Counted from the stretch's first letter, positions 1 to 64,000 are shown. The stretch is 64,000 nt of DNA from a virus (IMGVR_UViG_3300020469_000044:1334-65333); one strand, 5' to 3'. The notes: generated from the sequence alone by a model not told the origin. Numbers and translations: made by a program.

Positions 1-149
1 TGTTTTGTAAAATTATGATTAGTATCTCCTATATGCCTTCTTATTTTTTCATATAAAATATCAAATCCATCTGGATAAGAAGGTAGTGTCTCATGTATTC
101 CTAAAATATATTTAATAGGAAGTTTATCTTCATTTAATTGTAAACTCAT
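1..149 (-). CDS. 5' part of a hypothetical protein (runs off window start)
   Basis: ATG at 149 overlaps the uvsX TGA (ATGA); frame MSLQLNEDKLPIKYILGIHETLPSYPDGFDILYE... stays open to the window edge. Confidence 0.7.
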   Translation of the reverse strand, partial: MSLQLNEDKLPIKYILGIHETLPSYPDGFDILYEKIRRHIGDTNHNFTK

Positions 150-1261
150 TCTACTGTTTCTTCTAATATTTCGTCAACATCAACATCTTGTGAAACATCA
201 TTATAATTAAATAATGGCTGAATGTGCTCATTGATTTTTTCAAGTACTTCTTTTGTAAATACCTTTTCGGTAAAGAAGTCTTTATTTGAGACTGGCTTAT
301 CTAAGTGCTTGCAAATCCAAGTTCTTGAAGTTGCTTTAAGTTCAGGTTTTCCATTTTTATCAAAGCTTCCTCTATCAACTCCGCAAACATCCCATGAAAC
401 ATATTGTTCAAGGCCTACGTAAGGATTCATTCCTTGAGTAAAGTGTAAGTGAAATTTAATTGGAGTTGGTTTTGCAAATCTGTTTTTGTTTGGTTTTGCC
501 GTAACTATAATTCCTGTTTTCTCAGTACCTTCTTTAAGTTGTGCTTTATTTAAGAATAAAACAATTGATGCTGCATATTCAGGACCTGTACCTCCACCTG
601 CAATTTGCTGTGCAATAAAGCCTTGTGTCATATAGGTATGGTTAGTAAATAGGAAAGGTATTTTAAGATCTGCAAGAGGTGTCATAATAATTCTAAAAAT
701 AGATTTAAGAATTTTTGCTCTTGTCATATCTGCCTTTTCACTACCACTGACCGCATCATTAATTTCTTTCTGAGTTGCTAAGTTTCCAGCACTGTCAAGA
801 ATAATCATAACCTTAGGTACTGTGCCACCTGTTCTTTTTACTTCTTGCATCTTAGTCGTGATCGTTGTGATCGAATGTCTAAAATCCTGTACAGTATTTA
901 CTGGTTGATAATTAACTTTTGATAAATCAATTCCAAACTTTGTCATTAATTGCTTATCAACGGCAGCTTCACTATCATAAAAAATAACATTGTAACCCAT
1001 GTCAATTGCACGTTTTACGCTATTTAATATAAGGAAAGTTTTACCTGTGCCGGAAGGACCAGCTAATGCACAGGTTCTACTGTTTGGCCATCCACCAAAT
1101 AAGCTACCACTTACACATGCATTTAAATGATAATTACCAGTGTCAATATATTCTGTAACTTCACTAAAATCACTATTCTCCATTACACTACCTAATGGAT
1201 TTATACTTGCTAACTCAGCGTTAATATCACTGAAATTAAATTCAACTTTTTTCTTTGCCAT
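146..1261 (-). CDS. uvsX: RecA-like recombinase (T4 UvsX type)
   Basis: Walker A GPSGTGKT, FYDSE, ILDS Walker B, DMTRAK, TNHTY and GGGTG..YAAS motifs typical of UvsX. Confidence 0.95.
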   Translation of the reverse strand: MAKKKVEFNFSDINAELASINPLGSVMENSDFSEVTEYIDTGNYHLNACVSGSLFGGWPNSRTCALAGPSGTGKTFLILNSVKRAIDMGYNVIFYDSEAAVDKQLMTKFGIDLSKVNYQPVNTVQDFRHSITTITTKMQEVKRTGGTVPKVMIILDSAGNLATQKEINDAVSGSEKADMTRAKILKSIFRIIMTPLADLKIPFLFTNHTYMTQGFIAQQIAGGGTGPEYAASIVLFLNKAQLKEGTEKTGIIVTAKPNKNRFAKPTPIKFHLHFTQGMNPYVGLEQYVSWDVCGVDRGSFDKNGKPELKATSRTWICKHLDKPVSNKDFFTEKVFTKEVLEKINEHIQPLFNYNDVSQDVDVDEILEETVE

Positions 1262-1439
1262 CGTTTTTTCTTATTTTTTCAAATAAAGCTTGTTCTTTAT
1301 TTCTTATTTTTTCTAATCTTTCTACAAGTACCTGAGCTCTATCTTTAATTTCTTCCATGTGTTTTTTTAACACATTAAATTCACTCTGTACTTTAATGTA
1401 TTCCTTTAAGATCTTTTCTTCTTGCTTACTTAGTTCCAT
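1242..1439 (-). CDS. small coiled-coil hypothetical protein
   Basis: 65-aa heptad-rich ORF overlapping the uvsX start. Confidence 0.7.
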   Translation of the reverse strand: MELSKQEEKILKEYIKVQSEFNVLKKHMEEIKDRAQVLVERLEKIRNKEQALFEKIRKNDGKEKS

Positions 1440-1542
1440 CTTTTTTTATTTTATTAAAAAGTTTTCTTATATGTTCTCCTAAATCATAATTGTTTGGGAA
1501 TTTTCTTATAAGTTTTTTTATTTTTTCTTCTAAATTTTTCAT
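1426..1542 (-). CDS. small hypothetical protein (38 aa, FPNNYDLGEHIR)
   Basis: Read by hand: MKNLEEKIKKLIRKFPNNYDLGEHIRKLFNKIKKDGTK*; fills the gap between pol-C and the next ORF. Confidence 0.65.
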   Translation of the reverse strand: MKNLEEKIKKLIRKFPNNYDLGEHIRKLFNKIKKDGTK

Positions 1543-1544
1543 GT

Positions 1545-2753
1545 TTAAAATAACGCGCTAGCGTAAATTAAGTTAGTATCTAATTCTTGTAGGCCGATAG
1601 CCTTAAGAACTCTATTAATAGGATCGACCATACATTTCTCAAATTGAGTATCGTAATCGATTTCAGGTGCTATCTCATATGGATGTTCGCCTGGTAAATA
1701 TGCAAATGTATCGCAGATAGGATGTTTTGTATTATAGATCCTGAGCTTTTCACCATTTGCTATCATCTTATACTTGTTCTTGTATTTGGAATTATTGTTT
1801 AATAGATAGTTGTAAAAACCTGCTGCCTTTACATTTGGTGGACATTTAAGTCCGATTTGAAATTCTTTATTATCGTCAATAATATACTGTTGAATATTAT
1901 TAGTTCTTCTATTAAAAGAAATATCGTCTATATTTACAAGCTTAAATTCAGTTTTGCATTTTTTTAGGAACTGTACCATTTCTTGTAATTCAGTTGGACC
2001 TGGCTTTGTTCCCTTTATAAACAATAACTTAAGTGCTTCTACTAATTTTTGTCTTGCAAATAATGGAGTAGAACTTTGAATAGTATCGTAGCCAATTGTC
2101 TTAATCTTTTTAAGAGAAGGGTGTCTATCTTTTACAGAAAGCTTATCTTCCCATGCAATATCTTGGATATACTTTTTCTTTTTCATCCAAATACCTGAGT
2201 ATGCAATAGATTCTAGTTCAAATACTAAGAAATTATCAGTATTGTGGACAGTTGCATATTTTTTCATTGCTAAAGAAATAAATTCCTTAATTCTACGGTT
2301 GTAAACTTCTAATGTGAATGTTGTAACATCCATTTTTTTAGACTCATCTAGCCATTCAACAGAATCATACATTTCACCAAATTGTACATAGTTAGAATCT
2401 GTATCTATGTAAATAACAGATGGCTTATGTAATTTGCCTTTTACCTTGATTCCAAGGTCTTCGTGTAATTTAGTATCTTTATGCCAAAATTCATTAAAGT
2501 ACTTATTTAATACTGTTTCTGAATAAAGTATTGCATTTTGACCTTGAAGAGTAATAGATTCTGCAATATTAATATCGAAGAAGTGAAACCACTTGTTACC
2601 AAATGCACCATAAATACTATTTAATGATAGCTTAACGGCTTGTTCATACGCCGTATATTTATTGCTCATTATTTCATACTTATCGGCAAGAGCCTCTAAT
2701 TCTTCTATAGATAAATTATCTATATTATCTTTTGCAGTTTCTAATACTTCCAT
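1545..2753 (-). CDS. gp43: family B DNA polymerase, C-terminal subunit (gp43B-like)
   Basis: Motif B KLSLNSIYGAFG, motif C YIDTDS, KKKY, SSTP; lacks the exonuclease domain and motif A. Confidence 0.93.
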   Translation of the reverse strand: MEVLETAKDNIDNLSIEELEALADKYEIMSNKYTAYEQAVKLSLNSIYGAFGNKWFHFFDINIAESITLQGQNAILYSETVLNKYFNEFWHKDTKLHEDLGIKVKGKLHKPSVIYIDTDSNYVQFGEMYDSVEWLDESKKMDVTTFTLEVYNRRIKEFISLAMKKYATVHNTDNFLVFELESIAYSGIWMKKKKYIQDIAWEDKLSVKDRHPSLKKIKTIGYDTIQSSTPLFARQKLVEALKLLFIKGTKPGPTELQEMVQFLKKCKTEFKLVNIDDISFNRRTNNIQQYIIDDNKEFQIGLKCPPNVKAAGFYNYLLNNNSKYKNKYKMIANGEKLRIYNTKHPICDTFAYLPGEHPYEIAPEIDYDTQFEKCMVDPINRVLKAIGLQELDTNLIYASALF

Positions 2754-2756
2754 ATA

Positions 2757-3500
2757 TTATGCAGTTTGACAAGTTGAAATTGTCAATAAAGTTTCTGACT
2801 CATTAGAATCAAAGACTACTTTATTAGAAGATACATGTACATTATACTCTTCTTTATCTAAAAGAGAAAGATATTTTTTATATAATGTTGCATTTCCATC
2901 TCCATCTGCATTTTGACTTACAATAACGTTAAACGTTTTACCTTTTACTTCAACTCCTTGGCCATTTGATTTAATATCGAATGTCTCATCTTTTTCAAGA
3001 TTAAATAAAGATTTAAGTTTATTAATAGTATGATTATCAATTGGAAATTGAAATGAACCTTCTTCTTTTGCAAAAATTGCATTAATTTGTTCAGAAGTTA
3101 AATCTTTAAAACCAAGAGATGGTTCAGAACATGCTAATGTAATTTCTAACTCATCATTATAAATTCTAAATGTAGAAGCGACTAAATCTTGTTCGTTTTC
3201 TATAAACTCAATTTCACACCTAATTGCGTCATGTTCAAATTGTTTAAATGCTTCAATAATTCTACCTGCATCAAAGAAAGCAACTTTAAGTTCTTTATTT
3301 AATTGAGGAACTTCATTTGTTTGAAAGATGCTTTCAAAAGGAACTGAGTGGTGTTTTACAGCGTCTCTTTGTGGTAAATATGCTGTAGAAATAACTTGAC
3401 CATCTTTAATTTTGAAATAGATAAACGAATCTATCAATTTTAACCTATTAACAAAACTTGTAAATGCATGTTGGTCTATGCGATCTATTTGTAATTTCAT
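2757..3500 (-). CDS. probable sliding clamp (gp45-like)
   Basis: 247-aa acidic beta-rich protein next to the polymerase; size and C-terminal YNVHVSSNKVVFDS pattern resemble gp45; called mainly from context. Confidence 0.6.
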   Translation of the reverse strand: MKLQIDRIDQHAFTSFVNRLKLIDSFIYFKIKDGQVISTAYLPQRDAVKHHSVPFESIFQTNEVPQLNKELKVAFFDAGRIIEAFKQFEHDAIRCEIEFIENEQDLVASTFRIYNDELEITLACSEPSLGFKDLTSEQINAIFAKEEGSFQFPIDNHTINKLKSLFNLEKDETFDIKSNGQGVEVKGKTFNVIVSQNADGDGNATLYKKYLSLLDKEEYNVHVSSNKVVFDSNESETLLTISTCQTA

Positions 3501-3528
3501 TCTAAATAATTTATTTGTATTTAAATAT

Positions 3529-3556
3529 TTATATGTAATAAACTAATAATGTTTCA
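3529..3556 (-). promoter_or_regulatory. TGAAAC-N15-CATATAA phage promoter upstream of clamp/pol-C/uvsX
   Basis: Same bipartite motif and 15-nt spacer as copies at 9903, 12566, 27216 and 27373. Confidence 0.7.
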
Positions 3557-3571
3557 GAAAAAATATTAAGT

Positions 3572-3603
3572 AAAAAGAGGGAGAGTAGCGAACTTCTCCC
3601 TCT
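3572..3603 (-). terminator. intrinsic terminator after nrdA
   Basis: AGAGGGAGA/TCTCCCTCT inverted repeat followed by a T-run on the minus strand. Confidence 0.75.
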
Positions 3604-3658
3604 AACTTCCGTAATTAAACGGTCCTAAAGCGTGGCCACATAAAGCGCCACACTGCTT

Positions 3659-5494
3659 TTAGCCATCGCATGATACGCAATCTTCGCTAGTAGCACTTGA
3701 GGCAATGTCACCTCGTAATACACTTTCAGTTCTCATATAATAGAGAGTCTTAATACCTTGTTTATAGGCTTCTAAATGTACCATATTAATAAACTTTGGG
3801 CTTGTTGTATTTGGAAATGCAAGGTTAAGACTACATGATTGATCGATATACTGTTGTCTGACGCCTGCCTGTTTTACAAGTTCAAGTTGATTAATTTCTT
3901 TAAATGTCTTAAATACTTCCTTTGCTTCAACCCATTTAGTTTTTTCCATTGCATCAAACTTTTCCCATTCTGATTTTAAAATAACCTTACCTCCCCACAT
4001 ATTATGTTCAATCATATAGTCATCGATAAAATCTAAACCATAAATAGAACCATTATCTTCAAGAATCTTATTCCATACTGCATCTGTATTTCTATCAATT
4101 TTTTCTAAGAATTTTTCTAGTGAAATATTTTTTCTAATAAATGTACCTTTAGAAGTTTGTTCAGTAAATACATTTGCTGCCCATGGCTCAATACCTGGGC
4201 TAACATTACCGCTTAGTTTAGAATTAGTTACTGTTGGAGCTACTGCTCTTAGGTGTGTGTTTCTCATACCCGTGCCGACGCACCATAGTGGTTCTCCATA
4301 TTCTACTGCAAGTTCTCTACTTGCCGCTTCACTCTCTAATTTAATTTGAGAAAATATCTTTCTTGTTTCAAACTGTGCAGCTATGCCTTCAAATGGAATA
4401 CCTCTTTCTTGTAGATATGTATGCCAACCTAAGACACCAAGTCCAAGTGCTCTACTTTTATCAGCAGAACGTATTGAGTTCTCAAAACCTTGTCTAAATT
4501 TAGCTTTTTGAATAAACTCTTCCATAACTCCATCAAGAAACCAAGTTGCAGTTCTTATAAGATCTGTATTTTTCCACTCATCGTATTTTACAAGATTCAA
4601 TGAACTTAGACAACATATGAAACTATGATTTTCATCAGTGTGTAATGTAATTTCACTACATATATTTGTCATATAAACTTTTAAACCATTTTTAGTATAT
4701 GCTTCAGGATTGGCTCTATTAACATTCCCTTTATACATTATGTATGGTTCTCCAGTGGCTTTACGTTTTTTAATTAAGGCTGTCCAACGTTTTCTGGCTT
4801 CTTTATCACCATCTTGTATTTTTTGCATATAACTATCACTAATTACTACACATTGATGCATATTTAAACATTGTCTATTTACATCTCCTTTTGGTTCTCT
4901 AATTTCTAACCAATCCCAATAATCATCATGTTCAATATCTATATTTACTGATGCTGCTCCTCTTCTTACTGCACCTTGATTTGTAGCAAGAATTGTACTA
5001 TCGTAAATTTTACAAAATGGCACGACTCCATCTGAAGTTCCATTGTCTGTAATTTCAGCGCCTGCTGGTCTAATTTGATTTACGCCAATTCCAACTCCAC
5101 CTCCATTCTTTGCAAGTAACATCATTTCAAGATTCTTCTTTCCTATATCGTGAATAGAATCTGCGACATCAATTCCAAAACAAGAAATTGGCAATCCTCT
5201 TTCTGTACCGGTATTTGATAATACTGGAGAAGCAAGATTTAACCAACCTTTCCAAATATAATCAAAAAACTTACTTGCCATTTCTGGTCTTTTAAGTCTT
5301 TTTGCAATAGTTGTTGCGACTCTCCAATATGCATCTTTAGGAGTTTCTCCTAACATACAATATCCTTTTGAAATAGTCTTTAAATAAATTTCAGTGTGTC
5401 CCCAAACTGGATAGTCTGAGCCTCTTTCCCAACCTAGTTCTTCGGCTATTTTGTCTGCCTTAGGCGAGCTTTCTTTTTCAATAAATAGTTCCAT
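3659..5494 (-). CDS. nrdA: ribonucleotide reductase class I alpha subunit (no ATP cone)
   Basis: ISCF, GGGVG, RRGA, TNICSE catalytic loop, APT, KTLYY, C-terminal CVSC. Confidence 0.96.
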   Translation of the reverse strand: MELFIEKESSPKADKIAEELGWERGSDYPVWGHTEIYLKTISKGYCMLGETPKDAYWRVATTIAKRLKRPEMASKFFDYIWKGWLNLASPVLSNTGTERGLPISCFGIDVADSIHDIGKKNLEMMLLAKNGGGVGIGVNQIRPAGAEITDNGTSDGVVPFCKIYDSTILATNQGAVRRGAASVNIDIEHDDYWDWLEIREPKGDVNRQCLNMHQCVVISDSYMQKIQDGDKEARKRWTALIKKRKATGEPYIMYKGNVNRANPEAYTKNGLKVYMTNICSEITLHTDENHSFICCLSSLNLVKYDEWKNTDLIRTATWFLDGVMEEFIQKAKFRQGFENSIRSADKSRALGLGVLGWHTYLQERGIPFEGIAAQFETRKIFSQIKLESEAASRELAVEYGEPLWCVGTGMRNTHLRAVAPTVTNSKLSGNVSPGIEPWAANVFTEQTSKGTFIRKNISLEKFLEKIDRNTDAVWNKILEDNGSIYGLDFIDDYMIEHNMWGGKVILKSEWEKFDAMEKTKWVEAKEVFKTFKEINQLELVKQAGVRQQYIDQSCSLNLAFPNTTSPKFINMVHLEAYKQGIKTLYYMRTESVLRGDIASSATSEDCVSCDG

Positions 5495-5505
5495 GGTTTT
5501 AGTGT

Positions 5506-6504
5506 TTAAAAAATTGCTTCTTCATCCCAAACTTCATCTTCGCCTGCTTTAGAATAAGCGGTTGGCCTAATTGCAAAAAAGTCAGTATGTTCTACTCCTC
5601 CTGTTAAATGATAAAACCAGTCAAGTTCTTTTGCTGATTTTCCATCAAACTCAAAATGTTGTTCATATCCTAATTCAATAAGCTTTTCATTAGCTCTTCT
5701 TGAAATAAAGTTTTTAAGGTCATATGCTTTAAGGTTTTCTAGGTCTCCCATTTCAAATATCTTATCAATAAAATCATGTTCCATTTGAACCATGATTTCT
5801 GCAGCCTTAACTACGCTATCTTTAACTTCTTCTCTAAGTTCTGGATATTCATCGCACATTTGTCTAAATAACTTGCAACCCATTTTTGAATGCAATGACT
5901 CATCTCTAACTGACCACTTCATTTGTTGACCAATTCCTTTTAAAAGGTTTCTCATTTGAAAAGAATATAAAACTGCAAATGAACTATATAATGAAACTCC
6001 TTCTGCAAATGCTGAAAAAATTGCTAAACTTCTAGCAACTTTTCTTCTTGCATTTGGCTTTTCAGCAAGATCTTCGTGAGTATAGTCCGTGTCAACTCCT
6101 GAAAGATGCTCAAATTTATTTGCCATTGTAGGTTCATGTAAAAATGCAGCAAAATCTTCAAGTCCTAAAGTTTCATTTAAATAAGAATATGCTGTTGCGT
6201 GTATTGTTTCTTGACTACCAAAAATTATAGCCATTTGTTTTATCTCATGTTTTGGAAACCAATTTGTCACCATTGTTGTCCAATAATCACTAACTGCACA
6301 TTCAGTTTGAGCAAATCCTAAAAGAATATTACCTACAAGATTTCTCTCATGTGGCATTAAATTTTCTTTCCAATCTTTTATATCTCCTTGCATTGGTATT
6401 TCAGTATGTAGCCAAAATGCTTGAGCTTGTGGTAACCATCCTTCTGTATAATATTCTGGATATTCAAATGGTTTGTATTCTATACGTTCTTCAAATATAT
6501 TCAT
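5506..6504 (-). CDS. nrdB: ribonucleotide reductase class I beta subunit
   Basis: QETIH..AY, AEGVSLYSSF, RDESLH metal ligands, DFFA..PT.Y tail. Confidence 0.96.
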   Translation of the reverse strand: MNIFEERIEYKPFEYPEYYTEGWLPQAQAFWLHTEIPMQGDIKDWKENLMPHERNLVGNILLGFAQTECAVSDYWTTMVTNWFPKHEIKQMAIIFGSQETIHATAYSYLNETLGLEDFAAFLHEPTMANKFEHLSGVDTDYTHEDLAEKPNARRKVARSLAIFSAFAEGVSLYSSFAVLYSFQMRNLLKGIGQQMKWSVRDESLHSKMGCKLFRQMCDEYPELREEVKDSVVKAAEIMVQMEHDFIDKIFEMGDLENLKAYDLKNFISRRANEKLIELGYEQHFEFDGKSAKELDWFYHLTGGVEHTDFFAIRPTAYSKAGEDEVWDEEAIF

Positions 6505-6615
6505 TTTTTATTAAATTTTTAATTAATACACACTATCTAACTATTACGCTGAAAGTTATTTAAAACTAAAAAATAGCCGAATGACTATTTAGTTTAAGTT
6601 GCGTTGATTTATAAA

Positions 6616-6624
6616 TTATATATC
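6616..6624 (-). promoter_or_regulatory. GATATATAA motif (putative late-type promoter) upstream of nrdB
   Basis: Exact copy of the recurring intergenic GATATATAA motif. Confidence 0.5.
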
Positions 6625-6644
6625 TTGCAACTCTTTTAAGATGG

Positions 6645-8045
6645 CTAAATTAGCTGACTAATTTTTTTTCGAATTAGTCTTGCCTTTTCAAAATATTCAA
6701 AAGATTTTGCTTTATATTCTTTACGTTGACTGTATAGGTCCGTGAGGATTCTTTTTAGGACAGAATCTTCAGTTGTATAGACTGCACCGTTTTCGCAAAC
6801 AATATAATCTTTATTTTCTCTTTTTTCTTTTATCTCATGTTTTTCAACTTTTTCAACAAAAGAGTCAGGAGAAATATTAAATTGTCTCATAATTGAAGGA
6901 TATAGAGAAGCAAAGTCAAACGCACTTACTCCACTATAAAAACCTACAAGTGGCTCTTTTACAAAAGCACCTGCATAACTACCATCTTTTCTATTATTAT
7001 CTTTTCTCTCGCTCGCAATAATTTTATTTTGTTCTTTAAGTTTTCTTGCCATTAATGCCTCAGTCATAGCAACAGGACTCGCTGCTTTATAGAGTGGCAT
7101 TTGTGTAATATTTGCAAGAGTTAAAAGTACATCCATTGCCTTAATCTTTTGGTCTATATAATAGACTAAACATGAATCGACAATGTTGTAGTAAATATAT
7201 TTTCTAAAATCTTTTTCATATAATTCTTGTAGGCCACCATTATATTTAATTTTCTTTAAACCTACGATTTGACCAGACACATAATCAAGAGTATTTGATT
7301 CTTTAACCTTTACTGAACGATCATACTTGTCATACAGTTGCATATAATCAAGTATTCCCATATGAAGCGGTCTGCCATCCATTCTATCTACTGAACCTGT
7401 CTTTGCAGCTTCACTAATATCTATTTGTAGTCTTTTACAACGATTGACAATGTATTGCCAGTCATAATTAATAAAGTTCCAACCTGTCATCATTGGAAAC
7501 TTAGGCATAAATTTATGAATAAAATTATAGACCATGTCATACTCATTCTTAAACTTATAATAAGAAAGACTCCAATCGGAGTCTAGTGTTTTAAAATATT
7601 TGTTTGTGTCGTCTTCCATACCTTGAATATCTTCAAGGTCTTTTAAGCCTAAGACAATTGCCTTTCTTTCTGGTGTGATAATTGAAAATGAGAGAATGCG
7701 AGTTTTAGCTTCTTCAGGTTTTGGAAAGCCATCAACGATTTCAGTTTCAATATCTACAAAATAAGTTCTTGGTTTATTATATGCAAGAATTTCATCTCTA
7801 TCTGCTTTTGGTAATTGATCGATAAAATAAATTAATGAGAATTTATTATATTGTCTTGCGTTTGACAATTTTACAGGACGACCATCCCAATTCTGTGCAC
7901 TTTCATGTTTGTATCTGTCTTTATCATCTGTTACATACCAATTTTGAAATTGGCCAACAGGGTATCTTTTAAAACTTACTTCTCCTTCTTTATTGTAATA
8001 ACTTACAATTATTTCTTTTTCTCTTTGCTCAATATCTAATAACAT
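6645..8045 (-). CDS. gp43: family B DNA polymerase, N-terminal subunit (3'-5' exonuclease + motif A; gp43A-like)
   Basis: ExoI DIETE, ExoII GWNFINYD, ExoIII YNIVD, motif A FDFASLYPSIM, NISPD; ends in the fingers helix. Confidence 0.93.
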   Translation of the reverse strand: MLLDIEQREKEIIVSYYNKEGEVSFKRYPVGQFQNWYVTDDKDRYKHESAQNWDGRPVKLSNARQYNKFSLIYFIDQLPKADRDEILAYNKPRTYFVDIETEIVDGFPKPEEAKTRILSFSIITPERKAIVLGLKDLEDIQGMEDDTNKYFKTLDSDWSLSYYKFKNEYDMVYNFIHKFMPKFPMMTGWNFINYDWQYIVNRCKRLQIDISEAAKTGSVDRMDGRPLHMGILDYMQLYDKYDRSVKVKESNTLDYVSGQIVGLKKIKYNGGLQELYEKDFRKYIYYNIVDSCLVYYIDQKIKAMDVLLTLANITQMPLYKAASPVAMTEALMARKLKEQNKIIASERKDNNRKDGSYAGAFVKEPLVGFYSGVSAFDFASLYPSIMRQFNISPDSFVEKVEKHEIKEKRENKDYIVCENGAVYTTEDSVLKRILTDLYSQRKEYKAKSFEYFEKARLIRKKISQLI

Positions 8046-8509
8046 TAATATCCTCTTTCTTGTCGGTTAATATTTTCTTTTTGTTTTGCCATATATAGAT
8101 TTACAATATCTTCACTTGTCATGCCTATTGCGATTGCAAAGTTCATATAAAAGTGTAAACCATCGATCCATTCATAAAATAATTCAAGTTTATCTGATTT
8201 TGATAAATCATCAATTGTCATTTCACTTGCTTTTTTATTATCTTGTTTCCAATATTTCCAAGCTGCAGAACCAATACCATCGTTAATACCGCCTAAGGCA
8301 TCAAACATTTCATTTAACTCATCTGACATTGCGTGTTTATTTACCATCCACATTTCTGCAATTTCTTTAAGAGTCAAGTTTTCGTAGTTTAAACCAAGTC
8401 TACTTTGTAATTCTCTTTGTTTATTGTAAATCATACCGAAAGTATCTTTACCTTCTGAGTAGTGGTCTTTAACCTCTAAATCTGCACATTGATTATCTTC
8501 GTTTGCCAT
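8045..8509 (-). CDS. all-alpha dNTP pyrophosphatase (dUTPase/dCTPase, T4 gp56-like)
   Basis: DELNE, WKYWK, EWIDGLHF, Y.AK.KEN..RQERGY motifs. Confidence 0.85.
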   Translation of the reverse strand: MANEDNQCADLEVKDHYSEGKDTFGMIYNKQRELQSRLGLNYENLTLKEIAEMWMVNKHAMSDELNEMFDALGGINDGIGSAAWKYWKQDNKKASEMTIDDLSKSDKLELFYEWIDGLHFYMNFAIAIGMTSEDIVNLYMAKQKENINRQERGY

Positions 8510-8531
8510 TTTGTTGTTGTTTATATTTTTA

Positions 8532-9620
8532 TTAAAATAATGCAGTTTGTTTACTAATTCCTATTGTAGGTTTTGAACTTATTGTAAGATTTTCACCAGC
8601 GTCTTCAACCATTTCTTTTATTTTAGTATCGAATATATCTTTTGTCCACATATAGCTAAATACAGTTTCAGAAAGATTTTCAGCATATTCAGTTAGTTGC
8701 TCATCTGATAAAGTTTCTATATTTACCTTTGGTAAACCTAATGCATCTAAGTCTTTTTGACTTGAAAGAAGTACTGACCTTTGAATTGCAGCGTACACCC
8801 ATCTAATTCTAAACCAACCGCTGCCAGCATGTGGATATTCAGGGCAAAGTATACTCCAATACTTTCCACAAGCTTCAAACACGTCTGTTTCTGTTTTTAG
8901 TTGCTTGGCTTCTTTAATACTTTTTGCACCAAAATAATCTACTGGCCAACTTAACTTATTTCTTCTTACCCATGGCCTATGGTCTACAAGAGATGCTAAC
9001 ATATGTTTTCTTTCTTTTACTTGAGAATAATAATCTGTTGAAATATTCCAATTGTCTAAGACATAAGGAGTAAGATCTACATTATAAATCTTTTCACTGC
9101 CAATAATGTCTCTTACAAGCTGCTTATTACCCCAATCGAAGGCCGGTATAAGTGCACTATACTTAGCATCTAGCACGTCTTCAATAACCTGTCTTGCAAT
9201 ATCTTTATCGAAGTGTTGATTATCAACTCCACCGTAAAAGTGTCTCCCGTCACTCCATTTCTTTGCTATTGTTTTTTCGTAGGTTTCTTCATTTAACATT
9301 GACTTAAATGATTTCATTGTACCGTCGATTTTCCAATCTTCATGAAATAATATAACGTTATCGCATTCATTAACTGCATATAAGGCATTAAAGATTTCAC
9401 CTGAATAATTGTTAGAACCAAATTGGCCAAGACCTACTATTGCAAGTCCATATTCTGAGAGGTCATCTCCCCATTTAACTTTCTTTCGATCTACCGTGTA
9501 ACCTTGTTTTCTTAATGAATTACAGATAATACTACTATCATCTATTCTTTTTACTCTGGCTCTTTGCCAAGCATTGTCATCAGTTTGTTTGGCTGTACAG
9601 CCTGTAAATAATATTTTCAT
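8532..9620 (-). CDS. putative GT-B glycosyltransferase (DNA beta-glucosyltransferase-like)
   Basis: MKILFTG Rossmann start; C-domain ILCPEYPHAGSGWFRIRWVYA..RSVLL resembles the T4 BGT donor-binding region; lies in a nucleotide-metabolism operon. Confidence 0.55.
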   Translation of the reverse strand: MKILFTGCTAKQTDDNAWQRARVKRIDDSSIICNSLRKQGYTVDRKKVKWGDDLSEYGLAIVGLGQFGSNNYSGEIFNALYAVNECDNVILFHEDWKIDGTMKSFKSMLNEETYEKTIAKKWSDGRHFYGGVDNQHFDKDIARQVIEDVLDAKYSALIPAFDWGNKQLVRDIIGSEKIYNVDLTPYVLDNWNISTDYYSQVKERKHMLASLVDHRPWVRRNKLSWPVDYFGAKSIKEAKQLKTETDVFEACGKYWSILCPEYPHAGSGWFRIRWVYAAIQRSVLLSSQKDLDALGLPKVNIETLSDEQLTEYAENLSETVFSYMWTKDIFDTKIKEMVEDAGENLTISSKPTIGISKQTALF

Positions 9621-9886
9621 TCTTTTTCTTTTAAGTAATTGTCTAATGCTCCAATGTATGCGGCTGCATCTAGGAGGTTATCTCTTTTATGATTGTAACT
9701 TTCTCTTGAAAATTTAAGTGCTATTAAGGCCATGTACATTTCTCTGCCTGTAACTTCTAAGCCAGTCATACCATTAAAAATGGATGCTGCTCTATCCATA
9801 CCCTCACTGAAAGGGCCATATTGTCTTTCTTTTTCTTCGCTTCTATGATTGATAATTTGATCTGCTTCTTCTAGTATACTTTTCAT
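9617..9886 (-). CDS. DUF6378-like protein
   Basis: ILEEA..I...R..QYG, MIALK.SR, DNLLD.AAY pattern. Confidence 0.75.
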   Translation of the reverse strand: MKSILEEADQIINHRSEEKERQYGPFSEGMDRAASIFNGMTGLEVTGREMYMALIALKFSRESYNHKRDNLLDAAAYIGALDNYLKEKE

Positions 9887-9902
9887 ATAGTTATTTTAAA
9901 AC

Positions 9903-9930
9903 TTATATACTAAAAAAGGAGATTGTTTCA
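9903..9930 (-). promoter_or_regulatory. TGAAAC-N15-TATATAA promoter of the modification/polymerase operon
   Basis: Bipartite motif just upstream of the DUF6378 ATG. Confidence 0.75.
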
Positions 9931-9943
9931 TACAATCTCCTTT
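9911..9943 (-). terminator. intrinsic terminator overlapping the downstream promoter
   Basis: AAAGGAGATTGT/ACAATCTCCTTT inverted repeat with a T-run on the minus strand. Confidence 0.7.
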
Positions 9944-9983
9944 AAATTACTAATTAGTTATTAACTTTTTTACAATGTTGATT

Positions 9984-10445
9984 TTAAAATTTAAAGAATG
10001 GGTCTACACCAAGTTCGAACTTTTTAATATCTTTAATGTTAACCATCATGGATAAATATGGGGGATTACTGTAACCATCATATTGACCAATTACCTTTGC
10101 GCCATTTATTGTTCCGTTAATATAATCAAAGCCTGAGCCAGGTATTTCAATATCTTTTTGGTTTTTCATGCTATCGACAAGTTCATAATACCTGTCAGTT
10201 AGTGCTTTTCCATTAGGATGGTTTGCCCATGTATCTCCTCCAATAAGTTCAACTATTTGGTCTGTTCCTAAGTAGTCTGTTATAAATTTCCAATCTCCAT
10301 CAAGCTCTTCTGGTTCTGCATTACCTTCTTCTCTGTTATACCAGTCTTGCTTAAATCTTTTAGCCATTTTTTTAAGTTCTGCTGGTGTTGTAGCCATCCT
10401 ATCGTTTTCAGTAATAAATTCTTCGAATAATTTTATATTTTTCAT
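9984..10445 (-). CDS. hypothetical protein with capsid-targeting-like leader (MKNIKLFEEFITE)
   Basis: Start revised from GTG 10517 to ATG 10445; the upstream extension overlaps the Cys-rich ORF. Confidence 0.75.
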   Translation of the reverse strand: MKNIKLFEEFITENDRMATTPAELKKMAKRFKQDWYNREEGNAEPEELDGDWKFITDYLGTDQIVELIGGDTWANHPNGKALTDRYYELVDSMKNQKDIEIPGSGFDYINGTINGAKVIGQYDGYSNPPYLSMMVNIKDIKKFELGVDPFFKF

Positions 10446-10458
10446 AATTGTTGTTTTT

Positions 10459-10530
10459 TTAGCAATCGCAACAGTTGCAATTACAACTAGTTTCACAATT
10501 ACACTCTTTACATTCACATGGTTTTTTCAT
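10459..10530 (-). CDS. metallothionein-like Cys-rich micro-protein (23 aa)
   Basis: MKKPCECKECNCETSCNCNCCDC*; 9 Cys; fits between flanking genes. Confidence 0.7.
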   Translation of the reverse strand: MKKPCECKECNCETSCNCNCCDC

Positions 10531-10548
10531 GATATTGCTTTTATTTTT

Positions 10549-10968
10549 TTAAATTTCTGCTGAGACTAAATCTCTTTCTCCATAGGAAGCCATCATCCAT
10601 TGTTTTGATCTTTCATCCCATAAATAAACATATTCCGCGCCACCATCGTCTTCGGCATCCGCTAAGTAATTTGCAATTCTAGCAACATTACCAGTCATCG
10701 CTCCAGAATCGTCATTGTAAAAGTTAATATTTTTAGGATTTACTTCTAAACCTGAACCACCTCCTTGTGAAATTACATAGTCTACATTTTTTCCACCTTT
10801 ATAACCTTTTCTTAACATAGGTAATATGTTTTCAGGATAACCATCGTAATGCATATATACAGATGTTATATTTCCTCTCTTGTCAATTTTTCCAAATTGA
10901 GAACGAGTACCTTCATTAATTCCTTGAGATTCATTAACGAAGTCATTAAAATTCTTAATATTGTTCAT
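10549..10968 (-). CDS. GTRS...YxHYDGYP-family phage protein with capsid-targeting-like leader
   Basis: MNNIKNFNDFVNESQGINE then GTRSQFG...YMHYDGYP...EYVYLW; start revised to ATG 10968, downstream of GATATATAA at 10994-11002. Confidence 0.75.
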   Translation of the reverse strand: MNNIKNFNDFVNESQGINEGTRSQFGKIDKRGNITSVYMHYDGYPENILPMLRKGYKGGKNVDYVISQGGGSGLEVNPKNINFYNDDSGAMTGNVARIANYLADAEDDGGAEYVYLWDERSKQWMMASYGERDLVSAEI

Positions 10969-11005
10969 AATGCTTTTTTTGTTTTTCAATATATTATATA
11001 TCAAA

Positions 11006-11224
11006 CTAAAAAGGGAGTTTTTCAGGAATTGGATCTGTTAAAGGTATTTCTCTACTCAGTAGACTTGCAAAGGGAGTAGCGTCCAATTGTTCAAGCTTGC
11101 AGTCTTGCATTGGGAACTTAGAATTTTCTCTTTTTTCAATCATTTTAGCCTTTGATCTGGCATGCTCGTCACTTGTAGCATAAATGTACATTGTGTACGT
11201 TGCTGTGTATCTTTTTTCTTTCAT
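11006..11224 (-). CDS. hypothetical protein
   Basis: 72-aa ORF, ATG start, co-oriented. Confidence 0.7.
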   Translation of the reverse strand: MKEKRYTATYTMYIYATSDEHARSKAKMIEKRENSKFPMQDCKLEQLDATPFASLLSREIPLTDPIPEKLPF

Positions 11225-11236
11225 TTTTTATTTTAT

Positions 11237-11401
11237 TTATTTTTGTCTTAATAATTCTGCCTTTGTTGTTGTTTTTCCACATAACCTACATCTAACTTTG
11301 GCATTAGCTTGGTCATAATTTTGTTCTACATATTCCCACAAGTGGGTATGATTTTTATACCAGAAGCGATATATCCAGTCTGCTATTTTTCTTTTAAGCA
11401 T
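11237..11401 (-). CDS. small putative Zn-ribbon protein (54 aa; HTH..W, CRLCGK)
   Basis: Read by hand: MLKRKIADWIYRFWYKNHTHLWEY...VRCRLCGKTTTKAELLRQK*; below the ORF-track cutoff. Confidence 0.65.
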   Translation of the reverse strand: MLKRKIADWIYRFWYKNHTHLWEYVEQNYDQANAKVRCRLCGKTTTKAELLRQK

Positions 11402-11606
11402 CCTTGTTTTTGTTTACAAAGTCAATTAATTCATTTGCAATTGCCAATGCTTCATCATAGGATGCATATAAACTAAATGTTTGTGAAGTGTCTGGTTCTT
11501 CATTTGAATGGATACATACTCCGTCTTGACCTGGAGAAGGTTCTATTATTACAGATTGCTCTGCATCACATGTAAAAATCTTTATTTGTTTCCAAGGTTT
11601 ACTCAT
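11394..11606 (-). CDS. hypothetical protein
   Basis: ORF MSKPWKQIKIF...; ATG 11606 overlaps the 3' end of the upstream gene. Confidence 0.65.
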   Translation of the reverse strand: MSKPWKQIKIFTCDAEQSVIIEPSPGQDGVCIHSNEEPDTSQTFSLYASYDEALAIANELIDFVNKNKDA

Positions 11607-11880
11607 TTTCTTTGTTTTGTTGTTGCTCAATAATTTCTGTGTTCTTTTTTGCTCTTTCTTCCCACTTATCTAAATAGTCTTTTTTAGGTTTTAAATTGTT
11701 ATCGAATACTTTGTTAATATCTTCTGTTAAGATTCCTCCCTCAGATAGGGGTGCATCTAGTAAAATCTTTGCAGTGGCTAGTGCCATACCTGATTTTCCT
11801 TCTTTTAACATATCACCTAAAAGTGTGAGTTTCATTTCTGCTGGTAAACCTAAAAACCAATCTTTCTCTGCTGTCGTCAT
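11599..11880 (-). CDS. hypothetical early protein
   Basis: ATG 11880 (MTTAEKDW) preceded by the leader TTAAAACTTAAACAA. Confidence 0.7.
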   Translation of the reverse strand: MTTAEKDWFLGLPAEMKLTLLGDMLKEGKSGMALATAKILLDAPLSEGGILTEDINKVFDNNLKPKKDYLDKWEERAKKNTEIIEQQQNKENE

Positions 11881-11899
11881 TTGTTTAAGTTTTAAATTG

Positions 11900-11971
11900 T
11901 TAATCAACAACAGTTCCTGCTGTTTCAGCATGTTCTAACATTTCTTTTATTAATTTGTCTATTTTTGTCAT
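11900..11971 (-). CDS. 23-aa micro-ORF (MTKIDKLIKEMLEHAETAGTVVD)
   Basis: Has the same 20-nt leader TTAAAACTTAAACAAATGAC as the next gene; first ORF after the host-type promoter. Confidence 0.5.
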   Translation of the reverse strand: MTKIDKLIKEMLEHAETAGTVVD

Positions 11972-11981
11972 TTGTTTAAGT

Positions 11982-12062
11982 TTTAATTATATATTAAATA
12001 TAACTATTTTTGGTGACATAAAAAAATCTGGAGGTAACTTTTTTCTAAAAGTTATTAACAAT
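11982..12062 (-). promoter_or_regulatory. host-type (Bacteroidota-like) early promoter repeat, copy 1
   Basis: ATTGTTAATAACTTT...TTTTTTTATGTCACC..AATAGTTATATTTA; near-identical to 28021-28100; TATATTTA resembles the TAnnTTTG -7 element. Confidence 0.7.
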
Positions 12063-12077
12063 GTGATATTATTAAAA

Positions 12078-12560
12078 AGAGAAGATCGATTTGGTAGGAT
12101 TAGCTTTTACCTACAACTCAAATTGTCGTGTAATATATGGTGACTTTAAACATTGACTGACATCAACTTACCCGTATTTAGAATCGGCCAGACTCTTAAC
12201 ATTGGATAAAACTACTACAGTAGCTTAAATGCGTTACCCCCGACATAGGGTTTTTCCGCCATAAAACTGGAGTTTGGTTTCCCTTACCAGTACACCATTA
12301 CAGAATAGCTTCTAAGTTTAGAAGTATTCGAGAACCATCATCGAGGTCGTTATCCTCTGCTGGCTTCCATTTGGAAGATTTCCCAGTAGCCCATCGGCTT
12401 GATGTTTGTGCCTTATACCCTTCTGATCAGGTATTTTTCAGCCACAAATCTACAACTTCTTTCCCGTCGGAAGTCTGTTGCCTTCTCTAATCTCTTTCGA
12501 GATTTGTTTTTAATAATTCAATGAACGTTGTTGATCCGGTAACATTTCCTGATTATCAAC
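12078..12560 (-). ncRNA. candidate large multi-stem structured ncRNA (~410-480 nt)
   Basis: No credible ORF; GC-enriched; AGAGAAG/CTTCTCT closing stem (12482-12488 with 12078-12084) enclosing about 10 hairpins; dedicated promoter at 12566-12593. Confidence 0.75.
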
Positions 12561-12565
12561 AGTTA

Positions 12566-12593
12566 TTATATACAGTTGTTTTAAAAAGTTTCA
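12566..12593 (-). promoter_or_regulatory. TGAAAC-N15-TATATAA promoter driving the candidate ncRNA
   Basis: Exact bipartite motif; no ORF immediately downstream. Confidence 0.75.
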
Positions 12594-12601
12594 AAAAAAT
12601 T

Positions 12602-12630
12602 AAAAAAAGCCCAAATTTCTTTGGGCTTTT
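12602..12630 (-). terminator. intrinsic terminator after the internal-protein cluster
   Basis: AAAAGCCCAAA/TTTGGGCTTTT inverted repeat with a T7 tail on the minus strand. Confidence 0.8.
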
Positions 12631-12649
12631 AAAATATTATAACTTTATT

Positions 12650-13786
12650 CTATCTTTGATCTTTTGCGATGCTATTAGCTTGAGCTCTAAACTGATCCAT
12701 CATGTTTTTAGATTTTAAACCTAAATCATCAAATGCGTCTTTGCCATACCTTTTTTCTAACTCTTTATTGCTGCTTTTTAAAACTTTCATAAGCTTTTTA
12801 TATTTCTGAGTTTTTTTTCTGTATTTTGCAAATGCATCATCAACATCAGTTGGATCTGCTTCATCCATTGCTGCCATAACCTTATCAAGATGGTCTAAGT
12901 TATCAATTGCCTTGTCAAAGGCTCCTTGAACATCTAGTTCTTGAAATTGATTAATAATATCCTCTACTTCTTTTTCTTCTTTTTTTGATTCTTTTCCTCT
13001 TAACCTTGAGAAAAAACCCTCTTTTAAAGATTCACCTAAGTTTGCATAGTCTTTCGCGTATTTTTTCAACATTCTTTCGTTATAATATTCATCTAATTTA
13101 TCTAGGAAAGCTTCATGTGAATAGTCCATTCCCGGTACTAAATATTCTCCCATATATTTACCATGTGGAGAATTTAAAAAACCAATTGCTTGTTTTTCTG
13201 TCATTCCTTTATCCATTAAAACAGTAACAGCGCTTTGGTAAGCTCTTTGACGGTCTTTAGCATTTAAGTCTGACATTTCTTTAAGATATGCAACATAACC
13301 TAAACTTTTTCTAGCATCTTTAATTTTAGCTTCATCTACAGATTCGTTTTGAGCGTCAAACCATGCAATTTGCCAATCATCTATATCAAACTTATAGAAT
13401 GATACTAAGTCTGCAATTTTATCATTAGCGGCTGGATCACCATCTCCTCTTTCAACTCCAGTAACGTCACGATAATTCTTTGTAATAAATGTTGCAAGTT
13501 CCTGTTCACTTGGTCTTCTTCCTAATTCCTTTATGACTTTCTTAACGGTGTTATATCTACCAACTGCCTGATATTCTTCATTTAAAAATCCACTAAATGT
13601 AGTATGTAACATAGTTTCTTCTTTTCTATTTTTAAGATACTCTTCTCTTTCTTTCTTCTTTTTCTTTTGCTCTTTCTTAGCATCTCCTTTACCAGCAGGT
13701 ACATCTCCACTTCCTACTTCTCCACCTTGTGGAAAGGCAGGATTTCCCATACCTCCAATATTTGCTGGTGAAATGTTTTCGTTCAT
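12650..13786 (-). CDS. modular putative internal head protein
   Basis: TAATG-coupled to the upstream gene; linkers FSGFLNEE, NESVDEA and GESLKEG separate unrelated segments. Confidence 0.7.
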   Translation of the reverse strand: MNENISPANIGGMGNPAFPQGGEVGSGDVPAGKGDAKKEQKKKKKEREEYLKNRKEETMLHTTFSGFLNEEYQAVGRYNTVKKVIKELGRRPSEQELATFITKNYRDVTGVERGDGDPAANDKIADLVSFYKFDIDDWQIAWFDAQNESVDEAKIKDARKSLGYVAYLKEMSDLNAKDRQRAYQSAVTVLMDKGMTEKQAIGFLNSPHGKYMGEYLVPGMDYSHEAFLDKLDEYYNERMLKKYAKDYANLGESLKEGFFSRLRGKESKKEEKEVEDIINQFQELDVQGAFDKAIDNLDHLDKVMAAMDEADPTDVDDAFAKYRKKTQKYKKLMKVLKSSNKELEKRYGKDAFDDLGLKSKNMMDQFRAQANSIAKDQR

Positions 13787-16700
13787 TACCAAGCTAAGTT
13801 TCTTTTCTTAAGTTTACCTAAACGATCTTTAATCTCTTTAGCGTATTTCTTCATTTCATCACTGTAGTATTTTACTGTCCAAGTATCTTCTTTGTCTTCT
13901 TTTGCATTTGCAACAGTGTCAGCAGCTTTAGCCCATCTTTCATAGTCTTGCATTAAATTGTTTGTAAAGTTATTTAAGTCAGAAATTCTGTAAGCCTTTC
14001 CATCTGCACCTGTTCCCATGATAAATTCTCCATATTTATTAACTTCTCTCTTCTTAACGCCATCTGCCATTATTTTAGCAACTTCCTCAATTGCTCCTAC
14101 TACTAAATCATCAATTGGAAGTGAATTTGCTCTTTGCTGTAAGATTGCTTTATACTTTTCCATGTTATGATTTTTAAATTCTTTAGGGTCCATTAATGCA
14201 GTAGCTCCTGATTTTTGCTCTCTTCTTTTAACTTGTAAATCTCTTGAATCTGGCAATGCAGCTGTATTAATTACAAATGCAGCATCAGCAAGGTCTATCA
14301 TTCTTTTTACATTATAAACTCCAGTAGAGTCATAACCTTTATATTTTTTATTAATTCCAATATCAGATTGAGAGCGTTTATCATTTGGAGTTAAAGAATA
14401 ACCTGTTTTACCTGATTTTCTATCATAATGGTGTGTCATATATGCAACTTCTTTTCCCATGCCTATACCGAGAATAGTGTTTGCTGGGAATTTTAAATTA
14501 CTTTCAATGTACCTGTTATCATATTTGTCAGCATAGGGGTTTTCCTTTTCTTGAGTTGTATAATAAACTACTAGGCCTTCTGCTTTTTTACCTTGCTTTG
14601 GATCGATGTCTATTATTTGCTCGTCTTTAATTTGGTCTAATCTAATTTTACTAAAGCCGTAAATTGCTTTTAGTATTTTTGCATTTCCCTGTTTCATAGA
14701 AAGAAGACCTCTAAGCTTAGAACTTTTAAGTGCTTCATTAATATCTAAAGATTCGTTAACGAATTGCTGAAAGCTAGCGTGTATTGTGTTTTCTTCTATT
14801 TTATTTGATTCATATTGCTGTACCATTTGATAATGCGATTTTATAAAATTAAGAAATTTTTCATAAGAATCCTTTTGAGTTTTTGGAGTATCAAATGCTT
14901 TAAACTTATCATGTTTAAATACTTTCTTTATAAAGTCTTCTACATTTTTTGCCGTTCTTGCGATACCTGTTAACTTTGCAGTAAAGCTTTCGTCTAATTT
15001 AAAAGATTCTAGATAATCTTCTCCACCTTGTTCGAAGTCATCCATTGCAGCTTCTAATTCCTTTTTAGAAAAACCTGCTTTTTTGCCAGCTTTCATATAT
15101 TCCTTTTCATCTTTAAATGAATCTATATTTGCTGTAAACCAATCTTTTATAGATTTTTCATTAAGAGATTCATTTATAAACTGATCAAAGTCTGTATATA
15201 TTGTTGATTCTTTCATTGCTTTTGACTGTTGTTTAAGTTCTTCATATTCACCCTTAAGGTTTTTTGTATATCTATCAATTCCCCAATTAAATGAAGCCTT
15301 AAAAATATGTTCAAATGGAAGTCCATTATATTTTCTACCGTATGCTGATTGACTTAACCAGTCTAAGTATGCCTGGGCCATTTCTTTAGAAAGTTTAATA
15401 CCTTCAACCTCCGATGCAAAACCTTTAGCAACGTCTTTTAACATTTGAGTTGCTTTTGCTCTTTCATTGATTTCTACCGATTCTTTGATACCTAAAAAGT
15501 CTGCTGCTGCAGATTTAAGTTCTGCATAAGTATATTTTCCTTTTAATGCATCGCTAAGAATAGTTCCTTCTTTTTTACCACCTCCAACATACATTGATAC
15601 ATGATCGAAGCCTAACCAATCTCCTCCTGAAAATTCATGATCTGGATTCATACCTAATTCTACTGAAAGAGTATATGATAAAGACCTTTTTCCAATAAAT
15701 TGATCGTTATAACCGAGTTTTCCGGCTTTTACATATCCGGCTGGATTGACCTTTGCCTCGTTAATGTTTTCTTTTTTTATATTTGTTTTAATATTTTCGT
15801 CCATTTTATCACCGTTAGGTTTTTTACCAGTTTTAATAGCATAAGAAACTACTTCCTTAGTATTAAATGCAGGTTTTGGAGCCTTACCTCCATTATATTC
15901 TTTATCCCATTTTGCAATAGATTTATCATCTTCTAAATCAAATTCACCATTCTTATATGCTTCAATTGCTTTCATAGTAAATTGAGAGTCCCAAGATTTT
16001 GGTGCCTTAGCTTCATTAACTGATTCTGTCATTACTAACGCTATATCTTTATAATCTATCTCATACTCATCTCCATCTTGGTCAACTGCAAATACTGATT
16101 TATCATGCCACATCTCAGCATTATCATCATTGTTAGAATCAGGATTGTAGATGATGTATTCTTTTCCATCTCCGGTTTGAATTGTTGCATCGTCTGCATC
16201 ACCTAATCTTTTTAATAATTTTTTCTTATCATATCTAGCTTCATTAACTGATTCTAAAATATCAAATATGTGAAAACCTCCACCTGTCATTTTATCTGAC
16301 CATTCAACATGCTTAAGTTCAACATCTGGCTCAACCTTCTTAATAGAATCAATTACCGTTTGTGGGTTAATCTTGTAACCATACATGATTTGAATTCTTT
16401 TCTTGTTAAGTTTAGTAATTTTTGGCTTAGTATTACCTGTGTAGTCTATTGCCAATTGATATGCAATATCAGATTTGTTTAAAGCTTCATCTAATGATTC
16501 TTTAGCAAGCTTGCCAAAATGTTTCTTAAAAAAAGTAATAAAGTCTTTGGTACTGTCATCCATGTGTCCAACCTTTAAACCATTATGAGCAGCGTTTATT
16601 ACACTACCATCATCTATAATCATATAAGTGCCTCCATCAAATTCATCTCCATCATAATCTAAATCAAATGAATCTTCCTCTAATGTTTTCATGTTAACTG

Positions 16701-17100
16701 TACATTTAACTTTGTCAACTTTACTTATTGCTTCTGCAATTTTTTTAGCAACTTCTAATGTTTCATCCTTTGTAAGTCCCATAGGTTTTTTAGTTCCTAT
16801 TGCTTCATTTACAGGTTGAATAGTTTTAAGAACTTTTTTACCATAACCTGAAAGGCTTACGCCGTCTTCTTCTATTTTAAAAAATCTTTTATTTCCTCTT
16901 GTCCATTTTGATGGAGCTAAAGAGTGTTGACTGACTATTTCATTAAATTCATCAACTGTAATTTTACCGTCCTTTAATGCTTCGATAATTGCATTTCTAA
17001 CTCTAGCTGAATTGCCTACGGTTTTAGCGGGATGTGCTTCAGTATATCTTCTTTTAAGAGTTATATTTTTTTCATTTAAAAAATCTTTGAATGTTGCCAT
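13786..17100 (-). CDS. 1104-aa modular putative head-packaged polyprotein
   Basis: N-terminal MATFKDFLNEK; about 9 internal (E)S[VLI][ND]E[AK]-type linkers; GATATATAA upstream at 17129-17137. Confidence 0.75.
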   Translation of the reverse strand: MATFKDFLNEKNITLKRRYTEAHPAKTVGNSARVRNAIIEALKDGKITVDEFNEIVSQHSLAPSKWTRGNKRFFKIEEDGVSLSGYGKKVLKTIQPVNEAIGTKKPMGLTKDETLEVAKKIAEAISKVDKVKCTVNMKTLEEDSFDLDYDGDEFDGGTYMIIDDGSVINAAHNGLKVGHMDDSTKDFITFFKKHFGKLAKESLDEALNKSDIAYQLAIDYTGNTKPKITKLNKKRIQIMYGYKINPQTVIDSIKKVEPDVELKHVEWSDKMTGGGFHIFDILESVNEARYDKKKLLKRLGDADDATIQTGDGKEYIIYNPDSNNDDNAEMWHDKSVFAVDQDGDEYEIDYKDIALVMTESVNEAKAPKSWDSQFTMKAIEAYKNGEFDLEDDKSIAKWDKEYNGGKAPKPAFNTKEVVSYAIKTGKKPNGDKMDENIKTNIKKENINEAKVNPAGYVKAGKLGYNDQFIGKRSLSYTLSVELGMNPDHEFSGGDWLGFDHVSMYVGGGKKEGTILSDALKGKYTYAELKSAAADFLGIKESVEINERAKATQMLKDVAKGFASEVEGIKLSKEMAQAYLDWLSQSAYGRKYNGLPFEHIFKASFNWGIDRYTKNLKGEYEELKQQSKAMKESTIYTDFDQFINESLNEKSIKDWFTANIDSFKDEKEYMKAGKKAGFSKKELEAAMDDFEQGGEDYLESFKLDESFTAKLTGIARTAKNVEDFIKKVFKHDKFKAFDTPKTQKDSYEKFLNFIKSHYQMVQQYESNKIEENTIHASFQQFVNESLDINEALKSSKLRGLLSMKQGNAKILKAIYGFSKIRLDQIKDEQIIDIDPKQGKKAEGLVVYYTTQEKENPYADKYDNRYIESNLKFPANTILGIGMGKEVAYMTHHYDRKSGKTGYSLTPNDKRSQSDIGINKKYKGYDSTGVYNVKRMIDLADAAFVINTAALPDSRDLQVKRREQKSGATALMDPKEFKNHNMEKYKAILQQRANSLPIDDLVVGAIEEVAKIMADGVKKREVNKYGEFIMGTGADGKAYRISDLNNFTNNLMQDYERWAKAADTVANAKEDKEDTWTVKYYSDEMKKYAKEIKDRLGKLKKRNLAW
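16008..16255. repeat. 20-bp exact direct repeat (16008-16027, 16236-16255) encoding the ESVNEA linker
   Basis: tagcttcattaactgattct occurs twice, flanking one 76-codon module. Confidence 0.85.
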
Positions 17101-17141
17101 TTTTATTTATTTATTTTTGTCCTATCTATTATATATCAATA

Positions 17142-18713
17142 TTATCTAGACTCAAGTCCTATGTTTTTGTTGAATGGTTTGTTTGCGCTTGCTCCAGCAT
17201 AAAACTGAAACTTAGCCGCTGCAAAATCTTTAATTTTAAATTCTAGGCCAGTTGACTTTCCACTGACTAGTAAATATAATTGTTGAACTGTACTAACTCT
17301 ATTTATCATTGAAGATAAACCATTGACATATGTTTTATTATCGTTTATTGTTCTTACTAATTCTTTAGAAAGAGGATAAAAAATAATACCAAATCTATCT
17401 TTATCTTTTAATCTTTTTTTATAGTATTGAATTGCTTTTAATTTATCAGTACATTCTCTTGGCCTAGACTTAGACTTATTCCAAAACATATCCATAATTT
17501 GCCACCATTCATTAGGGTTCTTTTTGTACAAATCATCTATTTTTTTCATTAAACCAACTCTTTCAAGTTGAAGTGGCTTAATTCCTAAAGCATCTAAAAT
17601 ATATTTGTAACCTGAATTATTATTTTTATATAAAATTTGATTTGCTAAAACTATATGAGTTAACCATACTTCAGATTGTCTACCTGTATTTGGTTCTAAA
17701 TAGCCTGCGTTTAATTTAGGGTTAGCAATAAGTTTAAGAATATTATCATAGGTTAGCTTTTCTTCTTTATTTAATTCCATGGCGCCTTCTTCATTTGAGT
17801 TAGAAACCCTATCATCTATTATTCTTGCCATTGCAGCAATAGAAGGAGTTCCTCCTTTACGGCCTGCCTTTGAAGATACTGACCAACCGTCAAAATAAAA
17901 GTCAACTAATGCTGCATTTGCATCTGTTGGAAAACTTAAACCTTTACCAGGATCTTTTACAACTGAAAATAAAAAGATACCTCCTAATATTTCTCCAAAA
18001 TCATTTGCTATTTTTTTAAGAGACTTTTCATCTATGTTATATTCTTGTTGTAAATTTTTACCAAAATCTAAATTAAACTTTTTACCTGCCTTTTTTAGAA
18101 ATTTACTTAAATCATCATATTTTGAAATAGAAGCTTGGTCTCTAGTATATTCTACTAATTTTATAAGGTACTCTGTGTAATTTTTTGGAAAAGTTTGAGC
18201 ATATTTTCTTTTTAAATTCTCTATAGTTACTGTGCATATTTCATCTGCTGTTTCGTAAGTTCCTTCTTCTAAGTCAAGAGCAACTGGTGTTAATTTTCCA
18301 CCGGAAACTGGCGCCTTTTCGCCCGAAGCGGTTTTACCTATATTACTAACAATACTGTATTCTTCCCCTTTTAAAAACTCAGTTGTTCCTACACTAATGT
18401 TTTTTAATATTGTAATAACTGCTGTTGCGAATTGACCTGATAGAGACTTTTCATCTCCTTTTTGATATATGTCTATTTTAAAAGAAATGTCAGGTAAACC
18501 CGCATCCATTAACATTTTTTCTAAATTGTCAGTTGGGTCTACTCCTAAATCTGCTCTTAAAGATTCTCCAGTTTTAGCCTTTCCAACTGCTCCTTTATAA
18601 GAAGTCAATTGCATCCAATTATTATAAGCTGGCTCAAACCATTTTCTTTTATACTTGTCCCTAGACTCATATAACTTATTTAATTGGATTTGAAAATTAG
18701 TTCTTATGCTCAT
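17142..18713 (-). CDS. hypothetical protein, possible PD-(D/E)xK nuclease fold
   Basis: DFGEILG...FPTDANAALVDFYFDGWSVSSKAG resembles an E..D..SxK nuclease core; start likely ATG 18713. Confidence 0.5.
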   Translation of the reverse strand: MSIRTNFQIQLNKLYESRDKYKRKWFEPAYNNWMQLTSYKGAVGKAKTGESLRADLGVDPTDNLEKMLMDAGLPDISFKIDIYQKGDEKSLSGQFATAVITILKNISVGTTEFLKGEEYSIVSNIGKTASGEKAPVSGGKLTPVALDLEEGTYETADEICTVTIENLKRKYAQTFPKNYTEYLIKLVEYTRDQASISKYDDLSKFLKKAGKKFNLDFGKNLQQEYNIDEKSLKKIANDFGEILGGIFLFSVVKDPGKGLSFPTDANAALVDFYFDGWSVSSKAGRKGGTPSIAAMARIIDDRVSNSNEEGAMELNKEEKLTYDNILKLIANPKLNAGYLEPNTGRQSEVWLTHIVLANQILYKNNNSGYKYILDALGIKPLQLERVGLMKKIDDLYKKNPNEWWQIMDMFWNKSKSRPRECTDKLKAIQYYKKRLKDKDRFGIIFYPLSKELVRTINDNKTYVNGLSSMINRVSTVQQLYLLVSGKSTGLEFKIKDFAAAKFQFYAGASANKPFNKNIGLESR

Positions 18714-18717
18714 ATCT

Positions 18718-20553
18718 TTATTTCTTAAATTCAGCAAACGTTAAAACCTGCTCTTGCATTTCAACACTTTCTTCCATTGTTTGTTTTAATAATTCGTACA
18801 TTTTATGCATTGACTTTGGCGTCATAGACTTAAACGTTCTTTCATCTCCATCTAATAAGGCGTTTCTTACCTTTGTTGCACTAATGTTATCGTCTGTTCT
18901 TGGAATTTCTTCTAATCTAAAATCTTCATCAACTCCTAATTCTTCTCTGTATTTTGGGTTATTAACTTGATAGCCATATGTTTTCATTCTATCACTACCT
19001 GTTCCCCAAAGTACTGGTTCATATTTAGGTCTCATTGCATTGAACATTTTATCAATTGCGCCAGTATCTATTACATAAACCGTTTCAATAGGATATTCTC
19101 TCATCACCTGTTTTATCATATTGACTTGCATTGTTTCATCAAATGGTCTTTTAAAACTGTCTTCTTTCTTTTTAGTTTTAGATTTGACTAAAAATATAAC
19201 AGTTGGCAATCCATTTTGCTTATGTAAATGTTCAACAACTTTAACATGGCCTAATGTGAATGGTTGAAACCTACCTACAAACATATTAACTTCTTTGGCA
19301 CCTTTTTCTTTGTGCTTTATTTTTAAACCTTCATTGATAGGATTTATTTGACCTTTAAGTGTATCGTTAATTTTAAAAGTTTTAAAATCCATTACACCGT
19401 CTTCCTCTACCTTTTCGTAAATTCTTGTTTCTATCTTTTCTATAATAGTGTTTAAGCTATTAAATGTATCGCCGGCTAAAACTCCATTTTCTTTTTGTCT
19501 TTTCTTTCTAAAAGTACCTAATGTAATTTTAAGTAGCTCAGCAACTTCTCTTGATTCATTAACAAGTCTGATAGTTTCTTGATTTGTTATCATCTTTGGG
19601 TTTAAATCAAACTCTTCATTGTTTGCAAACTCTGCACTATTAAAATCCATACCGATAAAACTTGCTCCATTGTCTTTTATAAATGAATTAAAACCTGCTG
19701 TCATTAATTCTAAATATCTCTCATCTACTTCTTTACTTTCAAGCTGTATTTCACTAAAATCAAATGAGTTAAAGTATTCAATGAGCTTTACTACTGTAAT
19801 TTGATATGCATCGGAACTTTTTCTTTCTGCAGCTTCTTTATTTTCTTTTAGGGGACTTTGTAATTTAAAGTTCTTTAATGTTTTTCCATCAGCAAAACTT
19901 ATTACTAAACCATCTATGTCTTTATGAATGTCATTATTTAACATTGACTTATACATAGACTCATTAAATACTGTAAACATTCTATATGAAAAACTAAAGT
20001 CTTCTAATTTCATTCTAGCCTGTTCTCCTTGTAAACTTAGTATATTAACTAACTTTTCCTTTTGATGATCTGAAAGGACACCTTCAAAAACAACTTCAGG
20101 AGATTGTACTTCTAATATTTTTGCCCATTTTTCTAGAATTCTTGGATCTCTAAGAACTTTTTTAATTTGAGTTCTATCTTCATTAAGAACTTGAATGTGT
20201 GTTAATATAAGGTTATTTTTTGGCAGCATATCATATTCAATATCTACTGTCTTTTCACTAACCATATAGTCAAATCCAAATTTCCAATCATTTGGCATTT
20301 GCTGAATTTGTTCGTCTAGTAAAGCGTTAAAGTGGCCAATTCCTCTTTCATAATAAGAAACTATTGTTCTATCTATTTTATTAAGAGGCTGTTTATTACC
20401 TGATTTATAAAACTGCAAAAGCCTGTCTTCTCTTCTTATATGAAGACTACTTGCTTGAATTTTTTCAGTTACTAAACACTTTTGGTTTAGTAGACTATTA
20501 AAGTCTTCTTTTTCAACTGAATCATAATATGTTCTTAAATCTTGTAATGCCAT
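18718..20553 (-). CDS. RNA-ligase-fold domain fused to an HxGH nucleotidyltransferase (cytidyltransferase/NMNAT-like)
   Basis: N-terminal VTEKIQAS and IDGLVI..K; C-terminal GRFQPFTLGH, GSDR, ISATKVR. Confidence 0.75.
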   Translation of the reverse strand: MALQDLRTYYDSVEKEDFNSLLNQKCLVTEKIQASSLHIRREDRLLQFYKSGNKQPLNKIDRTIVSYYERGIGHFNALLDEQIQQMPNDWKFGFDYMVSEKTVDIEYDMLPKNNLILTHIQVLNEDRTQIKKVLRDPRILEKWAKILEVQSPEVVFEGVLSDHQKEKLVNILSLQGEQARMKLEDFSFSYRMFTVFNESMYKSMLNNDIHKDIDGLVISFADGKTLKNFKLQSPLKENKEAAERKSSDAYQITVVKLIEYFNSFDFSEIQLESKEVDERYLELMTAGFNSFIKDNGASFIGMDFNSAEFANNEEFDLNPKMITNQETIRLVNESREVAELLKITLGTFRKKRQKENGVLAGDTFNSLNTIIEKIETRIYEKVEEDGVMDFKTFKINDTLKGQINPINEGLKIKHKEKGAKEVNMFVGRFQPFTLGHVKVVEHLHKQNGLPTVIFLVKSKTKKKEDSFKRPFDETMQVNMIKQVMREYPIETVYVIDTGAIDKMFNAMRPKYEPVLWGTGSDRMKTYGYQVNNPKYREELGVDEDFRLEEIPRTDDNISATKVRNALLDGDERTFKSMTPKSMHKMYELLKQTMEESVEMQEQVLTFAEFKK

Positions 20554-20559
20554 TTCTTT

Positions 20560-21141
20560 TTATTTAGTCCAACCGTCAGGTGTTGATGAGATAGAAGTTT
20601 TAAAGCCCATTGACTTTACTTTCTTTGCTATCATCTCAACTCCTTTAGTTATTTTGTCAAACATTTCAACGTCTTTATCTTCAACTTTACTATATTCCTC
20701 AGGGTGTCTAATTTGTCTAGGGATATTTAAGTAAAATTCAAAACCATTTTTTGGAGAATATACATATCCCATATCAGATGCGGAACCGTTTCCATATCTA
20801 TAAAAACTAAACTTATTATATGCATCGCTTGGTATTTTTCTTTTTAAACTCCAAAAAGCGTCGTTAACATACTTATATGCTTTAATTTCATTTGTTGTTG
20901 GAACTCCGTATTTTTTAATATATTTATCAATTGACTTTGAGTCTGATGAATAAACTGATAACACTCTAGAATTTGTTGCGTCATTTGCTCTAGCCGATGA
21001 ACCGTCCCATGTCCACGGTGTTAGTGTCATAACTGAATAGTCTCTTGATCTATTACTAAAGATAACGTCTCTTGGAAAAAAGAATGCAACATTAGCTTGA
21101 GCTTCGTTTACAAATTCTTCAAATAGTTTTGTATGTTTCAT
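20560..21141 (-). CDS. hypothetical protein with capsid-targeting-like leader (MKHTKLFEEFVNEA)
   Basis: Start revised to 21141, 3 nt after GATAAATAT. Confidence 0.75.
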   Translation of the reverse strand: MKHTKLFEEFVNEAQANVAFFFPRDVIFSNRSRDYSVMTLTPWTWDGSSARANDATNSRVLSVYSSDSKSIDKYIKKYGVPTTNEIKAYKYVNDAFWSLKRKIPSDAYNKFSFYRYGNGSASDMGYVYSPKNGFEFYLNIPRQIRHPEEYSKVEDKDVEMFDKITKGVEMIAKKVKSMGFKTSISSTPDGWTK

Positions 21142-21148
21142 AATATAT

Positions 21149-22414
21149 TTATCTTCCATATTTTATTATACCCATAAGCTGGTTTATTGCAGCGAATGTA
21201 CCTGTAAGTTTCATAATCTTACCTTTATATTTAAAGACTATTCCCTCTGTTGGTACAATACCTTCAATACCTCCGATACTTTCTAGTCTTTCTAATTCTG
21301 CTTCGATCTTAGCAACTTGTTTTAAATCACCATTAAGTTTAACATTAGCAGCAGCTTTTCTAATCTTATCGTGTAGGTTTTTCTTTTCTAAATCAGGATT
21401 TGCAGCAACAAAATTACTTGCATTTAATAATACGTCTTTTCCTAACTCTAAAAATAAGTTTTCGAATGGTAAAATATTTTGCTTGTATTTTTTACCCTTT
21501 ATCTTGTCAAACTCTTTTATTTTTTTCATTTGTTCAGGAGTGGCAAGTTTTTTCATAGCAACCATGTTCATAGTTTGCTTGTCATTATACGCCCATCTTA
21601 AAAATAAACCTTCTTTTAAATCACTTGGAATATCTGCAAAATCTTTTTCAATTTCTCTTCTCCACCATGCTTCGTGATACATTTTAACCTCATCGCCGTC
21701 TGATAAATTAAATACATCTCTTAAATCATTTAATTTACTATGATAATAACTTTGTCTCTTTTCAAAATCTACGTTTTTTTGAAGTTTTAATATCTGTGGT
21801 GGAATAATAGTAAATGTCTTTTGAACATCTGCCTCTATGCCTTTAAGAAGTCTTGCAAGTTTTGCACCAGTTTGTTGTGACATTTTAGTAATATTACCTT
21901 TGCCATCTGTTTCTGCCATGCCGTGAAATTGAATAACATCTCTGTCATAATTAATTACGTTAGGGTTCTTAGAATAAATTAACTCCATATTAAGAAAGTT
22001 TTGACCATTCTTAAATTCTTGGTGATCGCTTAAACTTAATAATGCAGCTTCTAAATCAGTTGCAGCATAGATAAAAGTATCTTCAACTAGTTTTGATGCA
22101 TGGCCAGTAAACATTTTAATAACTCCATCTAAAGATACTGGAGCAAGTAGTTGTCCTTTATTTCTTGAGAAAAGAACTTGACCATCCTTTACTGTTACAA
22201 AAAAGTTTTGGCCATCTGTTTTTTCAGTAGGGCCTTCTTCAAAATGTATTTCGCCTTGTAATGAATTTGTAACAATAGTTTTAAAATCTTGGAAAGTTAA
22301 ATCATTATAGTCAAAAGGATGTGGCATGTGGCCAGCAGCTCCTCCTTCTAAAATCAAATTACCCTCTACTATCTGAGCCTTTTCGACTAGAAATTGTTTG
22401 TAAGTTAATAACAT
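21149..22414 (-). CDS. RNA-ligase-fold nucleotidyltransferase (DUF6267-like) with capsid-targeting-like leader
   Basis: MLLTYKQFLVE leader; GHMPHPFD, TEKTDGQN (motif I), EGIVF (motif IV), KLTG (motif V). Confidence 0.75.
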   Translation of the reverse strand: MLLTYKQFLVEKAQIVEGNLILEGGAAGHMPHPFDYNDLTFQDFKTIVTNSLQGEIHFEEGPTEKTDGQNFFVTVKDGQVLFSRNKGQLLAPVSLDGVIKMFTGHASKLVEDTFIYAATDLEAALLSLSDHQEFKNGQNFLNMELIYSKNPNVINYDRDVIQFHGMAETDGKGNITKMSQQTGAKLARLLKGIEADVQKTFTIIPPQILKLQKNVDFEKRQSYYHSKLNDLRDVFNLSDGDEVKMYHEAWWRREIEKDFADIPSDLKEGLFLRWAYNDKQTMNMVAMKKLATPEQMKKIKEFDKIKGKKYKQNILPFENLFLELGKDVLLNASNFVAANPDLEKKNLHDKIRKAAANVKLNGDLKQVAKIEAELERLESIGGIEGIVPTEGIVFKYKGKIMKLTGTFAAINQLMGIIKYGR

Positions 22415-22429
22415 GTTTATATTTTATTT

Positions 22430-22951
22430 TTATCCTAAAGATGATTGTAACATTCCTACAGCTGCACCATAATCTCCGTCAGCTTTCTTTAACATTCCTT
22501 CTCCTGCTTCTTTAGCTTTAGCTTCGTCAAAATCATCGCCAAATGCTTCTTTATACATTGTCATAACCATTTCCATAAAATCTTCATCAGATTTAACTTC
22601 AGCTTCTTCAACTTTAGCTTCAGTAACTTCATTAGATTCTTTTACTTTATAAGTTTCTCCATCTACTGTAAATTCTTTTTCACCTTTTTCTTTAGCATCT
22701 TTAACAGCAGCACCGAATGCATTACCTTCAGTTTCTACCTCATCAGTTTCACCAACTAATTTACTAAAAAATTCAGTTCTTTGTTCTTCAGCTATTTCAG
22801 CAACAGTAGATACTTCATACTCTGCTAATAGGTCAGCAAATCTTTGAGCTTCAGTTGTTCTCTTTGTAGTTGCTTCTTCTTTTAATTTAGTGTCCATTGC
22901 TGCTTTTCTAGTTTCAGAAAACGTAGCAAATGATTGAATTTGATTTTCCAT
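22430..22951 (-). CDS. acidic putative prohead core/internal protein
   Basis: IQSFATFSE leader, very E-rich, EGNAFG..KEFTVDGETYKVKE segment; GATATATAA at 22984-22992. Confidence 0.6.
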   Translation of the reverse strand: MENQIQSFATFSETRKAAMDTKLKEEATTKRTTEAQRFADLLAEYEVSTVAEIAEEQRTEFFSKLVGETDEVETEGNAFGAAVKDAKEKGEKEFTVDGETYKVKESNEVTEAKVEEAEVKSDEDFMEMVMTMYKEAFGDDFDEAKAKEAGEGMLKKADGDYGAAVGMLQSSLG

Positions 22952-23002
22952 ATTAATTTTATTTTTTTATTACTATAATATAATTATATATCAACTTAAA
23001 TG

Positions 23003-24502
23003 TCATTCAAATTGAAATTTTTTCACGCTGTATTCAAATTGTTGTTCTTTATAAATAGACTGTCTTGCCTTAGAGTGTTTCATTAAATAATTACTCCACT
23101 CATCAGTGGCTAAATCGTCTACAAAGTCTATAATAAGAACGCTACTTTTTGAATGATGTTGTCTTAATCCTCTGCCAATTGATTGTCTAATAATAACCTC
23201 AGACTTAAAACTTTCTGTAAAAAAGATATTGTGAATTTTTTTAATTGATATACCTGTAGAGAATGTACCATAGCTTGCAACGATTGCAACCTCATCTCCT
23301 GCCTCCATTTTTTTCTTATACTCTTCCCTAATATCTTTATCTGTACCACCGTCTACATAATAAACTGCCTTGTTACTTTCTTGCCTAAGTTTTTCATAAA
23401 CCTTTTTTCCATGTTCAATCCTATGAAAAAGAATAAGACTATTTCTTGGTATTTTACCAATAACCTTACATATAAAATTTAATCTTGGTTCTGAATTAAT
23501 TATGTAGTTTTGTTCTAATTGAAATAAGTCTTTATTTTCATATCTGTTTTGTGCCATTTCTGTAAAGGCGTTCTTAGCGCTTTCAGGTGCATAGTCCATC
23601 TCTATTACTTTTACTTTACAGTTTGCGATATAACCTTCATTTTGTAAAAAACTAGCACTTACCTCACTGATTAGTGGACCTGTATACGCCATTAAAGTTA
23701 ATCTGTCTAAGGTGCCGTCTTTAGGAATTGTACCTGAAAGCCCATATCTATAGTTTGCGTTTACGCATTTTTGTAAAATAGTTTTAATAGATTGGCTTTT
23801 CATCTTATGGCACTCGTCAATTATTACAGCATCAAATTGGTCGAAGTATTCTTGTTTCTTTTTTACAAGAGATTGATATGTGCCTATCACAACATTTCTG
23901 CCTTCTCTTATTTTTTTACCACTATAAATTTGTTGTATTTTTATATTTACTCTATTTGCATAATTATAATCTGAAAAATCTTCAGTGGCTTGTACTACTA
24001 ACGAAACGTTTGGTACTATAAATAAAATCTTTTTTGCCTTCTCTTGTTCTAACAAATAAGCTACCGTAAGGAAGCTGATTAAAGTCTTGCCTGCTGATGT
24101 GGCAAGTTCGCTAAGACACTTTCTAAACTTAAGGATATTATACGCAGCTTCGATTTGATAGTCCCTAGGAGTTATCTCTGAGCCTTTAAAAAAGGCCAAC
24201 GCCCATTTTTCAAAATATTCTGCTGTAACGTCCTTGTCAAAGAGCTGTTTAACGCCGTTGATATTTAATTCGAACTTATATTCTTTACAAACATTGTATA
24301 CATATCTCCACAAGCCGGCGGGTATCCATTTGTTATCTTTAAAATAAGAAATGTATCCGTCCCAAATTCCTTTTTTAACTAGAGGGTTGAACCTCCAGCT
24401 ATCAATACGCTTAGTGAGTGATATATTTAGTTGTTCGATTTCAAGTTCTGTTGCTTCATCAACTCTTAAATATTGTTTGTTCTCTGTAAGAGTAAGCTCC
24501 AT
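23003..24502 (-). CDS. uvsW: SF2 DNA helicase UvsW
   Basis: PRDYQ, ATSAGKT, DECH, GLSGT, FSTGISIK, QSIGRGLR. Confidence 0.95.
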   Translation of the reverse strand: MELTLTENKQYLRVDEATELEIEQLNISLTKRIDSWRFNPLVKKGIWDGYISYFKDNKWIPAGLWRYVYNVCKEYKFELNINGVKQLFDKDVTAEYFEKWALAFFKGSEITPRDYQIEAAYNILKFRKCLSELATSAGKTLISFLTVAYLLEQEKAKKILFIVPNVSLVVQATEDFSDYNYANRVNIKIQQIYSGKKIREGRNVVIGTYQSLVKKKQEYFDQFDAVIIDECHKMKSQSIKTILQKCVNANYRYGLSGTIPKDGTLDRLTLMAYTGPLISEVSASFLQNEGYIANCKVKVIEMDYAPESAKNAFTEMAQNRYENKDLFQLEQNYIINSEPRLNFICKVIGKIPRNSLILFHRIEHGKKVYEKLRQESNKAVYYVDGGTDKDIREEYKKKMEAGDEVAIVASYGTFSTGISIKKIHNIFFTESFKSEVIIRQSIGRGLRQHHSKSSVLIIDFVDDLATDEWSNYLMKHSKARQSIYKEQQFEYSVKKFQFE

Positions 24503-24520
24503 TCATTACCTTATTTTTTA

Positions 24521-24964
24521 TCATACTAGGTCTTTTATTGCTAACCTATTACGAACAGCGAATCCCATATTATCTAAAGTCTTTATTGACTCTCTGTAGA
24601 ATTCAACCTGATTTTCTAAATGTGACAAAATCATTTTATCATCTGCCAACTCTGCTTCTAAAAATTGAGACTTTATTTTGTCTGTCAATTTATAGTCGTA
24701 GTTGTAATATCTTATCCAAGCCTCTTTCCATTTAACATCGACTTGTTTCTTTTGTTCTTTTGTTTTAAGTTGCACATACATTAACTGTTCTACCATTAAT
24801 TGTCTTGTATGTAAAATGTCACCTATAACTATTTCCATACCACTTAAGGTTTTTATACCATGTGCAAGCCCAGTTATTTTTTTAGTCCATTTTTCACGTT
24901 GTTGGCCAAGTCTTTCATCTAACTTTAATATCTTACTTGCCTTTGTATCTTTTTGTGCTTCCAT
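24521..24964 (-). CDS. uvsY: recombination mediator UvsY-like
   Basis: Helical 147-aa protein with a YY core and IKTLDNMGFAVRN C-terminus, adjacent to uvsW. Confidence 0.7.
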   Translation of the reverse strand: MEAQKDTKASKILKLDERLGQQREKWTKKITGLAHGIKTLSGMEIVIGDILHTRQLMVEQLMYVQLKTKEQKKQVDVKWKEAWIRYYNYDYKLTDKIKSQFLEAELADDKMILSHLENQVEFYRESIKTLDNMGFAVRNRLAIKDLV

Positions 24965-25164
24965 TAAAACAATCCTTTTTTATTAGTTTTTATAAATTTT
25001 GATGTTGTTAGTTTTTTCTTAAATTTAGGTTGATTTATTTTAATACCTTTACCTTTAAATTCTTCTTCATTAAATTTAAAATCTAACATTTTTTTTAAAT
25101 TTTTAAACCTGTTTTTATCTCTATAAAACTTGTCTAATTCCTCGTCCATGTCTATATTAAACAT
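24964..25164 (-). CDS. small basic hypothetical protein
   Basis: 66 aa, translationally coupled on both sides. Confidence 0.65.
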   Translation of the reverse strand: MFNIDMDEELDKFYRDKNRFKNLKKMLDFKFNEEEFKGKGIKINQPKFKKKLTTSKFIKTNKKGLF

Positions 25165-26239
25165 ATCTTAAATCTAGTTTGTCGTTAGTAAAATATTCTT
25201 CTAAGCTAGATAAAGATAATGGTATTTTTTTATTATAACAAACCTTTACAAGGTCGTTTAAATCTTTAATATTATATTTATCTATTTTTTTATCCTTTAA
25301 ATATTTATTCCACATAAACACTTGCTTACCTGACCTTAGTTTTTCAATTGATTTTTTAAGACCTGTTTCGTCATTGTCTAACATATATCTGCTACTTTCA
25401 ATATAGTCTAATTTTGTTGTATCTCGACCAGCCGTACAAAGCGCTATCGAGTTTCTCATAAACAATGCGTCTAATGGGCCTTCAAATATAGTGACTGGGT
25501 TTTGAAAGTTTACACGTAACGCACCGAAAAGAGTTGATACATTATTAAATTGATTTCTAGTTTCTTCATCCATTTCAATTGGCTTATTCAATATAGCTTC
25601 ATGAATTTTACTTAAATCATATGTTAAATATCTTGAACCCTTACCTCTCATTCTTCTACACTGTGCTCCTATAATTCTTCCATCGTGTGATTTATTTAAA
25701 ATCCACAATCTTTGGTCTTTTGGGTTAAACAAGAAATTGTCTAATTTTTTATGTAAAAGTCTTTCCTTAAGTTTAAACCAAATCCAATCTCCTATTTGAA
25801 TTGGTTTTGCGCCAGATGCTTTTGAAAAATCTTCTACTTTAACTGAAAGCTCTAGAATTTTTTCATATACAAATGGAGTAAACTTCTCAGAACGATCTAC
25901 TGTATGTTTTTTGCTTTTAACATAATCAATTAATGCAATAGCATCCATTTTATCTGGCAATTGTGTACCAAAGTCTTTTAGGAAATAATAAATGTTTGTG
26001 TGATAATCACAATTAAAACAATGATATTGAAGGGTGTCCCAAAATAGATTACCTCTCTTTGCAGAATCATCCGTTGATGAATCACCACAATAAGGACATG
26101 CCAAGTTTAATCTACTTGACATGTCTTTAATCATTTGTTTATTCTGATTAGAATGAGATTTTACAACTACTTCTTTAACAAGTACTTTAATCTTTTCCTT
26201 TAACTCTATGGTTAATTCAATATTAGAGTTCGAGGTCAT
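25157..26239 (-). CDS. gp61: DNA primase (T4 gp61-like)
   Basis: CPYCGDS...HCFNC Zn ribbon; TOPRIM EGPLD, LDND.TG; KDLND. Confidence 0.93.
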   Translation of the reverse strand: MTSNSNIELTIELKEKIKVLVKEVVVKSHSNQNKQMIKDMSSRLNLACPYCGDSSTDDSAKRGNLFWDTLQYHCFNCDYHTNIYYFLKDFGTQLPDKMDAIALIDYVKSKKHTVDRSEKFTPFVYEKILELSVKVEDFSKASGAKPIQIGDWIWFKLKERLLHKKLDNFLFNPKDQRLWILNKSHDGRIIGAQCRRMRGKGSRYLTYDLSKIHEAILNKPIEMDEETRNQFNNVSTLFGALRVNFQNPVTIFEGPLDALFMRNSIALCTAGRDTTKLDYIESSRYMLDNDETGLKKSIEKLRSGKQVFMWNKYLKDKKIDKYNIKDLNDLVKVCYNKKIPLSLSSLEEYFTNDKLDLRYV

Positions 26240-27161
26240 TCAAAAAAGATTCTAAATCATCTCCACCTGCTGGTGTAGCTTCTTTTTTGTCTTCTTTTGA
26301 AGTTGTAGCTTTTTCAGCTTTAGGAGTTGCTGTTGTAGTTGTTGCAGCTTTTGCAGCTGTTGTATCTTTAGGCTTTGCTTCAAATGCATTAGTTACAGCA
26401 TCCATTGCGTCTCCTGGGTTTAAATACATTTTGATAACGCTATTTACAAAATCTCTAGTTTCATCATCCCATGGTCTATATTCAAATTGCTTTAAGGATG
26501 GAGCACCTTCGAGTTCGTTTTTAATAGTTGCCATATCTTCTTTAGATCTTTCTGCAGCTTTTTCACCTATCATAATTGCAGATTTTGAAGATGAAAATTT
26601 GGACTTATCATAATTATTATAATCGTTTTGTCTTGTAATAACTAATTCAAAGTTTTTACCTTCAAATAAATCAAAAACCTGTGTTGGGTCACCAAAAGTA
26701 GGCTTTAATTCTGCGTCAACTTTTTCTTTGATTTTATAACCGAATTTGAAAATCTTATAAGTACCTTCTAATTCTGGTTGTTGAGGGTCTTTAATAATTT
26801 TCACTAACGAAACATAAGACTCTCTTCTTTTTAATTTGTCAGAAGCTTTTCTATCTACTGCGCTTTCTGATTTTCTTAATCTAAAAAATGCATCAGAAAC
26901 TGGACAATGTTCACCAACGGTTGTTGGAGAATCAATAAGCCTAGACTCACCGTCAGGGCCAGTTAGCCAATTTACATATTTTTTTACTAATGAATTTCTT
27001 GGATTTTCAATGTTTGGAACAAAACGAATTAACGCTTTATATGTTCCATCTTTGCCGTCATCGGCAGAAGGCTTATACATCATATTAGTGTTTGTATTTG
27101 CCTCTTGTTCATGAGTATTGATGTCTTCTACGCCAATACTAAAAATGTTAAAATCTTCCAT
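26223..27161 (-). CDS. gp32: single-stranded DNA-binding protein (T4 gp32-like)
   Basis: ALIRFVP, CPV, KIFKFG.KI, FDLFEG.NF, NYDKSKF and an acidic C-terminal tail. Confidence 0.92.
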   Translation of the reverse strand: MEDFNIFSIGVEDINTHEQEANTNTNMMYKPSADDGKDGTYKALIRFVPNIENPRNSLVKKYVNWLTGPDGESRLIDSPTTVGEHCPVSDAFFRLRKSESAVDRKASDKLKRRESYVSLVKIIKDPQQPELEGTYKIFKFGYKIKEKVDAELKPTFGDPTQVFDLFEGKNFELVITRQNDYNNYDKSKFSSSKSAIMIGEKAAERSKEDMATIKNELEGAPSLKQFEYRPWDDETRDFVNSVIKMYLNPGDAMDAVTNAFEAKPKDTTAAKAATTTTATPKAEKATTSKEDKKEATPAGGDDLESFLNDLEL

Positions 27162-27215
27162 AACTTTTAATCTTTAATTTACTTTAATTTACCGTTTATA
27201 CTTTAATAACTTTAA
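27162..27215 (-). promoter_or_regulatory. TTAAAG-repeat leader, putative gp32 autogenous translational operator
   Basis: About 5 (A)TTAAA(A)G units directly 5' of the SSB ATG. Confidence 0.55.
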
Positions 27216-27243
27216 TTATATACAGAAACTTTAAAATGTTTCA
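27216..27243 (-). promoter_or_regulatory. TGAAAC-N15-TATATAA promoter of the SSB/primase/uvsY/uvsW operon
   Basis: Exact bipartite motif. Confidence 0.75.
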
Positions 27244-27244
27244 T

Positions 27245-27360
27245 AATATGAACCTTGTTTGTGAGTCTAACCGACTAGAGTTCGTGCTATTGCACCTTTC
27301 TTATTTGGTCGAACAGGGTCCGATAATTAGTGTCCAATTATGAACTAGTTTATCGTTTTC
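27245..27360 (-). ncRNA. candidate ~115-nt structured RNA or leader upstream of SSB
   Basis: CGATAA..TTATCG hairpin; GGACCCTGTT/AACAAGGTTC stem enclosing GTGC/GCAC and AGTC/GACT hairpins; lies between two promoters. Confidence 0.45.
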
Positions 27361-27372
27361 CATATACATATA

Positions 27373-27400
27373 TTATATATCTAAATATAACATAGTTTCA
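27373..27400 (-). promoter_or_regulatory. composite promoter: TGAAAC-N15-TATATAA overlapping GATATATAA
   Basis: Both recurring motifs share the same -10-like element. Confidence 0.65.
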
Positions 27401-27423
27401 ACCAAATATACTAAAAACTTTTT

Positions 27424-27825
27424 TTATTTTTTATGTGAATAAAAAGTAAACGATGCTGGCCAATCTCTATCTCCATCCCATTCTACTTCATAATCAGTTA
27501 TGTCGCCATATTCAAAATTATAATCTGAAGTCATAGTGTTAGCTAGTTTAAGTGCTTCTAATAAATTTTTGTGATTTGTTTCTGACCAATGATTTACATT
27601 GCTAATTCTAATATAATTACCTTCTAATACTTGGGTTTTAGTACTATGTGCTGAACTTCTGATTTCAGGGTTTTCAGTTTCTAAAAAATGACCTTTAGTT
27701 TCAGGCGTTGAGTTTATCCATTTTGATTTGTTTTTAAATTTAAAACCTTTTGCCTTTAAACTATCTCCTAATATTGTTAAGTCTTTATTTTCTTGGTCTA
27801 TTGTTAAGTTATGTCTATTTTTCAT
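27424..27825 (-). CDS. hypothetical early protein
   Basis: 133-aa ORF downstream of the host-type promoter. Confidence 0.75.
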   Translation of the reverse strand: MKNRHNLTIDQENKDLTILGDSLKAKGFKFKNKSKWINSTPETKGHFLETENPEIRSSAHSTKTQVLEGNYIRISNVNHWSETNHKNLLEALKLANTMTSDYNFEYGDITDYEVEWDGDRDWPASFTFYSHKK

Positions 27826-27837
27826 AATTTTATTTTA

Positions 27838-28008
27838 TTATCCTACCATCCATTCAACAAATACATCACACAACCAAACATTGTCTCTACCGTATTTTTC
27901 TCTTAGTTCATATTCTGTAGTGTGAGCCAATCCTTCATCATCAGTGTTTAAGTAGTCGATAATTTCTCCGTCTTTGTAAAGTTTTACTGTGTATCTTGTT
28001 AAGTCCAT
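27838..28008 (-). CDS. small hypothetical early protein (56 aa)
   Basis: Read by hand: MDLTRYTVKLYKDGEIIDYLNTDDEGLAH...FVEWMVG*; first ORF after the promoter repeat. Confidence 0.7.
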   Translation of the reverse strand: MDLTRYTVKLYKDGEIIDYLNTDDEGLAHTTEYELREKYGRDNVWLCDVFVEWMVG

Positions 28009-28020
28009 TTTTTTTATTGT

Positions 28021-28100
28021 TTTAATTATATTATAAATATAACTATTTCCGGTGACATAAAAAAATCCTAGGACACTTTTTTTACAAAGTTATTAACAAT
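28021..28100 (-). promoter_or_regulatory. host-type early promoter repeat, copy 2
   Basis: Near-identical to 11982-12062. Confidence 0.7.
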
Positions 28101-28121
28101 TTTAATTTTTTTATTTTTTTC

Positions 28122-28150
28122 TGAAACAAAAGAGGGAACTGGCTATATAA
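28122..28150 (+). promoter_or_regulatory. plus-strand TGAAAC-N16-TATATAA promoter-like site
   Basis: The only plus-strand copy of the motif noticed; points into the 3' end of the RuvC-like gene. Confidence 0.5.
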
Positions 28151-28166
28151 CTTAAGTATTTAAGCC

Positions 28167-28823
28167 TTAAGGTAGATTAGGTTCTAAGGTTCTCATTAAA
28201 GAGTTTAAGTAGAAAGCGTCTACAAGGTCATCAAAGGGCTTTGGGATAGATTTACCGAATTCAACAGTTTTAGCGAACTTCCAGAATTTTGTCTCCTCGA
28301 GAAATTTTTCACCAGTAGAATTATTAATAAAGACTTCCCATAAAGCAAGCTTATTCATATTACCTTTACCTGCATGTTTTTTAATTGTTGAAGGAGCAAT
28401 AGTTAAAATGTCTTCAGGTTTAAAGTATTTGAGAAGTTTAATCTTAAGAATAGAAGCTGCCGCCGCCATATCAATAATATTGTTAGTGCCAGCTGAACTT
28501 CCATATGAGACACCTTCAAATGCTATTTTAAAAGAATCTTCTTTATCTATATGTTTTGTAATTAGTTCGATAATATTATTTGACATAATATCATAACGTT
28601 TAATTTTAGCAAGTTCAATACTTGAATAATCAACATGAGTTTCCCAATCCGGTTGAAAAACAAGAGTTACGCCTTCCATTAGGGCTAAATCCTCTTGTAT
28701 TTTAATAGCCTTTTTTGTACCCGTTCTTTTTAAATAAGAAATAAAATGATATTGTTCTGTGTTACTATTAAATACACAAATACCTGGAGAGTTTAAAGAA
28801 AAATCAATTGTGATAAAATTCAT
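28167..28823 (-). CDS. RuvC-like Holliday junction resolvase
   Basis: IDFSLNSPG, AFEGVSYGS, PSTIKKHAG.GN..K, DDLVDAF acidic tetrad; start revised to ATG 28823. Confidence 0.85.
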   Translation of the reverse strand: MNFITIDFSLNSPGICVFNSNTEQYHFISYLKRTGTKKAIKIQEDLALMEGVTLVFQPDWETHVDYSSIELAKIKRYDIMSNNIIELITKHIDKEDSFKIAFEGVSYGSSAGTNNIIDMAAAASILKIKLLKYFKPEDILTIAPSTIKKHAGKGNMNKLALWEVFINNSTGEKFLEETKFWKFAKTVEFGKSIPKPFDDLVDAFYLNSLMRTLEPNLP

Positions 28824-28824
28824 A

Positions 28825-29193
28825 TTAAAAACCTTTACCCATTGAAGCACCGATTGCTGTTCCAACAAGTCTTGAAGTTAATAAATCATATAGAATACCT
28901 TTTTGAACACCTAAAACTTTAGCTATCATTTTGCCCATAGACTTTCCTAAAGCAAAACCTGCAAGTCCTCCAACAATAGAGCCAAATAAACCTTCATTAG
29001 TCATTTCATTATTAAATCTATTAATGTCTAAATCTCCATTTTCATCTCTATATTCATTTAAAAAAGAATCAACCGCTTGGTCAACTTTTTCTTCTAATTC
29101 AGGAGTCCATTCTTGTTGAAGACCTTCTGTCAAAAGTTCCATCTCCTTTGAAGTAACTTCATTTTCTTCTAAATATTCTATAAATGTTTTCAT
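28825..29193 (-). CDS. putative internal virion protein with Gly-zipper membrane-active C-terminus
   Basis: MKTFIEYLEE leader (compare T4 MKTYQEFIAE); acidic N-half then GLFGSIVGGLAGFALG... Confidence 0.7.
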   Translation of the reverse strand: MKTFIEYLEENEVTSKEMELLTEGLQQEWTPELEEKVDQAVDSFLNEYRDENGDLDINRFNNEMTNEGLFGSIVGGLAGFALGKSMGKMIAKVLGVQKGILYDLLTSRLVGTAIGASMGKGF

Positions 29194-29439
29194 AAGTTAT
29201 ATATCTTTTAATCGTTTGGTCCTTCTGGGATTATTGCAATGTTGGGTTTTCTTTTAAATATCCTATAACATGTTCGTCATATGCTTTAATAATATCTAAT
29301 ACAGACCATTTTTCTGGAAGTTGATTCACAGTGATTCTTTGTAACATCTCTTTATGTGTATACCTGTCACCTCTTTTTTCATTTAATGTTTTTTCAAATA
29401 TTTCTTTCCAATTTTTCATAAGTTATATATCTTTTAATC
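29187..29439. repeat. 27-bp exact direct repeat (29187-29213, 29413-29439) containing GATATATAA-CTT-ATG
   Basis: ttttcataagttatatatcttttaatc precedes both adjacent genes. Confidence 0.85.
29231..29419 (-). CDS. small protein with capsid-targeting-like leader (IFEKTLNEK)
   Basis: 62 aa, with its own GATATATAA start cassette. Confidence 0.65.
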   Translation of the reverse strand: MKNWKEIFEKTLNEKRGDRYTHKEMLQRITVNQLPEKWSVLDIIKAYDEHVIGYLKENPTLQ

Positions 29440-29985
29440 TACATCCATTTTAATATGGAATTTATTGTAGTAGAAGTTTAAGTCAAATGTATTGAATTCA
29501 GCTACATTCTCTGCCATGTTTAAATTTAATTCACTTATTTGATTTAAAATAGGTTTTTCAAAAGTTATGTTGGCTAATACTAAATCTTCAGCATCTAATA
29601 TACCTAGCTTTAAATCATTAATGTGTTTCTGTTTAGTAGTTGGAGCATAATAATATAACAAAATATCTGTCATCATCCAATAGTTAATATAACCATCCAT
29701 TAATTGCATAGTTACAGTAAACTGTCTTTCAATAGTATTTTGAATTGGAACTTTTCCTCTAAAGTAACGAGTAGTTCCGTCATTATCTGATTGGCTAACA
29801 GGATCAAATGTAATTCCTGGTAAATTAATAGACTGAATTCCATAATTGATAAAATCAATAGGGTCTTCAAATAAATTACCTGGAATTTTATTTAAGTATG
29901 CTTTGTATTTGTCTACAATCTCTTGCGGTACAAATTTTCTAGGAAACCTAAAATCAAATGAATTATTTCTACTATCTAAAATCAT
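29434..29985 (-). CDS. tail-tube-fold protein (tail completion gp3/gp54-like)
   Basis: QSINLPGI, FTVTM..MDGYINY, ISELNLN..FDLNFYY pattern. Confidence 0.6.
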   Translation of the reverse strand: MILDSRNNSFDFRFPRKFVPQEIVDKYKAYLNKIPGNLFEDPIDFINYGIQSINLPGITFDPVSQSDNDGTTRYFRGKVPIQNTIERQFTVTMQLMDGYINYWMMTDILLYYYAPTTKQKHINDLKLGILDAEDLVLANITFEKPILNQISELNLNMAENVAEFNTFDLNFYYNKFHIKMDVD

Positions 29986-31973
29986 ATTGCTGCATATTCA
30001 CCTTTAAATACCATAGTTTCTGTACTGCCATTGTCTATTGAAATATAGTATTTTTTATTATTTAAACCTTGTAATTTAGCAGCGTTTGCTTTATCTATTT
30101 TAAACAACACTTCACCTTTAGATAAATCAACATCCTTAAAGCTTGTAATATTATTAAAATAAATACCATCTGCGAAATTTAGTTTAACACATTTTAAATT
30201 AGTAAATGATATTGCTTTTCTTTCTCCACCGTCGATTTTAGAAATATTAAACTTAATGAATGTATCAAACGGAGATATTTCTAGCCCATTATCATTATTG
30301 ATAGAAGTAATTTGACCATCGTCTATGGTTACATTTCCTACATTTACTACAACATTTAATCTTTCAATAAATGCTGGTGCATATTTTACCTGAGCTTTAG
30401 GTAAACTAGAATTAATTACCTGTGCGACATTTCTTGTAGCCTGTAAATTCGGAAGAGTATTATAAACTCTAGTTAAATTAGCACTCGATGCTATATTTAC
30501 TTTCATCATTCTCTTGCCATATTTAGGAGCGTTAGTACTTATTAAACTTCCTCTTTTTACAATTTGAGTATTATCTGTTTGATTATAAATTCTCATAGTT
30601 ATGTCAATCATAAAACTTGCAGCGTTATTTGCATTTTGTATAATTGGTCTAAATTGAATTGGCTCTTCAAAGTCTTGTGTTTGTGTAATTGAAGTTGCAT
30701 AAGTTTCTATAAAACTAGTACCTATTTGTTCATTTACTATAATATCAAATATAACAGAAATGTCATCAGAACTTGTTGCGATTCTATTAATAATATAAGC
30801 CTCAAAATCAGCAGCACTGTTATCTTTTTCGCCATATATTTTAAAGTAGTCCCCGTCCGTTGCCTCTTCTACAGCAACTGTAAAATCTTGAAACTCATCT
30901 TCTTGAGCAACTATAAAATTAGTTTCTTCTCCTGTGTAAATATAATCAATACCTGCAGTGTCTTCTATGCTATCAATTAATTTTAAAGAAATGTCATAAT
31001 TTGAAGTAGTATCTAAATCGCTAGCGCCTGCTCCATTGTCATAAAACAAATCTTCAAAATCGCTGTATTGACTTTTTAATGTAGGTAATTTAATCTCTAT
31101 AAAATTACTATATAAAGTTTCACTTAAAATAAAAGGTCTAGGATTTTTAATTTCAAAACTAGAAGTATTTAAGTAAACTGTCTGTGTTAAAAAGTTTTGA
31201 ACTCCAGAAGTTCTATTAGTTTTTACTTCAAACATAAAACCTTCATATCCTCTAGCAGCAAAACTAAAACCACTTCTTAAATGAAGTCTTACTTTATCAT
31301 ATTTAATAGTATTAACAGTTGTAGTTGCGTTAGTTTGACTAGTTAATAAATCTGCAGAATCAGAACCAGTCCATTCAACACTATCAATAAAAACGTTTGT
31401 GCTATCTAAAAGCGCATATTTATTTTCATTAACCTTTACAGCATGATACCTTTCGATACTACCAGATCCAGTTACAATACTATTTCCAGTTTCTTCATCA
31501 GGCGTGGCAAACAATGGGTTAGCAGTATTACCAACAGTTATTTTACCACCTGTATAATTAGTTAATTTATATTCAAAACTACCAGTAGTCGCAGGAACAT
31601 AAATAAAAGTTGTTCCACTTAAACCTGCACCATTATTAGTACCTGTAATTGAAAAATCAGCAGGGGTTGAAAGTGCACTTAAATTAAATTTATAAGTTTT
31701 ACCAGCTTCTAATAATAAAGTTCTTGCTGCAAATCCTTCAACAGCAACATACGCTCCATCTTCAGTTACATCAAAATTTACTACTAAACTACCAAGCTCA
31801 TGTATAAGATGTCTAGCTTGTGTTGAATCTCCTTGAACTGTATCTAATATTTTTATTTCACTACCATTATCATCTACCTCTATTTCATAAGAAGACGGAT
31901 CTGATTGGTCATGATAGATAACCTCTAAGAGTATATCGTCATCAATTTTGTAATATCTTGAACTTTCTGCCAT
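29982..31973 (-). CDS. putative virion structural protein
   Basis: 663-aa acidic beta-rich ORF in the structural cluster; GATAAATAA 3 nt before the ATG. Confidence 0.55.
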   Translation of the reverse strand: MAESSRYYKIDDDILLEVIYHDQSDPSSYEIEVDDNGSEIKILDTVQGDSTQARHLIHELGSLVVNFDVTEDGAYVAVEGFAARTLLLEAGKTYKFNLSALSTPADFSITGTNNGAGLSGTTFIYVPATTGSFEYKLTNYTGGKITVGNTANPLFATPDEETGNSIVTGSGSIERYHAVKVNENKYALLDSTNVFIDSVEWTGSDSADLLTSQTNATTTVNTIKYDKVRLHLRSGFSFAARGYEGFMFEVKTNRTSGVQNFLTQTVYLNTSSFEIKNPRPFILSETLYSNFIEIKLPTLKSQYSDFEDLFYDNGAGASDLDTTSNYDISLKLIDSIEDTAGIDYIYTGEETNFIVAQEDEFQDFTVAVEEATDGDYFKIYGEKDNSAADFEAYIINRIATSSDDISVIFDIIVNEQIGTSFIETYATSITQTQDFEEPIQFRPIIQNANNAASFMIDITMRIYNQTDNTQIVKRGSLISTNAPKYGKRMMKVNIASSANLTRVYNTLPNLQATRNVAQVINSSLPKAQVKYAPAFIERLNVVVNVGNVTIDDGQITSINNDNGLEISPFDTFIKFNISKIDGGERKAISFTNLKCVKLNFADGIYFNNITSFKDVDLSKGEVLFKIDKANAAKLQGLNNKKYYISIDNGSTETMVFKGEYAAI

Positions 31974-31976
31974 AAT

Positions 31977-32789
31977 TTATTTATCTCTTTTAAAATTAAA
32001 CAATTTCAACTTAGGCATTTTTATAGTATATGTTAAAAAAAGACCAACCTGTGGGCCATGATAAACCATATTACCAGTTGTAAAAGTTAAACCGTATCCA
32101 ACTCCCATTCCTAAAGCGACCCTACTTCTATGTTCAGCCTCTGCTTTATTTATTTCATCCTCAATAACACTAATACCCTCAATATTATTAAATGTTAAAC
32201 CAGGGTATTTAGTAGCTATATTAATTTTTTTAATTCCATCAACTTCTTGAATACTCGAATATAGTTTTATGCCTTGTTCATAACTGAAACTATTTAAAGC
32301 ACCTGTTAGTCTATTATCTTTTTCAAATAAACTAATTTTACTATTCCACTTTCTCCAATTACCATCTCCATAATCAGTAGAGTCATTAAAATATAAAATA
32401 GAGTCATTTTCTATAACAGCATACACAGTATCAATCTCTTTAATATTAATTTCAGCGCTTAATAGTTGATTTACATTTTTTAGTTTTTTAATGTCTCCTA
32501 ATGCATTCTCATATTTTTCATATAAATCATCTGCTTTATCTTTTAGTTCTTTAGCCGTAAATTCATATGCACTTATTTCACTAACATAAAAATCATTTTT
32601 ATTCTTGTAATATTTAATAGTGTCTTGACTTGCTATAATATTTCCCTCAATTCTTTCTACTTTATTTTCTAAACCAGTGTTAATAGCCTTTATTTTAGTT
32701 GTTCTATTACACTGAAACATTAATAAAATAATAAGAACTAAAATAACCGATATAAAATGTATTGGCTTTATTTCTAATTTTTTAAACAT
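31977..32789 (-). CDS. membrane-anchored coiled-coil protein, spanin-like candidate
   Basis: N-terminal hydrophobic helix ending LMFQC, coiled coil, C-terminal GMGVGYG...GPQVGLFLTY beta-hairpin. Confidence 0.5.
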   Translation of the reverse strand: MFKKLEIKPIHFISVILVLIILLMFQCNRTTKIKAINTGLENKVERIEGNIIASQDTIKYYKNKNDFYVSEISAYEFTAKELKDKADDLYEKYENALGDIKKLKNVNQLLSAEINIKEIDTVYAVIENDSILYFNDSTDYGDGNWRKWNSKISLFEKDNRLTGALNSFSYEQGIKLYSSIQEVDGIKKINIATKYPGLTFNNIEGISVIEDEINKAEAEHRSRVALGMGVGYGLTFTTGNMVYHGPQVGLFLTYTIKMPKLKLFNFKRDK

Positions 32790-32804
32790 TTAATATTTTT
32801 TATT

Positions 32805-34838
32805 TTATCCACCTTTTGATGCACCAGTAGTAACAACAGTTTCACCTTGTCCACCAGTTCCACCACTAGTTCCACCTGTTGTACTTTCTTGGCCACCCAC
32901 TGTTAGACTATTATCCGATTCTTGCACAACATCGTTTGTTACTATTCTGTCATAAGAGTTCCAATCCGTAGTCATTGAAAATTTAAAGGCAAAGTTGTAA
33001 GTACCGTGCCCTTCATTATAACCTTGTCCACCATCTTGGTTAGCATCTAGTCCAGGAGCAATGTCAAATGGAGAAAGAGGCACTAAAAACAAGGCAAAAT
33101 TAGGAGAAGCATTACTTCTAACTGTTTCTTTATATAAATATATTCTATTTGAATCAGGATACATTATACCTTTAAAACCAAAATAATCACCTTCATCAAA
33201 GGCATTTCCATAAACCGTTGTAAAAGTAAAATCACATAGCACTGGAAAGCCAATATTGTTTTCATATGGAAAGTTTACTGCATGGTCTAGATCAATATAT
33301 AAATGATTTCCAAGAAAACTACTATTAGTCGCACTATTAGGGTTGCCGTTCCACGTAGTATTAGTAGCTCCAGTTAATTTTCCCCAAGCCTGTATTGAAT
33401 TTCCTATCTTGATATATCCGCCATTAGTTTGACTCGCACCTGCGTTAAAATTACCATACTGACCAGCACCTGGTCCATTACCAGTAGGAACATCATTTCC
33501 AGTTGGCGCGCTACTAAGCGTTCCAGCAGAGCCTCCAACTGTATCTATTACCTTAAGTGTCCATGATGTCCAATTTTTTTCATAAAAATAATCACTTAAT
33601 GTTCTTTCATTAGTTGAACTTCCACTGTTAGGAGCAGCGGTTGCAGTATCTCCATTTGCTAAACCTTCACCAGGGTCTCCTTCTTTAAATTCAATACCGT
33701 CTCCATAATCAGCACCCGTAGCACCTGAGTTCGTAGTTCCATCATGATTTCCATCAGGGTCACTAAAAAATATGTTTTGTGTAGAAGTATTTACCACTGC
33801 ACTAGTCATAAGCTTATCTACTCCAGCGTTTCTAATGGTGTTTACTCCTCCAGTTGAATTTGTAGCATCTATAATATTTACAGGTCCAATTCCAACGGCT
33901 GTAATTGTGTTACTTCCACTATTGGCTTGTATTAGGTTTCCATTTCCACTTCCTAGTAATTCATTACTTCCTGTTAATTGATTTAGAGGAGAACTAAGTT
34001 GGATAGAGTTACTTGCAATAATGTCTACTGTACTATTCACGTCTATATTTAAGTCATCTGCTGTTATGTTTATCTCACCTCCTAGACTGTTTATATCTAA
34101 TGTGTCGTCCGTTGTTATAAACATGTTATCATCTGAGAATATATTAATAACTGAAGAAGCCTTTATATTTACATCCAATGTATTATCAAAATCTCCAAGC
34201 TCAAGATTAGTCACTGGTTTAATTTCTGTGTGAGTGTTAGAATTAATTGTAATACGATCTGGTATATTAATATTTAGATTACTTTCTTCTCCTGAAACTG
34301 CAGCAAGAGCACTAAAATTAAATTGAGTTCCTGTACCTGCAACATAGCTAGTAGCCATTTTAAATTCTCTGGGATTTCCAATTTCGTCATTAGTAAAAAG
34401 TAATTGACTAGTTGTATCATCACTATTTGAACTTGGAAGCACTAAACTTAATAGTGCATTAGGCTCAAGTGGAACTGTATTAGGTGGATCAGTAGTACCT
34501 ACACTTGTATCTTGCCCTAATATTATTCTTGTTCTTAAATCAATGTCACTATTATTAAAAGGTCTTAAAATGTCTATATCGCCTGCACTCACAGTAAGCG
34601 TGTCAACGTCCCATAAATTTGCACTTGTTCCTTGTTCTCCTTTACCACCTTCTTCTCCTTTACCACCTTCTTCTCCTTTTTGACCTTTTACACCTGTATT
34701 GCCCGTTGTTCCGGGACTTCCTTTAACACCAACAGGGCCACCTCCGTTCGCAAGAACCTGATCAAAGTTGTAATTTATTTTGTCAACTCTAATGTTATCA
34801 GCATCTGCGTTAAATAATTCTTTTATATTAATTGCCAT
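32805..34838 (-). CDS. tail fiber-like protein with collagen-like G-X-Y segment
   Basis: KINYNFDQ N-terminus, about 13 G-X-Y triplets, beta-helix-like middle. Confidence 0.7.
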   Translation of the reverse strand: MAINIKELFNADADNIRVDKINYNFDQVLANGGGPVGVKGSPGTTGNTGVKGQKGEEGGKGEEGGKGEQGTSANLWDVDTLTVSAGDIDILRPFNNSDIDLRTRIILGQDTSVGTTDPPNTVPLEPNALLSLVLPSSNSDDTTSQLLFTNDEIGNPREFKMATSYVAGTGTQFNFSALAAVSGEESNLNINIPDRITINSNTHTEIKPVTNLELGDFDNTLDVNIKASSVINIFSDDNMFITTDDTLDINSLGGEINITADDLNIDVNSTVDIIASNSIQLSSPLNQLTGSNELLGSGNGNLIQANSGSNTITAVGIGPVNIIDATNSTGGVNTIRNAGVDKLMTSAVVNTSTQNIFFSDPDGNHDGTTNSGATGADYGDGIEFKEGDPGEGLANGDTATAAPNSGSSTNERTLSDYFYEKNWTSWTLKVIDTVGGSAGTLSSAPTGNDVPTGNGPGAGQYGNFNAGASQTNGGYIKIGNSIQAWGKLTGATNTTWNGNPNSATNSSFLGNHLYIDLDHAVNFPYENNIGFPVLCDFTFTTVYGNAFDEGDYFGFKGIMYPDSNRIYLYKETVRSNASPNFALFLVPLSPFDIAPGLDANQDGGQGYNEGHGTYNFAFKFSMTTDWNSYDRIVTNDVVQESDNSLTVGGQESTTGGTSGGTGGQGETVVTTGASKGG
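34635..34679. repeat. 18-bp tandem repeat (2.5 copies) in the collagen-like segment
   Basis: ttctcctttaccaccttc x2.5, encoding KGEEGG. Confidence 0.85.
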
Positions 34839-34839
34839 T

Positions 34840-37800
34840 TTATGCTTTTATTTTTACTAAAGGTCTGATCTCATAAGAGAAGCCTAATCTTTTATTATAT
34901 ATTAGTCTAAAATTTAAAGGATTTGTGGGGTTTAATTTGAATGAATAATTGTTATCAATTTCATAATCTCCAGAATCAATGCTTGATAGACTACTTGCAG
35001 ACTCTATATTAGTTGTGATTTTTTTAGATTCTCTAACATATAAGTCAATTGAAGAAATTGAGTATAGGCCTAATATATTCTCAGCAATATACCCTTCAAC
35101 ATCGTCATCTAATGTATCTACTCTTCCAAAACTATCAGCAACACTAACATATCTTCTTATTGTATTTCTTACTCCTCTTCCGTCTAAAAATTTAATTAAA
35201 GTTTTATCTAAATAAAAATCAGCAATTATCTCTTTATCGGTTTCTATAAAGTTAATTTCGCTTTTAGAAATACCTAAAGATCTAATTTCATTTATCTGCT
35301 CAATATTTTTAAACTTTGTTGAGGTAAAATTAAAAAGATCATATCCACCTCCTGTTTTAATTACACTAGACGCTATATAGCTTTTTTCCTCTACAATATT
35401 TTTAGTACCAGGTAAATTAGCAAATTTACCACCATCTAAATTTCTAGTATAATAGTCAGCTTCCCATCTAGACTTAAACACGTTTTTATCTTTCTTATCT
35501 ATAGCTATTTCATTTATTAACTGATATTTAGGTAATAAATCATCAGCCTCTGAAAGTTTAATTACACCTTCAGTATCTATTTCATTTACCTTATGAAAGA
35601 AATGATTTTTTATAACTCCCCAGTTTAAATCATGATCAGGGTCTTTTATTTCACCTACGTTAAATAAAACACCACACCCATTCAGTTTTTTGTAAAGGGC
35701 AGTTGTTAATATATTTAAATTAACATCAGTAATATCATAATTATAAATAGAGCTATCATAGTATTCGTTAGGCCAATCTGTGTCTACTTTATGCATTGAA
35801 AATGGTTCACTAAACGTGACAATAGGTTCCATGTTTACAGTATAGTTTCCATTTTGTCTTACTAAAAACGCATAATATTCGCTTCTGTTTTGTATGTCAT
35901 ACCCTATCACTTGATTAGAAAGCTTAAATGATTTTGGTTTATTAATATCAACTTCAGCATAGAGGTTTGAAGTTTTTATTATTTGAAGCCCGTCATCGAC
36001 TGATAATGAAAATCTATTTAATACTTCAGTTCCGTCTTCTTCAACGCTTACATAATTAACTCTATCGGTATTATTAAACATGTTAGCAATATTATTTGCA
36101 GATAGTAATTCTAAAGTAGCCTTATGTGCAAATACCCCACCGGAACTATATTCATATGTCGCACCTTTATAATCATTTAAAGAATAATATTGAGAAGGTT
36201 GAACCACTGACCCTATTCTTAAACCACCTGTTACTCTTAATGTATTATCACTAATTACATCAACGACTGTTAAATTATAAGTTAAACCTCCAATTGTAAT
36301 ATTTAAATCATTGTAAGATCCAGTGTCAGGGTCTTTTAGTATTTGAGTAGTAAAGCTTGGTTCAGAACCATCAGTTGCTGCAACTCCACTTATAACTTCA
36401 GTATTAGTAGATAAATTAACAGCACTTAAGTTTAATGCTCCACCTATAAGGCTATTTGCATATTGTCCGCCGAATATCTTGTGGTCTAATTCATATAACA
36501 GTTTTCTGTTTAAACCCTTATTAAAACCAGTATCACTTAAATTTAACTTTAACAACAAAGTTAATGTTTTAAATTTTTTATTTTCAATGACAGATATACC
36601 TAAAGAATTAGAAGAAGTAGTATCGAACTCAGTAATTAAACATGAAGAAAAACGATACCCATTAAATTCTGTATTTTTTATAAATTCTTTTGTTAATTCT
36701 TGATTTAATTCTTTTCTTGTTTTAGGAGTAAACTTTAAACCTTTAAATATAGTAGAAGCAAAGCTTTGTAAACTACCTCCTTCTAATATAGAATATTTTT
36801 TAGAAACTTTATTTTTATTAAACGTAGCATTTGCAGTTCCATCAAATTGACCATTGCTTAAAAAGTAAGCTTTAAAATAATCAAAGTTAATTGATTTTAA
36901 ATCACTTTCACTTATTTTAATATCTCTTGCTAAATTAATGTAACTAAATATTTTATTACTAGTAGTAGAATTAAAATAACTAGGCACCCTATCTATGTAA
37001 AACCATTCATGTGTCATTTGACTAGGGTCTCTTCCTTCTACTTCTAAGTTAGGTGAAAAGTTAGTTTCACCAAAGGCTTCGTTAACATTTAAGTAGTATG
37101 GGTTTTCTCTAACATTTGTAGAATCTTTTAAACACCATTTATTTATAGTAGGTATAATTCTAGAAATTGTTGAAAAATCAGTAGTATAATTTTCCTTTAG
37201 CCTATCATATTCACTATATATTTTTTCTAATATAGAATCCTCTGTCTTTTCATCGTCAAGTATAGGTATTAAATTAGAGTAGTATTCTACACCTTCTTCA
37301 GTTAATGCATCTGCGTTTGAATATGCATAAGGAGGAGATGAATTAGCTGGTGAATTAGAATAGGTAACATTTTCTTCTAATTCAAGCTCTTTTAATTCAG
37401 AGTTAGAAGTATCATAAAAATCAAAATTAAAGTCATATATATCATAAGCACTAAACATTCCCCATTCTAATTTAAAATCTCTATAAACATTTGAAATTCC
37501 ATTAATGCCTTTGTTTTTACTTTCTAATATTAATAAATTAAATTCAGAATCTATAGTTCTAGAATCTTCAACAACATTTATTATTTTATTAAACTCATTA
37601 TTAGAGTCTAATAGATATTCTCCTACATTGATTTCATTAATATCATCTTCTTTAAGATAAACTGATTCATTCAAATTATTTCCGCCACTTAATGTATAAG
37701 CAGTGCTAGAAGACAAATAATTACTAGATATGTTTAAAGAATTGTTAATGTCTTCTCCTGTTTCTATTTCTAAAAACTGGCTATTTCCATTATTTAATAA

Positions 37801-39636
37801 AAAAGCAGCTAACATTCTATTGTAGCCCTTTATAGGAGACTTTATATAAATAACATCGTCTTTTAAAACAGTACTAAATCTTGTTTGAGACTCAATCATG
37901 TTTGAAATTGAATTGGCAACGTTATTTAAACTTCCATTTCCTGAAAAAGAATTTTCATTAAATTTACCTCTATTAATTGTGTTATCACAAGTAAACGTAT
38001 CTTCAACTACTTTAATAGGTGTAAATGTTCTTTCAATTTTTAAAATAGACTCACCTATGTCTACACCAGGAAGAGGAGTAGTATCAGAAACACTGTTTAA
38101 AATATTAAAGGAGTGATTTTCTTCAAAATTATATTCTTTTTCTACAATGCTTATTTGATATTTTCCATTAATATTTTCTAAATCAACATTATATTTTCCA
38201 AACGTACCTACAACCGGATACCAACTTGATCTTATATTTTCTAAAGTTTCTTGTTCTGTTGCACCTGTAGACGCAATTATATAAGTACCATTGTTATCTA
38301 CAATAAAATTAGCCTTAGGGTTATCATTTACATTTTTTACGACCGTAATAACAAATCTTTGTTTCTTTAAATTAGATAGAGTAAAACGATCGCCATTTAT
38401 AGGATTGTCCGTTACTTGTATTTTTAAAAAGTCAGGTCCGGCTTCTTCGTTTTTAGTTAATTCAACAGTTCTATCTGTTTTTTTAATTCCTGTAAATAAA
38501 CTATAGTCCTGATTATTAGTATCTATTTTTAGTTCTAAATTTGAATAGTCCCATGTTGCACCATTTTTAATATTATGATAATTTGAAAAACTTTTAACCC
38601 AACCTAGCATTGGTGATTTTTTATACATTTCTGAAATAGGAATAGAATAATAATGGTCTTGAACTGCCATTTCACTTAAGTCAAGCGTATGAGATATATT
38701 TGAAAATTTAACTAAGTCTTGTTCTATACTATCAACAGAACCCTCTCCGATCTTATGTTCATCTACATAAATTCCAAAGTATCTATTTATAGAAAATTCT
38801 AAACTTTCTTCGTCGTCAAATAAAAATTCTAAATTAATTAAGTTAGCACATACTAAAGAATTCCTAGAAAAACCTTCAGTTATAAATTGATTATATTCTA
38901 TCAACGGTTTATCTACATCAACTGTATCTTTATATTGATATTCTCCTTTATTAGCAAATCCACCTTTTACCAAATCCACACCATTATAAAGAGTTTGTTC
39001 ATCTTTATCAAATGAAACTGTCAATGGAGAGTTTGGAAAATTATCATCATTAACATAGTTTCTTAAATACTTTCCAACCTTACTATCTTTTGAAAGATCT
39101 ATAGTTTTTATTAAAGTAGCTTTAGAAAGCATTTCATTAATTCTACTTAAATTATTATCATTACTAAAGGTAGTTGAATTTATAGGGTCTTCTATTCTAT
39201 AAATAACAAATTTAGAAGGAATATTTTTATCTAACCAAATAGGAGCTAGCATTCTATAATTATAGTCATATAATTTAGAATAATTTAACGAAGTTCCATA
39301 TGAATATGATTCCTCATACTGTTTATCGTAACTATCAAGTATTGAAAAATCAGAATAGTCTCTTTTAGTTTTAAATGCTAAATCTAAAGGAGTTGAATTT
39401 AATCTCCAAAATTTAGATAAATCATAAGCATATGATCCACTTTCTTTAATTAAATATTTTTTATAATTTGAATTAGCTAAAAGACTAGACGCGTTTATAC
39501 TTTCAAGATACATATCATCGTCAGTAACTACTAATTTAACATTTGTAGAAAGCTTAGGATTAGTCCTAAGAATAGGCCTTGACACCTGGTCAACTTTACC
39601 ATTATTCTCAATATCCGTTCTAATACTTCTAGCCAT
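34840..39636 (-). CDS. large putative virion/baseplate protein (1598 aa)
   Basis: Long N/S/D-rich ORF in the structural cluster; GATATATAA at 39672-39680. Confidence 0.6.
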   Translation of the reverse strand: MARSIRTDIENNGKVDQVSRPILRTNPKLSTNVKLVVTDDDMYLESINASSLLANSNYKKYLIKESGSYAYDLSKFWRLNSTPLDLAFKTKRDYSDFSILDSYDKQYEESYSYGTSLNYSKLYDYNYRMLAPIWLDKNIPSKFVIYRIEDPINSTTFSNDNNLSRINEMLSKATLIKTIDLSKDSKVGKYLRNYVNDDNFPNSPLTVSFDKDEQTLYNGVDLVKGGFANKGEYQYKDTVDVDKPLIEYNQFITEGFSRNSLVCANLINLEFLFDDEESLEFSINRYFGIYVDEHKIGEGSVDSIEQDLVKFSNISHTLDLSEMAVQDHYYSIPISEMYKKSPMLGWVKSFSNYHNIKNGATWDYSNLELKIDTNNQDYSLFTGIKKTDRTVELTKNEEAGPDFLKIQVTDNPINGDRFTLSNLKKQRFVITVVKNVNDNPKANFIVDNNGTYIIASTGATEQETLENIRSSWYPVVGTFGKYNVDLENINGKYQISIVEKEYNFEENHSFNILNSVSDTTPLPGVDIGESILKIERTFTPIKVVEDTFTCDNTINRGKFNENSFSGNGSLNNVANSISNMIESQTRFSTVLKDDVIYIKSPIKGYNRMLAAFLLNNGNSQFLEIETGEDINNSLNISSNYLSSSTAYTLSGGNNLNESVYLKEDDINEINVGEYLLDSNNEFNKIINVVEDSRTIDSEFNLLILESKNKGINGISNVYRDFKLEWGMFSAYDIYDFNFDFYDTSNSELKELELEENVTYSNSPANSSPPYAYSNADALTEEGVEYYSNLIPILDDEKTEDSILEKIYSEYDRLKENYTTDFSTISRIIPTINKWCLKDSTNVRENPYYLNVNEAFGETNFSPNLEVEGRDPSQMTHEWFYIDRVPSYFNSTTSNKIFSYINLARDIKISESDLKSINFDYFKAYFLSNGQFDGTANATFNKNKVSKKYSILEGGSLQSFASTIFKGLKFTPKTRKELNQELTKEFIKNTEFNGYRFSSCLITEFDTTSSNSLGISVIENKKFKTLTLLLKLNLSDTGFNKGLNRKLLYELDHKIFGGQYANSLIGGALNLSAVNLSTNTEVISGVAATDGSEPSFTTQILKDPDTGSYNDLNITIGGLTYNLTVVDVISDNTLRVTGGLRIGSVVQPSQYYSLNDYKGATYEYSSGGVFAHKATLELLSANNIANMFNNTDRVNYVSVEEDGTEVLNRFSLSVDDGLQIIKTSNLYAEVDINKPKSFKLSNQVIGYDIQNRSEYYAFLVRQNGNYTVNMEPIVTFSEPFSMHKVDTDWPNEYYDSSIYNYDITDVNLNILTTALYKKLNGCGVLFNVGEIKDPDHDLNWGVIKNHFFHKVNEIDTEGVIKLSEADDLLPKYQLINEIAIDKKDKNVFKSRWEADYYTRNLDGGKFANLPGTKNIVEEKSYIASSVIKTGGGYDLFNFTSTKFKNIEQINEIRSLGISKSEINFIETDKEIIADFYLDKTLIKFLDGRGVRNTIRRYVSVADSFGRVDTLDDDVEGYIAENILGLYSISSIDLYVRESKKITTNIESASSLSSIDSGDYEIDNNYSFKLNPTNPLNFRLIYNKRLGFSYEIRPLVKIKA

Positions 39637-39697
39637 TAATCTATTTATTTTTAAGCATATAATTTATAAAATTATATATCACCTTTAATACATAAGA

Positions 39698-42600
39698 CTA
39701 CGCCACTGGTTTTTGAAGTCTAACGGTTTTAGTATTATTTAAGTTAAAGCCTTTAGGTTTATATTTTGCAAAAACTTCTAAATCAAATGAAAGTTGATTG
39801 TCAAAAGAATCAAACAAATCAATACCTATTTTTTTAGAATAAGTTAAGTTTGTAATTTTATTAGTATTTAACCCTCCTAACAACCCGTCTGATGTATCAA
39901 CACCTGTTGCGGTAACACCAAAATAATCAGTCATTCTATATTGAAACACAACGTCTATTGAAATACTAGGTGATTTGCTACTTAGTGAATTTACTTGTTT
40001 AGTATCTGATTTGCCTATAATTCTTTTTCCAAATTTATTGTCACCATCTACTGATAGGTTTCCAATTCTTGTAGGAGATAAAAACAAATATGCTCCACAT
40101 GATCTGCCTCCTAATAAAAACTGATCGTTGTCTTCAAAAGACATCTTTACAGATCTATTATAATTATATGCAGTGTTTGTCCCTCTTCTATATGCAGTTT
40201 GTAAATTAGCATATGTATCTTGACCCGCTTTTAAAGTTGAAAATTGTGCCATTGATGCATAACCGGCTTGAAAAAATGTAGAAGTTGCAGTATTGCTTAC
40301 TGCAGCAGGTATTCTTGGGTGATCCACGTGTAAATAAATACTATCATCATAGTCTCCAGAAGTAAGGTTAGAATTTAAAATAACCGCAGTAGGGTTATTA
40401 CTTCCATCAAAATTACCGTCCCAAATAAAATCACTTGTAACATCTCCAGCATCTCCTACTCCATTTACTCCGTAATATTCAAATCTTCGTGTTTCACTAT
40501 CAGTAGCAGTGTTTGTTCCATCTAAAAATTCAAGAGGAGCTGTCGCGTACATTGCATTTTCACCAGCAACATCCATAAATCTGCTATAAATAAATTGACC
40601 TTTTTGTTGAGCCGATTGATGAGGAGCATCTTCATTATGATATTCTGCTAATTCATCACTAGAAATGTTTTGATACTGTATAGGTACTAAGTCATATTTT
40701 CCTTCAACCGTATAATATGTATCGTTTTGAATTCTATCCGTTAATACAATAGGATTTGCCACGCCTGTAGTTGAGTCAGGTGTAAAATCATGTGTACCCA
40801 TTTCAAAAGTAACTTCATTTCCAGTAGTAGAAGAATGATGCACCGGTTCATCTCTCTTACCTATCATTCTTGCTATTAACTCAAGATCAGTAGCTTTACT
40901 ATTTTCTAATAATAGTTTAAAGGTTTTAGTTACAACATGTCCTTTCTTAATATTTAAGTCAGCAACTTCATCTACATAATAACCAGCAAATAATCTAGTA
41001 GTTGTATTTGCGTCAATTGCAGTAGTGTTTCCTTCTTCATCTACAATAGTTACTTTTAATTCACCTTCTGCATTTTCTAATTGCTCTTTAAGACTTTCTA
41101 TTTCTTTTTGTAAATCTATTAACTTATCAAAAAGGCTAATTGGAGTTTGTTCAGAAGATAAAAAACCAGATGCAATATTAGTTGCGCCATGTGTAAAATA
41201 TTTTTCATTAGCAATAAAGCTATCAGCAATATGTGTATAAACTCCTTTAGAATCTAACTCATCTACAAGTTTTACATAAATAGTTTCTTTACCATTTTCA
41301 TCTATAAGATTAATAATATCAGTTGTATCTAGCAAGCCTTCAGGAAACTGTACTAAAATAGTTTCGCTCCATTCAGATACTACAGGATTCGAAGGGTAGC
41401 CCGCTTCTGAAACTGCTTTTATTCTTATTTCAACATTTTCTCCGAAATTAATCGGTAGATCTAATTGATTAAAATTAACTTCTTGACCATCTTCAACGCT
41501 TTCTGTTATCCAAACATATTTACTAGTAATTACATCTCTTTGTCTTTTTCTAGTTGGAGTTTCATATTGATTCCAATTTGAAAAACTTGCAGTAGTTGTT
41601 TTATTATCTTGTGTAAATGGTATTTGTTCAATATTGCTTGTTTTACCACTTGCAGAAACATATCTATATTGAATTTTAAATTTTACGATTTCTTGTGGAA
41701 GTGTATCTGCGTTTGTTTTTGCTTCAGGCACTTTCCAAAACCCTCTAACTCTAAATTTAGGTTTAATATCAGTTACGTTTTGATCAGAGTTAATACTTTG
41801 AATCTGGTTTACAACAGAAGAATATAATTTAGCTTCACCGCTTCTCTTTTCAATAAGCGTATTTAAGTTATTTTTGTCTTTACTTTTTTCAATTTCAGAT
41901 TTATATTTCTTAGTTGCAATTTCACTTCTCTTACTTACAATAGTATCATCTAATTTCTTAATGCTTTCACTAATTGTAATTTTGTCATTATTTAATTTCT
42001 TTATACTATCAAATGCATCGTTCTCAGTTAAGTGAGTATTTATTTGTACAACTTGAAAGTTAGTAGCATCTAATAATACTGGATCTGGCTGAAGACCAAC
42101 CGTTGCTGGTGGAATAAAATCTTCTTTTAATGCTTTTATAAATTGGCCAAAATCAGAAACACTGTCTCTATAAAAAGCAGAAAGTGTTTGAGTTCCACCT
42201 GTTTGACTTTCAATTGTTAAATCGTTTGAATAAAAACCTACACCTGGTGACCAATTCTCTGCAATAATTTTAGAATCTGGATCAATCGCTTTAAAGAAAA
42301 CAACTTGTCTTTCATCGAATCCTACATGAATGCCTAATGAAACTGAATTTTCTAAAGCTTTATAAATTCTTAATTGATCTGAACCTATTTTAATACTATC
42401 AAAACCTTCAGTTAACCTAAGTTCAACTTGCGTAGTACCATTATATACATTCTGAACTCTGTATCTTGTATTATTATTTCCACTGTTTACTAATAGTTCA
42501 TCTCCAATTGAAATAAATTCAGTATCTTTTAAAGATTTATCACCATCAGTGTATGTTAACTTATTTAATGTGTATAATTTTACTGTTCTAATTACAGGCT

Positions 42601-43309
42601 CTCCATCAACTATAAATTCTCTTTCAGCATCTTCAACTGCCAATACATCAAAGCCTCCATAAAATTGAGTTGATTTAAAAGGTAAGTCTCTAACCTGTTC
42701 ATCAACTGTAGCATTTGCTCCACTACTTATTAAATCTTCAACGAATGTTTGATAATTTATCTCATCTACATTTTTATAATTGTCATCAAAATAAGCAGCA
42801 GCAAATTCGTCGTTTGTTTGAAAAATATATCTTTTTACTAAAACTCTTTCTGTATCTGCTACAATTTGATTACTAACATCAAATTTAACAGTTAATAAAG
42901 GGTTTAAATAGTCTTCAAAAAAGTCATTATCTGTAGTTTCAAACTCAGTAGGAAGAGCAATGGAAGTTAAATCATTTGCAGCAGTCTTAAGTTTTCTTGA
43001 AATAATTTTTTTAAAACTACCATCTGGCATTTGAACAGTTGCATCTGCAGTTCCAACACCACTTAGTGCTTTAATATTATTTTCTAATCTTTTTATTTCT
43101 CTATCAATAAAGCCAAATGAAGGTATTTGATAGGTTTTAATTGTAGTAACACCATCATCATCAGGTGTACCAAAAAGGTCTACTGAAACCGTAATTGAAT
43201 CCTTTTCACTAGTTATTGCTTCATTAATGCGTTCGAAAGTTTCTAATGCATTAGCATTCATCTGTGTGAATTGCTTAATTATTCCAGAAAATGAGTTTTG
43301 TGTGTCCAT
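39698..43309 (-). CDS. large putative virion protein with coiled coils (1203 aa)
   Basis: Structural context; coiled coils and an FN3-like VEIRIKAVSEAGYP segment. Confidence 0.6.
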   Translation of the reverse strand: MDTQNSFSGIIKQFTQMNANALETFERINEAITSEKDSITVSVDLFGTPDDDGVTTIKTYQIPSFGFIDREIKRLENNIKALSGVGTADATVQMPDGSFKKIISRKLKTAANDLTSIALPTEFETTDNDFFEDYLNPLLTVKFDVSNQIVADTERVLVKRYIFQTNDEFAAAYFDDNYKNVDEINYQTFVEDLISSGANATVDEQVRDLPFKSTQFYGGFDVLAVEDAEREFIVDGEPVIRTVKLYTLNKLTYTDGDKSLKDTEFISIGDELLVNSGNNNTRYRVQNVYNGTTQVELRLTEGFDSIKIGSDQLRIYKALENSVSLGIHVGFDERQVVFFKAIDPDSKIIAENWSPGVGFYSNDLTIESQTGGTQTLSAFYRDSVSDFGQFIKALKEDFIPPATVGLQPDPVLLDATNFQVVQINTHLTENDAFDSIKKLNNDKITISESIKKLDDTIVSKRSEIATKKYKSEIEKSKDKNNLNTLIEKRSGEAKLYSSVVNQIQSINSDQNVTDIKPKFRVRGFWKVPEAKTNADTLPQEIVKFKIQYRYVSASGKTSNIEQIPFTQDNKTTTASFSNWNQYETPTRKRQRDVITSKYVWITESVEDGQEVNFNQLDLPINFGENVEIRIKAVSEAGYPSNPVVSEWSETILVQFPEGLLDTTDIINLIDENGKETIYVKLVDELDSKGVYTHIADSFIANEKYFTHGATNIASGFLSSEQTPISLFDKLIDLQKEIESLKEQLENAEGELKVTIVDEEGNTTAIDANTTTRLFAGYYVDEVADLNIKKGHVVTKTFKLLLENSKATDLELIARMIGKRDEPVHHSSTTGNEVTFEMGTHDFTPDSTTGVANPIVLTDRIQNDTYYTVEGKYDLVPIQYQNISSDELAEYHNEDAPHQSAQQKGQFIYSRFMDVAGENAMYATAPLEFLDGTNTATDSETRRFEYYGVNGVGDAGDVTSDFIWDGNFDGSNNPTAVILNSNLTSGDYDDSIYLHVDHPRIPAAVSNTATSTFFQAGYASMAQFSTLKAGQDTYANLQTAYRRGTNTAYNYNRSVKMSFEDNDQFLLGGRSCGAYLFLSPTRIGNLSVDGDNKFGKRIIGKSDTKQVNSLSSKSPSISIDVVFQYRMTDYFGVTATGVDTSDGLLGGLNTNKITNLTYSKKIGIDLFDSFDNQLSFDLEVFAKYKPKGFNLNNTKTVRLQKPVA

Positions 43310-43312
43310 TTA

Positions 43313-45259
43313 TTATCTTATAACGTCTATTTCAAATTCATACGTTGCCGCATTTGTACAAACAATTTCAAAATAAGGATCGTTTCCGACCTCAGCACTT
43401 GAAACACTTCCAATAAGTGTGTTAAAACTATTGGATTGGTTTGTATAAACATTGATGTTGTTGCTATCTAGGCTTAAAGCTTCAAAAACAACTTTATAAC
43501 TTTGACCATCTTGCCATTTTATAAGTTTGTCATCTATGTATATATTAATATTATTATCTGCTGCCTGGGCAGTAGTCTTACCAGCAAGTCTCAGCTGATT
43601 AGAAAATTCTTTAAGTCTTGCCCAAATACCAAAGCCAGTTGCATTTGCAGGATCGTATTGGTTTGAGCTTGTAATTTCATTAGAAACGATTAACGTACTT
43701 TCATTCCATAAAAAAGGCTTTCCAAATACGTATGTTTTTAAATCGTTTTTAATTTTAATTTTATTAGGAACCGTTTTATCAACTACAATTCCAGGTCCAT
43801 TAAATAAAACATCTACATTATATTGCACTTCAGATGGAACTGTACCGTCTATGAGTTGATTAATTCTTTGATTCGCGTTTGTGATTAATTGTAAAAGGCT
43901 ATCACTGTCTGCTAAATTAACAGATGTGTTTTGAAATTCTGTTTCTAATTGGCTTATTCTACTTAGTAATTCAGTACTTGAATCCATTGACATTACTAAG
44001 TTTTCTAAATCATCAACTCTACTACTAATTCTACTATATCTAGCATTTGCATCTGATAATAATTTAGCTGCATTCTCTAACGCGCTTGTCGTATCCATGA
44101 ATAAATCCATTGAGAATGTAGTAAAGTCATTAATATTAACTTCGACGCCTACATTATCAAGAGATGAATTAAATTTAATATTTAACTTAAGCCCAAATGC
44201 ATTTCCATTTAAACCGGTAATTTCATTTGGTTTATATTTAATAAGTTCAGGAATATAAGAACTTGCCGCTGCACCGGGATTGTCTTGTGGATTGTCTAAT
44301 ATTAATACACCATAAAGATTAGTTTCTCTATTTGCTGGCACAGATTCACTATATAAATCATAATAAACAAGAATTGCATTAAATCTAAAGTCTCCTCCTT
44401 GTTTAGCAAAATCCTGTAAAGTAATTATGTCTGAGTTTGAAGCTATTCCATGATAGTCTGCAGATGTCCAATCTATTTCATAATTAGGAGTAGAATTAAC
44501 ATCAATATCATAATAAGGAATTAAGTTCGATGGATCCGATGTATCTACCGTATCTACTAACGTTTCTAATTCCATATTAACATCTGGATGTGTTTGTCCG
44601 TTTCTACCGTTTATGATAGCCTCAGGGTATATCTTGTTCGCCGAGGTATTATAATTATCAGAATTAAATAAAACTGTTGGAGTATATCCAATTGACGAGG
44701 GTACATTAATATATACCTCGTGGTATGCATTTCCTTTATATTGAATATCGTTTCCTACGTCTATACTTCCTAAGTATTTGACGACTCTATCATAGTCTGT
44801 TCCTGTTCCAGTTGCATTTATTTCTTCAGTGCTTAAACCTGTTTGAGTTGCTTCAGTTGAATCGGCGGTTTTAAATCTGATAGCACCCATTTTGTGTAAC
44901 CACTTAAAGAATATTTTTTCAGCGTCCGAACCATATAGCGCGCTATCAAAATCATCGTCTTGTAAAATAAGCTCTTCTAAATTAAGAGCATAGTTTTGAA
45001 AAGTAATTGCAAAATCATGTCCAGCATTTCCAACTGGAGAATAAGCTACGTTACTATAGTCTAACATTTGATCGAAGTCCATAGTATTTTTACCACTTAC
45101 TGGTTCTTCAAAATTAGGAATATCTAAAAGAGCGTATCTACTAAACTCAAATTTAATATCTGGGTTTTGGAAAGCTCTTGTCAAATCTCTAGTACCACTT
45201 GCAAAAGCGTACATCGTTCCTCCCTGTATCTGTGGTGTTCTAACTAGTGGTGTAGCCAT
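43313..45259 (-). CDS. putative virion/baseplate protein
   Basis: 648 aa; FNAILVYYD..NLYGVL core plus coiled coil; structural operon. Confidence 0.6.
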   Translation of the reverse strand: MATPLVRTPQIQGGTMYAFASGTRDLTRAFQNPDIKFEFSRYALLDIPNFEEPVSGKNTMDFDQMLDYSNVAYSPVGNAGHDFAITFQNYALNLEELILQDDDFDSALYGSDAEKIFFKWLHKMGAIRFKTADSTEATQTGLSTEEINATGTGTDYDRVVKYLGSIDVGNDIQYKGNAYHEVYINVPSSIGYTPTVLFNSDNYNTSANKIYPEAIINGRNGQTHPDVNMELETLVDTVDTSDPSNLIPYYDIDVNSTPNYEIDWTSADYHGIASNSDIITLQDFAKQGGDFRFNAILVYYDLYSESVPANRETNLYGVLILDNPQDNPGAAASSYIPELIKYKPNEITGLNGNAFGLKLNIKFNSSLDNVGVEVNINDFTTFSMDLFMDTTSALENAAKLLSDANARYSRISSRVDDLENLVMSMDSSTELLSRISQLETEFQNTSVNLADSDSLLQLITNANQRINQLIDGTVPSEVQYNVDVLFNGPGIVVDKTVPNKIKIKNDLKTYVFGKPFLWNESTLIVSNEITSSNQYDPANATGFGIWARLKEFSNQLRLAGKTTAQAADNNINIYIDDKLIKWQDGQSYKVVFEALSLDSNNINVYTNQSNSFNTLIGSVSSAEVGNDPYFEIVCTNAATYEFEIDVIR

Positions 45260-45277
45260 TTATAATAAGTTTTATTT

Positions 45278-45817
45278 TTAAGCAACAGTTGCACCGTTTG
45301 CACTAATTACATACCATACGCTATTAAAAGTTCTACATGTAAGTGTTTCATTTGCAGCACTAAATGTTGCAGTAGTTCCTCCTCCAAATGTACCAGTAAC
45401 ACTTCCACTTGCTGTTGAAATTAATGTTATTTCATAACCATCTGTCGCAGTAGTTCCTAAATTGATTCCAGCAGTGGGATCAATAAAATAAGATGAGTGA
45501 GCAAAAGACGTAATATCTGATGTTAAAGGAGCAGCAGCTGTACCATTTACACCGCTCTTAATTATCGCAGCGCCGAAACCTACGTTTGCGCTAATAGTTG
45601 TTGCAACTCCAATAGTAGCAGACGTAGCATTTAATGTTGTTCCGCCGTCTACTGTAAGTTGACTTGTTGATACTGTAACTCCTGAAAGAGTTGCAGCAGT
45701 TGGATCTAGATACCCCTTTAAACCTGTAATTTCATCTTCTAATGTTGTGAAATTATCATTTAGAGTAATTCTTGATGAAGAAAGAGAATCAGTTCCTAAA
45801 ATTTCTGTAACCGCCAT
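45278..45817 (-). CDS. short fiber-like protein
   Basis: SRITLNDNF N-terminus, T/S/A/G-rich, ends WYVIS. Confidence 0.6.
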   Translation of the reverse strand: MAVTEILGTDSLSSSRITLNDNFTTLEDEITGLKGYLDPTAATLSGVTVSTSQLTVDGGTTLNATSATIGVATTISANVGFGAAIIKSGVNGTAAAPLTSDITSFAHSSYFIDPTAGINLGTTATDGYEITLISTASGSVTGTFGGGTTATFSAANETLTCRTFNSVWYVISANGATVA

Positions 45818-45829
45818 AGTTTTATTTTT

Positions 45830-48577
45830 TTATTTTACAATTATCATATTTCTTTCGACAATATTAGTATTGCCATTAGTATCTTCAACTTCCGCTGAAA
45901 TTCTATAAGAACCCGCTTCCTTAAAGATATATGTCAACCACATATTATCATAATATATATCACGTTCTATTTGACTACTATCTTTATATATCTTCCAAAT
46001 AGGTGTCTTAATACCCGCCATTTGTGATTTATCCAACGCAAAGGTAATATGTGTCGACCTTTCGACCTCTGCACTGCCATTAATTATTCTAACAGTATCA
46101 AAGGTAGGGTTGTAATTTACATAATGTACTTCTCCTAAAACATTTCCATTTGTGAGTTCAACTGTTTCAAAATCATACGTTCTAGAATAAGCTCTACCTA
46201 CACATAACATAAATAAAAACACATCATTAATTCCATCGTTATCTGTATCTTCAAATACTGGATTGTAATTAAATTTACTTATTATAGAGTCAGTAGAATT
46301 ATTTAATTCATCAGCAATGGCTTGCCATCCCGCTATGTCTGTATTTCCACTAGGCGTTGTTGCCAATATCGTATGTGTTCCTGTTTCTGTTAAGTTTGTA
46401 GTTGGATTTAAATGAGTTAATGTTAATACGCTACCCTGTTGAATGTCATCTATTTTAAAACTAGCTGTTAAATCCATTCCAATTCTAGTAGCATTCCACC
46501 AATTATATTTCCCATCTATCCATCTAACATTTTCCATCTCATCCCATGAGTAAGGACCAGTAGTCTCGGCATATCCAGTTGGGTTAGACAAGTCAGTATC
46601 TAAATATCTTCTAACGGTACTAAATATCTTTCCTTGGTCTTCGTCTTTAATATAATTTGATCTATCCATTGTAAGGTATAAGGATTGAAAACTATCTTGT
46701 ACTTTTTGTAAATTTTCTGAAGGAATATCCCAATATCCACCGGTTTTATTCCATGCTGTTTTCCAATCTTTCCATGCATTGTTTTCTTTCCATTGATAAA
46801 TTCCATAAATTTCAAGAGGTTTTACTTTAACGTTAAAAAGATCTGATTCTTTTCTAAAGCTCATAAATCCCTGTAAATCATACATTCTAAGTTCAACTGT
46901 ATAATCTCCTTCATGTGGAACAATCATAGGAAACCTTAAAAAACCAGGATGAAAAGTTCCATCAGCTTCATAATATCCAATACTGCCTCTAAAATTTTGT
47001 GAATATCCTTTAGGACCTGTAACTACCCATTCTAATTCGTAAACATGTTGTTTCCACCAATTGTTCCAAGTAATTGTAGGATCGATAGCATCTAACCAAG
47101 TAAAATTAGCAAATTCCCATTCATGTGGAAGTGACGTACATTCTAAAATAACAGGAGCCCCAACAGGAATAGAATGTTCACCGGGAGTATCATTATTAAA
47201 AGTTTCCTTTTTATTTATATAGTAGTTATTGTAAAATGTTTCAAAATCTGACAATAAAGTTTCATAGTCTGTTTCGCTTAAATTTCCAAATTCATTTAAT
47301 TGAATAGGTTGAAAATCTACATTATCTATTAGGATTCCACTATTAGATACTAGCGCATAGTCTTCAATATAAAGTTGCTTATTTTCAGGATAGACTTTAA
47401 ATTCTACATCTTTACCTTCATTGAATGAAGCAATAGGTTGTTGATTATTCCAAACGTTTAAATTTTTCTGATCGAAATAACTGCCTTCTCCTGTAATATC
47501 TATAATTTTAGCCTGTAATGGTAGATACTCTTTTTGTAGTTTATTTTTAAGGCCATATAATTTAATTAAAATTTCTTCAGGTGTAAAGTCAAAAACTTCT
47601 TGAACATTAGGAATATCCCAATAATCAAAAGTTTCATCTGGCTCGTTTAATTTATAAACTAATGAAAACCTACTTGTTTTTTTCATTGTAGTTGAAGGCA
47701 AATTAAATTGCTTTCTTTTCTTATAGCTAAATCCTGCATTTCTATCTGGAACTGAAACTGCTTTTAGTTTTCCAAAGCTATCACTGTCTTGATTTATATT
47801 TAGCCAATATTCTTTAAGTGTAATTTTATTATAGCCAAAAAAGTCAATTGCATTTAAGACAGCTTTATAAGTTCCAATAAAAGGTTTAATGTTATGTAAT
47901 TCTAAAAGTAGCTCTTTTCTCTTTTTATTCATGAGCATCCAATCGATTCCCATTTCATTGATGTCATGTTCTTTAAAAATTATAAAATCACCGTCATCGA
48001 GCGTAGCACCTAAATTTTGCAATAGGTCTCTCATTCTTTCATCTTCACCTACAGTCTCACCATAAACTACAATTTCAGCAACTACGTGGCCATCATTATC
48101 GTCTGTAATTATTAAAGTTCTTTCATGTCTTTTTTCAAACTGAGATGAAAGAGCAATGTTAGCTTGAATAGCAGTGTTTGTGAAACCGTTTACGGTCTTT
48201 AAACCTGCGACTATAGAAACAACGTCAGTATGGTCTAACACTTGAATATTTAAACCATCTAAACTTTGCACTTTTACTACATTATCTTCTAATTGAGTTC
48301 CATATATAAAAACATCTTCACTAGAGTACCTATCTGCTTTCCAACTAAATGTAAAATTACTACCACTACTATTTGCAGAAATAGGCCTTCCATAAACAAT
48401 ATGCCCATTAGAGTCTACTAATTCTTCTAATATAAATAAATTAAAAGTCTCATATAGACCTACTGATACTTCAGGTAAATAGACAACACCATTCCACTTT
48501 TCATTAGTAGCATCATAGTCAAGATTTAATTCATTCTCAACCCCATTAAAAAACCTTAAATAAGAATATTTAGCCAT
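45830..48577 (-). CDS. baseplate wedge protein (gp7-like) with PKD/Ig-like domains
   Basis: IGTYKAVLNAIDFFGY motif; G.YTVEL and G.YRISAEVED Ig-type strands; next to gp6. Confidence 0.6.
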   Translation of the reverse strand: MAKYSYLRFFNGVENELNLDYDATNEKWNGVVYLPEVSVGLYETFNLFILEELVDSNGHIVYGRPISANSSGSNFTFSWKADRYSSEDVFIYGTQLEDNVVKVQSLDGLNIQVLDHTDVVSIVAGLKTVNGFTNTAIQANIALSSQFEKRHERTLIITDDNDGHVVAEIVVYGETVGEDERMRDLLQNLGATLDDGDFIIFKEHDINEMGIDWMLMNKKRKELLLELHNIKPFIGTYKAVLNAIDFFGYNKITLKEYWLNINQDSDSFGKLKAVSVPDRNAGFSYKKRKQFNLPSTTMKKTSRFSLVYKLNEPDETFDYWDIPNVQEVFDFTPEEILIKLYGLKNKLQKEYLPLQAKIIDITGEGSYFDQKNLNVWNNQQPIASFNEGKDVEFKVYPENKQLYIEDYALVSNSGILIDNVDFQPIQLNEFGNLSETDYETLLSDFETFYNNYYINKKETFNNDTPGEHSIPVGAPVILECTSLPHEWEFANFTWLDAIDPTITWNNWWKQHVYELEWVVTGPKGYSQNFRGSIGYYEADGTFHPGFLRFPMIVPHEGDYTVELRMYDLQGFMSFRKESDLFNVKVKPLEIYGIYQWKENNAWKDWKTAWNKTGGYWDIPSENLQKVQDSFQSLYLTMDRSNYIKDEDQGKIFSTVRRYLDTDLSNPTGYAETTGPYSWDEMENVRWIDGKYNWWNATRIGMDLTASFKIDDIQQGSVLTLTHLNPTTNLTETGTHTILATTPSGNTDIAGWQAIADELNNSTDSIISKFNYNPVFEDTDNDGINDVFLFMLCVGRAYSRTYDFETVELTNGNVLGEVHYVNYNPTFDTVRIINGSAEVERSTHITFALDKSQMAGIKTPIWKIYKDSSQIERDIYYDNMWLTYIFKEAGSYRISAEVEDTNGNTNIVERNMIIVK

Positions 48578-48846
48578 TATCTTATGTTTTTATCATCTTT
48601 ACTTGATGTGTAATTTTTCCAATTTTTCATTATTCTAATTTGCTTAGTAGTGTTATAAAAATAATCAGTACAAAACTGTATAAAATCTAACATCGTTTGA
48701 TTTCTAACAATATGTCTAGATATTCTATTTGTTATCATATCATTTTTATAATTATAGCCTAATCCTTTTTTATCATCTTTCGCTGTTTTTCTAGCATCAT
48801 AGATCTTTTCTCTTTTGTACCTATATAAATCGTCGTATAGTCCCAT
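48577..48846 (-). CDS. small baseplate-associated hypothetical protein
   Basis: 89 aa, TAATG-coupled between the wedge genes. Confidence 0.65.
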   Translation of the reverse strand: MGLYDDLYRYKREKIYDARKTAKDDKKGLGYNYKNDMITNRISRHIVRNQTMLDFIQFCTDYFYNTTKQIRIMKNWKNYTSSKDDKNIR

Positions 48847-50699
48847 TATCTTGCTTTTCTATTTCCTGCCTGAACTCTACTATAAATCGTTCTTGGCACC
48901 GGAGGGTTATCAAAATATAAAGACAATGAAGCCATTTCTCCAATTGCTGGCTCATCTTTTACTAAGTCTCCGTTTCTATCTTCCCATCCACCTCTAAATA
49001 TTGCAACCTCTTGTTTATCTAAAATAATATCACCATATTTATCAAGTCCTATTTTATTATACCAATCCTTTATTGCCTGTTCTCCAGTTACCGGTACTAA
49101 TAATTCAGGATTGTCTAAGGTTATTTTTTTAGTTTCTTCAGTTCTCTTAAAAAATACAAGTCTTTTTTGATCGCCATCTGCTCCTTCTAATTCTGGAGTT
49201 GAAGGAGTCACAGTCACTTGATTATAAGTATAATATCCATCTTTTCTTGCCTGTTCCTCAATACTTGATACGAATTGTACATTTACGGCATCTACGCCTT
49301 CAATTGCTTCTATGATTGCAATAATATCACTTTTAGGTAATTTATCTCTACGTATAATTTTTATTAAATAATTTGAGATCGCAGCTCTAATATCATTAAA
49401 AATATCTTGTTGCTTAAAACCTTCAAACCATCTAATTGAAATATCCATCCTATACTTAACTGCTTCTGGCTGTACAAAGATTGCTTCACTTGTAACCATT
49501 TGCTGACCGCTATCTTCAATTACACCAAGCATTCTATCAGTCTCATCTTTACCAAAGAAAAACTCACTTTCATTAACTGAAAAATAGTCAGTTCCACTTA
49601 ATAATCTTTTTTCTAAATCTGGAATTGCAAAAATATAAATTACATTGTCATCATCTAAATAACCATCACTTGTAGTATTGTATGCATCTAAATAACTGAA
49701 TTGTGCATATCTACTTAAAAAATATTCATAAGCATCTGGGTTTGCAAGTACAAAACTTTTACTTGCTAAAGGCGCCATTAACTTTGTGAATTCAGGCGTT
49801 TCAGGATTTGCACCCATAAAAGGAGATGTAGAAGTTTCAGTTTCTAATAATTCATTTAAATCATGTGTTTCACCAGTAGAATCTTTACCTTCACCAATCC
49901 ATTTAAATGTTAAGTCTCCTGCTTGATTTAAGTTACCTTCTGCTCCATCACATTTAATATATTCAACCTCAATTGCAGCTCCATTTACTGGTATAATACC
50001 AAAATTACCAGTTCCAAAATAAACGTCTAAACCGCCGCTAATTCCAGTTTTTATTAAATAACCCTTATCACTTGCTAACATTTCATAAAGGCTATTATAC
50101 TTTCTCCATTGTTCGCCGTTGACACTTACTTTTACTAAATTATGATCTGTTGTACCCTTTGTTTGAATATTAAAACTTTGCATGCTTTCTCCATTACTTG
50201 TAAGAGTTTGCATTTCAAGTTTGCCTTGTATAATATTTGCTCTAACCCAATCATTACTACTTTTTGGTAATAAAAACTCATCTTTATCTGTTCTTAAAAA
50301 ATAAGTTAAACCATTATTGTCATAGGCTATTTCAGTATTAGGATCAATAATTAAATTACTACCTGCAACATCGTCACCTGCACCTGGCTTCCATCTAAAG
50401 CGTATTTCACCAGTTGCTGCGAAGCCTCTAGTTGCGTCATGCCCAGCAAGTCTTGCAAGTCCATGAATTGACTCAGGCTGTTGAGCTGTATAAATATTCT
50501 GTTCAACGGTAGAGTCCTCTATATAGAACAAGAGCATCTCATTCATTTCGGCCATTACCTCAAGAATTTGAGAAAATGGACTTGCCGTTGTAAAATAGTT
50601 TCCGGCTTTCTTATAAACTCTACTTAAATAAGACCTTGTATCAGATACAATGTCTCCTGCAGTAGCTCTAGCCTTATCTAAAAATTTAAAATCTGCCAT
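48846..50699 (-). CDS. gp6: baseplate wedge subunit (T4 gp6 / baseplate J-like)
   Basis: TAQQPESIHGLARLAGH, VYFGTG.FG..P, VEYI..DG..GN, IEAIEGVD. Confidence 0.85.
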   Translation of the reverse strand: MADFKFLDKARATAGDIVSDTRSYLSRVYKKAGNYFTTASPFSQILEVMAEMNEMLLFYIEDSTVEQNIYTAQQPESIHGLARLAGHDATRGFAATGEIRFRWKPGAGDDVAGSNLIIDPNTEIAYDNNGLTYFLRTDKDEFLLPKSSNDWVRANIIQGKLEMQTLTSNGESMQSFNIQTKGTTDHNLVKVSVNGEQWRKYNSLYEMLASDKGYLIKTGISGGLDVYFGTGNFGIIPVNGAAIEVEYIKCDGAEGNLNQAGDLTFKWIGEGKDSTGETHDLNELLETETSTSPFMGANPETPEFTKLMAPLASKSFVLANPDAYEYFLSRYAQFSYLDAYNTTSDGYLDDDNVIYIFAIPDLEKRLLSGTDYFSVNESEFFFGKDETDRMLGVIEDSGQQMVTSEAIFVQPEAVKYRMDISIRWFEGFKQQDIFNDIRAAISNYLIKIIRRDKLPKSDIIAIIEAIEGVDAVNVQFVSSIEEQARKDGYYTYNQVTVTPSTPELEGADGDQKRLVFFKRTEETKKITLDNPELLVPVTGEQAIKDWYNKIGLDKYGDIILDKQEVAIFRGGWEDRNGDLVKDEPAIGEMASLSLYFDNPPVPRTIYSRVQAGNRKAR

Positions 50700-50710
50700 T
50701 CTTTAATCTT

Positions 50711-51067
50711 TTAATTTACATAAACACCAACTAAATATTTAGTGTCTACTTCTATGTTTATTTGAGCAATATCTCTAACCTTTCCTTTTGTAAATTCAAC
50801 ATCAACTTTAGTGCCATATTTATTTGCAAGTGGACAGTATATTTCTATTTGGTCTTCTATTGCTTTTTTAACTTCAAACTCATTAAAATTAAAACTGTAT
50901 ATCATTTTTTCAAGGTCTCCTCCAAATTGACTATCCCCTAAAACATCTCCTTTGTTTGTAAAAAGAAGAGTCTCAATTTGAATTAAAAGTTGGCTTAATT
51001 CATTTTCAACATCAACTCCTTTCGGATCAAAGTTAGGATCACCTATCGTCTTTATATATAGTTCCAT
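50711..51067 (-). CDS. gp25: baseplate wedge subunit gp25-like
   Basis: LLFTNKGDVLGDSQFGGDL motif. Confidence 0.85.
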   Translation of the reverse strand: MELYIKTIGDPNFDPKGVDVENELSQLLIQIETLLFTNKGDVLGDSQFGGDLEKMIYSFNFNEFEVKKAIEDQIEIYCPLANKYGTKVDVEFTKGKVRDIAQINIEVDTKYLVGVYVN

Positions 51068-51086
51068 TAATTATTTATCTATATTT

Positions 51087-51932
51087 TTATGAGTGCATCA
51101 TCCAATCTACACCTTCATCACCTTTAATTTCTTCAAGTACCCTTTCCATTTCTTCATCTCCCATTGATTTAATACCATCATAGTCTATTTCAACTCCTCC
51201 TGGTAAAGAGAATTTAAAGACTCCTAATTTAGCACCAACCGCTTGTTTTACTTTAGCTGCAACATATCTAAAAAATATTTCATCATTATATAATGCACAG
51301 TTTTCAATACTTTCATAACACTCAATTATTACATCACCTTTAGGAGTATCTCCCATAAATTTAAGCTGACCTGTTAGTTGTGAATAGTGAAAACTCAAAG
51401 GGTTTTCTAGGATTTGACGAGCCATATCAAAATAACTTTGGTTAATTACATAATATTGAAGTTCTTCTGCAGATTCAGCTGCTCCTGTTCCTGCAAATGA
51501 ATTACTAAAAAACATTTTTTCAATATTAAAATCAGCACCGCCTGCAAATCTTAAATCTAATCCACTTCCACCTGTATTCCAACCAGATGCAAGGTCATAC
51601 ACTCCATATATTGAAAAGACTTCACCAGCACCTGATGTTGCATTTTCCTTTGGAAAGTTTAAAGTTCTAGTTGTCTTAAAACTTTGACTACTAAAAACTC
51701 CATTAGGTACATGAAAATAGTTTTCTCTAAGACTATATTCATAATTTTTCCTGAACCATTTTACTGCTCTTTTTATAATGTTTATTATTTCAGCTTGTGG
51801 CAAATTAAGAGGTACCATACATGCACCTGTTATTTCTGAACCTACTTCATTTAAAAATTCAGTTAAACAGTCTGTGCCATAATCTCTACCTTGACTTAAA
51901 TCTATATTGTCGCCGCTTCTAATATCACTCAT
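51087..51932 (-). CDS. gp13: neck protein gp13-like
   Basis: RYVAAKVK...G.KLG.F..SLPGGVEIDY..I...G.EE. Confidence 0.8.
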   Translation of the reverse strand: MSDIRSGDNIDLSQGRDYGTDCLTEFLNEVGSEITGACMVPLNLPQAEIINIIKRAVKWFRKNYEYSLRENYFHVPNGVFSSQSFKTTRTLNFPKENATSGAGEVFSIYGVYDLASGWNTGGSGLDLRFAGGADFNIEKMFFSNSFAGTGAAESAEELQYYVINQSYFDMARQILENPLSFHYSQLTGQLKFMGDTPKGDVIIECYESIENCALYNDEIFFRYVAAKVKQAVGAKLGVFKFSLPGGVEIDYDGIKSMGDEEMERVLEEIKGDEGVDWMMHS

Positions 51933-51935
51933 TTT

Positions 51936-53249
51936 TTAATTAATTTTTTTACTTGTTATTATTTCAGTACCATCAAACTCTGCCTCTTTGCTTATTTGAC
52001 CATGTCTAAATATTCCTCCAATCATTTTACCTTTAAACACAGAGTCCCACTGAAACACATAACTATTTTTAACTTCACACGTTTGATTAGTGTAACATGA
52101 TTCAACCTTAGAATCTTCTACTTTAGTTCCTTGATACAAATTACATCTTTTTAAGCTTCCGGTTTTTATTTGACATCTAAAAAAGTCACAAAAGGTTAAA
52201 GAACCTGAAAGCTCACAATCTATAAAATCATAATTATGTAAATCAAAACAATATTGCAATTTACCATTTCTTACTTGTACTCTACTTAAATCACTATCAT
52301 AATTAATGTCTCCTTCTACTAAACCACCGTGACTAATTAGTCTTAAGACCTCCATTAATATTTTAGGCCAATACATATCTATTATTTTTTTATCATTTTT
52401 TAAATCAACATATAAATTAATTTCAGGATAATATTCTTTTAATTTATTCCAGTCTTTTAATATTTCTGTAAACTTGTGATTTTTATTTAAAATTCTTTTT
52501 AATTCTATTAAGTTTAAGTCAGTGTACTTTTGTTGATTTGCAATTGACCATGTTTGTAAAATAAAACGATCCAATAAATATAAAATATTAGTTGTCTTTT
52601 TTTCATAATCTTTACCACCAATATATCTAAATTCTAAATAACCTTGTTGTAATTTTTGAAAGTTTATACCATAATATTTTTCAACAGCAAAGTGAAAGAC
52701 ATGTGGGTTTATATTTTGACCTTCATAATAATTGTGGTCTATTTTAGGCATTATCCACTTTATGGATTTAGCATAAACACTATCCTTTCTATTATTAAAT
52801 AATTTATAAATTTCAGTCTCATTAAATCCTAAAATAAATTTAAGAGGGTCCATTTTAGAAATAAGACCTTTATTGCCTGTTTTTTTAGTATCAAAACTTA
52901 CGTTTAAATGAATAGAACTTTTTTCAGTGGTGTAACCATTTTTTTGAATCCAGCCTAATACCTTTATTATAGTATTTCTTGCAACGCTATAAGGAATAGG
53001 AGCAGTAATAAGTTCTATGAGACCTTTACCTCCACTCATATCAGGTTCCATTTTATATTCATCTTTAGTCGGAATAAAGTCACTATGTGCCTTACCTTCT
53101 AATCTGATTTTTTTACCTAGTAATATGGAAACCTCTTTTTTAACATCTTCAAGCTCTTTATCAGAATAAAATTCAAATTCTATTCCTACAAGAGAGTCTT
53201 GTAAAATGCTTTCTTTACCTTTTTGCTTTGTAATTTGATACGTTAACAT
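51936..53249 (-). CDS. putative amidoligase (COOH-NH2 ligase) with C-terminal beta-helix-like repeats
   Basis: GIEFEF, IELIT, HLNVS, KYYGIN, YLEFRYIGG; GATATATAA at 53272-53280. Confidence 0.75.
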   Translation of the reverse strand: MLTYQITKQKGKESILQDSLVGIEFEFYSDKELEDVKKEVSILLGKKIRLEGKAHSDFIPTKDEYKMEPDMSGGKGLIELITAPIPYSVARNTIIKVLGWIQKNGYTTEKSSIHLNVSFDTKKTGNKGLISKMDPLKFILGFNETEIYKLFNNRKDSVYAKSIKWIMPKIDHNYYEGQNINPHVFHFAVEKYYGINFQKLQQGYLEFRYIGGKDYEKKTTNILYLLDRFILQTWSIANQQKYTDLNLIELKRILNKNHKFTEILKDWNKLKEYYPEINLYVDLKNDKKIIDMYWPKILMEVLRLISHGGLVEGDINYDSDLSRVQVRNGKLQYCFDLHNYDFIDCELSGSLTFCDFFRCQIKTGSLKRCNLYQGTKVEDSKVESCYTNQTCEVKNSYVFQWDSVFKGKMIGGIFRHGQISKEAEFDGTEIITSKKIN

Positions 53250-53300
53250 GTAATATTAAATAATTATTTATTTATATATCACATTTATTTATTACCTAAC

Positions 53301-54500
53301 TTACTCCTTAGGTAACTTTAAGAATATCTTTTTAGTCTCTTCTTCTATTTTTGTAATTAAAACATCAATCTCTTGTTTAGGTTTATATGTTTTTATTTTA
53401 TCTTCACCTATTTCACTGACATGTAATAACCCTACAACTCCAGTTTCTAGTTCAATAAATAACCCATAATCTTTACACGTTTTAACAGTAGCCTTTACTT
53501 TAGAAGGTACTTTATACTTTTTATTAATTTCTAACCACGGATTTATTTCAACATCGTCTCTTTGAGTTAATGTAATTTTAGTTTCAGAAATAATATCTTT
53601 AACTTTAAATTTAATTTCCTCTCCGGGTTGAATTTCTCTTTTCTTATGTTTAGCTAATGTATCGCCGTCTAAATCATTTATATGGATCATTCCAGTAAGG
53701 CATTGATTAAATTCACAAAATACACCATATTTAGCAGAGCCAGTAACTGTTCCTACTATGTCTTGCATTAAGTTTTCTTTAAGTGTTTCAATAGCTTCAG
53801 GAATTAAAGTTTTAAGATATGCTCTATGAGAAACTACCATTATTTTTCTTTCTTTAGAAAAACTAACAGGTACTACATAAATCTCTTCATTAACTATACT
53901 TTCGAAGTTATGTAATTTATTAATACCAGCTAAACTACCTGGCATAAAACAATCGATGCCGTTAACCGTAATCATATAACCTGCATCTTCTAACATTCTT
54001 TTAACTTTTCCTATCCAAGCAGTACTTTGATCCTCTATCGCGTTTAACATTTCTTGAAAAGTAGCACGTTTAGTTCCTTCACTAACACTTCCAAAAATAG
54101 GTTTACTATCATTTAATAAAGAAGTAATTATCACATTAACCTCATCTCCAGGTTGTATGTTTTTAAATTCACCTTCTTCTTTTGAAAGATTCACATAAAT
54201 TAATTGTCTATACCCTACATCTATACTTGCAGTACCGTCAGTAACCGCATATACTTTTCCAGAGTATGCAGACCCGTATTCAACCTTAGTAATAATATCA
54301 TGCTCTTCAATATGTCCAATCATTCTATTATAAGTTTCTTGGGCATATGGCTCTCTACTGTATACTTTATGTTTAGGGTCTTTAACTTTTACGTGAGGGT
54401 TTGGTGTTCTTAGAACTTTTGGGCAAGTAGCTTCATAGCCATCCCAATCGAAGTTTCCATCTGAATCAAAGAAGTCTTCGTTTGATTTTAATACTATCAT
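53301..54500 (-). CDS. rpsA: ribosomal protein S1-like protein (about 4 S1 domains)
   Basis: GIDCFMPGSL, VVSHRAYL, GTVTG..KYGVF, GMIHINDL, DYGLFIEL..GVVGLLHVSEI; GATATATAA at 54531-54539. Confidence 0.85.
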   Translation of the reverse strand: MIVLKSNEDFFDSDGNFDWDGYEATCPKVLRTPNPHVKVKDPKHKVYSREPYAQETYNRMIGHIEEHDIITKVEYGSAYSGKVYAVTDGTASIDVGYRQLIYVNLSKEEGEFKNIQPGDEVNVIITSLLNDSKPIFGSVSEGTKRATFQEMLNAIEDQSTAWIGKVKRMLEDAGYMITVNGIDCFMPGSLAGINKLHNFESIVNEEIYVVPVSFSKERKIMVVSHRAYLKTLIPEAIETLKENLMQDIVGTVTGSAKYGVFCEFNQCLTGMIHINDLDGDTLAKHKKREIQPGEEIKFKVKDIISETKITLTQRDDVEINPWLEINKKYKVPSKVKATVKTCKDYGLFIELETGVVGLLHVSEIGEDKIKTYKPKQEIDVLITKIEEETKKIFLKLPKE

Positions 54501-54546
54501 TTTTATTTTTTTAAAGGTTAAACTTATGAATTATATATCTATTAAA

Positions 54547-55071
54547 TTATTCTATCTTGACAGCTGGCGGAAGTATAGGCGTACCTGGTAAATCAGCAGC
54601 AGGTTGTTGACCAGTTGGAGTTGCCTGTGTTACAGGTATAATATCTCTAGTAACATCCGGGTGAACATCAATTGTAATATCAGCTCTCTTAATTTGATCG
54701 TTAATTTCTTTAGCTAAATCTGGCATCACATCTTTTTCAAGCCAATCTATTATATTTTCAGAAAGTTCTTTTGACATTTGTCTTGAAAACTCTCTCCACA
54801 TTTCTTTTTTAATTTTTTCAATAGATTCTCCAGGAGCAGGTCTATTTAAAGTCACATAATCATCTACTTCTTTTAAGGCGTTGTATATACCAGCCGGCGG
54901 AGATATTAATTGATCAGCCTTATGCTCTATTTTAGTTGAGTCAGGTGGAAATTTGTCATCTCTAAGAATACTTTCACCTCCCTCTATTCTTAACCTAAGA
55001 GCCGTTCTTTTTATAATACTTCCAAATATTTGTTTTAATCTTGCTTCTAATTCTAAATCTATTAATGCCAT
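54547..55071 (-). CDS. hypothetical protein downstream of the spike gene
   Basis: 174-aa ORF with a Pro-rich C-terminus. Confidence 0.65.
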   Translation of the reverse strand: MALIDLELEARLKQIFGSIIKRTALRLRIEGGESILRDDKFPPDSTKIEHKADQLISPPAGIYNALKEVDDYVTLNRPAPGESIEKIKKEMWREFSRQMSKELSENIIDWLEKDVMPDLAKEINDQIKRADITIDVHPDVTRDIIPVTQATPTGQQPAADLPGTPILPPAVKIE

Positions 55072-55073
55072 TT

Positions 55074-55796
55074 TTATTCTGTTTTACTAATTTTACTTAA
55101 TTCTGTTCCTGATAGAGGTACCGTCGGAGGTGTTGTAGGAATTCCTAAATTTCCAAGGTGTGTATGTGTATTAAATAATGCTTGAAAGGTATTTCCTTTA
55201 ATTACTTGTTCAAGTGCTATTTCACCAAGCTCAACCTTTGGGCTATTAACATGTACCTTTTTACCTTTAACCTCTACATCGCCATCGGTAAATACCTCAA
55301 CCTTACCTTCTTGATCAGTGTGGATATGTATTTCACCAGTTTGTTTTACATTTATAAAAGGCTCTGTTTTAATTCCATCACCCATTGAAACTATTAAACC
55401 TTCATTCGGTTCATAATAGATTCTAAATTTATTATCAACATCATAAACAATTGATTGAGCTTTAACAGCTTCCTCAGCGCCTAGCGCTTCTAATATTTCT
55501 GTTTTAAATGTATTTCTATCATTACTGTTAATTGTATAAGTATATTCTGGATGGTAAATATCTCCATTGTCAAATTTAATAGAAACAATATCTCCTAATT
55601 TTGGAGTAGAATAAGTCCCTATCATATTACTATTCGACGACGTTGCCCAGGGAATAGATTCGGTTGGTATTTTATCAAACTTACCGTATACCATTACCCT
55701 ACACCTACCTTGAAACAAAGGGTCTGCGTTATCTACAACTTTTCCAAGCCAGTGGGTGTCTCTTAAATTATCTTTATATAATTCTTCAGGTTTCAT
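55074..55796 (-). CDS. baseplate central spike (gp5 OB-fold / gpV-like)
   Basis: GKVVDNADPLFQGRCRV..IPWA, P..GD.V...F..GD...P, beta-helix, C-terminal HTH metal site; no lysozyme domain. Confidence 0.85.
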   Translation of the reverse strand: MKPEELYKDNLRDTHWLGKVVDNADPLFQGRCRVMVYGKFDKIPTESIPWATSSNSNMIGTYSTPKLGDIVSIKFDNGDIYHPEYTYTINSNDRNTFKTEILEALGAEEAVKAQSIVYDVDNKFRIYYEPNEGLIVSMGDGIKTEPFINVKQTGEIHIHTDQEGKVEVFTDGDVEVKGKKVHVNSPKVELGEIALEQVIKGNTFQALFNTHTHLGNLGIPTTPPTVPLSGTELSKISKTE

Positions 55797-55812
55797 ATAT
55801 TATATATCGCGA

Positions 55813-55959
55813 TTAATCTTCTTCCCAGGTTTTAAGTACTTCTTCGATTTCTGCTTTATAGTTTGAGTAAAATTGCAAATCTTCAAGGGATTCCATTATT
55901 TCTCCGCTTATAATTCTTTTTGCAAAATCTCTTATTTTAAGATTGATTTCTGATTCCAT
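55813..55959 (-). CDS. small hypothetical protein (48 aa)
   Basis: Read by hand: MESEINLKIRDFAKRIISGEIMESLEDLQFYSNYKAEIEEVLKTWEED*; TAATG-coupled. Confidence 0.6.
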   Translation of the reverse strand: MESEINLKIRDFAKRIISGEIMESLEDLQFYSNYKAEIEEVLKTWEED

Positions 55960-57227
55960 TATTCGTTAATATTTCCTAATCGCTCGTCATTTTCAGAACT
56001 CTTAGGTGGATAAACATTATCCGGTGTTAATGCCCTTTCATTTTCACTTTGTGGAAAAATGTTAGTGCTTTTTAAATCTATTTCAGGAGAAGTATCAGGA
56101 ATTAAATTGTCTCCTATACTTCCTCCAGCTCCACTGCTTATATCTCTTTCATCTTCTCCACTAACAAGCGGCTTAATAGCATTTATAGAACCTGCATTAA
56201 AAGCATCTTGAAGATTTGACAAAGTATTTGCACCATACACATTACCTAAAAGAAGTTTACCTTTTAAATTATCTAAAGCTCTTTCCGCGGCTGCTGTGCC
56301 TGCAGTGATTATTTGATTTCCTGCATCAACTGCAGCTGCCATACCTTTATTTGCTAAATCATTTAATATATCATTATCAAAAGGACTAAGTGGATCAGCA
56401 TCTTTATAATTAAAAGCAGTTAAATACTCGACTTCTGATATTCTGGCACCTTGATAGTAAAAACACATTTTATGTTTTACCGGAGCAGATATATCAACGT
56501 TGCTTATTTCACTAAACATTTTACTACCATTATCCCAATCAAATTTACAATTATCTAAACGCGTAACAAATCTTGGTCCCATGCCTTTAGCTTTCCAATC
56601 TAAAACATCTGAGTCTAATCTATCTTGCATCATCTTATAACCATCAGCCGCCGACATGCTCGTTACAGAGTCTAATGCCGCTTTCCTATCAGCTCCACTC
56701 ATTCCTGCTAATTTTTTGACAGTATCTACATTTGAGTCTGCTCCTATGAAAGGTACAAAATTTCTTATTTCTTGTACATGTACATAAACTCTAAATTTTC
56801 TTAAATTACCAGGTAAAACCTCAACATATCTATTAGTATCTATAACACAGCTTCTATATAAGTCAAATATACCAGCAATTGTAAAATCAAGAGTGTCTAA
56901 ACAATCTATTTCAATTTTAGCATCTGCAAAACCATAAGGGTCTTTTAAAGCTCCATAAGTATGCGCAGCTTCTAGACCTGTAATGCTTTGCCAAAACCAT
57001 GGCATTTCTAAATTAATCTTTTTCAAATACTTTATAAATTGTTCTAGTTTTTGAGCTCTAGCTTCATCTCCATAAACGTCTCTTAAAAAAGCAGCAGCTT
57101 TACCATTAAACAGTGGAGAGCCAGAACCGGTCCAATCAAATATTAAGAAAAAACTTAAAAAGGTAGGTTCATCATATGGATGCCCTCCTTTAGCTTTTGT
57201 AAATTTGTTTTTATTTCCTTTTAACAT
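55959..57227 (-). CDS. putative tail tube initiator/baseplate protein
   Basis: PWFWQSITGL..IEIDCLDTLD..LYR tube-fold-like pattern; baseplate context. Confidence 0.5.
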   Translation of the reverse strand: MLKGNKNKFTKAKGGHPYDEPTFLSFFLIFDWTGSGSPLFNGKAAAFLRDVYGDEARAQKLEQFIKYLKKINLEMPWFWQSITGLEAAHTYGALKDPYGFADAKIEIDCLDTLDFTIAGIFDLYRSCVIDTNRYVEVLPGNLRKFRVYVHVQEIRNFVPFIGADSNVDTVKKLAGMSGADRKAALDSVTSMSAADGYKMMQDRLDSDVLDWKAKGMGPRFVTRLDNCKFDWDNGSKMFSEISNVDISAPVKHKMCFYYQGARISEVEYLTAFNYKDADPLSPFDNDILNDLANKGMAAAVDAGNQIITAGTAAAERALDNLKGKLLLGNVYGANTLSNLQDAFNAGSINAIKPLVSGEDERDISSGAGGSIGDNLIPDTSPEIDLKSTNIFPQSENERALTPDNVYPPKSSENDERLGNINE

Positions 57228-57228
57228 T

Positions 57229-58746
57229 CTATAAATTATTTGCTCTCGTTGGCCATTCTCTTCTTAAGAGAGTTAATCTTTGCGTTAGGGCTTGATCGCC
57301 ATCTGAGTATATATATTCTATTCCACCTACAATATAATGTCCAGTTGTAAAATTGTCTGGTTTTATTGGTGTTTCTTCAGCTTCACCTTCATTTTTACTT
57401 TTAAAAGCTTTGTCATCTACCTTAACTCCTTTTTCTTTTAATTTCTTTTCTTTAGCATCTATAGCTTGAGACTTTTTCTCTTCATATACATACATCATTA
57501 CTGGTATTTTTTGGCACATATAAATACTTGGATTAAAACTATCAAGCTCTACTATTAGTTTCATCTTTTCAAGTTCTTGTAGATTTTGCCAATTATTTAA
57601 TATAGAGTATTTTCTATTTAGGTGTACATTACCCTCTAATGTAAAGTCTTGCATTCTACCTACCCATTTATATTTTGAATGATTATCATATTCATCTTCC
57701 CCTCTTCTACCCTTTAAAGGTTCTTCAATGTCTCTGATATTTTTACTTGTAAATGATTCTACGTCAAATTCAACTAATCTTTCTTCTTCCCATTTAGATG
57801 GATTTGTTTCTTCAAGATCGTCCCACATTTGTAATATTCTTCTATAACCATTTAATAATGATATTTTACTTGAATTATTTTTTAAAGCAAATTGAGATAC
57901 TTTAGCATTAGTTTTATCAAATTGAATATTATTAGTTAAAAGTAATTTTGTTGATATATTGTCTTCATCTTCACTATTCGCATCTTCGCTATAACTTTTA
58001 GAAAGAGATGTAAAGTTTTCTTGCATACTTTCAATGCTTACGTTTTCAGAATTAAAAATACGATTTATCTCTACAAAGTTTAAATTATAATACTGATCTA
58101 TATAAAAGGTTTGAAAGCTTTCTTCATTCACATACGAAGAGCTAACTACGTCTTTTATATATGTAAGAGAAGTATCATAAGATTGTATTCTATTCTGGAC
58201 ATCTGATGTAGAGTCTACATTTGTTGCTAAACCGAGTTTTAATTTAGATGCTATTTCTTCAAGATGGCCTAAACTTGTATTTTCACTATAAAATACACAA
58301 TCTTCACTGAATAAACCAGGTATTTTACAATTACCTGAAAAGCTATATTCCTTTTGACTACTAGGTAAACCTTTAGTTGGAGAGTTTATTGAAGTAATAT
58401 TAAAATCCATATGGATACTTTTAAAAGTATCCTGATTTTTAGAATTAATATAGATTGTAATTACATCTCCATCTCTTGGATATTGGTCTATGTCAAAAAA
58501 ACCTTGACTATCTTTTACCGTAATAGAAATAGTAGGGTATTTTTTATTGATGCCAACTATTAATCTAAAAGATAATATATCTTTGCTATCAAATAAATAA
58601 CCATTGATTATAATTCTAGGAACGTTAGTTCCAAAGCTTTTAGTAGTTTTATCTCCACCATCACCTTCATTACCTCCTTCTAACTTAACCTCAGTTGGCC
58701 TAATCGTAGGCTCTATCACAGACAATATATTATTATTTAACTCCAT
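57229..58746 (-). CDS. putative baseplate hub protein (gp27-like)
   Basis: FYIDQYYNLNFVE and terminal TGHYIVGGIEY..LTLLRREW; lies between the gp53-like and spike genes. Confidence 0.6.
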   Translation of the reverse strand: MELNNNILSVIEPTIRPTEVKLEGGNEGDGGDKTTKSFGTNVPRIIINGYLFDSKDILSFRLIVGINKKYPTISITVKDSQGFFDIDQYPRDGDVITIYINSKNQDTFKSIHMDFNITSINSPTKGLPSSQKEYSFSGNCKIPGLFSEDCVFYSENTSLGHLEEIASKLKLGLATNVDSTSDVQNRIQSYDTSLTYIKDVVSSSYVNEESFQTFYIDQYYNLNFVEINRIFNSENVSIESMQENFTSLSKSYSEDANSEDEDNISTKLLLTNNIQFDKTNAKVSQFALKNNSSKISLLNGYRRILQMWDDLEETNPSKWEEERLVEFDVESFTSKNIRDIEEPLKGRRGEDEYDNHSKYKWVGRMQDFTLEGNVHLNRKYSILNNWQNLQELEKMKLIVELDSFNPSIYMCQKIPVMMYVYEEKKSQAIDAKEKKLKEKGVKVDDKAFKSKNEGEAEETPIKPDNFTTGHYIVGGIEYIYSDGDQALTQRLTLLRREWPTRANNL

Positions 58747-58762
58747 ATATTATTTATCTTGA

Positions 58763-59689
58763 TTATTTTCCTTCGTATTTAGAAAATGTAACGGTTTGAG
58801 TTGTTTCAGAAGAACCATCTGACTTTACAATAGTTTTAGTAACGGTTTTAGTTACCTTATCACCTTCAATCTGCTCAGACTGATTTACTGATTGATTTCC
58901 TATTTTATTACCATTTTCATCTAATGCACTTGACATGTTAGTTGAAAAATTAGAGGTTGACGCAACATCAGAACCTATTACTGTACCATCAAACGTAGTT
59001 GCAAGTTTTATTGCATCCTTTGAGCTAATTCCACTATTTTCTATTTTAGCAATTTCAGCGTCTGTTAATTTTTCAGATTTATTACTTTGTAATTTATTTG
59101 CAATAGAATCTGCAATAGAATCTGCGACAGGATCTGAAATTGATTGTTTTTCTGTTTTTTTAACTGAATAGTTAGATTCAGGAGTTCCAACACCCATGCC
59201 CATCTTTGTGGTTGTAGTTCCGTCTGCGTTTTTAATTATTTCAGAATTGCTAAAACCAGATTTTAACATATTCGGTGGAAGTACCTCTTTAATCTTATAT
59301 TTCTTTTTAAGGAAGTCAAGTCTTCTTTGATCTTTTTTAGTCAATTTTTTACCATCTATAAATGATTGTCTAACTATATTATCGATTGCTCCGTCAGGTC
59401 TTTCTAGTTTTACAATTAAAGAATTTTCAACAGGTATTTTTAAAACGTCGCCTTCATTAATTGAAAAAGGATCAGATATGCCGTTAAATTTTAAAATATA
59501 TTCAATGTCTGCACCGCCATCTGCACCATATTGATCTTCAGCAATAAGGTCTATTCTACCAGCATCATCTGCTCTAACCTCATATTCAGTAAATGGCACT
59601 TCTTCTTTATCTTTAAAAATAAAAGTAGGCTGTGTCAATATTAATTTGCCACCTTCAATAATTTTATCTATAACCGTTTTAAAATTCAT
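58763..59689 (-). CDS. baseplate wedge gp53/LysM-like protein
   Basis: RIDLIA..QYG...ILKFNGISDPFSINEGDVLKIP. Confidence 0.75.
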   Translation of the reverse strand: MNFKTVIDKIIEGGKLILTQPTFIFKDKEEVPFTEYEVRADDAGRIDLIAEDQYGADGGADIEYILKFNGISDPFSINEGDVLKIPVENSLIVKLERPDGAIDNIVRQSFIDGKKLTKKDQRRLDFLKKKYKIKEVLPPNMLKSGFSNSEIIKNADGTTTTKMGMGVGTPESNYSVKKTEKQSISDPVADSIADSIANKLQSNKSEKLTDAEIAKIENSGISSKDAIKLATTFDGTVIGSDVASTSNFSTNMSSALDENGNKIGNQSVNQSEQIEGDKVTKTVTKTIVKSDGSSETTQTVTFSKYEGK

Positions 59690-61407
59690 TATCCATTTGC
59701 ATATTTTGCAGCCTTTTTAAAGAAGGCTTTTGCTTGAGCATTTTGTCCATTATCTTTATTACCATACGCGCTTACATCAAACGATTCAGTAGGATCTATT
59801 ACTCCTTTTTCTGGTAAATATAATCTACCTTTACCTGCATTAAACATTGATTCAATATCAGACTTATCTCTAGGTCTGTTTGGTTGCAATTGAACTGTAA
59901 CCTTTAGTTTTGTAGGAAAGTCTTCATAACCTAAAGGACCATCAAATTGAAAGTCAGTTTTAGTACAACCTAAATTTCCAATAACGGCAATAGGGTTTAA
60001 TGGATTTCCAATTGTTAGGTGCCATTGACCAGTTGATTCACCTGTTAAAAATGCGTTCGCAACTTGTCCACCTTGTGGTCCACCAAATAATTCCATCAAT
60101 CCACCTCCTAAAACATTATTAAGTACTTTACTATCTCCCATTTTAGATAAATCATCCATGATGTTACCAAAACCTTTTCCAATGTCTTTCATTACACTAC
60201 CTAAAAAACCCTTATAATCTCCTTTTTGTAATAGTGCAAGGTTTCCAAAAGGTTTTCCAATATGTTTACCACCTCCTGCATATCTTAAACCACCTCCCCA
60301 AAAAGGAGCGTTATTATAAGTTAGTAATAATAAATTAGCGAGTACATCTAAAAAAGCAACTTTAGGACTTGTGTTAGGAATACCTTTTAAATTATATTCA
60401 AAAACTATACTAAAGCTTTGGTCAAAAGTTAAACCACTATCTCTAACTTGCATGCTATTTATAATATTAAGAGGTGCAAATGTATGATTAGGGTATGTTT
60501 GTTTTAAAGGGTCCCAGTTGTCTCCTTGTGCAAGTCTTCTTTTTGTTTGTGCAGCACTTTCTCCTTTTAGGGCTCCTTGTATTTGTTGAGATTTTGGAAG
60601 TCCATCTAAAAAACCACCTACAAACCCTCTATCTCTTGGTTTAGAATCTATTGTTTGAATATTAGCTTCTGCACTTTTCCACTTAAAACCTACGCTAAAT
60701 TTTAATATATCGTTTAAATTATTACCTGCGCTTTCTCCCATCCAAGTCACGGCCTGTGCAAGGGCAGGTTGAATATTTGCTATTTTCTTTTGTTCCTTTG
60801 CACTATAAACCATTGGATTTATAATATTATCTTCAGCTGGAAATGGAAACCTTCTTAAAGTTAACATGTAGTTATTAGGTATTTTTCCATAATATTTACA
60901 AAAGACAAAATCTTTTTGTGAATATGTATAGCTAACAGATTTATTGCATTTTTCTACTAAAATATTTGCAGTAGGATTTAAGTATTGGTTATTAGCTCCT
61001 CTACTTTCTCCTAATACAGCTTTATTATAGTCCACACTATTCCCTTCACCTCTATATTTTAATAAAGACCAAGTGTTTTGTTTACTTCTAACAGCAGCTT
61101 CTCCATCTATGTTTGTTTTTCCATCTTGCGCCTTGTATCTGGCAGACGTAGACTTATCAGTATATAACCCTTTATCGCTTTTAAGATCTATATCAGTATT
61201 TCCTTGTTTTAAAAATAAAGCTCCTAGTTTTTGTTCTAAATCACCATCAGATGGATTTCCCTTAGCACCTTTAATTTTACCTGTAAAGTTTTCGTTAAAC
61301 CCTGTTTCTAAATTAGTGTAAATAAAATTACCTGTGTCTGAAACCGCTTCAAATGCATAATTGGCAGCATCTTGGCCTGCCTGTAAAGCCGCTAATAAAA
61401 TTGGCAT
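59689..61407 (-). CDS. putative baseplate tail-tube cap (gp48-like)
   Basis: WHLTIGNPLNPI..IGN, FPTKLKVTVQL; GATATATAA at 61427-61435. Confidence 0.55.
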   Translation of the reverse strand: MPILLAALQAGQDAANYAFEAVSDTGNFIYTNLETGFNENFTGKIKGAKGNPSDGDLEQKLGALFLKQGNTDIDLKSDKGLYTDKSTSARYKAQDGKTNIDGEAAVRSKQNTWSLLKYRGEGNSVDYNKAVLGESRGANNQYLNPTANILVEKCNKSVSYTYSQKDFVFCKYYGKIPNNYMLTLRRFPFPAEDNIINPMVYSAKEQKKIANIQPALAQAVTWMGESAGNNLNDILKFSVGFKWKSAEANIQTIDSKPRDRGFVGGFLDGLPKSQQIQGALKGESAAQTKRRLAQGDNWDPLKQTYPNHTFAPLNIINSMQVRDSGLTFDQSFSIVFEYNLKGIPNTSPKVAFLDVLANLLLLTYNNAPFWGGGLRYAGGGKHIGKPFGNLALLQKGDYKGFLGSVMKDIGKGFGNIMDDLSKMGDSKVLNNVLGGGLMELFGGPQGGQVANAFLTGESTGQWHLTIGNPLNPIAVIGNLGCTKTDFQFDGPLGYEDFPTKLKVTVQLQPNRPRDKSDIESMFNAGKGRLYLPEKGVIDPTESFDVSAYGNKDNGQNAQAKAFFKKAAKYANG

Positions 61408-61444
61408 AAAATGTTTTAATTTTTATTTATATATCACTTAAAGT

Positions 61445-62038
61445 TTAGACGTGTTTGTCTAAATCTCTAATATCAGTAGATGTAAGAAAATCATTCCACC
61501 ATTTATCTGATTGAGGTGATCGTTCGCCAAAGAACTTTTTAAGTGACTTCTTGAACATGTCTTTAGTATGATAATAAAATCTGCCATATCTATATTCTTT
61601 TCTTCTGGTCATCTCGTATAGTTCTCTTAGATTTTTTTGTATCATAAATGTTTGTATCTTATTAAAAAAGTCAACTTGTTCTTTTCTAGTTTTGCAACAA
61701 TATACACTATCAACTACAATTAAATAACCTTGCCAATTATCACCATTAAATACTTTTTCTACAAACTCTTCTATTGTTTTATAATTAGTCCTTGTAAATT
61801 TCCATCTACTATCTTTACCATCAAAATTTTGTAACGTGCGGCCTTTAAATAAATATCGCTTTAAGAACGCAATATCATCATACATTTTATCTACTTTAAT
61901 TTGATATTGAGGATTGTACTCATCAAATTTAGTATCGTAAATTGTGCCTCTAACTGGAAATAATATATTTGGGTTTGTTGTTGAATGTATTAGGGCATGA
62001 ATTCTTTCTCCTTTTGAAAATATTCTATGTCTTATCAT
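61445..62038 (-). CDS. hypothetical protein
   Basis: 197-aa ORF in a coupled operon. Confidence 0.75.
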   Translation of the reverse strand: MIRHRIFSKGERIHALIHSTTNPNILFPVRGTIYDTKFDEYNPQYQIKVDKMYDDIAFLKRYLFKGRTLQNFDGKDSRWKFTRTNYKTIEEFVEKVFNGDNWQGYLIVVDSVYCCKTRKEQVDFFNKIQTFMIQKNLRELYEMTRRKEYRYGRFYYHTKDMFKKSLKKFFGERSPQSDKWWNDFLTSTDIRDLDKHV

Positions 62039-62474
62039 TGTCTACAATTCTAACATTGTCGAATTTACTTAATACTCTAGGGTCTAAACCTTCTTCTCTA
62101 TTAATAACTACTAAATCAAATTCAACTCCATCTGCTATCTCACTAATAAAGTTTTTAAAATTCAGTACATTTTCTTGATTTAAGTTTTTAAGAAGATATG
62201 TAACTTTTGCAGTTTGATCTTCTTCAACTTCTTCTTCTACTCTCTTATTTTTGTTAACAAGATTTCGTATTAATTTTTGTATATGTAAAGCTACTAAAGT
62301 CTCAGATGGAGTATTTCCATAAGGATCGCTTTTAGAAAGTCTATCTCCAATTTCGTTATATGAAATTATTTGATTTTTAAACTTATCATAATCTTCTGCC
62401 TTTTTAGTTTCTCTTGCAAATCTATTAAAGTCAGTCTTAGTCTTACACCATATACATTCTACCTTAAGATTCAT
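62025..62474 (-). CDS. hypothetical protein
   Basis: 149-aa ORF overlapping its neighbours. Confidence 0.75.
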   Translation of the reverse strand: MNLKVECIWCKTKTDFNRFARETKKAEDYDKFKNQIISYNEIGDRLSKSDPYGNTPSETLVALHIQKLIRNLVNKNKRVEEEVEEDQTAKVTYLLKNLNQENVLNFKNFISEIADGVEFDLVVINREEGLDPRVLSKFDNVRIVDNDKT

Positions 62475-62802
62475 ATTTTTTAAGTTCTTTTTTATATTTC
62501 CCTAAGAGCCTCTCAGCTCCCATGATACTTGTCTCTAATTCCTTCTTTGTCATTAATGACATATCCTTTGGTTTTTTATAGAGATGTATATTAAGTCTTT
62601 TTTGGTCTTTAATATTACCAAGGTTTAACCCAATATCTAAACAAAGATCTTTTAAAAACTTAATTCTTTTTTCATAATCAGGGTCTTCGTCAAAAACATA
62701 AAGCGTTTTTGAAACATTTATTTGGTCTGCCCCGTTATAATTATCATCTTCAATAACTTTAACAACTCCGTTGTCTCCTATATCTAATAATACCGTAATC
62801 AT
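62464..62802 (-). CDS. hypothetical protein
   Basis: 112-aa coupled ORF. Confidence 0.7.
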   Translation of the reverse strand: MITVLLDIGDNGVVKVIEDDNYNGADQINVSKTLYVFDEDPDYEKRIKFLKDLCLDIGLNLGNIKDQKRLNIHLYKKPKDMSLMTKKELETSIMGAERLLGKYKKELKKYES

Positions 62803-63167
62803 TATTTAGTTCGCTTTGCTCTTAATGCTTCTGCTTCTTTAGTCAGTCTTTTAGCATCTTTTTTATCTTGTTGATAACTATCTTTATCCTTTACTGTTCT
62901 TAAAACCCATGCCTCTGACAATAATTCAATTTCCTTAGCTTCCCAACCGTTATCTTCTAATTGTTTTTTATACTCAGCATTCTTATTTTCTATACTTTCT
63001 CTCCACAGTCTTTCATTTTCTTCAACCATATTCCTATGTTTAGTTTTACCTTCGTTACTAAGTTGTTGAGAAATTTGTCTTCTTGTAGGATCCATGTATG
63101 TTCTTGAACTCTTATTTTTAAGAATTCCCATAGATCTATATGCTTTTCTTCTTTGCTGTCTGTTCAT
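62802..63167 (-). CDS. basic helical hypothetical protein (MNRQQRR start)
   Basis: 121-aa coupled ORF. Confidence 0.7.
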   Translation of the reverse strand: MNRQQRRKAYRSMGILKNKSSRTYMDPTRRQISQQLSNEGKTKHRNMVEENERLWRESIENKNAEYKKQLEDNGWEAKEIELLSEAWVLRTVKDKDSYQQDKKDAKRLTKEAEALRAKRTK

Positions 63168-63747
63168 AGTATTGTTTTTGAATAAAGTTTTCTACTTCTT
63201 TGTTTAATTGTGATTCTATATTATTTATCTGTTTTTTTACAAGCTTCACTAGACCTCGTCTCAGTTCATCTTCTTCAACATCAAACTCAAGTGCCTTTAT
63301 GATTGTTTTACTTGGTATACTTACATTCAAACTAATATCAAATTTAGTTTTGTTCTTTTTACTAAGCTTTTCTAAAACACTAACCATAATTTCGTCAGGG
63401 TCAAAGGCGTTTTTTACCTTTTCTTTTATAGGTTCTAGAGCCTTTACCTTTTTAGATTCTTCAGCACCTGCTTGTTTTATTGTCCCTACTGGACTTAATA
63501 TTTTAGAAATATTTTCAGCTTCTTCCATTGAAGTAGCTCTACTTAAAAACTCATCTATTAAATTAGGATTTATTCTACTGCCATCTGTGAAATACGTCCA
63601 ACCATCTTTAGTTTCTTTTTCAACTACAATTTTACCTATTCTTTCAGACTTTTGCCAAACATAAACATTAGCATCTTTTTCTTCTGACATATTTTCAGTT
63701 TTTATATTATATTCACCTTTATTAAAAAGTTTATTAAACAGCCGCAT
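63136..63747 (-). CDS. hypothetical protein
   Basis: 203-aa ORF; alternative start ATG 63690. Confidence 0.7.
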   Translation of the reverse strand: MRLFNKLFNKGEYNIKTENMSEEKDANVYVWQKSERIGKIVVEKETKDGWTYFTDGSRINPNLIDEFLSRATSMEEAENISKILSPVGTIKQAGAEESKKVKALEPIKEKVKNAFDPDEIMVSVLEKLSKKNKTKFDISLNVSIPSKTIIKALEFDVEEDELRRGLVKLVKKQINNIESQLNKEVENFIQKQYYEQTAKKKSI

Positions 63748-63768
63748 TGAATATAATAGTTAATAAAA

Positions 63769-63957
63769 TTATTGCTTAATAGTTCTTTTCTTATTATAAC
63801 CTTTATATAGAATTTGATTAACAATATCAACACTCTCTGCACAGCCGGTTAAACTACTATATTTTTTATATCTTTTAAAAATTGTGTTTTCACCTTGTTC
63901 TTCTATTAATTTCTTTAACTCTTTAGGTTCTGGCAAATGTGTTCTAATATATGTCAT
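63769..63957 (-). CDS. small hypothetical protein
   Basis: 62-aa ORF with ATG start. Confidence 0.6.
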   Translation of the reverse strand: MTYIRTHLPEPKELKKLIEEQGENTIFKRYKKYSSLTGCAESVDIVNQILYKGYNKKRTIKQ

Positions 63958-64000
63958 ATCTTATTTTAATTTTTTTATTCTATTTTTAAAGTTATCTGGA

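Follow-up and report, generated by a model that had tools for sequence, protein, structure and literature searches.

Tandem-aptamer riboswitches, such as the glycine riboswitch, hold two homologous structured modules in one RNA. The manA RNA has, to our knowledge, been an unexplained riboswitch candidate since 2010, and is hardly known outside T4-like cyanophages and marine metagenomes. Weinberg et al. (2010, PMC2864571), in the part covered here, count it among the probable cis-regulatory riboswitch candidates, and the covered parts of that paper and of a second one (PMC9964418) name no known ligand, partner or phenotype for it. Among the titles and abstract openings surveyed, none shows a long, tandem or free-standing form of manA. 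ROOL and GOLLD are described, in the covered part of a preprint (bioRxiv 10.1101/2024.12.08.627333), as large phage RNAs that are highly abundant and often found near tRNA islands.

The locus described here lies in a 64,000-nucleotide stretch of viral DNA (hereafter the window), which corresponds to bases 1334-65333 of a virus record of 65.3 kb in IMG/VR; the CheckV completeness of the record is 25%, making it a fragment of a jumbo phage. A structured RNA on the minus strand of this window, at 12074-12560, is almost certainly real. We would classify it as an enlarged form related to the known motif manA, and not as a wholly new class; the relationship to manA itself is probable.

Genome setting and extent of the RNA locus

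The minus strand carries 50 of the 52 window ORFs of at least 100 aa, each one a plausible gene. Only two ORFs of this size lie on the plus strand, one of 108 and one of 154 aa, and both overlap an ORF on the minus strand. Because the DNA polymerase encoded in the window is nearest to those of uncultured huge phages (47% identity), followed by those of Lak and Chryseobacterium phages (32.5-36%), the phage is judged not to be a T4-like cyanophage. PHROGs and Pfam searches with six neighbouring proteins were uninformative: the only matches were to a PHROG of unknown function and, weakly and below threshold, to a Pfam family. The 1104-aa protein encoded upstream (window 13786-17100) matched no PHROG or Pfam family; it is mosaic in relatives L002-L012, with blocks of 50-90% identity and pieces that are absent or reordered, and in L002 the 380-aa gene is followed by additional fragments of it.

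We consider it reasonably likely that a free-standing gene in this region encodes a stable structured RNA about 485 nt long, and likely that the RNA is made as a separate transcript. The features of the locus are given below in the direction of transcription; helix numbers are those of the consensus fold.

12605..12630, minus strand: intrinsic terminator of the upstream 380-aa gene (12650-13792), an 11-pair stem plus T-run; left edge of the RNA cassette
12565..12594, minus strand: sigma-70-like promoter, with -35 TTGAAA at 12594-12589, an 18-nt spacer and -10 TATAAT at 12570-12565
12530..12560, minus strand: 5'-terminal leader hairpin GUUGAU..AUCAAC, read from sequence and alignment
12489..12504, minus strand: GNRA hairpin AAUCUC-GAAA-GAGAUU (helix 1), with UCUC/GAGA invariant in 7/7 sequences
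12482..12488, minus strand: 5' strand of P0, (A)GAGAAG, the outer closing helix with its partner at 12084-12079; invariant in 7/7, covariation silent
12321..12475, minus strand: domain 1, manA-like P1-P2-P3 (helices 3-10), with compensatory change in helices 4, 8 and 9
12303..12329, minus strand: hairpin H, GAAUA-CUUCUAA / UUAGAAG-C-UAUUC, from the single-sequence fold and not in the consensus fold
12137..12298, minus strand: domain 2, closed by AUGGUG/CACCAU (12298-93 / 12142-37; helices 12-20), with compensatory change in six of nine helices
12094..12114, minus strand: P5 hairpin GUAGG-UAAAAGCUAAU-CCUAC (helix 21), with U-A changed to C-G in 2/7 sequences
12088..12093, minus strand: CAAAUC, predicted partner of GAUUUG (12450-12445) in helix 5; invariant in 7/7, covariation silent
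12074..12084, minus strand: 3' strand of P0, CUUCUC (12084-12079), and U5 (12078-12074), the probable 3' end of the RNA; invariant in 7/7
11972..12062, minus strand: right edge of the cassette, formed by a separate promoter-like module (GTTAATAACT..AAAAAAGTT.CCTC..TATAATTAAAACTTAAAC) that belongs to the downstream genes

The first-pass annotation had described this region as free of credible ORFs, elevated in G+C, insulated by a terminator and provided with its own promoter, and each of these points was borne out. The minus strand has no ORF of 30 aa or more between 11932 and 12649, and the plus strand over the RNA region has only short frames of 39-65 aa. G+C is 0.385-0.435 in 200-nt windows spanning 12100-12499, falling to 0.235 and 0.265 in the flanks (11900-12099 and 12500-12699, respectively). 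The terminator was located on the minus strand at 12630..12605, with 11 pairs followed by a T-run, and an equivalent hairpin and T-run also precede the RNA in the homologues. The promoter, TTGAAA-18-TATAAT at 12594..12565, matches at 11 of 12 positions; its core TGAAACTTTTT.AAAC..TATATAA is invariant in all six homologues that cover that part, and the exact motif occurs once in the window. Transcription would start at about 12556-12560. The leader hairpin that follows is kept although its sequence varies by lineage, reading GUUAUU..AAUAAC in the others. At the opposite end all seven sequences terminate in CUUCUCUUUUU and then diverge at once, which is where we place transcript termination, at P0 and U5.

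The earlier suggestion to look for a transcript in RNA-seq data could be followed up in public libraries. Among the 24 runs listed, 20 (from 12 studies) contain at least part of the stretch, and seven are recorded as RNA. We aligned four metatranscriptome runs from four marine studies to 11600-13100. Run X9 gave one 421-nt contig, which lies over its whole length (421/421 nt) on 12129-12549 and so reaches into the leader hairpin region; X17 gave one 416-nt contig (414/416 nt on 12128-12539), and X14 one of 450 nt (435/450 nt on 12103-12535). Run X11 gave short pieces spanning 12077-12470 at a word depth of 101-442, one of which extends to 12077, together with a neighbouring-gene piece (12864-13100) at a depth of 5.9; word depth is a poor measure, and strand, exact ends and level of the RNA are not readable from assembled contigs. 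These four runs have no contig over 11600-12058 or 12569-12823, and such missing cover is not evidence in either direction. The near-RNA-only contigs hint at a discrete, abundant RNA, repeatedly so in four studies.

Homologues were found in two IMG/VR and nine metagenome contigs, representing seven distinct sequences. These fall into three lineages, one formed by the window alone, one by L171 and L169, and one by L008, L168, L176 and L027. When 27 IMG/VR loci were fetched via the flanking proteins, the RNA was present in only two contigs, at 76% identity. A blastn search in distant mode with 11900-12700 found no match among 50,697 phage records. Two 15-mer scans of IMG/VR returned 65 and 70 stretches, with the same two true homologues (L029 and L030) in each; the other nhmmer matches of these scans, in 17 loci, were short (E = 0.035-0.92) and were rejected. 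Two further IMG/VR DNA patterns recovered only known contigs and L189, and the four scans gave no further copy of the RNA. A scan of genome contigs yielded two stretches and no homologue (best E = 0.16), and the metagenome scan yielded 14 stretches, nine of them true homologues and five chance matches.

Genomic context and mode of action

The RNA behaves as a cassette between two fixed edges. In the window and in L171, the promoter-like module comes after the RNA, and in relatives without the RNA (L003, L004 and L009) the same module adjoins the terminator of the 380-aa gene. Nine close relatives have the 380-aa gene, a gap and a 151-aa gene, and the RNA is absent from all nine; the six of these gaps that were read contain instead an ORF of 91-103 aa with 22-24% G+C. 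The first gene after the RNA differs in the four contexts available. The module itself, in the form GTTAATAACT..AAAAAAGTT.CCTC..TAGTTATATT..TATAATTAAAACTTAAAC, stands ahead of differing small genes in the window, L003, L004, L009 and L171, and may represent a phage-specific promoter class. A 23-codon ORF (MTKIDKLIKEMLEHAETAGTVVD) at 11900-11971 on the minus strand lies between the module and a 110-aa gene, overlapping the start of the latter.

A tmRNA gene lies 0.7-2.5 kb downstream of the RNA in L008, L027, L176 and L168, and is followed by tRNA-Leu(UAA) and tRNA-Arg(UCU) in three of these four loci (L027, L176 and L168), L008 ending at the tmRNA. The tmRNA/tRNA loci are at L008:6582-6921, L027:2911-3434, L176:2567-3079 and L168:6796-7796. 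The tmRNA of these relatives is of the one-piece type, with tags GNAEYAMAA or GEVEYAMAA. ARAGORN and the Rfam models found no tRNA or tmRNA in the window.

The RNA is thus a free-standing cassette, unlike cyanophage manA. In P-SSM2, manA is about 200 nt long, begins just past its own promoter, which is also sigma-70-like and directly upstream, and ends 15 nt before a purL-annotated gene. The context of manA also varies across the seven cyanophage loci examined: the next CDS after manA is on the opposite strand in P-TIM68 (L186) and 135 nt away in P-RSM4 (L185), and both contexts fit poorly with a purely cis-regulatory manA. Annotated 'hypothetical protein' CDSs of 32-68 aa overlie the manA match in P-HM2 (L182:758-932), S-SSM5 (L183:705-911) and P-SSM4 (L184:741-914), and are probably spurious ORF calls. 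Among three cyanophage records tried, one has a manA match; Syn9 and S-RSM4 have none.

If the present RNA instead worked as a cis-acting tandem riboswitch or attenuator, its modules would sense a metabolite and P0, beside the U-run, would decide between termination and readthrough into the small genes. The status of manA as a probable cis-regulatory candidate in the covered part of PMC2864571, the position of true manA just ahead of the purL-annotated gene in P-SSM2, the terminator-like appearance of P0 followed by U5, the common strand of all the genes, and the next ORF lying only about 60-65 nt past the U-run in the L008 and L169 contexts are in keeping with such a switch. Against it stand the varying downstream gene, the absence of the RNA from nine close relatives, and the promoter module that the downstream genes of the window and L171 share with RNA-less relatives; moreover, among the pieces listed for the four RNA runs, none joins the RNA to downstream genes. 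We consider the cis-acting switch unlikely. A stable binding RNA is favoured over it, because the genes downstream are not constant and retain a promoter of their own.

The binding RNA could work as follows. A sigma-70-type polymerase would start it at its own promoter. The transcript would open with the terminal hairpin and fold into about 20 helices, the outer helix GAGAAG/CUUCUC clamping both ends, and the U5 tail after P0 would either terminate the transcript or protect its 3' end. The compact, nuclease-resistant product may then bind a small molecule or a host factor during infection through its two conserved manA-type modules. Since there is no fixed downstream gene, action in trans can tentatively be proposed, at somewhat less than even weight. 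The locus weakens the assumption that an RNA with the manA fold has to act in cis upon the gene that follows it, and it would provide structural studies and ligand screens with an RNA that is abundant in nature.

Resemblance to manA and to other large RNAs

The first-pass annotation had allowed for a new RNA class, and a search of Rfam points elsewhere. No family reached its gathering cut-off in the window, but under permissive scoring manA (RF01745; cut-off 55.2 bits) came out on top for the 3' half of every lineage and for the 5' half of two of the three, with all scores below the cut-off. On the 3' half manA was the single best of 4227 families, with full-length alignments, in the window (12297..12085; 32.9 bits, E = 1.4e-6), L171 (33.9 bits, E = 6.8e-7) and L008 (25.8 bits, E = 0.0033). 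The 5' half matches manA model positions 1-134 and the tail, with 20.5 bits in the window (E = 0.0016 in a 225-nt search) and 19.3 bits in L171 (E = 0.016); the L008-lineage match was not significant (8.8 bits, E = 5.1). Our own model of the 3' half recognises the P2 element within the 5' half (E = 0.004). In the reverse test, the same model gave no whole-domain match in seven true cyanophage manA loci (best E = 0.12), hitting only the P5 hairpin, weakly but in the correct place, in six of the seven (E = 0.12-2.3). Weak Rfam matches to CRISPR-DR17, STnc430 and snoRNA families were set aside as hairpin or terminator look-alikes.

The resemblance can be followed element by element. Domain 1 comprises P1 with a GACG loop, then GAUUUG (12450-12445), P2 (UGGCUGAAAAA..UAAGGCA) and three hairpins (AGCC/GGCU, CUUCC/GGAAG and GAGG/CCUC). 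In domain 2, P1' (ACUGG/CCAGU) has a 16-nt loop that does not vary; P2' follows as GCG..ACCCU/GGGGU..CGC, and after it UUUAAGC/GUUUAAA closes a junction of three hairpins. The P2 internal loop of manA (consensus UGaCUGAAUAAaCUU .. UAAgGu) is present with high posterior probability in both domains, as UGGCUGAAAAAUACC..GGGUAUAAGGCA in domain 1 and UGGCGGAAAAACCCU..GGGGGUAACGCA in domain 2, and its inner stem covaries (helix 16); the shared form is UG.CUGAA.AA .. UAAGG. The P3 junction is found in domain 2, where UUUAAGC/GUUUAAA encloses its three hairpins, all with compensatory change (helices 17-20). The three hairpins of domain 1 also align to the model, and their closing CAUC/GAUG is invariant though absent from the consensus fold. 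The part most like the manA consensus is P5 (UGugGGUAuacAguAAUCCcaC), which is matched by UUGUAGGUAAAAGCUAAUCCUAC at a posterior probability near 1 and shares the loop ..UAA..AAUCC. The manA closing helix, which runs from the P1/P2 junction to the tail after P5 (consensus GGGaG/CuCCC), has a possible counterpart in the predicted pairing of GAUUUG (12450-45) with CAAAUC (12093-88) at the corresponding positions; both strands are invariant, and the consensus fold that pairs them was made without reference to manA.

The long P4 hairpin of manA is not matched, its model positions being deleted or of low probability in the alignments; in its place are hairpin H and the domain closed by AUGGUG/CACCAU, a closure with one compensatory pair. 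In the L008 lineage the hairpin H stretch reads AGUAG..AGCU..AGCU..CUAUU, and by our reading of the alignment a hairpin is also possible there. The RNA also departs from manA in its position, which is not that of a 5' UTR: four different genes follow it, and a separate downstream promoter module is present in two contexts. We read the RNA as a manA-type core (P1, a predicted closing helix, P2, three-hairpin P3 and P5) in which an insert of about 160 nt at the P4 position repeats P1-P2-P3. That these are two manA-like modules produced by a nested duplication, one inside the other, we hold to be about evenly balanced. Any likeness to the glycine riboswitch is one of architecture only, and the modules here appear nested, not side by side. 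The RNA and manA have in common their marine phage origin and the order of their elements; they differ in score (20-34 bits, compared with 181.6 bits for the true manA of P-SSM2), in a length about 2.5 times greater, in the large branched P4 insert, in the added outer helix P0, GNRA hairpin and leader hairpin, and in the lack of a fixed downstream gene and of a T4-like cyanophage host genome. A manA-like RNA that is this much larger, independently transcribed and internally duplicated, in an unrelated group of marine jumbo phages, would mean that the manA fold is spread more widely, and is more modular, than the Rfam model allows for.

A bolder proposal is that manA-type RNAs are not riboswitches but a wider superfamily of free-standing phage RNAs, of which the present one is a covalent pseudo-dimer, one copy nested in the P4 of the other. 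We regard this as improbable. If true, ordinary manA RNAs would act in trans on a host target as dimers or higher assemblies, like OLE, ROOL and GOLLD.

The RNA might also belong to a class unrelated to manA, its likeness arising by convergence or as a scoring artefact in an AT-rich, hairpin-rich RNA, and its nature being that of a ROOL/GOLLD-like RNA-only assembly linked to a tRNA/tmRNA island. The sub-threshold scores of all manA matches and the non-significant reverse search leave room for this, as do the tmRNA and tRNAs downstream in the relatives, given that ROOL and GOLLD often lie near tRNA islands (covered part of bioRxiv 10.1101/2024.12.08.627333). It is difficult to reconcile, however, with full-length alignments to manA as the best family in every lineage, and with the shared order of the P2 loop (UG.C.GAA.AA / UAA.G), three-hairpin junction, P5 loop and predicted closing helix. 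The first-pass comparison with ROOL and GOLLD found a parallel in the tRNA-gene proximity of the relatives, but failed at the level of models: at E up to 10, the 19 matches found in 11850-12750 include neither ROOL (RF03087) nor GOLLD (RF01998), and neither has a gathering-score match in the window, which in addition has no tRNA or tmRNA of its own. Like ROOL and GOLLD, this is a large, many-helix phage RNA, carried in relatives upstream of a tmRNA/tRNA island, but at about 485 nt it is smaller. By our reading of the seven-sequence alignment, none of the self-complementary loops capable of kissing contacts is conserved across lineages. An unrelated class is, in our estimate, quite unlikely. 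Whatever its class, the RNA enlarges by one the small group of large, ornate RNAs that phages carry beside tRNA/tmRNA islands. The earlier statement that the region bears no tmRNA, RNase P or group I/II signature agrees with the absence of any such Rfam or ARAGORN match in the window.

A second large manA-like RNA, apparently unrelated to this one, was seen at L189:3705-4053, in an 87-kb IMG/VR contig from a different phage, within an ORF-free 600-nt gap (3580-4184). It matches manA over P1-P3 with 22.7 bits (E = 8.8e-4) and has a fold z-score of -2.11. After P1-P3 come about 190 nt, and beyond them a hairpin resembling P5 (UUGCAGGGAAAACUUAAUCCUG) together with the closing helix GUGGUCUU/AAGACCAC; the RNA is flanked by a repeated TTTCTCTTTTCAACTCCT motif. 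This locus points to P4-expanded relatives of manA in other phages.

Consensus fold and covariation

The first-pass annotation had proposed a large multi-helix RNA, to be checked against shuffled controls and for covariation among homologues, and both checks uphold it. The minus strand folds at -131.7 kcal/mol (z = -2.66), and none of 100 shuffles folds as well; for the plus strand z is -2.06, with 4 of 100 shuffles as good. A consensus fold of 113 pairs in 21 helices was built from the seven distinct sequences of the three lineages. Standard pairs occupy 98.9% of its pair cells, compared with 37.7-48.5% in slid controls, where the 3' partners are displaced by 1-3 columns. Both-sided change was seen in 23 of the 113 pairs, as against 0-3 in the slid controls, a count that none of 500 shuffles reached but that comes from three lineages only and from the same alignment from which the structure was derived. 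Compensatory changes fall in 10 of the 21 helices, and the invariant G-U pairs are compatible with the minus strand only. That the element is decayed gene or spacer DNA folding by chance, as its modest z-score and its absence from most relatives might suggest, is very improbable in view of this pairing and covariation, the conserved promoter and ends, the RNA-only contigs in four studies and the lack of any conserved reading frame.

Most of the individual helices drawn in the first-pass annotation reappear in the consensus fold. The AATCTC-GAAA-GAGATT hairpin is present as UCUC-GAAA-GAGA, and the closing stem as GAGAAG/CUUCUC (12487-82 / 12084-79), which never varies and is therefore neutral as to covariation. 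The inner ATACC/GGTAT appears as AUACCU/GGGUAU, and GAGG/CCUC and ACUGG/CCAGU were recovered as drawn. Compensatory change accompanies four others: the UUC/GGG part of the TTCC..GGAA hairpin, CUUCC/GGAAG from CTTCCA/TGGAAG, AUGGUG/CACCAU, and GUAGG/CCUAC.

Three further helices stood in part. CTACTGG/CCAGCAG is lineage-specific, with a 4-nt deletion at that place in the L008 lineage, and TTTGTG/CACAAA shrinks to UGUGGC/GCACA in one lineage. The pairing AAGCTACT/AGTAGTTT is partly right, but its outer part pairs long-range instead, as UUUAAGC/GUUUAAA, with two compensatory pairs. Hairpin H (GAATA-CTTCTAA/TTAGAAG-C-TATTC) is seen in the single-sequence fold but is absent from the consensus fold. 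We left out the consensus-fold helix GAUGGUU/AGCUAUU, which is invariant and has three G-U pairs and a 23-nt loop, since it clashes with hairpin H as well as with the manA-like CAUC/GAUG closure. Two of the base differences between the metatranscriptome contigs and the window keep the pairing, G-U becoming G-C at 12152 and C-G becoming U-G at 12431.
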